DNA from: Octopus sinensis | Taxonomy: Eukaryota | Direction: 5' to 3' | DNA: 64,000 nucleotides | NCBI RefSeq assembly: GCF_006345805.1 | Contig: NC_043019.1 | Location: 13,887,360-13,951,359, forward strand | Part shown: piece by piece, positions 1 through 64,000 of the stretch | How positions within the stretch are numbered: the first letter of the stretch is position 1 | Layout: each line of letters opens with the position of its first letter | Made by a program: the position numbers and the translations under genes | The notes under the pieces: model-generated | Database searches by the model: none | What the model was told of the DNA's origin: nothing | The model's input: only the letters and a program-made list of their open reading frames with translations

Positions 1-100
1 GTGGCATCATTCGAAAGCTAAAACAACACGAAGCGCATTGTGACCAATAATGTATACCTTCCAGTAGTCTGGTCCATGCAGCGATTCAGCGCTACATGCG

Positions 101-172
<72 letters not shown>

Positions 173-896
173 GATACGCATATACACACATGTATATATA
201 ATTAAATACACCCATATATACACACAGAAAATATAAACATACACCACACACCTATATATATTCACAATATACATATATATATATATATGTATACATGCGC
301 ATATAGACAAATATGCACGCACACACATATTGGTTGTACTTGTAAATATTTTATGTGTGTATTGTAATCTCTACTGATTACTTTCGCGAATACAGTATTT
401 TAAAATCTCTTGCGTAATTTCAGCAAAGCAGAAAAATTGAAAAGTAACATTGTATTAACTTTAAAGGACTATATCATGTCATACATATATTTATCTAATT
501 TTCCATTGCTATAGAGCACTTTTGTTTTTGTTATATATTTATGAGAGAGACAGCAGAAATGATTGATGTATATCCTTGTGCATATATCTAGCTGCCACTA
601 CCAAACTACCTATATATATATATGCATATAAACGCACCCTCCAGTTACACACACATAGTCATTTGTTTATGCTCTATACGTACGTGTGTATGTGTTTTGT
701 TAAGGAGGCAATGCTATTAATTTAAAGATGAGAGAGTGAAGAAATTGGTGAGGAGGCATGAGATGAAAGATGGAGGAGGGGTGAAGAGGGGGTAAGAAAT
801 GATAACATGGATGTACCCGGGACTTCTCAAGGGGGTAGAGGGAGGATGTTATCACAACGTTTGTTATTTTTATTTTTGTGCGAAGCTTGAGTAGCA

Positions 897-964
<68 letters not shown>

Positions 965-2143
965 AGTGAGAGAGAGAGTGAGTGAAAGAGAGGGAGAGCG
1001 AGAGAGAGAGGTTGGAAAGAAAGCGGCTTGGCTGACTGTGTGGTAATATAGATTCTGTATGTATGCTTATATGAGTCTATCTCTATGTAAGTATCTATAT
1101 GGATGTGTGTATGTGTGTGTGTGTGTGCGTGTGTGTTATGGGTTGTGAAAACATAAGGTGAAAACGTGTGCACGTGTGTGTATGCATGCGTGACACACAC
1201 ACACATACACATAAACATACACACACACACACACACTCACAAATATATTCTAGAATTTTTTCTGATAGTATATTTGTTTAGGCTTCGGTCAGCTATCATT
1301 AAGCATGTCTATGATCAAAAGTATGCCCGTCCCATCCATGGCCACCCAGACTGTGTCGGCAGAGGAAGGCCTACATTATCCAATATGTATTTTTCCATTA
1401 TTAATACCAAGCCAAATGCGGCGAGCTGGCAGAATCGTTAGTACATCTGGCGAAATGCTTAGCAGTATTTCGTCTGCTGCTACGTTCTGAGTTCAAATTC
1501 TGCCGAGGTCGACTTTGCCTTTCATCCTTCCAGGGTCGATGAAATAAGTAACAGTCAATGGATCTAGTTTGTTTAGTTGCCAGTATTTCGATTCCCGGAC
1601 CGGGAAATGAGCCACTTCATTTCCCGTTGCCCCAGTCCACACAGCTGCAAATGGGTCACCATGCGACGGATTAGCCTTCCAGTCAGGGTGGAGGAGGGTA
1701 GGGGTGGATGTTGGCCTGCTCGCCCAGCCAGCGGGGTGGCATCATTTGAAAGCTAAAACGATGCAAAGCGCATTGTGACCAGCGACGTATTACATCCAAG
1801 TAGTCTGGTCGATAACCTGATACGTATATATATATATTATATATATATATATATAATAATATATATATATATAAATAAATGCACCTTTTAAAGCCTAGCC
1901 AGGCTCATGGGCCGGTTTCCCGGTTTCCGTGGCGTATGTGTTCCCCAGCTGGACGCGACGCCAGTCCATCGCAGCGTTACTCATTTTTGCAAGCTGAGTG
2001 GACTGGAGCAACGTGGAATGAAGTCACAATCATACATACGATCAGGATGCTGACACCCTAACCACTAAGCCAAGCGCCTCCACACACACACACACACACA
2101 CACACACCACACACACACATATATATACATATATATACATACA

Positions 2144-2180
<37 letters not shown>

Positions 2181-2195
2181 ATATATATACATACA

Positions 2196-2232
<37 letters not shown>

Positions 2233-2251
2233 ATATATATACATACATACA

Positions 2252-2288
<37 letters not shown>

Positions 2289-2323
2289 ATATATATACAT
2301 ACATACATACATACATGTAATAC

Positions 2324-2380
<57 letters not shown>

Positions 2381-2448
2381 TATTACATATATATATATAC
2401 ATATATATACATATATTGATATATACATACATACATACATATGTATAT

Positions 2449-2480
<32 letters not shown>

Positions 2481-3279
2481 ATAATATATATATATATATA
2501 TTGCACTTGTGTAAAATACCCCTATTTACTATATTTCACAAACGCATGTGTGTGTGTGTGTTTGTATTTGTTTATGTGTGTGTACATGTGTGTGTATGTG
2601 TGCGTGTATGTGATTGTGTGTGTGAGTACGCACGTGCCATCAAAATTGACGGTACAAAACGCCATTTAATAAATGCATCGGTATAACATACATGCCATAT
2701 ATTACAATATAGACTTTTATTAGAATAATAATTTGATTTTCATTGAAAACAACTTGAATGATTGGATCTAAAGAGAAATAGACTCGAGGAAAAGTTCATA
2801 AAGTTTTACTGAAATCGTTTGAGTAAGCTATTGAGGTGAAAACAATAAAAACGTCTTTATTTGATTGTTGGCTTTTCTTCCGACTAATATTTTATGAAAT
2901 CGCTGGCGTGGCTGCGCAGCAAAACATGACAGCGACTTACAGATATAACCGCTATTTAGACTATTATTCAAAGATGGTAAGGCGGTAAGCTGGCTGAGGT
3001 GTTAGCACGGCGCGCAAAATCTTTTGCGGCATTTCGTCCGTCTTTACGTTCTGGGTTCAGATTCGACGGAGGTCGACTTTGCCTTTCATCATTTCGGGGT
3101 CGATAAATTACGTACCAGTGAAACACTGGGGTTGATGTATTCGACTAGACCTTCCTCCACCAAATTTCAGGCCTTTTACCTATAGTAGAAAAGATTATTA
3201 TTATTATTATTATGATTATTATTGAGTGAGTGAGAGAGCAGTGCATGCCATCAAAGTGACACTGGGGTAAAATATACGT

Positions 3280-3505
3280 ATTTCTTTACTACTCACAAGG
3301 GGCTAAACACAGAGGGGACAAACAAGGACAGACATAGGTATTAAGTCAATTACATCGACCCCAGTGCGTAACTGGTACTTAATTTATCGACCCCGAAAGG
3401 ATGAAAGGCAAAGTCGACCTCGGCGGAATTTGAACTCACAGCGTAACGGCAGACGAAATACGGCTAAGCATTTCGCCCGGCGTGCCAACGTTTCTGCCAG
3501 CTCGC
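3280..3505 (-). mobile_element. Full-length Meta-like SINE with 17-bp TSD, nested in another repeat
   Basis: CTGGGGTAAAATATACG at 3262-3278 and 3506-3522. Confidence 0.85.
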
Positions 3506-4557
3506 CTGGGGTAAAATATACGAAGCCCAGTATACCCCTCATGACTACCCGTCTGATAAGGGTCACCAGGCACATGCATCACAACCATATGTGCGCAACA
3601 TGGTGATCTCATATCAAGATAAACAGCGCATGACGTTGCTCTAACAACAAGGCCACGTGCCTCCACATATAATACATATATAAATTATTTCTTTCTGCGT
3701 TTCATAGGATGTCTGCCCGTGTGTGCATATATTTCTCACCCCTGATTCTTTTTATTTCTTACCAATAAATTGCATCCCGCTTCTCTAAATTTCCACCTCT
3801 GTTTTCCTTCCGATTTCCATCGATTCTTTCGGCCCAAAAGCTGTCTAATATTGCCCTTATCACAAACTTCTACTCTTTCTCATACCAAACTATTATCTCC
3901 CCACCCCGTCTCATCACATGCTTTCCCTCTATGTCCTCGTTTTCGCTTGCTTCGCTCACTGTCTTTACCCAACCACTCGCAACCAACCACTTTCTCCTCG
4001 TTCTGCAAGTGGTTTGTGTACACTGAGAGCGAAAACTAGAGCAACAACCTTGAGCGCAATGATTACTGAAGCAAGCAAGCAAGCAAGCATCGCCGCGAAC
4101 ACACTACCCCCAACACCAGCAATCTATACATGGTTAATAACACAAGGCCAAGAACAACGCCTTTACTGTACCATCGATCCTGCTTAGTCATAATGAGGTA
4201 ATAGTCACAATATATCAGGAAGATTAATATAGTAACATATTTATTCATTTTGTGTATTATTAAGGTGTCGCTTGTCACGGGCCTCCAACGGTTAATTGCT
4301 GAGTCACTGTATTTACAAGGACGCGGGGGGTTGGGGGTTGGTAGCTGAGTGTTGTGCACTTATGCAATAGTGTTTTTATTCGAAAGTGCGAGCTTTGTAA
4401 TCAAAAAGCCGATGATGATGATGATGATGTTATTGAGAATATTGTCATTGTTATTTAGCCCATGGCCTGGTCTAATCTGGTGCAGCTATTCTTAGACGCG
4501 TTCAACTTGTAGCCACCACACCTTGTTATTAGTCACTGGCTACATTATTTAATGTGA

Positions 4558-4878
4558 GGGCGCGTGGCTTAGTGGTTAGGGGCATTCGACTCACGATTGT
4601 AAGGTCGTGAGTTCGATTCTTGGCGACGCGTTGTGTCCTTGAGCAAGACACTTTATTTCACGTTGCTCCAGTCCACTCAGCTGGCAAAAATGAGATGTAC
4701 CTGTATTTCAAAGGGCCAACCATGTCACACTTTGTGTCACGCTGAATCTCCCTGCGAACTATGTTAGGGGTACGCGTGTCTGTGGAGTACTCAGCCACTT
4801 GCACGTAAATTTCATGAGCAGGCTGTTCCGTTGATCGTATCAGCTGGGACCCTCGTCGTCGTAACCGACGGAGTGCTC
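4558..4878 (+). mobile_element. tRNA-derived CORE-type SINE (octopus OR-like)
   Basis: A box TGGCTTAGTGG, B box GAGTTCGATTC, CORE-like gtgtccttgagcaagacacttt. Related copies at 12488-12807(-), 27803-28290(-, dimer), 42570-42875 and 63465-63700. Confidence 0.8.
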
Positions 4879-5270
4879 CAATGCATTATTTAATGTGGTT
4901 GAGGCGGCGCGCTCGCAGCAACAAAAAAAAATGCTGAACAGCTTTTCGCCTGTCCTTACGTTCTGAGCTCAAATTCCGCCGAGGTCGACTTTGCCATTCA
5001 TCCTTTCGAGGTCGATAAATTAAGTATCAGTTGAGTGCTGGGGTCAATGTAATCGACTGGCCCCTACCCCCAAAATTTCAGGCCTTGTACCTATAGCTGA
5101 AAGGATTATATAATGTGGCTTATTTCATTAAAACACTAAGGGATGTGATTTGAGGGAGATTGGGTTGCTGCTTCTAGAAGGTCGATCGTCTGTGTAGAGG
5201 CACCATCGTTTGATTGTAATGACAATATAAATGCTGTTACTGTGGTTGTTGTTGTTGTCTTCTTCTTCTT

Positions 5271-5301
<31 letters not shown>

Positions 5302-5399
5302 ACCATCCTGGGGTACAGAGGATTCGCAATCTAGACTAGGGTCTGAAAGTTTTACCACCCCATAGTGGGTTACACTACGGTTCCTCTGCTTTGTGACAG

Positions 5400-5593
5400 A
5401 AGTAAGAAGAAAGAGCGAGGGTAAATTGTGGTGAAAGAGTGCAGCGGGGGTTCACCACCACCCCCGCCGGAGCATCGTGGAGCTTTTAGGTGTTTTCGCT
5501 CAATAAACATTCACAATGCCCGGTCTGGGAATCGAAACCGCGATCCTACGACCGCGAGTCCGCTGCCCTAACCACTGGGCCATTGCGCCTCCA
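5400..5593 (-). mobile_element. tRNA(Arg)-like-headed SINE
   Basis: ggaggcgcaatggcccagtggttagggcagcggactcgcggtc...ggtttcgattccc. Copies at 25530-25696(-), 61895-62043(-) and 17288-17550(+). Confidence 0.75.
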
Positions 5594-5938
5594 CTGCTGT
5601 TGTTGTTGTTGTTGTTGCTACTGTTGCTGCTGTTGGTATTGATGACAAGGTGGCGAGCTGGCAGAAACGTTAGCACGTCGGGCGAAATGCTTAGCAGTAT
5701 TTCGTCTGCCGTTACGTTCTGAGTTCAAATTCCGCCGAGGTCGACTTTGCCTTTCATCCTTTCGGTGTCGATTAAATAAGTACCAGTTACGCACTGGGGT
5801 CGATATAATCGACTTGATCCGTTTGTCTGTCCTTGTTTGTCCCCTCTGTGTTTAGCCCCTTGTGGGTAGTAAAGAAATAGGTATTGATGACAATGTTGAT
5901 GATGATTGCGATGACGACTGCGGTTTTGTATTTTCCAG

Positions 5939-6064
5939 GTTTCCTTCCATCCTTCCTGTTCTGGAAACTGAGTTCGTCGCTGAGAAAATAATTGAGGCTG
6001 TTTTGTGCAACCAGGAAGTTCTCTATGTTCCACGCATCATTTATTTCATTTCGGCCGTAAAAGG
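5939..6064 (+). CDS. Penultimate coding exon of an SDR16C-type short-chain dehydrogenase/reductase (RDH10/SDR16C5-like retinol dehydrogenase)
   Basis: Acceptor ttttccag|G and donor GG|gtaagt, phase 2-2, 126 nt. Encodes (R)FPSILPVLETEFVAEKIIEAVLCNQEVLYVPRIIYFISAVKG, matching the recognisable SDR16C C-terminal block (RFP.LLP.L.PE.VA.KI..AV..NQ..L..PR). Upstream exons were not found in the window. Confidence 0.9.
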
Positions 6065-6285
6065 GTAAGTTTTTCATTTTTTGTTTTCTATTCCCGACTG
6101 AATTATTGCAGTTATTTTTGTTGTTTAATCCCCAGATCAGCTCCTGATCAAATAGATTTCAACCGTGGCCATCTTGTCTGTTCGCGCCCAGCGTATCTCG
6201 GTCTAGAGATTCTATATGTTCCCTTTTCTATAAAAAAAAAGCAGTAGACTGTAATTTGAAGAAGGTTTGCTTGTTTCTTCTAGAG

Positions 6286-6510
6286 CAGGGGCGGGGAAAA
6301 CCCCGCCCGCAGGAGCAATTGCGAACGCGAGCCCATTTTATTGTGCCCGCAGGCTTATATAGTCATATGTACAAAATATAGTAAATTTTTCAATCAAAAT
6401 ATTCGTATGCCTTTTTGCGACAAAGGTCGCGTTTCCACTACGATAAAACGCCCAGAAACCGTCCGATAATTGCCATTTGAATGGAAATTTTGTTTTCACT
6501 ATAAAACACA
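6286..6510 (+). mobile_element. Left part of hAT/Charlie-type MITE
   Basis: tctagag|CAGGGGCGGGGAAAACCCCGCCCGCAGG resembles Charlie termini (CAGGGGTGGGCAAAC..GGCCCGCGGG) after a CTAGAG target. Right end not found. Confidence 0.45.
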
Positions 6511-6512
6511 TA

Positions 6513-7511
6513 CCGTAAATCCTTGAGTATAACCCGCATTTCCCCCCAAAATTTAAAGGTCAAAATCCTTAGTGCGTACTATATACGAGGTTAAAAATGA
6601 AAATTATTTTCTAAGCAATGTTCGAATCTTTATTTGCTGTCCGGCAATGTTTATTAAGACGCATTTTGTGATGTTGGGCGCGAAAATACCTTAAGCTAAG
6701 CCTGAAAGCGATGAAGTCATAAAAGAATCATCCATAACTTGTAGTAAGCAACATTTATTAAACATTATTACGGTTATTTCTTTATTTTCTACAAACAAAA
6801 TACACAAAAAAGCTACACGTTTGCATTATGCTTTATATACAATAATAATAAAGGACGTTACCATATACATTTTTACAAACCAAGGATGTTATATAGACCT
6901 CCTTGACTCAAGTTAGAGAAGGGGCGCGTATTATACACAAGGTTTAGGTTTTTCAGAGGTACAGCCCCCTAAAAATCCCCAGCGTATACACATTTGCATT
7001 ATGTTATATATACAATAATAATTAAGGACGTTACCATATACATTTTTACAAACCAAGGATGTTATATAGACCTCCTTGACTCAAGTTAGAGAAGGGGCGC
7101 GTATTATACACAAGGTTTAGGTTTTTCAGAGGTACAGCCCCCTAAAAATCCCCAGCGTATACACATTTGCATTATGTTATATATCCAATAATAATTAAGG
7201 ACGTTACCGTATACAGTTTTACAAACCAAGGACGTTATATAGACCTCCTTGACTCAAGTTAGAGAAGGGGCGCGTATTATACATAAGGTTTAGGTTTTTC
7301 AGAGGTACAGCCCCCTAAAAATCCCCAGCGTATACACATTTGCATTATGTTATATATACAATAATAATTAAGGACGTTACCGTATACAGTTTTACAAACC
7401 AAGGACGTTATATAGACCTCCTTGACTCAAGTTAGAGAAGGGGCGCGTATTATACACAAGGTTTAGGTTTTTCAGAGGTACAGCCCCCTAAAAATCCTCT
7501 GCGTATTATAC
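6513..7511. mobile_element. Pogo/Tigger-like non-autonomous DNA transposon with internal 4x173-bp tandem array
   Basis: Begins TA|CCGTAAATCCTTGAGTATAA and ends in a truncated GCGTATTATACT. Repeat landmark agttagagaa at 6911, 7084, 7257 and 7430. Confidence 0.6.
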
Positions 7512-7752
7512 TTTGATCGTTCTAACCGGCCTTCAGCTGGTTTTCTGGTACTGTACAAACTCGGTTGTTCGATGGAATTTTCAAGTTAGTAAAATATAAC
7601 ACACACACACACGGACACACACACACATACACATACACACGCGCGCATAGAAATAGGTGCATATACGCATATATATATATAGAGACACATTCACACACAC
7701 ATATAGACACATTTACACACACATACAGGCATACATATATGTCTGTGTATCA

Positions 7753-7783
<31 letters not shown>

Positions 7784-8242
7784 CACTCATACACACACAC
7801 ACACTCACACACGCACACATATATATACATATACATATGTATGTTATATGTATATACACACACACACTGAGAACGTTTCTCTTTTATAAACATCATTAAA
7901 AATATGATTTCATAAAAAGAAGAAAACAAAAATAAAACAAAACAAGATAAAAAAGGCCACCGACCCACCCCGCCCTCTCCGATAAAAGCCATTTCAACAA
8001 TCTCCTATATTTTTTGCCTATTATGGTTCCCTTTGTTCATAATGGGAATATTTCCACAGCGAGTACCTTTGTTTACACTGGGAGTTTTCTGTTAGTTTAC
8101 CATAACGTTTTCTATTGACGTTTTACGGTTGTTATGTGTCAATAACAACATGTTTTGGTTTTGAAGCCGAGCTACAATGGACGTGTGAAAATTTGTATGC
8201 GGCAATACAATATGGGTGAGAAATGGGAAAGGGAAATACGTG

Positions 8243-8274
<32 letters not shown>

Positions 8275-8352
8275 AAACTTATGTTGTTTTTTATTTTGAG
8301 TATTTGAGTAGTGCAAAAAACGCTTGGATCAAAAGCGTTTGTAATGTTTCAT

Positions 8353-8390
<38 letters not shown>

Positions 8391-8397
8391 TATATAG

Positions 8398-8450
<53 letters not shown>

Positions 8451-8724
8451 TAATATATATAGTATAATATATATATATGTATATATATCATATGTATATA
8501 TATAATATATGTATAATAATAATATGGGTATATATATTATATAATAATATGGTGAGTGTGTGCGTGTATCAGTGTATATTACACACACAACACACACAAC
8601 ACAACACACACTACACACCCACACACACATATATATATATATATATATAATATAGATAGATAGATATAGATATAATGTGTAAATATATATGCATATGAAT
8701 ATATATTTGTTATAGATACCTACC

Positions 8725-8777
<53 letters not shown>

Positions 8778-8818
8778 TATATAAAGGGGTTTGTATGATT
8801 GTATATAGAGGGATATAT

Positions 8819-9082
8819 ATTATTCAAAGAAATTCCAACTCTGTCTGTTTTCTATGTTTTATTTATATTCTTTATAATATTAATGTAGAATATAGAATAT
8901 ATAGTGTAAATAATATATATATATAGTAAAATGAAATGAAGTATTGATTGTCTTATTGAATAGATGAAATATTGAATATCAAATATTAGGGGACTAGTAT
9001 ACTTTCTTGCATTTAAGCAGTCTTCAAGGTCCCAGGGTGTGACGGGAGTGTTTCAACCAGAGTTGGAATTTCTTTGAATAAT
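8819..9082 (-). mobile_element. Penelope-like short element with 25-bp inverted ends and hammerhead-like motif, in SDR intron
   Basis: Perfect 25-bp inverted repeat 8819-8843 / 9058-9082. Minus strand 9033-8990 reads gggac-C-UUGAAGA-cugc..gcaa-GAAA-guauac-UA-guccc. Embedded in (TA)n. Confidence 0.55.
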
Positions 9083-9820
9083 ATATATATGTGTGTGTGT
9101 GGTGTGAGAGTGTGTGTGTGTGTGTAAATATATACATACGATTACTATACACACATGTTGATATATAGTATGTATGTATTCATACACATGTATATATATA
9201 TATGTGTGTGTGTGTGTGTAAAGGGTAAAGGGCCATGATATTGAACCTAGAAAATTCCCCACCCCACCTCACCCGAACCACATGTCTGGGCAAGGTAGTT
9301 TTATGGAAGGCCAGCGGTCACCCATGTCTCCCAGTCTCCCCCACCCCACATGCCATCGATGTTATGCAAGAGAAAGGCAAAGGGGCCGACACAGCTTGGC
9401 ACCAGTGACGTTGCAACTCATTTCTGCAGCCGAGTTAACTGGAGCAACGTGAAATAAAGTGTCTTGCTCAAGAACACAACACACAGCCAAGTCTGAGAAT
9501 CGAACTCACTACCTCATGATTGTGAGCCCGACGCTCTAACCACTGAGCTATGCGTACACATAAGATCATATACTTTCACACTTATATATCATCATCTTCA
9601 TCATTTAACGTCCCATTTTGTAAGTTGGCATGGGTTGGACGGTTCAGTAGGCTCCAAGTCATAAAACTGCGTCCTTCCCCAGTCTCTGCTTTGGCTGCTA
9701 CGGCTGGATGTCCTTCCTAATACTATAATGGCACTTTTTTTTCGTGAGACCAACATTTATGTTGTCGCTTTTCAGCTTACAAGAGTAAAGGGCTTAACAG
9801 GGGACCCGTTTGATGTCTCA

Positions 9821-9887
<67 letters not shown>

Positions 9888-10046
9888 CATCCATCCATCC
9901 ATCCATCCATCCATCCATCCATCCACCCACCCATCCACCCATCCACCCATCCATCCATCCACCCACCCATCCACCCATCCACCCATCCATCCATCCATCC
10001 ACCCATCCATCCATCTATCTATTTATCCATCTATATATCTATCTAA

Positions 10047-10096
<50 letters not shown>

Positions 10097-10215
10097 CTAT
10101 TTGTCTGTCAGTGCATCCATCCATCTATCTGTCTGTCTGTCCATCTATCCATCTATCTATATACCTATCTGTCTGTCTATCTATCTGTTATATTTTGTCT
10201 GATATCTCTTTTCAG

Positions 10216-10483
10216 AATTATTCCCGTGAAGTGTTGGTCGTTGCTACTGAAGTTCACCGGGAGCTCACATTTGATGGACGAATTTCGTGGTCGATCGCTG
10301 GAGAAAAAGAAATCGATGCACGTCTCAGCAAGAGTATCGGTTCCGCCCTCACCTTCACCTGCACCCTCATCACTATTACCAATGTTATCATCAATAAAAC
10401 TAAACAACAACAGCAGCAACAACGAAGACTTATACGAAGTTACGAAATCAGTTAAAATGTCTGACACAGTTGTAGGCAACTAA
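10216..10483 (+). CDS. Terminal coding exon of the SDR16C-like gene
   Basis: Acceptor tctcttttcag|A completes the GG+A Gly codon from the previous exon (phase match). Encodes [26 protein letters not shown] (typical SDR16C ending) plus an extension to TAA at 10481-10483. Confidence 0.85.
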
Positions 10484-10549
10484 ACATGAAAATATCGAAA
10501 AAAGAAAAAAAAATGAAATAAGAGAAACTTATAAAAAATCGAAAAACAA

Positions 10550-10579
10550 AATAAAAACAAAAGTTTAAGAGTCAATAAA
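10550..10579 (+). promoter_or_regulatory. Candidate polyadenylation signals of the SDR gene
   Basis: AATAAA at 10550-10555 and 10574-10579, about 70-90 nt after the stop. The A-rich context lowers specificity. Confidence 0.35.
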
Positions 10580-10794
10580 ACTATGACGAGACTGAGATAA
10601 AACTTGAGATAAAAATGACAAAAACAAAAAATATATATATAAGAAAAAATGTCTTATTGTGGCTTCTAGATAATCTTTAATCTGAGACGATCAGGTTTGA
10701 CGGAAATTGAGAAAAATGAAAAAAATTGGCTCCGCTGGTCTGAGAAGCTGAGAAAGAAGTGTGTGTGTGTGTGTGTGTGTGTGAATGAGAGAGT

Positions 10795-10828
<34 letters not shown>

Positions 10829-10834
10829 AAGAAT

Positions 10835-10867
<33 letters not shown>

Positions 10868-11859
10868 TGTGTGTTGTGTTGATTGAACAGCGGACATTCT
10901 CCTAAGAATTGGAGAAGGAGACTGATAAAAAATAAATTATCCAACAAAACAACAAGCAAAAAAAACCCAAAAAAAAACCAAACAAACACAAAAGACATGA
11001 TGGACGTTTCCTCCTAAATGAACGTCTTCGTATTAGGGCAGAAAAAAAAAGATAAAAACTCTTGTTTTTTGCTTTACAGATATTTAACTTACGTTTCAAA
11101 GATGGAGAAGCAACAGGTTAATTTTAAAGTCATTTTATGCCAAAAATAGGGCCCAGCATCTGCTAAGTCAATAGATATGATGATAATGAACGATGACAAC
11201 AACAACAACAACAATAATAATGATAATAATGATTTCAAGTTTTGGCACAAAACCAGCAATTTTAATGGGCCAGTGTTAGTCGATACATCGACCTTTCTAT
11301 GTAATTGGTACTTTCATCTAATCGATTCCGAAACGATGAAATGGCAAAAGCCACTACGACCAATAGCGACATTAATATTAATTTCTTATATCGGTGCAAG
11401 GCATGGAATTTGAGGAAGGGTCTAGTCGATTGTATCGACCTTAGTTCTCAAATGTGTGTGTGGAAACTGGGTCATGAACGACGTGTTTCTGTGTTGTTAC
11501 GCTTCATCAGTTACAGACACCGAGCAAGTTGTTCATAGCTCATTAAGAATTGTTCTCATATTTAAATAACAAATAATAAATTTGCTCATGTGTGCAAAGC
11601 TTTGTCAAGCTGGAAGTAATTAATCAACACATTAAGTAATGATAATTTTAATCATCGTTGTTTAGTGTGCGTCTAATGAATAAATAATGATGATAATAAT
11701 TATAATAAACGCACGTGTACAGACACGCAAACATACTAACACAAAGATCTAAGGAGGTGTACCATGCTCTTCCCAGGTTCGAGTCCCCAAAGATCGCCGA
11801 GACTTTTTTTACACAGATATTAGTAAAGTGTGCCTGAGTGGAGGTGACACGAGACCAGC

Positions 11860-12170
11860 TGGTTCTGAGTAGTGCAAGCTATAGTGCCTTGTGGTTGTAG
11901 GAAGGACGGAGTATTTTCTGGCACATCGAAGATAAAGGCCTGAATTTGTGAATCATTCTGTCCTGTGGTGAAGAGATGTGCTCGCCAGGAAAGATTCTCA
12001 CGTGTGATGAGATCTAGCGTAAGCGTTGAGGAAAGTTGGTAGTTATAAGGAACTGAAATATTTTCTTGCGTTCCGAAGAAGAAACCCTGAATTTGTGAAG
12101 CATTCTTTTTTATGGTAAATATGTGTGCTTCTCAGGAAAGAATCTCACATATGATCAGGCCTAACATATG
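11860..12170 (-). pseudogene. Degraded LINE (CR1/L2/Jockey group) RT C-terminal fragment, tandemly duplicated (~147 bp)
   Basis: Minus strand gives MLGLIICEILS*EAHIFTIKKNASQIQGFFF and LDLITRENLSWRAHLFTTGQNDSQIQAFIF, resembling the LG...LSW..HI..I...AS...G.L motif. Confidence 0.55.
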
Positions 12171-12868
12171 TTGCTGCTTTGAGGAGTGTGGCAGTCTGCT
12201 ATTCGTGTAAATACAAGAGACACAGCTTAAACGACTGTACTACTGTTTCTAATCGTCTCTCCGCAGAATGGCAAATTGTATCTGCTCTCATTCGTCTTTA
12301 CACGAAGCGCCGTGATGTTGAGTGTCAACAAAATATCGGACAACAGGTCAGAGGTTCGTATCCTCTCTGTCTTTGTGAAGCAGTCTGTCCGAGGGTTAAA
12401 ATGACGAGCTCCACGATATGTAGCTACTGTGAGGAGTCTACCTGTTTGCTATTCATGCAAATCTTTACATTACATAAGTGGCCTGGTGCTCCGTCGGTTA
12501 TGACGACGAGGGTTCCAGTTGGTCCGATCAACGGAATAGTCTGCTCATGAAATTAACATGCAAGTGGCTGAATACTCCACAGACACGCGTACCTCTAACG
12601 TAGTTCGCAGGGATATTCAGCGTGACACAGAATGTGGCAAGGCCGGCCCTTTAAATTACAGCCACTATTCATTTTTGCCAGCTGAGTGGACTGGAGCAAC
12701 GTGAAATAAAGTGTCTTGCTCAAGGACACAACGTACCGCCGGGAATCGAACTAACGACCTTACTATCGTGAGCCGAATACCCTAACCACTAAGCCACGCG
12801 TCTTCACTTGTTAACACTAGAGGCACGCAAATACACACAAACACACAAGCATACGCACGTTCTGTATA

Positions 12869-13070
12869 CAGCAATCACTCGATTATTGCGGGAGCTACGT
12901 TCCAAAACCTCCCACGATTGGTGAAAAATATAAATATCTATCGGCCGCAGAAACCCGCGATATACTGAGGAGTCTGCGATATAAGTTTACATGTATTAGC
13001 CAGACAAAAAACCGCGATGTACTGAGTGCGCGATAGGTGATCCGCGATATGGCTAGGGATTGGATTACTG
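12869..13070. mobile_element. Tc1/mariner-Tigger-type MITE
   Basis: TA|CAGCAATC...GGATTACTG|TA imperfect TIRs, internal CCGCGATA repeats, TA TSD. Confidence 0.55.
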
Positions 13071-14014
13071 TATATGATATTGAGGAAGTAAGTGCAAACA
13101 CATTTGATTAGATGATCAAGATAATTATCGTTAATTGAGATTATATTCGTGTCAAATGGGAGCAACAGTTAATTCTAGCCAAAGGCAAATGGGATTAATG
13201 AACGTAAAAAATAAGTAAAATACATTGATGCCCCGTGGTCTCACGGAATGCATTCTTATATCAAAAGTCAGCTACGGAATGAATTGCTTACCTTCAGGTA
13301 ATGTCTGAAGGATGAGTAAATCTGGTGGAACCCCGCCCGCTGCAAAGTATTGAAAACGAAAAATAAGCGTTGATATACTTGTTATAGCGAGCACGATAAA
13401 TTTAATGAATCAAAACCGTACCTGTATAGAGAAGAGGCACGCATTGCTGAATAGTGTTTAACTAAACCAAATATTGGCAGGGGCGACAACTTGATGAAAA
13501 GAAGGATTGATAGCGAAGCGTGTTATCTGGTTTAACACTGCTTCACCCTAATGTGAGAGAGATTTGTCCTTTACAAACTATTCTGTTCTATTAAAAGAAA
13601 GGCGCTCATTCACTCATTTGCTCATTTGGTTCCCCTTCCTCACCAGTTTAAGAGCGGGAACTGCTTTTTCCAATCGTTCCTCTTCCGAATGGAAAATTGA
13701 ATGTCCTATAATTCGTCTTTATAAAAAAGAGCTCAGATAGATGCTAAAAGTGTCAATACAATATCAGACAAACAGACAGATGTTCATATCCTCTCATTGC
13801 TATAACGTTATGTCCGTAATGATATTTGAACAGTAGAATATCTCTTAGATTTAAGTAGCTACAAATGATCAGTTGAACCTTGCTTCGCCCGGTTCAGGAA
13901 TCGAAGCCATAATTTTACGATCATTGTCTAACTCCCTAACCACTAGCTCAAGCGTTTCCTCACACGCATGCGCAAACACAAACACAAACATGTATAAATG
14001 CATACTCACACACA

Positions 14015-14110
<96 letters not shown>

Positions 14111-15058
14111 ATATATATATAATAAATACGACTTCGGTTACAAATAAGATATATTTGTTCCCAAAGTGTTCCAGACAATATTCGCATTGATTATGACTAA
14201 TTGCGAACTATTTGTGGCTGCAACGCAATTCCGCAGAGTGAAAGAGTAACCGTAAAAAACATGAAAGTCTTGATATGCGATAGAAAGCAAATATGCACGC
14301 TACTACCACGTAGCAAGTCCTCCATTACAGAACGTTTCGTTTCAAGAAAGGCTTCTCTCATCAGGCGGTGTAAACTGACGATTGCTCTGTTCAAGGCAGA
14401 GGCCTGGTGTGCTGAATAGTAAATGCAACAGTAACGCAAACACTTTTACATCAGGTTTCGCAAGTTCCTAGGCGCATACATAACATAGTTATTAGACATG
14501 TATGTGTCTTATAACAAGGTACATCGCAATAGTTTGAGGGAGATTTGAAGTGCTGTTTTATACCAGCCTAAGTGGTTGGGAAGAGTGTAAGATACGTTAA
14601 GCTAAAGAGGTACGTGAACGAAGTATGGCCGTAGCTAAGGGTTAACACACGAAAAAGATGTCAGTACCAGAGACTTACATAATAAAACTATGCCAGGTCT
14701 TAGAGGGTTCCGAATTGGAACCATGCCAGAGCTTGAAGATAAATTTGGAACTAAGATTCCTTTCTAACAAACGCAGGGATGCATGATTATAAAATTTTTT
14801 TTTTCTCTCTCCATATTATCATTGCTAATAAAGATAAAACTTACACATGGAAAAGATTCAGCCATTCGTCATTTAACATATTAAAAGGTGACTTACAAAC
14901 ACATTTCCTCTCAACTGTTTTTATCTCTTCCTTTCATATTGTATCATATATTTCACATATACTTTCGTTTTTCGTTTTTTCTTTTTTCATTTTGCAAGTT
15001 TCAACGTGTGCTTGAATGCGTGTGTGTTTTATATTGCATATATGTATGCATGTATATA

Positions 15059-15115
<57 letters not shown>

Positions 15116-15487
15116 TAATGTGTATATATGTATACATATACATATATATACATATGTATATATATATATGTATAATATATATACATATATATACACACAC
15201 ATGCGTATACATATATATTTTACTTATACTTTCTTTTCCCTTTCAGTTTCAGCGTGTACATGAGTGTGTGTGTGTGTGTGTGTGTGTGTTGTGAATGTTT
15301 GCGTGTATGTTTGTATATCTATATATTATTCTATATATTATATATATTTATATATGCATATATGTATATACATATGTATATATATATACACATATGTATA
15401 CATACATATATAATATATGTACATATACATACATATATATAATATACATACATACATACATATATATATGCATACATACACACCACC

Positions 15488-15532
<45 letters not shown>

Positions 15533-16276
15533 TATATATATTATACACACGTACACACACGCATATTTATATGTATATATGCATACACACGTATATATGT
15601 AGATAATGGAGGCAATGTGTTTTACTGAGAACATCTTAATTTATGTGAACACAAGGTATTCCATTTTTTTGGGGTACGGAATGTGCTCAATAATGAATTC
15701 AGAATGAGTTAAAGTGGTAAAAGGTATGAGAATATAGTATTTGAGAATGAAATATAACGTAAACATAAAGGGGCGATCTCATCATACACAACATAGAAAA
15801 CAGATATACATATATAACCTTTAATCCGGGTCACAAGTTTGTTTGGAAATACATCATAGACCGATGAGCAAAAGACTGAAGCTCATTCCGCAATCTTGTG
15901 CTATATAAGTTTTCGTACACACACACACACACACACACACAAAAACATACGCACACACACACATTGTATATGTATATATGTATATCCACTTTTCCATGCT
16001 TGCATTGGTCAGATGAATTCGTTGGAGCAGAATTTCTATTACCGGGTGCCGTTCCTGTCGCGAGCCCTCATCTGTTTCCAAGCAAGTTTATATTCTCCAT
16101 GACAAGATATATTATTTTCCAGGGAAAACCGGATGCAAACAACATCGCTTGTATGATGGTGATGTTCGTTTGCAACTATTACGTGATATCAAAACAAAGG
16201 TACACATAGACATACACATACATAAATACACACATACACATATAAACACACAAATTATATATATATAAGTCTATAC

Positions 16277-16309
<33 letters not shown>

Positions 16310-16883
16310 TGTATGTATGTATGTATGTATGTACTAACCGCCTTTCCCAAGAATGTCAAGCCTTGTACCAATAGCAGATTTAGGCGCATATATGTATATT
16401 TAAACATATATGAAATATTAATATTTCTAAGTCTCTCTAAAGGAGACTACGGCAGCAATACTGGCTAATAATAGTTATCGCCAAGCTAATCTGGCAGTCC
16501 AGAAAATAGGACGAATGCTGCCGTTGATTAGCTCCAAGAGGATATCGCCTCTAGCTAGCTATGTGACACACGAACCTGTGTCCATTACAACATTGGAGCA
16601 GGGTGTTGTCAGTATTGAACAAAAACATATAAAGTTCCACGAGGCTCCGGCAGGGGGTGGTGGAGAACCCTGCTGTACTCTTTCACCACAACTTTCTCTC
16701 ACTCTTTCTTCATGTTTCTGTTTCTGTTGTACCTGTATTTCGAAGGGCTAGTCTTGTCACACACTGTGTCACGCTGAATCTCCCCGAAAACTTCGTTAAG
16801 AGAACACGTGTCTGTGGAGTCCTCAGCCACTTACACGTTAATTTCCCGAGCAGGCTTGGATCAGCTGGAACCCTCATGCCACG

Positions 16884-16953
<70 letters not shown>

Positions 16954-17828
16954 CACAACACACACACACACAAAAACACACACATATATATGAGCATATG
17001 CATAAATTCTATTGGTTAACCGATTATTTTCTCACAACAAATGCCAGCCAATCTGGTGAAATCTTTAGGAATGCGGAAATAAACTAGTTTATCAACGCCC
17101 AGTTGTAACAGAAACAATGCACCAGATGCAAAGGTTGGTATTGAGCACCTCACGTTTTTGTACACGAAAATACAAGGAAACAAATGCCGTACACACACAC
17201 ACACACACACCACACACACACACACACACACGTGATATACAATACATTGTGTGTACTGACACAGATGTTTAATCCAGAGTTTAATCCAGGATCGCGGTTT
17301 CGATTCCCAGACCGGACGTTGTGAGTGTTTATTGAGCGAAAACACCTAAAAAGCTCCACGAGGCTCCGGCAGGGGATGGTGGTGATCCCTGTTGTACTCT
17401 TTCTCCACTCTTTCTCCCACTCTTTCTTCTGTTGGCCTGCTCGCTTAGCCAGCGGGGTGGCGTCATTCGAAGGCTAAAACAATGCGAACGCATTGTGACC
17501 AGCGATGTGTAACTACATCTGATGGACTGGTCGGTCACGTGATCACGTGATATACATATATATATGCATATATATGTATAATATATATACATTATACATA
17601 TATATATGCAAGTATATATATGTATATATGTATAATGTATATATATATACATACATACTTACATATATATATATATATATGGTCGGCCCCAGGCTATAGT
17701 AGAAGACACTTGCCCAAGGTACCACGCAGTGGGAATGAACCCGGAACCATGTGGTTGGTAAGCAACCTACTTACCTATACTCATTGTTAAGGTGGCTACT
17801 CGCAAGTTACAACCAAAGGACACAAGGA

Positions 17829-18030
17829 CAATCATCACTTGAGTAACGAAGGGTGCAAGTGAGCACCAGCATTGCTAGAAATGATAGTCAAAAGAAGCGT
17901 TAGCCACGGGCAAGCACTTGTCTAATGACTGACAAGAGAAGTGTTTGGCCGCGACTAAGAGTTGTTTTTGACTCTTATTTCTAGCAATGCTGGTCCTGAC
18001 TTGCACCTGTTGTTACTGAAGTGACGACTG
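17829..18030. mobile_element. Palindromic (hairpin) MITE
   Basis: caatcatcacttgagtaac...accagcattgctagaaat pairs with atttctagcaatgctggt...gttactgaagtgacgactg; about 70-bp arms. Confidence 0.65.
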
Positions 18031-19210
18031 TAATATATATATATATATATATAGGCGGTATCTCGTAGATGCCCTAAGTTATGATTTTAGTAATAATGAT
18101 TACCTTTGAAGGTTTTTATTTCCATGCTGGCCACCCGATAAGATCGTTATTCAACTTAAATTAACGATCTTATCCTTACATGTATATATATATATGTATG
18201 TATATGTCTGTATTGTGTGTTATCATATGTATATATGTATGTGTGGTACATTGCGTGTGTGTATGTGTGTTGTGTGCTTGGATATGCATACGCACACATA
18301 TATGTATTTATGCGCACACATGTATGCATATATATAAGCATACATGCATGCATACATACATAACACACACACACACACACATAAAAATACATACACACGT
18401 ATATATAAACACACGCACGTATATAAACACACACATATATACACAGACAACTGAATATATACATAGATACATTCACGTGTACATATATTTATACATCTAC
18501 ATACCGGCATACCTACGCACATACAAACACATATACACACACACATACACCTACTTACTTGCCTTTTTTTACAGAGAATTTCTTTCAAGACTTGAAGGGG
18601 AAAGTGTCAGCCGACAGACACAATGCATGAAAGACGATGCTTTAATTAACTTGTATTGTGACAAAGAGAAGGGGAACCGTGTAACGTGTGTGGATCTCTC
18701 GAAATTGGTGTCGTCTGGTCGTTCAGACGAGCGATCCCACAAAGGAACGACTATTCATCCGGTGTTTATATTTCCCTCCTTCTTTCTTAATAGCGTTTTT
18801 ATAATAAGTAAATGAATGAATCAATGAATAAATAGATAGATAAACGGGTGCCGGGTATTAATGAAGGCATTGCGAAAACATGATAGCGGGGAAAATGAAG
18901 GAGAGAGACAGAGACAGAGAGAGAGAGAATTAGGTAGAATTATGAGAGAGGAGGGGGTTTGTGTGACATAGAGAGAGATTCTTATATAAATACTTCCGTC
19001 TAACCTAATTCAATAACAAAAAATAGAAATAGAATAAAATTAAATAAAAAATAAATCAGCCGAAAATAGAAAAGAGGGTGATTATAATGATGATGATGAC
19101 GATGGTGATGATACAAGAAAGTTATTTAATACCCCCACAGTAGTCTCCCTTGAAATATTTTTTACCTTATACGTAAAGCAGACTCGATTGAAAAGCCGAA
19201 TGCGCTATAA

Positions 19211-19988
19211 TTTCTTTACTACCCACAAGGGGCTAAACACAGAGAGGACAAACAAGGACATAGGTATTAAGTCGATTACATCTACCACAGTGCGTAACTG
19301 GTACTTAATTTATTGACCCTGAAAGGATGAAAGGCAAAGTCAACCTCGGCGGAATTTGAACTCAGAACGTAGCGGCAGACGAAATACCTATTTGTTTACT
19401 ACTCACAAGGGGCTATACACAGAGGGGGACAAACAAGGACAGACAAACGGATTAAGTCGATTAAATCGACCCCAGTGCGTAACTGGTACTTAATCTATCG
19501 ACCCCGAAAGAATGAAAGGCAAAGTCGACCTCGGCGGAATTTGAACTCAGAACGTAAAAGTAGACGAAATACCTATTTCTTTACTACCCACAAGGGGCTA
19601 AACACAGAGGGGACAAACAAGGACAGACAAACGGATTAAGTCGATTAAATCGACCCCAGTGCGTAACTGGTACTTAATCTATCGACCCCGAAAAAATGAA
19701 AGGCAAAGTCGACCTCGGCGGAATTTGAACTCAGAACGTAAAAGTAGACGAAATACCTATTTCTTTACTACCCACAAGGGGCTAAACACAGAGGGGACAA
19801 ACAAGGACAGACAAAGGGATTAAGTCTATTACATCGACCCCAGTGCGTAACTGGTACTTAATTTATCGACCCCGAAAGGATGAAAGGCAAAGTTGACCTC
19901 GACGGAATTTGAACTCAGAAGGTAAAGACAGACGAAATACCACTAATCATTTCGCCTGGCGTGCTAACGTTTCTGCCAGTTCGCCGCC
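19211..19988 (-). repeat. Head-to-tail tetramer (~185-bp unit) of a Meta-domain-like tRNA SINE
   Basis: Units start near 19211, 19390, 19575 and 19759. One complete head (ggcgaactggcagaaacgttagcac) lies at the 19988 end. Confidence 0.85.
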
Positions 19989-20254
19989 TTATTATTACCA
20001 TTATGAAAGCAGTGAGCTAGCAGAATCGTTAACACGTCGGTAGACATGTTTGGCAGCATTTCGTCCGTCTTTACGTTCTGAGTTTAAATTGCGCTGACGT
20101 CGAATTTGCCTTTCATCCTTTCGAGGTCTCTAAAATAAGTACCAGTTGAGTACTGGATTCAATGAAATCGACTTGGCCTTGTACCAAAATTTGAAACCAA
20201 TACTAATTAGAAATTGGTATGAATCTCTGTTCCAACCCAATATGCGCACGCATG

Positions 20255-20305
<51 letters not shown>

Positions 20306-21059
20306 GTGTGCGTGCGTGTGTTTGTATACGGGTGCACAGAAAGCGGGCGCATGCGTGCGCGAGAGGGATATAGTATGGAATATATAAACAAATACATTCC
20401 AAGCGGCGATCTATCATTTGTTAGGAAAACCATTATTCCCATAATTCAATGCTTATTTGCATAATTTACCAGCTTAAACACAACACAGCCACCAAATTAT
20501 ACAAACATTATATTGATTGCAGTATCAAGTCAATCGCTAGAAACCTCTCTTCTTATTATCATTTGAAGATTCACGATTTAACAACCATATTTACATCTAT
20601 AACAAGCCTTGTCGTCTGCTGTTCACATATTTTAACATCGATCAAAAAATGTCTGCCTACAACACTTTCTTCTGTATCTAAAACGTTCAGACACGCCACA
20701 CTACACACATACAAAGCGTGGTGTGTCTTCATGGTCCAGTTCCAGTGCATAGTTACGCTCTTTGAGGCATCGACATTTTGTCTTCATATTTTTCCCCATT
20801 AATTTTGTTTTTTTCCGTTAAAATTACGAGGTACCCAAACATCATAGCTATTCACGTATTTGAAGATGCATTTAAATGTCATAAAACACACATTCGAGAT
20901 ATGTGGAGTATCTGAACGATGTCTCATGTTGTGTGACATGGACTATTTTTCGATTAGCATTTTTGATTAGCATCATCAACATCGGTTTTAAAACATAGTA
21001 AACCACTAACGAAGTGGTGTCCTTTAAACTCATACTCCATCTCTATAAATTGCATTTAT

Positions 21060-21387
21060 CGTTTTTGCTGCTTGCACAGCTTTTGTTTCCTCTCGAAAGA
21101 GCTGTTCTTCACTCCTGCTCCAGAGCGTCGGCTGCGGGGTCACTCTGAAAAGCTCTATCTGCAACGATTTCATCTCAATCGAAGGAGAGGGGCTTTCTCC
21201 GTCCGGGTTGCGGATCCGTGGAATAAGCTGCCGGACGAGATAGTGAAGATGCCGACGACCGCTCTTGACCAGAAATGGCTTGAACTCTTTACATGAACAC
21301 CACCCTGTACATAACTCCATGTCCCCCTACATGGCCTTGCTTTTTGCTTTTTGAGCCAAAAAATTAACTTAACTTAACTTAACTTAA
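21060..21387 (+). mobile_element. 3' end of CR1-clade LINE
   Basis: LRGHSEKLYLQRFHLNRRRGAFSVRVADPWNKLP matches the CR1 ORF2 C-terminus (RGH..KL...R..FFS.RV...WN.LP). Short 3'UTR and (AACTT)n tail at 21366-21386. Confidence 0.85.
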
Positions 21388-21598
21388 AGAAAAGAGGCGC
21401 CAAATGACGAAATTCTATTTCCTTTTCCTCCATTTTTCACTCTTAATGTCAAAACAGTAAAAGTAAAGTATCCATACAGTGGATCGTATAGAAAGACGAG
21501 TTGGAATGTCACCTTTCAGGAAACATATCGGTCATAAGCTTCCCTCCGACTGAAAAACAATATACATTACACACGCACGTACGCGCACACACCACACA

Positions 21599-21636
<38 letters not shown>

Positions 21637-22571
21637 CACACACACACACACGTGTGTGTACGTATGTCTCTGTGTCAGTATATATATGCATATATACAAA
21701 TATAAAGAAATAAAACCTTTTTCTTCGCATTTAAAATTTAGCTTGCATTCAAATTTGAAACAGTTAGCAATTGAAATTTCAAAAGATCCATCTGGAAAAT
21801 TATGGGTTAATTCCTAAGCCTAAAAACCGTAATTTAATTTTGTTGTATTTCGGGTGGGTCATTATGCCAATATAAAAGACACGCACTGGTTATATTTCAC
21901 TTCCTTACTTTACTTGGTCAATTCTTAATCATTGAACGAATTAACTAATCGATTTTTTTTTTATCAATATTCCGGTCAATCAATCAAAGCCTGACGGAAA
22001 TCTGCAGTAGAGAAAGGATATAATTGATAGCGTCGCGAATAGCAATTGAAAACCAGACTGATTGATTGATTTATTGACCGAACAATCGATTAGTTAGTTG
22101 GTTAAAGTGTTATGGCTGTGTGGTAAGTAGCTTTGCTTACCAGCCACATGGTTCCAGGTTCAGTCCCACTGCATGGCACTTTGGGCAAGTGTCTTCTACT
22201 ATAGCTTCGAGCCGACGAAAGCCTCATAAGTGGGTTTGGTAGACGGAAACTGACAGCAGAAGAGTATCGTATATATATATATATATTCCCCATATACATT
22301 TACATAAATAATAATAACGAAGTGAAATAGAACCAGTGCGTGTGTTTATTATTGGCACAATGACCCTCCCAAAATGCAGCAAAATCTGTTTTAATACCCG
22401 AGTTGACATCAAGAATCTTGTAAAGGAAATACAAAACAGTAACATAATGGTAATTTTGCATTTATAATTAAATTACATTATACTTATTAGTAGAAGAGTC
22501 AAAAATTTGAAACTAATATTATTTACATTATTTACATTTGACGGATATTTGTCCTCATCTTGTTTGTTGTT

Positions 22572-22617
22572 AACACAACGTTTCGGCTGATATACCCTCC
22601 AGCCTTCATCAGGTGTC
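22572..22617 (-). ncRNA. Minimal type I hammerhead ribozyme (Penelope-type)
   Basis: gacac-CUGAUGA-A-GGCUG(gaggguauau)CAGCC-GAAA-CG-UU-guguu: intact core, 5-bp stem II, stem I GACAC/GUGUU, palindromic ACGU stem III. Confidence 0.75.
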
Positions 22618-22668
22618 TTGGGGAAATTTCAAAACTGGGTTCTCATTCCTATGATATTTTTCGATGTA

Positions 22669-22716
<48 letters not shown>

Positions 22717-22785
22717 GAAGTCACTGTCTAGTTAAGATCGTGGGCTACTAACCCTAAGATTCCGAGTTCGATTCCAGGCAGTGAA

Positions 22786-22853
<68 letters not shown>

Positions 22854-22902
22854 TGATGATGATGATGATGATGATGATGATAATGATGATGATAATAATA
22901 AT

Positions 22903-22955
<53 letters not shown>

Positions 22956-23004
22956 CACTGAAAAATACCTTAGGAATGAGAACCCAGTTTCGAAATTTCC
23001 CCAA

Positions 23005-23050
23005 GACACCTGATGAAGGCTGGAGGGTATATCAGCTGAAACGTTATGTT
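23005..23050 (+). ncRNA. Second, slightly degenerate hammerhead copy in the opposite arm
   Basis: gacac-CUGAUGA-A-GGCUG...CAGCU-GAAACGUU-auguu. Two substitutions relative to the minus-strand copy. Confidence 0.65.
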
Positions 23051-23621
23051 AACAACAAAGATGAGGACAAATATCCGTCGAATATAAATAATGTAAATAA
23101 TTCCTCATCTCTTAAATATAGAACTGTAATATTATTTAATTATAAAAATATAGTAGGGTGTTTTAAAGCATAGAATAGCTACGTGGGTCCATCCGTGAAC
23201 CACTGGAAGGCCAGCTGTAAGGTGGTGCAGTATTTTCCCCCTTTAACTCCTGTGGCTTAGTGGTTAGGGTGTTGGAATCATGATCGTAAGATTGTGGTTT
23301 CGATTCCTGGACAGGACGATGTTTTGTATTCTTGAGCAAAACACTTCATTTCTCCACAGCTGCAAATACGCTTGAAATTCGGAAAAAAAAAAAGTTAAGG
23401 CTGAATAATCACGGTTGGAACGGCTTTCATCCGTAAGGAGTCTGTGAAACCAGAACCTGGCCTTGGGCTAAACAACATCAACAGTAAGAAGAAAAGTTGA
23501 AGGCTGTTGCAAATGCCTCCTCCTCCTCCACCTCCTCCTCCTCCTCCTCCTCCTCCTCCTCCTCCTCATCATCATCATCAATAATAGCAACAGAAAGAAC
23601 AAGTTCTTGGCTTTGACTCAC

Positions 23622-23653
23622 AGACGGACGCAACAGATCAACTTCCACGTAGT
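23622..23653 (-). other. Probable 3'UTR exon of the Cys-rich gene
   Basis: Acceptor ttctctgttatgttag|ACTACG at 23653; optional donor TCT|gtgagt after 23622. Confidence 0.4.
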
Positions 23654-23992
23654 CTAACATAACAGAGAATTTTTAATCTAAGGGAAGTAACTCTATGGAG
23701 AAGTTAATTTTTCTTTTTTTAAATGTCTTTCCACTTTTCACGGATTTCTCTTTACTAAAAAAACATTTAAATTAAAAAAAAAACAAATATTCTTGCAACA
23801 AGCATTTAATGGCAATAAGTAAACAAGAAACGTAATTTATAAAATTATTCCAATATGATTAATAAAAAGAAATAAATCCTAATACTCAACTTCCGTAAAC
23901 AAAAAGATGTATTGGATAAATTTCTTCATTTTATTAAAGTTGTCTCCCTTGCACACAGCACTATTCACTTACCGACGGTATTAGGAACAGCT

Positions 23993-24095
23993 TCATGTAT
24001 TGGTGAAGAGTGAACGGCGTTGGAGAGCATCAAGATGGAAGTTATTAGGTGAGGAAAATTTAGCTTTCTTGGAAGATGCTTTGTTCAAACTTCCT
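23993..24095 (-). CDS. Last coding exon (exon 6) of Cys-rich precursor
   Basis: Acceptor ttctaatgacag|A with CTAAT branch-like motif. Phase 2 gives the longest frame (33 codons): GSLNKASSKKAKFSSPNNFHLDALQRRSLFTNT*. The exon continues 20 nt to a consensus donor TCG|gtaagt at 23973. Confidence 0.55.
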
Positions 24096-24126
24096 CTGTC
24101 ATTAGAATAATTGATGTAACTGAACG

Positions 24127-24136
24127 ACTACTACTG

Positions 24137-24199
<63 letters not shown>

Positions 24200-24205
24200 G
24201 TGTTG

Positions 24206-24237
<32 letters not shown>

Positions 24238-24379
24238 GCTGATGCGTCTGCTCCTCCTCCTCCTCCTCCTACTACTACTACTGCTGCTGCTACTACTACT
24301 ACTACTACTACTACTAGCACTACTACTACTACTACTACTACTACTAGCACTACTACTACTACTACTACTACTGCTACTG

Positions 24380-24420
<41 letters not shown>

Positions 24421-24482
24421 GCTACTGCTACTACTACTGCTACTACTACTACTACAACTCCTACTACTACTACTAATACTAA

Positions 24483-24514
<32 letters not shown>

Positions 24515-24538
24515 GTGGTGTTGCTGCTGCTGCTGCTG

Positions 24539-24573
<35 letters not shown>

Positions 24574-24622
24574 GCTGCTGGTGGTTTGCTGCTACTACTA
24601 CTACTACTACTACTACTACTAG

Positions 24623-24663
<41 letters not shown>

Positions 24664-24664
24664 G

Positions 24665-24699
<35 letters not shown>

Positions 24700-24738
24700 A
24701 TGCTGCTACTGGTGGTGGTGTTGCTGCTGCTGCTGCTG

Positions 24739-24772
<34 letters not shown>

Positions 24773-24893
24773 TGTTGGTGCTGCTGCTGCTATAAGTACT
24801 ACATCTTGCAACACTGACCTCACAGTCACTATCATCATAGCCACCACCACTATCACCACCACCACCACCACAACTACCACCACCACCACCACC
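24127..24893. repeat. ~770-bp compound (CTA/CTG/CCA)n trinucleotide array
   Basis: Direct reading; fills most of the intron between exons 5 and 6 of the Cys-rich gene. Confidence 0.95.
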
Positions 24894-24957
24894 ATGTGGC
24901 TGGGAAGCAAGCTTCTTACCGCACACCCCACGCCTGCGCCTAACCACATAATCTCGC

Positions 24958-25249
24958 CTGTACCCCAGTTGTGAACCACTGGTCCAGAAACACTGGCGTT
25001 GACAGACATACTCATGTCGGCACCATCCGGGACATTTGGTGACCCTGATCGAGGCGCTTACTGACTGGCATTGTTGACAGTTATTGTCAAAGAAGAAACA
25101 CAGGCACGAGTTGCATGACCAGTCGGCGCAGCCCAGGGGCGAAGTACCGGGGCAAAAGTGTGACGGTCGACACAGTCGTGTTTTTCTGCACACTGTGACC
25201 GAAACATCACATGCAAAACCAATCAGGTGAATATTTGTGTTTGTTTGAC
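24958..25249 (-). CDS. Exon 5: 14-cysteine domain of putative secreted protein
   Basis: Acceptor tttgtccacccag|GT; the only fully open minus-strand frame is QTNTNIHLIGFACDVSVTVCRKTRLCRPSHFCPGTSPLGCADWSCNSCLCFFFDNNCQQCQSVSASIRVTKCPGWCRHEYVCQRQCFWTSGSQLGY(R). GC-richer unique island. Donor is AG|gcgaga (GC-AG) or GG|gtacag 6 nt earlier, both phase 2. Confidence 0.7.
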
Positions 25250-25704
25250 CTGGGTGGACAAATGTGTTGATGCTTGAGAGAATGTATTTATGTACGTGGT
25301 GGCAATTAGAAATTAGTTCTGGTCTTTTGTTGAATTCTGGTCTTTTGTCCCTGGTTCGGAGATGATGAAATATATTTCTCATCATTATAGAGGCCAATGA
25401 AATTTGAAAAGATCGGTAGCATATGTGAGGAAAACGTTATAGAAAGGTATATAGATGGATTTTTTTTTTTTTTTTTTTTGTACTTGTTTCAGTCATTTGA
25501 CTGCGGCCATGCTGGAGCACCGCCTTTAGAGTGGTGAAAGAGTACAGCAGGGATCACCACCATCCCCTGCCGGAGCCTCGTGGAGCTTTTTAGGTGTTTT
25601 CGCTCAATAAACACACACAACGCCCGGTCTGGGAATCGAAACCGCGATCCTCCGACCGCAAGTCCGCTGCCCTACCCACTGGGCCATTGCGCCTCCATGG
25701 ACGC

Positions 25705-25754
<50 letters not shown>

Positions 25755-26006
25755 TAGATAGATAGATAGTTGGATTGCTATTGGATAGATAAATAGATGG
25801 ATAGATATACGGAGAGATGTGGGTGTATATATATATATATATACATACATACATACACACACACACATATATATATACAAGGAGAATTCACAGAAAACAT
25901 ATATATGTATATATCATAATAATAATGGGTAAAATTAATTAATCAATCTATAATTAATAATCTTACCAAGTAGTTCGGTGTATTAAAAGAACCTTTATTG
26001 GCAAAC

Positions 26007-26122
26007 ATATACAAAAATTATTATAATTATAAACATAATTATAATTAGGGCTTTAGGTGGTGAAGCAATTTTTCTAAGCTCTAATTATAATTATGTTTAT
26101 AATTATAATAATTTTTGTATAT
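26007..26122. repeat. Near-perfect AT-rich inverted repeat (~46-bp arms)
   Basis: atatacaaaaattattataattataaacataattataattag vs ctaattataattatgtttataattataataatttttgtatat. Confidence 0.85.
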
Positions 26123-26306
26123 ATATATATATAAAATCCTTTGCGTCCTGTTTTTCTTTTGATGCGTATATACTATCACCTACACCACTAACTGGCATAT
26201 ACAGGTGCTTACAGTAATCAAGTACTCACCCTGAATTTTTTGTACCTAACTCACCTACGTTGTTACCTGGACTGGATCCTATATATATATATCGATAGAC
26301 AGATGG

Positions 26307-26342
<36 letters not shown>

Positions 26343-26343
26343 C

Positions 26344-26407
<64 letters not shown>

Positions 26408-26714
26408 AGATAGATAGAAAGATTATATATATATATATATATTATATATACATATTTCAAAATAGAAAATTACCCTTTAACAGGTAATTTTTACATGCTA
26501 GAAATAGCAGCCAACACGGCCAAAAACCACAATTTTATAGCAAATTTCGAAGTAGGAGGAGTGGCTGTGTGGTAAGTAGCTTGCTTACCAACCACATGGT
26601 TCCGGGTTCTGCGTGGCATCTTGGGCAAGTGTCTTCTGCTATAGCCCCGGGCCGACCAATGCCTTGTGAGTGGATTTGGTAGGCGGAAACTGAAAGAAGC
26701 CCGTCGTATATATG

Positions 26715-26747
<33 letters not shown>

Positions 26748-26993
26748 ATGTTTGTGTGTATATGTTTGTCCCACTAGCATTGCTTGACAACCGATACTGG
26801 TGTGTTTACGTCCCCGTCACTTAGCGGTTCGGCAAAAGAGTCCGATAGAATAAGTACTGGGCTTACAAAGAATAAGTCCCGGGGTCGATTTGCTCGACTA
26901 AAAGGCGGTGCTCCAGCATGGCCGCAGTCAAATGACTGAAACAAGTAAAAGAGGAAAAGAGAGTAAAGAGAGATGAAAAATAAAAAAACTTTT

Positions 26994-27043
<50 letters not shown>

Positions 27044-39009: not shown

Positions 39010-39378
39010 GAGATATGAGCGGTGGTGGAACGATAGAGCGGTTGTATACTGTCAACTTAACGTGACAGTCCTGTAAAGGGAATCACACCACCGCTATGTA
39101 GCCCTAGGAAGCATCGACGCTTCCCGTCGGCTTTGACACATTTCCTGTACCCTTATATTTGCAAAGGGGAGACAAGCACACGCAACAAGGTAGATCGTTA
39201 GCCACTACACACGTTTTTTTCTCTCCTTGTTTCTCTCCATGTTTTTTCTGTGTCCCTTTCTGTAGAAGAGCGTAGGCTCGAAACGTAAAAGACTTTTTCT
39301 ATTTCTGAGCGTTATACTAATACATCTGTTTGTTTTCTACACCACCTGTCTTCGTCTTTTGTTTTTTTCGTAAACTCT

Positions 39379-39383
<5 letters not shown>
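39010..39383 (+). mobile_element. Penelope-derived element: structured RNA module followed by hammerhead-like motif
   Basis: 39252-39293 reads cuuu-CUGUAGA-A-GAGC(guag)GCUC-GAAACGUA-aaag (A6U variant). The same 3' part recurs at 29491-29606 and 29758-29876. Flanked by (TA)n. Confidence 0.55.
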
Positions 39384-39418
<35 letters not shown>

Positions 39419-40674
39419 ATATATATATAGCTCGTTATTTTCTTGTGTTTTTTTTTCTCTGGTATGTCTTCTCTTTTCATTTGTTGCGGAAAAAAATGAT
39501 TAGTTGAAATTTTAGATGTTTCTGAGGAAACAGAAAATAAACGTTAAGACAAAAAAATGAAATAAAATGAAAAAAAACGAGGAAAACCACACACAAACAC
39601 AAAACAACCACAACCAGAACAACAACAACAGCAACAACACCGGTAGTGCTAGTAGTGATTTAAAACAGTTATTTAAATCGGGTGAAAAAGGAAAAATAAA
39701 AAAAAATGAAAAACTAAAATAAACTTGTGAGATAAAAAAAAATTGAGCTTAAAGAAAGTTTGGTGCTGAATGAAAAGCGTATATGATTAATAAGGGCAAG
39801 GTTCCCAAATCTATTTAGAGATTCATTACTAAGAATAATTGTGAGCAACGAATTCTGAAACGTGGCCATTCACTTGGCCACGTTTACAGTTTCTGAACTT
39901 TTGTAAATGGTGTATTTTTATATCGTTTCAATCAATTTGTTAGACAGCTACGTTTTATCGACCTTAGCGTTAGAAAAACAAAAGAAAATAAAAATTGAAA
40001 AGAAAGGAAAATGTATAAATAAAAAAATGGAAAAATACAAAAAAAAATTGTAAAAAATATAAGAAATAAAAGTAACAATGAAGAAAATGAAAAAAAATGA
40101 AAAAATGAAAAATCTCCCGAAATATATATATTTAAAAAATGGCTTTTGTTTCTAAGAGGTGTAGAGTTATTTTGTTTGGACTGCGCCCATATTGGGGCAC
40201 CGCTTTGAAGGCGTGCGTATGGAAGAAGGTTAGTCGAACAAATCGACTCCCAGTTTTTTTTATTAAAGAAAAAAATGAAATAAAAAATATCAGGTATACT
40301 TTTGCCCAACTGCTTAGTTAGGAGGGGGATGTAAACAATCTAACATCGGTTGTCAAGTGGTGGTGGTAGTGGGACAAACAGAAACACTAGGATAAACACC
40401 CCCACACGCATATTTACGACGAGCTTCCACACAGTTTCCTATTTCTTTATTGTCCACAATGGGCTAAATATAGAAAGGACAAACAATGAGATTAAGTCGA
40501 TTCAGTGCGTAACTGGTACTTAATTTATCGACCCCGAAAAGATGAAAGGCAAAGTCGACCTCGGTGTAATTTGACCTCAGAACGTAACGGCAGACGAAAT
40601 ATTAGGCCCAGATCTATGGTAGAAGATACTTGCCCAGGATGCCGCACATTGAGATGGAACCTGAAGTAAATTAT

Positions 40675-41410
40675 AGAGTAGACATAATATATACTATCAG
40701 ACACTGTACATACCCGTATTCCACAGTAAACCACAGAATATAGTAGAATGTCAGACACGCGATGTACCCGTATTCATAGTATCTCACAGAACACATACTT
40801 TAACGCCGGACTCTCTATGTACCCCTATTTTAAAGTAATCCACAAAACGGTCAAAATAGAATGTCAGACACTGTACATACCCGTTTTCCCCAGTAACCCA
40901 CAGAACAGACATAATAAAATGTAAGACACTGTATGTATCCGTATTTCACAATAATCCACAGAACAGACATGATACAAGGAAAGGCACTGTACGTACCCGT
41001 ATTTCACAGAAACTACAGAATAGACATAATAAACAGTAAGTCACTATATGTACCCGTATTGTGCAGAGACCACAGAACAGACATATTAGACTGTCAGATA
41101 TTATATGCACCCGGATTTCACAGAGACCACAGAACAGACATAATAGAATGTCAGACACGGTATGTACCCGTATTTTATAGAAACCATAGAACAGACATAA
41201 CAGAATATCAGACGCTATGTACCCGCATGTTACAGTGAATCATAAAACATAACATAATGTCCAATACTGTAGGTACCCGTATATTACAGTATTTCATGGA
41301 ACAGACAGTTTAACATCAGATGCGGTATATACCCGTATTTTACAGTAAATCGTGAAAAAAAGACGTAGTAAAATATCATACATTGTCTGTACCCGTAAAT
41401 TTACGGTAAA
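40675..41410. repeat. ~57-bp degenerate minisatellite, ~13 copies
   Basis: TACCCG landmark at 40711, 40765, 40820, 40878, 40936, 40994, 41051, 41108, 41165, 41220, 41274, 41330 and 41390. Confidence 0.85.
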
Positions 41411-42888
41411 TAATGAAAAAATAAATAAATTTATTAATCCTATTTACATGGAATATTTTCTTTTATCGATTACAATAAGCAAAGATTGCAAAAAAATTTT
41501 TTTCAGGAATTGCATAAAAGATCAGATTAAACCCTTTGGCAGCTTGTCTGATTTGGGCAAGTCGGTAAGAGGTCCAAAAAAAAAATAAATAAATAGGTCA
41601 GTAATTATAAACAAACAAAAAAAAAAGAAAAAGAAGCACCCTTTGCATGCAAGCAAGGCGGTCAAAAATGTATATAAAAAGTAAATCTCTTTAAGTCTGG
41701 AAACATAAAATATTGCTAATGTTATAAATGCTGCGAGTCTATAAAATAAAGTTTATAAATGAGTTTGGTTCAGCAGAAGGTGAGTTTTTAACGATTTTAA
41801 AAAAAATTTGACAGCGAAAAAATGTTTTTTAGCTTTCGTGGTAAAATATTATTCCATATGTTAATACTGTTATAAATAAAACGTTTTTTTGACAAATTGA
41901 TACGCGACGAAAGGGCGTTTCAAAATTCAAGTCAGAGACATCTCTTGTTTGGTAGTTATTACGAAGGAGAGAATGGCGACGGATAATTTCATAGAAATCG
42001 CAAAGCAGACGAGACAACTCACTGTAATTACTCGTGTGAAGACGTGGTTACGGTATTCAGTTAAGGAAAGGCGGCGAACTGGCAGAAATGTTAGCACGCC
42101 GGGCGAAATGCTTAGCGGTATTTCGTCTGCCGCTGCGTTGTGAGTTCAAATTCCGCCGAGGTCGGCTTTGCCTTTCATCCTTTCGGGGTCGATTAAATAA
42201 GTACAAGTTACGCACTGGGGTCGATGCAATCGATTTAGTCCCTTTGTCTGTCCTTGTTTGTCCTCTCTGTGCTTAGCCCTTTGTGGGTAGTAAATAAATA
42301 GGTATTTCGTCTGTCGTTACGTTCTGAGTTCAAATTCCGCCGAGGTCGGCTTTGCCTTTCATCCTTTCGGGGTCGATAAATTAAGTACCAGTTACGCACT
42401 GGGGTCGATGTAATCGACTTAATCCGTTTGTCTGTCATTGCTTGTCCTCTCTATGTTTAGCCCCTTGTGGGCAATAAAGAAATATATTATCAAGGAGAGA
42501 ATGGCGACGGATAATTTCAAAGAAATCGCAAAACAGACTAGACAACTCACTGTAATTACTCGTGTGTAGACGTGGTTACGGTATTCAGTTAACAATCATA
42601 AGGTCGTGTGTTCGATTCCCGGTGACTCGTTGTGTCCTCATGTAAGACACTTTATTTCACGTTGCTCCAGTCCACGCAACTGTCAATAATAAGTTGTACC
42701 TGACTTTCAAAGAGGTCAGCCTTGTCACACACTGTGTCACACTGTGTCACCCTGAGAACTACGTTAAGAGTACATGTGTCTGTGGAGTACTCAGCCACTT
42801 ACATGTTAATTTCCCGAGCAGGCTTTTCCGTTGATCGGATCAACAGGAACACTGACCGTCGGTACCGACGGAGGACCAGTTATTGTAT

Positions 42889-42988
42889 NNNNNNNNNNNN
42901 NNNNNNNNNNNNNNNNNNNNNNNNNNNNNNNNNNNNNNNNNNNNNNNNNNNNNNNNNNNNNNNNNNNNNNNNNNNNNNNNNNNNNNNN
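42889..42988. other. Assembly gap (100 N)
   Basis: Run of N. Confidence 1.
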
Positions 42989-43402
42989 GTTGTTCAAATA
43001 CCCGTTACAAAGATGAAGTCACATAACAGATATTCAACAGAAATTAGCTCGGAAGAATTTCTGAAAAAATAATGTTACAAATTCCGTGAGCTGAACTCAG
43101 CTGTAAAAGACAAAAAAAAAAAAAAAAATTAAGGGGTTGGAGTGGTGGGGGGGGGGTACCTAGCTATGGTAAACCATTTTTAATCTAATTTCAGTTTCCG
43201 ATTTCAGTGGGACCCTTTCTATTATTGTGCTTCTTTCTTTCTTTCTTTCTTTCTTTCATTCTTTCTTTCTTTCTTCCTCACCTTTTTTTGTCTCTGCATT
43301 TATAGCTATCTTTCTGTCTATGACCATCTACCTCTCTCTCTCTCTGCCTCTTTCTGTCTCTCTCTCCCTCTTTACCGCGGTCTCTCTCTCCCTCCTCCTC
43401 TG

Positions 43403-43433
<31 letters not shown>

Positions 43434-44657
43434 TCCTACCCTCTCTCTCTCTCTGTCTCTTTCTCTCTCTCTATCACACCACCGTAACATATCCCTGTCG
43501 GGTTTTTTTCCCCTACTGCCGCTCTTTCACGTCGATCAAAGTACCTCGCTAGGAGACTGTGTTTATTTATTCATAATTAAATAAACATACTTGCAGGCGA
43601 AGGGAATTCGGAGGGAAGTGGTGGGGTGGTGTTTTATTATTCTTTTTATATATATATATATTTTTTTCATTTTATTTTTTCATTTACACTGCTTAAGGCA
43701 AGTGGAGAGTGAAATGAAGTTAAAGAAGAGAGAGAGAGAGAGAAATAAAACACAAAAAACACACAAAAGAGTGCTCGCCGTTACGAGAAGAAATCCTCTA
43801 AGATGGAATAGGAAAGAATAAGAAGAGTAAAAGACCCCTTTTTTTTTCACTAATCATACAGATGCAACAAGCAAAGCAAATGTTGCTCGGGTGGATAGAG
43901 GGTGGGACTGACGGGTGGTAGGTATGTATATACTATATCATGGTGTGGTATTGTGCGGTGGTGTATACGTGTTTCTGTGGGGGATAGGGAAATGAAGGCG
44001 TTGGAGGTACGGGTGGGTGGGCGGACGGGTAGGCGGAGGGGGGATTACCTCAGCCAAGTAGGGAAATGAGGGCGTTGGGGTGGGTGCGGGTGGGCGGACG
44101 GACGGGTAGGCGGAGGTGGGGGTGGGGGTTACCTCAGCCAAGTGCAGTTGGTGATATTAACCATGTGGTGTGGGTATGTTCCTACGATTGATGGTACAAT
44201 TGAATCAAAGACCAACAGTATGAAAAAATTCTCCCTCTCACACAGTGAAAGCTAAACTTTACTGCCCCACCCTCTCTATCTCTGACTCCGTCTCTATCTC
44301 TAAGCCTCTTACCATTCTCTCATACACACGTCATTTCATCTCTTTCGCTTTCCTCTCTTCATACTCTCAACGCTCTCTCTTCTCTCTCTCTCTCTCTCTC
44401 TATCCTTCCGTCTCTTTCCATAAGCAGTCATTTTGTCGCCCTCTGTCTCTCTCCTTCAAGTAAATACCCTCCTAATCTCTCCATTATTATTATCATTATT
44501 ATTCTGCAGCTAGTTTGATTAACGGAGCTGCAGCCCTGGGTAAAACAGAGACAGAAGGGGGAGCATTTGGAAAGTGGAATGTCTTTAAGCGCCCATAGCC
44601 CTCAGCCAACCGGACAGAGCGATAAATGGAACGTCCGCTTTAGCATTTTATAGAGGA

Positions 44658-45048
44658 CTAGCAGTATCGCCCGGCGTTGCTCAGGTTTGTTTCGACCCTT
44701 TAGAATTGGAATTTCTTAAAAGTAAAAATTTTGCATTATGTAGCTTGTTATTCTCTTTAAGTGAATATTTGTCTGCTTGAAATACACCGAAAAATGGCGA
44801 CACAGCAGTCAAAAAATCGTTAAAAAATAGGGATTTTCATAGAAAAAAAACACCTTTTTGATGTAAATATTTTTTGGTGTTAACATGGTCCGATTTGAAT
44901 TTTTTCTCCTACGGAAGGAAGAGCAAGCCTTCTTCTATCATACTCTCAATTTTGGTCAACTTGCGCCGCAGGATCTCGGAAGAGATAGTGTTAGTTGAAG
45001 GCTACCAAACCTGCCATACACAGACAACTTCAGCATTATATATGTAGA
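44658..45048 (-). mobile_element. Non-autonomous Helitron
   Basis: Minus strand starts TCTACATATATAATG and ends with a GC-rich hairpin CCTGAGCAACGCCGGG followed by CTAG|T. Confidence 0.7.
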
Positions 45049-45660
45049 GGATTAGTGGAGGAAAAGTGCGACAACGTTCTTGAGGAGACCTTGAGTGTCG
45101 AAGAAAATCAGCTAGTCGCTCTTTTCCGAAGAACTTTCAGGCTGGGACCGATGGATAGTGACGAGACGGTCCTGCATGCACTCGTCCAGTGTCCGAACAT
45201 TGCTGTTCTGTGGGTTTACGTTGAACGTCCGCTGTCGCGTGTAGGACGGATCCGACTGTCAACTGAATCCATCGTGAAGATCGCCCCACCGCCTTCCTTT
45301 AACCAGGAAGGAAAGCCTGTTTTTATATGCATGGTGGCCATGGCGAAAGAGATTGTATGGTGGACGAGATTGAAGGGGCTTTTTGTCCAATCCCTGATGA
45401 ACTTCTGCAAGTTTCACTTGAAAAAGAAAATAAGGGTAGAGAGGGAAGTGATGTCTTCTGGTCAGTTTGCTGAAGGGTGGATGAAAGTGGCGAGAATGGT
45501 GCGAGTGAACGGGCTTGCCCTGAGCATACGACTGTAGTTGCAAAAAAAAAAGAAAGAAAAAAGGCACCTGCCCCCAAAGTCAGGATACTCATGGGTTTTT
45601 TTATGCGATTTTCCATGAGCAGCCCTCGGACGTCTTCTCCCGATTGAGGATTACACATTA
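45049..45660 (+). mobile_element. 3' fragment of L1/Tx1-type LINE ORF2
   Basis: ETVLHALVQCP (C-terminal zinc-knuckle ET..H....CP) and AKEIVWWTR (AK..IW..R) motifs; stop at 45537. Confidence 0.75.
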
Positions 45661-45843
45661 TTGAGTTTTTAGAATGTTGTTAAGTCTTGTTTACAAGAAA
45701 ACCCTCACAACAACATACACTTACACACATACACACACACATTCTTTTGTTTGTCTTGTGCTGTCCATAATGTCTTTTCTCTTAATGGAAACTCTTGTGC
45801 CCAATAAAGAAAGTATTATTATTATTATTATTATTATTTATTA

Positions 45844-45885
<42 letters not shown>

Positions 45886-46392
45886 AGACGGTGGGTTGGC
45901 AGAATCGTTAAGCACGCTGGGCAAAATACTTAGGGACATTTCATTCGTCTTTACGTTCTAAGTTCAAAGTCCGCCGAGGTTGACTTTGCCTTTTATTCTT
46001 TCGGGGTCGATAAATTAAGCACCAGTTGCGTACTGGGGTGGATCTGATCGACTGGCCCCACACCCCTAAAATTTCGGGCTTTAAACCTAGAGTAGAAAAG
46101 AATCGTCAGCACGCTGGATGAAATGTTTAGCACTCTTTCGCCCGTCATTCCGTTCTGAGTTCAAATTCTACCACGGTCAACTTTGCCTTTCGTCCCCTCA
46201 GGGTTGTTGTAATCGACTCATCCCCTCCACCAAAATTGCTGCCCTTGTAAAATTTGAAACCATTATTATCTGCAAAATCGTAAGCAGGTAATTATCGTAA
46301 AATATAATTATAAACAGGTGTGCGTATATATGCATATTCTTATATACATACGCACACATATATACATGTATATATAAATACACATACATATG

Positions 46393-46437
<45 letters not shown>

Positions 46438-46554
46438 CTATGTACATGTATATATACACATTGTATATATACACATACATATATATATACATTATACACA
46501 GGTGTATATATACACACATAAGTATAAATACATTATGTATACATGTATATATAT

Positions 46555-46595
<41 letters not shown>

Positions 46596-47941
46596 GACAC
46601 ATACATATACACATACACACATACATACATACATTACATACATACATTCATACATATATACATACATTCATACATTCATACATACATACATACATACATA
46701 CAAACATACATATATAAATACATACAAACATACACATACACACATACATACATACATACATTACATACATTCATACATACATACATACATACATTCATAC
46801 ATACACATACATACATACATACATACATACATACATACATACATACATTCATTCATTCATTCATACATACATACATACATATACATATGCATTCTATGAT
46901 GCACTTGAAAGTAAACTTAAGATTTTTAGATTCAGTGAATACAGAGAGTCTAATAACACTAAATGAAACAAAAATAAATCTAACAACTGTAACTAATTGC
47001 TTTTTTAATTAAAATCTCTTTATGGGCAGTTTTTATTTCCTGAAGAGGTCCTACTAAGTTCTGAAACCAGTCGCACTGATTTCTATCTACGGAAAAAAAA
47101 ATTGCATAAAAATAACATCTGTTTACAATTCTCCACGGTATTTTATTTAGGTTAGTTAATAAAAACAAGTAATTACGGCCCAGAAACTTTAATTTTTTTT
47201 TTTTTTTTTTTTTGATAAAAGGGTAAAGATCCCCTTCAGTCATAAATGACCATGGGATTGCACCTAGGAAGTTCCCCTCCTAGATACTATCCGGGCAAGT
47301 TTGCTTATGGAAGACCAGCAGTCACCCGTGCATACCGGTCTCCCTTCTCCATGCCACCAATGTTATCCAAGGGAAAGGCAACGGCCGATACAGCTTGGCA
47401 CCAGTGAGACCGCAGCTCATTTCTACAGCCAAGTGAATGTATGTATATATATATATATATAATATATATATATATATATAATATATAATATATATATATA
47501 TATAATATATATATGTGTGTGTGTGTGTTTGTGTTTGTGTATGTCCCCTACATCGCTTGACAACCGATGCTGTTGTGTTTAAGGCCCCGTAACTTAGCGG
47601 TTCGGCAAAAGAGGACCGATAGAATAAATACTAGGCTTGCAAAGAATAAGTCCTGGGATCGATTGGCTCGACTAAAGGCGGTGCTCCAGCATGGCCACAG
47701 TCAAATGACTGAAACAAGTAAAAGAGTAAGTATTTCTTGCGAAAATCAGCTACTTTCTCTAAAATTTTAAATAATTTAACGAGTTTCTGACCGAAAAATT
47801 CAGGAAAATTTTGAAAGAAGTTTCTATAAAATAGTTTGTAAACATCATATGGCTATAGGGGACCACCAGCATAAAACAGTAATCGAAGGTGGTCATAGGT
47901 AAAAAAATGTTTGAGAACCATTGCGATAAATATTGGGTCAT

Positions 47942-48352
47942 ATAGGCGCAGGAGTGGCTGTGTGGTAAGTAGCTTGCTAACCAACCACATGGTTCCGGGT
48001 TCAGTCCCACTGCGTGGCATCTTGGGCAAGTGTCTTCTGCTATAGCCCCGGGCCGACCAATGCCTTGTGAGTGGATTTGGTAGGTGGAAACTGAAAGAAG
48101 CCCGTCGTATATATGTATATATATATATATGTGTGTGTGTGCGTGTATGTTTGTGTGTCTGTGTTTGTCCCCCTAGCATTGCTTGACAACCGATGCTGGT
48201 GTGTTTACGTCCCCGTTACTTAGCGGTTCGGCAAAAGAGACCGATAGAATAAGTACTGGGCTTACAAAAGAATAAGTCCCGGGGTCGAGTTGCTCGATTA
48301 AAGGCGGTGCTCCAGCATGGCCGCAGTCAAATGACTGAAACAAGTAAAGAGT
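47942..48352 (+). mobile_element. Full-length tRNA-derived SINE with internal (TA)(TG) tract (Ceph-domain-like; family name from memory)
   Basis: taggcgcaggagtggctgtgtggtaag...gccttgtgagtggatttggtag...gcagtcaaatgactgaaacaagtaaa. Copies at 26556-26950, 28720-29245, 62877-63316 (+) and 31398-31802, 35835-36202 (-). Confidence 0.8.
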
Positions 48353-48528
48353 ATACCGTAAATAATGCGGTTTTTTCAATTGCATGAACTAAAAGTCGGG
48401 AGGGTGTTGGGATAAACTACCTGCATCAACTTGCTATAAAAGCAGGTAATAGTTTTACCTTTTACTTATTCTTAGTGCAAATTTTGAAGGGTGCAGTTTG
48501 ATTTTAGTTATTTTTTTTCAAAGCTATA

Positions 48529-48682
48529 ATGGAAGTGACAAAGGAGCATATTCGGCATATTTCGCTTTTTAATTTCAATAAAAGCAACAACGCAACGGAA
48601 AGTGCGAGGAATGTTTATGCAGTCTATGGAGACCGGGAAAAAGCGTAAGCTTGTGTCAACGGTGGATCTGGAAATTCCGACG
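48529..48682 (+). pseudogene. Mariner transposase N-terminal fragment
   Basis: MEVTKEHIRHISLFNFNKSNNATESARNVYAVYGD, then frameshifted CQRWIWKFR; matches the mariner HTH region. Confidence 0.8.
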
Positions 48683-48783
48683 AGGACGATGACAACAACA
48701 GTAGCAGTAGCAGCAGGATGCAGCTTAGCAACAAGTTTCATAAACGAGTGGTAACATCACTTGATGAGAGAAGAGTGGGGGAA

Positions 48784-48844
<61 letters not shown>

Positions 48845-49018
48845 GGAGCGAGAGAGACAGAAAGAGAAAATGAGAAAGACAGAGAGAGAGAGAGAGAGAG
48901 AGAGAGTGAAAGAAAGAGAGAGTAAGATGAGTTCGATTCCAGACCAGAATTTCTTCCGCATCTGATTTCTATGGATTATTCTAGAACAACTAAAAGATTC
49001 TTACAGAAATAAAGTATA

Positions 49019-49050
<32 letters not shown>

Positions 49051-49054
<4 letters not shown>

Positions 49055-49430
49055 AATGTGACCGCGTGTGTACCGTTGGCGATTTTTTTCCCCTATCTTC
49101 CCTTCTCTGGATATTTCCTTTCCTATGTTACGACGAAGAGCTCCGCTCGAAACGTTACACCCTCCTTCTTTCCCTTTTCTGAGCGTCCAATAATACTATA
49201 TTTGTTCCACGTCCTCGCGTTGTTGTTTTTTTGGTGCTTCTGGTTGATTAATATATATGGAGGGCTGGCCGTGATCTAGTAATCTCAAGATAATCAGCCG
49301 AAATTACTACGATGATCCGGTTCTTGACTGAAGACTGAGGGTCGAATCGTCCTCCTGTCCATGTTTATTGTATCGTCTTCTAAGAGTTATACGTTCTTGT
49401 CCATGTTGTATTTTTCTACATACCGTAATA
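49051..49430 (+). mobile_element. Two adjacent degenerate hammerhead-type short elements in a (TA)n tract
   Basis: 49126-49160 reads ACGACGA-A-GAGC(ucc)GCUC-GAAACGUU. From 49259 a 5'-truncated GGA-G-GGCUG...CAGCC-GAAA motif follows. Confidence 0.4.
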
Positions 49431-49438
49431 TATATATA

Positions 49439-49505
<67 letters not shown>

Positions 49506-49950
49506 CATCGTATGAAGCTGTTTTAGCAGGTTAGACTTCCAACCAAGGTGAAGATGAAAGATGGGCGAAGGACCTCGAAGTAAAAACAGCTTAAAAGTCC
49601 TACAGTCTCTCCTTTCCAGTAATGTCAGAGGTGAAGATCATAAAAAAAACTAAGAAGCATTCTCTTTCTCTTCGGCAAAGAAAAGAAGACAGTTCGTGGG
49701 TGTGACATTATCGTTATTATTATTATCGTCGTATTTTTATCAGCTTATTATTATCGCTAGGTCAATGGAAACTGATAACAACATCTGCAACGCTATGATT
49801 ATCTCCGCATGATGAAATAATGTCGGTATGCCCATGTATATGTAAGTGTAGGTGTATAGGATTGTGCCCATGTGTATATATGTGCCCATGTGTATATATA
49901 TATGCCCATGTGTATATATATATGTGCTCATGTGTATGTCCGTGTTCATG

Positions 49951-50006
<56 letters not shown>

Positions 50007-50343
50007 GTGTTCGTGTATATGTGTCCATGTGTGTATGTGTATCCGTGCGCAGGAATGTGTATGTTCGTGCATATGTGTCGCTTGTGTGTGTGTGTGTGTG
50101 TGTGTGTCTGTCGCGCGCGCGGGCGAGCGCACTTGCATGTATGCGTTGTATATATGTGCGCGCTTGCATGTGTGTGTGTGTGTCAGTGGGTGTGTCAGTG
50201 TGTTGTATGCGCGCTTTCGTGTGTGTGTATGTGTGAGCGCGCGCGTCGTGCATGTATTGTCTGTGTGTATATGTGTGTATATGTCATGTATGCGTACATA
50301 TGTGTGTGGATGTTCGCGCACTTGTATGTGTGTGTGTGTGTGT

Positions 50344-50386
<43 letters not shown>

Positions 50387-50584
50387 TGTGTGTGCGTGCT
50401 TGTATCTTAAGGCATATGTGGACGGAGGCGCCGAACGAAAAGTCGAAATGGTTTTGAAACACGAGAAAACAAAAGCGAATGTTCGGCCACCTGTAAGTAA
50501 TTTGAAAGATTGTCGACTGACTCAATTAGCAAGCGAGGAGCTGTTTGCTTGTTCGGAAAGCTAAATAAACAACGACGACAAATA

Positions 50585-51016
50585 GAAAACAACAACAGCA
50601 ACAGCAACAACAACAACAACAACAACCACGACGACGGCGACGACGATCACGACCCAACCACCACCACCACCACCACCACCACCACCGCCTCCACCATAAT
50701 AACCACCGCCAACACCGTAATGAGAACAACCACCACTACCACCACTATCAGCATCGCCACCACCGCCACAACCATCACTGCCACCACCACCACTACCAAA
50801 ATAACAACCACCACCGCCACTACCATAGCCACTACCACAACCACCACAACCACCACAACCGCCATAACAACAACCACCATCACCATCACAACTACCACCA
50901 CCATAACAACTATCACCGCCACCACAACCATCACCGCCACTACCACAGCTATCACAACAACCACTACCACATCCACTACAACCGCCACCTCTACTACTAC
51001 CACTACTACTACTATA
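50585..51016. repeat. Cryptic (ACC/ACA/ACT)n simple repeat
   Basis: Direct reading; a similar tract lies at 53860-54430. Confidence 0.9.
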
Positions 51017-51370
51017 TGCTAGCTGTAAATGAAGAAAAAACCAAAAAAAGCGAAGATTACAAGTGGTGAAGAATCATAATTTTGCGTCGTGGGATCGCAT
51101 CAGGCACTACTCAGTGACTTACCACCACCACCATCATCGTCACCATGACCATTACTACTTCCATCATCCGAAACGATGGAAGTAAATTTGACCATGGTGC
51201 ACTTTGAACTCAGAACGTAAAGAACTGGAAGAAATACCACTAAGTATTTTCTCCGATGCAGTAACGATTCTGCCAGTTCGCCGCCTTTAATATTATTTCT
51301 AATTTTGGTACAAGACCAGCAGTTTTAGGGGGAGGGGCAGTCGATTACCTCGACTCCAGTAATTTCATCG

Positions 51371-52465
51371 ACGATTTTTTCAGTTTTGATCACAGATTTT
51401 TTAATTGTTATTTTTTAACTAAACAGTTTGAAATTTCGTATACTGGTGTAATTTCTCACGCTGAACACAGCTTACTTTCATCATTTTTGAAAAAAATTCG
51501 TATTTTAGAAGTTATTTTGTGTTAAAGTTGTATTTGGGAAATTTTAACCAATCAACGACGTGTATTCTGCTGAAGAATGTTGCTGCTGTTTGCGAAAGTA
51601 ATCGAAGGGCAACCACTTCCGGGTCATCTCTACTAAATGTCACCACTCTCTTCTATTTTATTTTTGTTTACTGCCTGTGTTGCATATTAGATGATTTTTT
51701 TGATTTTTTTGCTTTTAGATCAGTTAAAATATTTGGTAGTTTTAACTCCAATAGATGCTAGGAATATTTAACCGGCATTTCCAGCAGCTCGCTATTCTAC
51801 TTTAGTTCTTTGGTGGTTTCATTTTGTAAGAAAATACTTCCTTGAAAAAAAAAATAGATAAGAAAAATAAAGCGTGTAATAAGTACTAGTCGAGCACTGG
51901 GGTCGATGTAATCGACTTAGCCCCCTTCCCCAAAATTGCTGGCCTTGTGCCAAAATTTGAAACCACTTAAGGCAGCAAGCTGGCAGAATTTTTAGCATGA
52001 CGGGACAAATGCTTCATGATATTCCATCTGTCTTTACGTTCTGTGTTCAAATTCAACCGAGGTTGGCTTTATTTTTCATCTTTCGGGGTCGATAAAATGA
52101 GTACCAGTTAAGCACTGGGGTCGATGTAATCGACTTAGCCCCACCCCTGAGGGCAGTGAACAAAAATAAAATAAAACAGAGTGGTGACATTTAGTAGAGA
52201 TGACCCGGAAGTTGTTGCTCGTCGATTAATTTCGCAAACAGCAGTAACTTTTTTCAGCTGAATACACGTCGTTGATTGGTTAAAATTACCCAAATACGAC
52301 AACTTTAACACAAAATAACTTCTAAAATACGAAATTTTGTCAAAAAATGTTGAAATTAAACCGTGTTCAACGTGAGAAATTACACCAGTATGCGAAATTT
52401 CAAACTGTTTAGTTAAAAAAAAAAAGAATAATTAAAAAATCTGTGATTGAAACTGAAGAGATCCT
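51371..52465. mobile_element. Long-TIR MITE (~305-bp arms) inserted in a SINE
   Basis: 51371-51675 is the reverse complement of 52152-52465. Flanked by CATCG on both sides (or ATC if the termini are G...C). Confidence 0.8.
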
Positions 52466-54757
52466 CATCGACCCTCGTAAAGGATGAAAGCCAAGATTTA
52501 ACACCGGCGGAATTTGAATTCAGAATGCAAAGAGCAGTTAGAAATGCTGCTAAGCTTTTTCTCTAGCGAGCTAACGATTTGGCCAGCTCGCCACCTTTAA
52601 TAAATATAGCAGCCTGCTAAATATTAGTTTCAAATTTTAGACACAAGGCCAGCAATTTCGGAAGAGGGGCTAAGACGATTACATCGACCCCAGTGCTCAA
52701 CTGGTACTTATTTTACCGACCCCGAAAGGTTGAAAAATAAAGTCAATCTTGGCGGAATTTGAACTCAGAACGTAAAGATGGACGGAATGTCATGAAGCAT
52801 TATGTCCGTCGTGCTAACGATTCTGCCAGCTTACCGCCTTAAGTGGTTTCAAATTTTGGCACAAGGCCAGCAATTTTGGGGAAGGGGCTAAGTCGATTAC
52901 ATCGACCCCAGTGCTCGGCTGGTACTTATTTTATCGACCTCTAAAGGATGAAAAGCAAAGTCAACCGTGATGGAATTTGACCTCGGAACGTAAAGACGAC
53001 GTGCTAACGATTCTGAGTCACTGCCTTAAACCTGCTAAATATTCTTTTGTACTCTAGGCACAAGGCCCGAAATTTTTGGGGGTGGGGAGGAGACCAGTCA
53101 ATTAGATCGACTCCAGTACGCAACTGGTACTTAATTTATCAACTCCAAAAGAATGAAAGGCAAAGTTGACCTCGGCGGATATTTGAAGTCACTATATTCT
53201 TTTCTACTCTAGGCACAAGGCCCGAAACTTTGGGGGAGGAGGCCAGTTGATTAGATCGACCCCAGTACGTAACTAGTACTTAATTTATCGACCCCAAAAA
53301 GATGAAAGGCAAAGTCGACCTCGGTGGAATTTGGAAAACCTGATAAATATTGCACCCAAATCTTCTTTAAGTCATACCCAAAACCTTAATGAATGAAAGC
53401 ACACACCAGACACCGGACAGGAAGGTCAAGGGTAGAACGCCTTTGATCTTAGGTCCGCTTGATCAAGGATTACTTGGGGTTAAACAAAAACAACGACTCT
53501 GGCGACATTTTACTGACTATTTAATCCCACCCTCTCCGCTTCTGTTATTATCTCCACCCGCTCATCCCACCCGTATCTCTTCTACCAATACTTGTGGCTA
53601 CAAAACCACAGGTAAGAGCAACTGCTAAACCAACCAAAACTAGCTTACACTCCTTCACCTCGAAGATTTATAACCGTATCCTCCTCCAGTACCACCACAC
53701 CACCACCACCACCACCACAGCTTCCACCCCGTTTTTTTTTTTTGTTACTGTAAACCTTTTTTTTTTCTTTTTCTTTTTACGTTTGGTGGATTCGGTTTCA
53801 ACTCACGTGGAAGATCGTAGCAACAGGTAATAAATTACTATAATCATTTTCTCCAACACCGCGCCATCAACACTAGCATTGCCACAAAGGCGGCGGCGGC
53901 AGTGGTGGCGGCGGTACCACAACCACCACCACATACACCGTCACCACTACCTCCACCCTCGCCACCACCATCACTCCGATCTCTACCACCACCACCACCA
54001 CCACTACCACCACTACAACCACCACCACATCCTCCACTTCCACCACCGCCATTCACCACCATCAACATCACTACCACTACTACTACTACTACTACAATTA
54101 ATGATAATACCAGCATCGCTGTCATTAAACGTCACCATCACAAAGACGTTCCCAAACCACCCAAGAACTGCTGCTGCTACTGCTACTGCTACTACTACTT
54201 ACTACTACTACCCCCGAGCACCATACTCCGCAACACTACCTTCACCGGCACCAACACTACCACCATCGGCACCACAACCGCCACTGCCACCACTGCCACC
54301 ACTGCCGATATCACTGTCATCAACACAACCGCCGCAAATACCATCGCAAACCACTCAGCAACCACTACTGTCACCAATGCTTATGCCGTCAACACAAGCA
54401 CTACCATCACTACCTATACCGCCAAAAATACCTCTTTCTTTATTACCCACAAGGGGCTAAACACAGAGGGGACAAACAAGGACAGACATAGGTATTAAGT
54501 CGATTACATCGACCCCAGTGCGCAACTGGTACTTAATTTATCGATCCCGAAAGGATGAAAGGCAAAGTCGACCTCGGCGGAATTTGAACTCACAACGTAA
54601 CGCAGACGAAATACCGCAAATACCATCGCAGACCATCCAACGTACTGCTAACAATCAATATTATTGCCATCGTTACTCTGTCTGCTGTCATCATCTTCAT
54701 CATCATCATCATTATCATCATCATCACTATCACCTCCATGAAATTTAGCAACCCCAC

Positions 54758-54808
<51 letters not shown>

Positions 54809-54949
54809 TTAGGTTGTCCCAAAAGTTCGTAAACACTTGCGAAAATTGAATTTTTACTCGCCAAGTACTAACAAAAACAACAAAAATTATTCCTCAAAAT
54901 AAAGACCATTATTTTCCAAGACTTTCTACGAACTTTTGGGACAACCTTA
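54809..54949. mobile_element. Mariner-type MITE
   Basis: TA|TTAGGTTGTCCCAAAAGTTCGTA...TACGAACTTTTGGGACAACCTTA|TA. Confidence 0.85.
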
Positions 54950-55930
54950 TAATAATAATAATAAATGCCCTGATGCAGTACCAGGTAGTGGCTCTCATGG
55001 CTTCTGATCTTAACTGATTGGATGTGTTATCATGTACATTGTTTTGTCTTGGTATAAAAGATGGGCTACAGCAAATATTCTGCTCAATACCACAGATTTG
55101 CTCGTCAGTTGCTTGACCTTAACCAATTGAACATGTCATTTAGTGGCAATTTTGAATATATCGCTCATGTTTAAAATGTCTTACCTACTTGACAATTGCA
55201 TTTCTAGCTCTGCCTTGAGGGAAGCTTTACTTCTTGGACTCACGTTTTTGTGCGCAACGATGTTGTTAAGCCTACCTTAACAGCACCATATGCAGGAAGA
55301 ACGAACTCGAATACTATGCGGTTGCAAAACGAATCTCTTCACCGTACATCCATATCTGCGCAGGTCAATGATTTTATATTTCGTATAGATTAACTTCCTA
55401 AATCGCTATATTTGTTTAGGTAGTTAATAAAATGAATACAGTGATTCTATTTTGATACAAGTCTTATCAATATTGGTTCTCGATTTGGTGATTTATTGAC
55501 ACAGCCACAAATTGCTGAAGCTTAAATAAACCGTTTCTCTATCATGTATAAAGCTACATACATACATACATACATACATACATACATACATACATACATA
55601 CATACATACATACATACATACATACATGTATGCATGTGTGATTGAATTTATGTGTGATTGAAATTGAATTAATATATTTTCTTTGTGGATATTTGGTAAA
55701 ATGATAGTGTTAGAGAATTCTTAATTAGTATTCAATTAAATTACTTAGGTTTATTAAAAGTTAAATATAATGTTAAAAGGAGCATTATGGTGTGGATATA
55801 TTTACTAAGTTTTAAAATTTGTATAAATTTAAAGTTGCTTAAGTGTTAATATGTATTGTAAATTAAATAAAGCAAAAGAATTCGGCGAAAGTTAATTGTG
55901 TTTGTTTATCAAAAATATTACATTACATCC

Positions 55931-55970
<40 letters not shown>

Positions 55971-58750
55971 CATCAACAGAGGTAGACTGAGTCCATCACC
56001 CAGTTTAACACCACCGCCACTTGTTACCAGTATCTATTTCTTTACTACCCCCAAGGGGCTAAACACAGAGAGGACGAACAAGAACAGAAAAACGGATTAA
56101 GTCGATTATATCGACCCCAGTGCGTAACTGGTACTTATTTAATCGACCCCGAAAGGATGAAAGGCAAAGTCGACCTCGGCGGAATTTGAACTCAGAACGT
56201 ATCGACAGACGAAATATCACTAAGCATTTCGTCCGGCGTCCTAACGATTCTGCCAGCTCGCCACCCTCATCTTGTAACCAGTATAGTCAATCTGAGGCTA
56301 TTGGAGAAGACAGTTGCTAAGAGTGTCATACCAGATTAACGAACTCCGAACCCTGTGGCGGGAAAACGAATCCCGTGGCTTTATATTTTGTATTAATAAC
56401 TTCCTAAATCAATATATTCATTTTATTCTAACACAAATCTTATCATTATCGGTTCCCGGTCCAATGATTTGTTGATACAGCCAAAAATTACCGAATCTTA
56501 AGTAACCGTTTTTGTATCATATATAAAGATGAATATATTACATGACAGACAAAGGGACAGATACACATGCATTATCAATTAGCAATCCATTACTCGGTTT
56601 AACACTCTCACCACCTATTAGTAGCATTATCAATCAGAGGCTCGGTAGAGGACAATTGCCAAAAGTGCAGTGCAAGGAGAACGAACTCGGATCTCCGTAG
56701 TTGCAAAAACAGAGACCCTAACCACATAGGCATGCTTGTGCAGTTCAGTGGTTTTATATTTTGACAGATAACTTCCTAAACCAATATACTGATTTTATTT
56801 TGAATCAAATCCTATTAATTTTTTTTCTTACGGAAGATGTTATTGAAGTTAACAGATCTAATTAAACAGACCTGTGATCAAAGTCATTAAATATTTTTGT
56901 ATGTTTAAGAGCATCTACGATTACACAATCTAATTTGTGTTTCTCCTATTTTATTATGATTGGGCATTGTTTGCGGTTGATCTGGCTGCTGTTTCAAACA
57001 AGTCGAACCATCACGTACAGGTGTGGTAGTCATCATTGTTAGTAAAGACCAAGGCGGCGATCTGGCAGAAACGTTAGCACGCCGGGCGAAATGCTTAGCA
57101 GTATTTCGTCTACCGTTACGTTCTGAGTTCAAATTCCGCCGAGGTCGACTTTGCCTTTCATCCTTTCGGGAACGATTATATAAGTACCAGTTACGCACTG
57201 GGGTCGATCTAATCGATTTAATCCGTTTGTCTGTCCTCTCTGTGTTTAGCCCCTTGTGTTATTGACCAAAAACCACTTCATTTCACGTTGCACCAGTGCG
57301 CTCAGCTCAAAATGGATAACTCTGCGTCGGAATAACTTTCAAAGGAAATATTGGCCTTGGTCAGAGCGGGGGTGGAATGTCGTTCGAAAGCCAAAACTAT
57401 GTGAAGCGCATTGTAGCCAGCGATGTATAACAACATCCCATAGTTTGATCGATGCCGTGATATATATATGTGTGTGTGTAATGAATTTATGTGTTTGTAT
57501 ATTTCAAATTGTATGCCACACTGTTCCACCTTCGGAACTGAAATTTTGAATAGAGGCACATTATTCAGTGACAAAGACCATAAGTTTATATTTCTTTTTC
57601 TGGTACTTTCTATATTCTTAGAGCACTTCTCACCCATTAAGAACATTCTATACCAGTCATAGGTAACATGAATTTTCTTTTTTTTTCTTTTAGCTGTAGT
57701 GCGGCTCGCCTAATGATGAGCCAAGCCTCATGTGACCCGCTTCACGAAAAATGTTGCCCATGTCTGTTCTACACCCACAAGCACCGATTACCAAAAGGAA
57801 TGGACGACTAAACAAGTATTAATTATGTCCTTTGATGAAAAAGCCCCGAGACAGACACAGTCCTAGAGAAATAACCCGGGGTAAGCCGCAGCTTGAGACG
57901 ATCACGTTGAAGAGATGGACCCGACCTGAAACAGACGCAGCTAAATAACAACTGTAAGCTTGTAAATTCCTATGATTAAGGTAAATACAGACGACACCTG
58001 TCTCTTCAATTCATTTGATTATTTATTACAATACAGGACAGTTGTTGCTATATATTTTATCGTGACTACTAGAAATGAAAGACTAGCGGTCCTCAAACGC
58101 GAAACCGCCACGTCTAATTTAGGGTTATTTAAATCTAAACAACTATTTACTTTTCACGTCAGTCCCTCATCAGTTGATATTATTATGCTGAAATATTGTC
58201 GAACACACGGAAAGTACTTAACGCTTGCTTGATTTTTCAGTAAAGAGACATGCAGCTCCTAATAAACTGTCGTATCCATAGCTGGAACGCCCCTGTTCGA
58301 AATGCTCTTGAAACGGTCGCCAGGTGTGTATAGCCATAACGCACAACTAAAGCCTCCTTGCCGACGACCCACCTAAGAAAAGGAAAGTACTTCATTACTG
58401 AATGTTGTCAACGAGCGAAGAACTTTATTAGTGTGTGCCTGAGTGTAACAGTGTGTATGTGTATGCGTGCCTGTATGTGGGAGTGTGTATGTGTTAGTGT
58501 GTGTGTGTGTGTGTAAAAGCTATTGAGCCAACCATGGCCGTGGCTTAACCAGCGGATACTTTATATCGGTCGTTGATATGACAGAAAGGAGACAACGAAT
58601 TAAGTTTTATTACAGCAAGAGCTGAAAAGCGCGAAGATTATCTTTCACCGGTGCGTGACTCTGGTTGTTGTGTTATTACCTTTGCTGTTTAACCTTATTA
58701 AGAAGAAGTAATGAACTGAGATATCAACAACTGGTCGATGGCAACAGTCG

Positions 58751-58826
<76 letters not shown>

Positions 58827-58886
58827 TATTAGGGTAATTCAAAAATCAAAAGCCCCTTTAAAATGGGATTAATATAATATACAGCC

Positions 58887-58917
<31 letters not shown>

Positions 58918-59033
58918 CACATATAACAATTATATATACATATACATATATATATCACATATACAATTATATATACATATACATATATATACACATATAC
59001 AATTATATATACATATATACAATTTATATACAT

Positions 59034-59064
<31 letters not shown>

Positions 59065-59170
59065 GATATTATATATATATACATATATATATTTATATAC
59101 ATACATACATATATATATTGTATATATATATTATATATATTTATTACATATATATATCTATATATATATG

Positions 59171-59201
<31 letters not shown>

Positions 59202-59205
59202 TATC

Positions 59206-59240
<35 letters not shown>

Positions 59241-59305
59241 GGGTAATTCAAAAATCAAAAGTCCCTTTAATAATGGCATTATAATATACAGATATATATT
59301 ATATA

Positions 59306-59344
<39 letters not shown>

Positions 59345-59760
59345 TATATATTATAGCATTTATATTAATAAATAGGTCGGTTGGGCATCTTAATGTTCGT
59401 TTCGTCTAACCTCCTCTTCCTTCCTCCACCACGCTTTTCATTCTCCTTTTAACACCCATTACTCTCCACCAAGCTACATACAATAAAACTCTCTGACTCC
59501 ACCACGCCCTTCATTGATTGCCAGGACTTAAATATCCCAGGATAGCTGATCTTCTGTCTTGCTGTTCATATTGATTGTCACCCGGGCCACCACGAGCAGT
59601 TGTACTTAAAATGCCAGGACAACTGAACACGAGATAACCATTATATTTGTGCCACTTTTAGAACAATGATATATATAAGAGTTTTTCTTCGAAACATCTT
59701 GTTAGATGCATTATGCTTAAAAGCACCCCGTACATCAAGCTAAGCGAGACGAAATCACAC

Positions 59761-59853
59761 CGGTAGTGAAAGGGAGTAGCAGATATCAATATTTCGAGGT
59801 CGTTTCCGCTCTTCTGTTCAAGGAACTCGTCCACTGAAACGACTCGCTTCGGC
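59761..59853 (-). other. Candidate orphan exon (93 nt, phase 2-2)
   Basis: acctcttacag|G...CCG|gtgtga. The single open frame reads PKRVVSVDEFLEQKSGNDLEILISATPFHY; family not recognised. Confidence 0.3.
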
Positions 59854-60045
59854 CTGTAAGAGGTATTTATACAAATAGTGTAAAAGCTATTTGCTGATGT
59901 GCAAATGCGTTGCACAAGGAAAACAAAATTCTAATTTTCTTTAACGCAGCTTAACTCAACGCGAGGCGAAACGAAATCGTCCCGGAAGTAAAAGAAAGTG
60001 ACAGCTACCGATACACATACTTCTATCGATCTATCTATCTAGCTA

Positions 60046-60099
<54 letters not shown>

Positions 60100-60100
<1 letters not shown>

Positions 60101-60226
60101 AGTGTGTCCGTAACGTCATGGTAGGATTTCAAACTATTTATTGATGTAACTGTATGAAATGTGTTGTATTGCAAGTTGCATTAATAAACAGTTCTGAAAT
60201 CCTAATATGACTTTACAGACACACTA
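60100..60226. mobile_element. Tc1/mariner-type MITE
   Basis: TA|CAGTGTGTCCGTAACGTCATGGTAGGATTTCA...TGAAATCCTAATATGACTTTACAGACACACTA|TA. Confidence 0.75.
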
Positions 60227-60315
60227 TATACACGCGCGCGCGCTCATACACACACACACACACACACACACATAGAAAAAGGAGACAAATGCTCAAAATA
60301 TTATTTATATCTGCA

Positions 60316-60408
60316 TATCTCCTACATATGTTTCGATGGATGCATCCAAAATACGTCCGACAGGATGAATAATGGTCAGATATGTATCGATCTTTTCAGG
60401 GAGGATAC
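60316..60408 (-). ncRNA. Degenerate hammerhead motif with long stem II insert
   Basis: cucc-CUGAAAA-GAU...AUC-GAAA-cauaug-UA-ggag. Palindromic stem III; the G8A core change is probably inactivating. Confidence 0.45.
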
Positions 60409-60470
60409 AAATAACAGTACTCATCAAACAGACATTTTAATAGATATATGACGCCCCAGAAAATGTGACG

Positions 60471-60510
<40 letters not shown>

Positions 60511-61115
60511 TACACACACACATATATATATATACATATATGCAAACACGCGCACACACAATCTATACATCTTTCTTCACTTTCAGCTTTGTATTTCGAC
60601 TATAATTACCTACTTTAACCTATGTAATATCAATACTAAGGACTTAATCTACAACTATTCCGGGAGTATACCACAACCGTATAGTCATTCCTGAACCGAT
60701 CTTTTATTGATCACTTGTGATTCATATTCCTTTAAGAAGGCATTTCCCCCTCATCATTTATATAAATAAATATTTTAATGTCATAAGCTGAGCAGATACC
60801 ATTTGTTTGGCTGTCTATACTTTTAGTTTAATACACAGATACACAAACACCATGCCGCTCACAGTGAATGGGCTTCTACGTGGTTTCTCCACCTTCCGAA
60901 AATAGCAGCCAAATCCCTCTCAACTTACATATTAAAAACTTAAAGGATATATGTATTGGACACGATGCTGTTGATATACAAAAATATATGGCCACGGCTG
61001 GATTGCCGCTTTGATCAATAAGGTTTATTCGGTCAGGGTTGACTGAGGTACACAACAACAACAAGAACAACAACAGCGGCATAACTTCCTCACCACCGAC
61101 GCCACCACCACTCAC

Positions 61116-61163
61116 GAAGACCATCGTATTGTCGAAAGTATCAGAAATGGACAGGAAGATAAA
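61116..61163 (-). other. Candidate orphan exon (48 nt)
   Basis: ttttttgttgttgttag|TTT...TTC|gtgagt; frame-compatible with 59853-59761. Confidence 0.3.
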
Positions 61164-61401
61164 CTAACAACAACAAAAAAATCAACGTGACACCGCAGGG
61201 TGAGAGTAAGAGGATACGATCTTCCCCGGTGGCTAAAGGTACTCACTCACACACACACACAACAACGTGTTTCTATATATCAATAACGAAAGAGTTTATT
61301 TCATGTGAACTGCGGTTCAATAAGTTTTTCAAATTTCGACAGTTTTTATTTGATCTTGATTCCCCACTCTTTTTTACCTACTTCTCTCGTGCACATTCGA
61401 A

Positions 61402-61432
<31 letters not shown>

Positions 61433-63102
61433 ATCTCTCCATTTGTTTCTACCTGACCGTCTCGTTCTTTTCAGTATTAATTCAACCAAACATGATTTTT
61501 TTTACCCTTTAGTGTTCAGATTATCCTATTAAACATAATACTTATTGATTCCCATTGATTTGAATTAATCATGCATTATCTCATATCTTCAAGATCTTGA
61601 TGGTGTGATTACTTAATGTAGAATAACATTGTAGGGTAGGTGTGAGAGCCTGGATCTGGTCAGTTTGAACATAAAACAGATTAAATATTTTGGCCGGATA
61701 TGGCCGGTTTAAATACTAAAGGATTAAACACTCAAATAACTTATGCGCGCGTGCGTGTGTGTGTGTATACATATGCGTATATATATTTGAGGGGTTACTG
61801 AAAAGTTCCTGGTTTTCGGTAAAAGAAAATACAGGAGGAGGATCAGTTATGATTTTATTCAACATATTCTCCTCTCTGATTCACAAACTTATTGCAGGGA
61901 TCGCCACCCCACCCGCTGCCGGAGCCTCGTGGAGCTTTAGGTGTTTTCGCTCAATAAACACTCACAACGCCCGATCTGGGAATCGAAACCGCGATCCTAC
62001 GACCGCGAGTCCGCTGCCCTAACCACTGAGCCATTGCGCCTCCATCGATAACATAAGTACTAGTTGAATATTGGGGTCGATATAATCGACTTACCCACCC
62101 CACCCCGACAAAATTGCTGGCCTTGTACCAAAATTTGAAGCCAATATATTTCTTCACAAGAAAATCAAACAGGATTTAGTGAAAATAAATAGAATTATTT
62201 CGAAAAGAGAACTTGGTCCGTTGTTACATTCTAAATTCGTGATGCAATATAGACGGAATAGCGACGAAGGGATTTCACAGGTTCACACGATGCATTTGAT
62301 ATCTAACTCCCTTTTGACCTTTGCTTTGCTAGAACCTTCCCTCGGCTGTTGAGAGATAGAGAGGTGAGGTGAGACAGCTTCGACTGTGACAACAGAGAAG
62401 ATTATTAATAAACAAATGAAAGAAAGCTAGTGGTGAGTTGTGACGGAATCAAATGATGGAACAACTGTGCTGTTGTGTTGTGGCTGACCTACACAAGTCT
62501 CGGATCACTTCCAGCACTAATGACTCCTTGTCTTCACCGAAATAAATCTTTAGAAGATGACGTGAATAAAGTTGGCGCTTATCAAAGAGGAAATAGCAAC
62601 GGCAACTCTAGACAGAGGGCTGGACCTAATAAATAAGTAAGCAAACACCAAACTATTAACAGGTTCAAGGCGAGCAGTGATTTGCCGGCTTTCATAGAGA
62701 ATTAACTTCGCGGCGAGGTAGGGCCTGGCCCTGTTGGTTTGATTTCTATGACAAATAGCTGCGGATAAGGTGGAGAGCTGGCAGAAACGTTAGCATGGCG
62801 GGCGCAATGATTAGCGGTAGTTTGCCTCTATTTCATGTTTTGAGTTCAAATTCTGCCAAGGTCGACTTTGCTTATAGGTTCAGGAGTGGCCGTGTGGTAA
62901 GTAGCTTGTTTACCAACCACACGCTTCCGGGTTCAGTCCCTTTGAGTGGCACATTGGGCAAGTGTCTTCTACTATAGCCTCGGGCCGACCAAAGCCTTGT
63001 GAGTGGATTTGGTAGACGGAAACTGAAAGAAGCCCGTCGTATATAGGTATATATGTGTGTGTGTGTGTGTGTGTGTATGTGTGTGTGTGTATGTGTGTGT
63101 GT

Positions 63103-63139
<37 letters not shown>

Positions 63140-64000
63140 GACAACCGATGCTGGTGTGTTTACGTCCTCGTTACTTAGCGGTTCGGCAAAAGAGACCGAT
63201 AGAATAAGTACTGGGCTTACAAAAAGAATAAGTCCCGGGGTCGAGTTGCTCGATTAAAGGCGGTGCTCCAGCATGGCCGCAGTCAAATGACTGAAACAAG
63301 TAAAAGAGTAAAAGAGTATATATCAATGCTTGCGTTCTTTCACTGGTTTTAGCTAGTGGTGTACGCCCATGCTGGGGCACAACTTTGAAGAGGCTTTAAG
63401 TTTAACCTATTGATTGAAGTGCTTCAGTTTGGCTCATGTTTTAGAGTACACTATTTGTCAACCCGCGTGGCTAAGTGGTTAGGGATGTTGAACTCATGAT
63501 CGTAAGGTTGTGGTTTCGATTCCTGAACCGGGCGATGCGTTGTGTTCTTGAGCAAAACACTTCATTTCACGTTGCTCCAGTCGACTCAGCTGGCAAAAAT
63601 GAGTAATCCTGCGACGGACTGGCGTCCCGTCCAGGAGGAGAATTTCTACGCCACTGAAACCGGGGAACCGGCCCTTATGAGCCTGGCATGGTTCAAAAAG
63701 GAACATTTTAAAAAAATTATTTGTCAACCCGCCAGGTTACGGGACTCATAAAAGGAACGCAGCGTTAAAAATGCCCGTTTGGTAGAAGGGAGAACGTACA
63801 CAAACATGTATAAATGTGTGGGTGTATGTATGTGGGTGTATATAAATGTGTATGTATGTGCGTGTGTAAATAGCACATGGCTCAGTGGTTAGAGCGTCGA
63901 CTGACGATCGTGAGGTTGTGAGTTCGATCTCCGGACCTATTTCTCTTCATGAATTGAAATTTCGAACTATAATCGAACAAATGAAGTCCTAAACATTGAT

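Follow-up and report, generated by a model that had tools for sequence, protein, structure and literature searches.

A head-to-head double copy of a hammerhead repeat in an octopus genome window: a likely non-autonomous Penelope-type insertion with a likely tRNA-derived head

Insertions of Penelope-like elements (PLEs) display a characteristic structure. Passages of the published accounts (PMC8557442, PMC3846280) describe an inverted, 5'-truncated copy, a head-to-head junction, a tail of 30-40 bp at one end, and a target site duplication (TSD) of 8-10 bp or none. The tail reaches from one RT start site to the other, and the endonuclease cuts with a preference for ATT (sections of PMC11167929). 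According to the same sections, hammerhead mutants of an anole PLE still inserted in vitro, and cleavage needed protein (PMC11167929). Minimal hammerhead ribozymes of PLEs (min-HHRs) occur in S. mansoni as opposite-strand pairs 100-700 bp apart; the lone motif is uncleaved and dimers cleave at a low level (part of PMC4209133). Retrozymes have in turn been viewed as PLE derivatives in excerpts of three sources (bioRxiv 10.64898/2026.07.22.740005; PMC7229834; PMC7761336).

For octopus, parts of the 2026 O. vulgaris repeat annotation assign 11.6% to SINEs, which in recently active families are for the most part unclassified, and 6.83% to Penelope-like DNA; its supplement makes no mention of hammerheads (PMC13282606). 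In the giant squid, 235 hammerheads have been counted, in the passages concerned without a link to a repeat (PMC6962438). Fold-back Penelope ends with tails, short non-autonomous PLEs, and the tRNA-headed, hammerhead-bearing, SINE-like Sm-alpha are each known separately. A tRNA-headed element that combines a PLE tail with a minimal hammerhead was not found as a published description in a search that lay outside Repbase, Dfam, subscription journals, and bioRxiv supplements.

The window analysed here is the whole 64,000-nt stretch of DNA, repeat-rich animal sequence with 38% G+C whose repeats resemble those of octopus genomes. Within it, the element and its flanks show the following features:

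22514..22525 (+): left copy of a 12-nt direct repeat, a possible TSD; 22518-22525 can equally be taken as the short 3' end of the element
22518..22662 (-): left arm, an inverted body copy that ends at the family's short 3' end (the 23101 equivalent), without tail
22572..22617 (-): minimal hammerhead motif of type I, intact; core from 22612, with cleavage predicted after GUU (22577/22576)
22669..22716 (-): left-arm (AAT)16 linker, (ATT)n as read on the plus strand
22721..22729 (-): final 9 nt of the head repeated in inverted orientation (8/9 match to 22776-22784)
22730..22784 (+): tRNA-like head remnant, from the D-loop onward; B box at 22766-22774, A box absent
22786..22952 (+): right-arm (AAT/GAT)n linker, about 55 units
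22960..23101 (+): right-arm body, high-copy family sequence
23005..23050 (+): minimal hammerhead motif, core 23010-23016, private changes at 23037 and 23046; predicted cut after 23045
23102..23128 (+): optional 27-nt tail, right arm only; long family 3' end at 23128
23127..23138 (+): right copy of the 12-nt direct repeat, its first 2 nt within the tail

The two body arms are inverted relative to each other and share 93.1% identity across 145 nt; neither body nor head has a second copy elsewhere in the 64-kb window. Between the arms, a 68-nt unique centre is enclosed by the (ATT)16 run and the roughly 55 (AAT/GAT) units, and these two runs pair with each other, prolonging the arms inward. In predicted folds, 22518-23128 (611 nt) forms a single long hairpin on both strands (about -296 and -300 kcal/mol). 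The fold-back anatomy anticipated by the original prediction is therefore present, with inverted arms, (AAT)n, and one long hairpin, except that the element ends at 23128 rather than at 23138. The order of head end, (AAT)n, and body is the same in both arms, and the 9-nt stretch at 22721-22729 is likely the place at which the left arm was 5'-truncated and the inversion joined.

Other repeats are found in the vicinity and across the window. Just left of the element lies a separate inverted repeat (21837-21907 and 22315-22385; 71 nt, 86% complementary), which encloses a smaller inverted repeat at about 21930-22100 and a SINE-like copy at 22113-22260. Direct tandem arrays at 19170-19940, 34230-35380, and 6760-7500 consist, by eye, of SINE-like or unique units of about 180-290 nt. 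Two plus-strand remnants, 21080-21290 and 44995-45537, are presumed to resemble the 3' ends of CR1-like and L1/Tx1-like LINE ORFs; Pfam returned no match on either.

Each arm carries a hammerhead motif, and the two are oppositely oriented, as had been predicted; at the level of motifs this claim is confirmed, with the minus-strand core (22612) intact and the plus-strand core (23010) altered. In the left arm the CUGANGA ... GAAA-N-N'-UH core is complete, together with helix I (4-5 bp) and helix II. There, stem I forms 5/5 pairs and stem II forms 6 pairs, one of them G-U. This motif displays the PLE hallmarks throughout: an extra base separating positions 9 and 10.1 (an unpaired A), G10.1-C11.1, a palindromic 15.2-16.2 segment with helix III reduced to the palindrome AACGUU, and a helix I of 4-5 bp. 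In the right arm, stem I has a C-A mismatch adjoining the cut site, and a G-U pair replaces G10.1-C11.1, which closes stem II. A strict descriptor matched once in the window, at the minus-strand motif, and a relaxed descriptor three times (both arms and a site at 39260); neither matched in any of 60 block-wise shuffles. Rfam gave no hammerhead call, with 0 matches at gathering score over the whole window and, at E values up to 10 on 21800-23500, 11 chance matches that included no hammerhead and no tRNA. Monomer folds were not better than those of shuffled sequence (z -0.26 and -0.79), and minimum-free-energy folding of a dimer did not yield the hammerhead dimer.

Further hammerhead-like sequences occur in the window. 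A second repeat family, at 39190-39390 (+), contains a minimal-hammerhead-like motif (core 39260) with one core mismatch and a 4-bp stem II. Its 3' pieces recur at 29491-29617 and 29758-29885, and all three copies enter (TA)n, as in some PLE clades. At 49140-49165 (+), a hairpin followed by GAAACGUU and accompanied by a damaged 5' core was recognised by eye and fails the relaxed scan; it belongs to 200 nt of unique sequence that terminate in (TA)n. Two minus-strand cores, 14370 (14310-14370) and 11516 (11455-11516), failed the stem tests and are possibly decayed motifs of other families.

The body extends well beyond this locus. Words of the element are present in 24 sequencing runs from 11 studies, and 4 of the 24, from four organisms, were aligned on 22930-23250, with the linker region 22930-22963 left out of the family alignment. 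Two insect metatranscriptome runs, X19 and X20 (share 0.22-0.23), were set aside together with X24 (0.15); all three may contain nothing but microsatellite words. Contigs matching the body number 24,889 in X21 (a DNA run), 2,386 in X4, 1,213 in X5, and 309 in X18, where contig depth does not equal copy number. By these sequence matches, the body belongs to a high-copy, dispersed family. Four exact scans for the body pattern in metagenome, viral, and prokaryote genome contigs returned 0 matches, as expected for an animal repeat, and the unique flank beyond 23183 has zero cover in all four aligned runs.

The ribozyme motif, too, is preserved in the family. At 23046, G makes up 95-99% of depth and retains stem I; at 23037, C makes up 65-87% and retains stem II, and the left arm has both letters. 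Variation at N7, a free position of the core, is 2.5-17%. The family majority thus carries an intact hammerhead motif.

Evidence on how the copies end comes from the same alignments. Summed depth drops 22- to 71-fold between bin 23106-23116 and bin 23128-23138. Among the loose ends listed, at least 284 fall behind 23101 in X21 and at least 27, plus 10 at 23100, in X4; behind 23128 there are at least 279, 24, 12, and 3 in X21, X4, X5, and X18, respectively. Among those listed, then, the short end is seen in two of the four runs and the long end in all four. The loose sequences are AT-rich flanks with low agreement, and those of the short end open with a further terminal-repeat unit, so that the short end can be placed only to within 9 nt. 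Two 3' ends, 23101 and 23128, are consequently distinguished in the family, separated by about 27 nt; the left arm uses the first and the right arm the second. Copies stop at two fixed sites in unique sequence, in the manner of PLEs, and the A-rich or simple-repeat tail of LINE type is absent.

We read the locus as a head-to-head double copy of a hammerhead repeat, likely one non-autonomous Penelope-type insertion with a likely tRNA-derived Pol III head, and assign this reading a probability of about 0.7. Both structural marks of a Penelope insertion are found here, namely an inverted 5'-truncated copy joined head to head and a one-sided tail, and the window holds no direct second unit of the retrozyme kind, the arms being inverted. 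By its sequence, the feature behaves as a PLE-mobilised non-autonomous element. The earlier proposal of a Penelope parasite accordingly stands on high copy number, two 3' ends one per arm, and the full set of min-HHR hallmarks. An ORF for a partner PLE (RT plus GIY-YIG) was found neither inside the element nor, by eye, among the ORFs of the window.

The underlying mechanism can be outlined in conditional terms. Pol III would transcribe an intact master comprising head, (AAT)n, body, and tail, and the pLTR-like 3' part of this transcript would be the binding site for the protein of a partner PLE (RT plus GIY-YIG). The protein would then nick AT-rich DNA, with cDNA beginning at two internal sites. 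The far-site cDNA, tail included, would extend back into the D-loop of the head, while the near-site cDNA would halt just within the head's 3' end; joined at their 5' ends, the two truncated cDNAs would give a fold-back with a tail on one side. The hammerhead may have been inherited from the pLTR of the partner, and would cut only as a dimer via the AACGUU palindrome, probably aided by protein. Since hammerhead mutants of the anole PLE still insert, ribozyme processing would not be required. Passive transcription of the locus would produce a hairpin of about 200 bp that could serve as an ADAR substrate, not as a working ribozyme. Transcription, partner, cleavage, and joining step are all things we infer.

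The head contributes a further layer to this reading. Its start falls inside the D-arm, as placed by alignment to a nearby tRNA-like repeat head, where it matches the D-loop. Of four alignments to other tRNA-like heads of the window, this one, with a score of 34, exceeds the best of its 300 shuffles (24), and the remaining three do not exceed theirs. ARAGORN reported 0 tRNA genes in the window, and Rfam likewise placed no tRNA at the head. From the original claim of a tRNA head, the B-box match at 22766-22774 survives, yet the A box is missing, the sequence is cut inside the D-arm, and both programs are negative, so that a tRNA identity is weakly suggested by the sequence. From head to 23160, the plus strand has no T4 run, as a Pol III unit would need. 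Pol III transcription, also part of the original claim, would hence fit the design of the family, with its B box and T4-free strand, but not this copy. With two private changes in its plus-strand hammerhead and a head that lacks an A box, the copy at this locus is likely decayed and dead, probably inert and old. Head-centred palindromes of this type are presumably common in octopus assemblies. A different tRNA-like SINE head, with an A box, occurs at 23252-23352 and 12 other sites (13 window copies by BLAST).

The absent A box also speaks for an alternative that we regard as unlikely, in which the body is the pLTR end of a PLE, either autonomous or short and non-autonomous, present as an ordinary inverted 5'-truncated pair, and the tRNA-like piece was captured at this junction only, through a template switch or a separate insertion. 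Pairs of inverted pLTRs whose min-HHRs point in opposite directions at a distance of 100-700 bp have been reported (passages of PMC4209133), as has unrelated sequence captured between pLTRs (part of PMC3846280). The linkage of head and body is moreover known from this locus alone, the alignment of other copies having left out 22930-22963. Against such a capture, the left arm too has the last 9 nt of the head beside its (AAT)n, which suggests that each cDNA was copied from a template already containing head, linker, and body in one piece; the T4-free plus strand points the same way. With respect to SINEs, the element is a candidate member.

For the flanking direct repeat, a length of 12 nt was reached in 5 of 3000 shuffles, which ignore the AT-rich end of the element itself. 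Eight letters of the left copy lie in the arm and two letters of the right copy in the family tail; because the repeat overlaps both ends of the element, a duplication of anywhere from 2 to 12 nt fits. The 12-bp TSD first proposed is thus present as a direct repeat, but its length as a duplication is ambiguous. Long inverted arms with a flanking direct repeat would also suit a MITE or fold-back DNA transposon with a hammerhead-like motif in its terminal inverted repeats by chance, and other animals are known to have palindromic DNA elements (passages of PMC5625713). We hold this to be very improbable, given asymmetric ends with the 27-nt tail on one side, family copies that stop at two sites, and a motif that satisfies every PLE min-HHR hallmark.

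A regulatory role in a neighbouring gene had also been suggested, with the minus-strand hammerhead cleaving a 3' UTR or read-through RNA. The gene in question is a putative Cys-rich frame of 444 codons on the minus strand (24102-25436), with the element downstream; it contains microsatellites and a SINE remnant (24891-24928). A Cys-rich piece of it gave no Pfam family above cut-off, only three weak below-cut-off matches on a serine run. No homologue appeared in a protein search at near lengths, 0 matches were obtained among 1.84 billion representatives, and the Atlas had no match, all three being sets that may lack the proteins of this animal. The intact minus-strand motif downstream of a minus-strand frame of this length favours such a role, as does the tendency of exon-overlapping Xenopus retrozymes toward 3' UTRs (excerpts of bioRxiv 10.64898/2026.07.22.740005). 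On the other side, the searches gave no Pfam family above cut-off, homologue, or Atlas match for the frame, its sequence includes the SINE remnant and microsatellites, and three poly(A)-signal hexamers (23935, 23810, 23677) precede the element on the minus strand. In the predicted fold, minus-strand RNA would make the antisense arm first, and this arm pairs with the intact motif, which makes cleavage of read-through RNA unlikely. A minimal hammerhead further requires a second sense copy, a single min-HHR being uncleaved in vitro (part of PMC4209133). Nor does the intact motif signal local selection, since it is the default of the family. Host-gene cleavage is therefore held to be highly improbable.

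The nearest plausible gene lies about 12 kb left of the element, where two likely terminal exons are found at 5939-6065 and about 10217-10480 (+). We take them to resemble a short-chain dehydrogenase-like gene; Pfam returned nothing on a 70-aa piece.

The least credible explanation, an assembly mirror or recent DNA-level fold-back of one copy, can draw on the origin of the window from a gapped, repeat-rich draft and on the finding that no listed contig covers the whole of 22930-23250, but the arms end at different family termini and differ by 7 substitutions and one 3-nt indel that are split between them (private changes against the family majority are 4 substitutions and a 3-nt deletion in the right arm and 3 substitutions in the left), the signature of an ageing insertion and not of a mirror.

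Editing of the family RNA was assessed by comparing X5, presumed to be RNA and from organism A, with X4, presumed to be DNA and from organism B, a pair without matched DNA. At a 3% listing threshold, 29 minority-letter positions were obtained; 7 were dropped because the listed letter is the one that most of the family carries. Among those kept, A>G or T>C positions were higher in X5 at P below 0.005 in 4 of 7 cases, against 0 of 15 for the others. The contigs concerned, X5 versus X4, were 30 and 0 at 22995, 47 and 3 at 22996, 21 and 16 at 22998, and 37 and 25 at 23004. Summed over positions, editing-type letters gave 144 contigs against 53 and the remaining ones 168 against 372, these contigs not being independent. 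Relative to the DNA runs of other organisms, the X5 excess of A>G and T>C minority letters is located in 22990-23095. At the level of the family rather than of this locus, the excess hints at A-to-I editing on both strands of the RNA. A species-specific subfamily may account for it as well, the two organisms being different. The ADAR editing envisaged at the outset is accordingly hinted at for the family rather than for the arms of this locus. Hyper-editing was strongest in octopus, where dsRNA-forming loci also made up a very large share, and the passages on editing name a palindromic repeat for frog and none for octopus (PMC5625713). If fold-backs were the norm of the family, they could help explain the heavy repeat editing of octopus.

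A broader proposition can be put forward tentatively, and we consider it possible but doubtful: a very high-copy tRNA-headed SINE that is moved by a Penelope RT-endonuclease rather than by a LINE, and that usually inserts in the form of a self-complementary fold-back. Under this proposition, the near 1:1 ratio of short to long ends (284:279 among those listed) would reflect one of each per insertion, and the genome would be seeded with near-perfect 200-bp hairpins, from which much of the dsRNA edited by ADAR in this animal group would arise. Textbook SINEs use the enzyme of a LINE via a common 3' end. Should the head prove family-wide, a SINE carried by Penelope would extend this borrowing rule beyond LINEs. 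It would also provide a minimal map of the cis needs of the PLE protein, together with thousands of natural junctions at which to probe the two-start-site model.

Comparison with described systems places the locus closest to the inverted pLTRs of EN+ PLEs, as portrayed in parts of Arkhipova 2013 (PMC3846280), Craig 2021 (PMC8557442), and Frangieh 2024 (PMC11167929). The head-to-head inversion, the one-sided tail (27 nt here), the AT-rich target, and a hammerhead near the 3' end are shared; the locus differs in having no RT/GIY-YIG ORF, the end of which is replaced by the tRNA-like head and (AAT)n. Its ribozymes resemble the minimal type I hammerheads of PLEs in sections of Cervera and de la Pena 2014 (PMC4209133) in their core, the 9/10.1 nucleotide, G10.1-C11.1, the palindromic 15.2-16.2, and a 5-bp helix I. 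They differ in a helix II of 5-6 bp (7-8 in S. mansoni), in the cut triplet GUU, and in the presence of the tRNA-like head.

Octopus tRNA-derived SINEs (Ohshima and Okada 1994, a reference of PMC4824008), including OR1 (mentioned in a passage of PMC4824008), are likewise tRNA-derived retroposons of the same animal group, and the body family may be an already-named octopus SINE, or may be entered with a different name in Repbase, Dfam, or the O. vulgaris library. Non-LTR retrozymes (portions of PMC7229834 and bioRxiv 10.64898/2026.07.22.740005), together with the short non-autonomous PLEs MRC1 (PMC8557442) and those of butterflies (PMC6685494), both in part, are similarly non-coding, hammerhead-bearing or pLTR-sharing, and presumably moved by PLE proteins. 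Retrozymes form direct tandem units that give circles, whereas the locus is without a tandem unit and carries a tRNA-like head. In schistosomes, the repeats Sm-alpha and Sj-alpha (excerpts of PMC6765202 and PMC2770079) share the tRNA-derived, apparently Pol III-transcribed and SINE-like character, a hammerhead, and very high copy number. Sm-alpha, however, is arranged in tandem units and its ribozyme has demonstrated cleavage, while the locus described here combines a PLE-minimal motif, an inverted pair, and a PLE tail.
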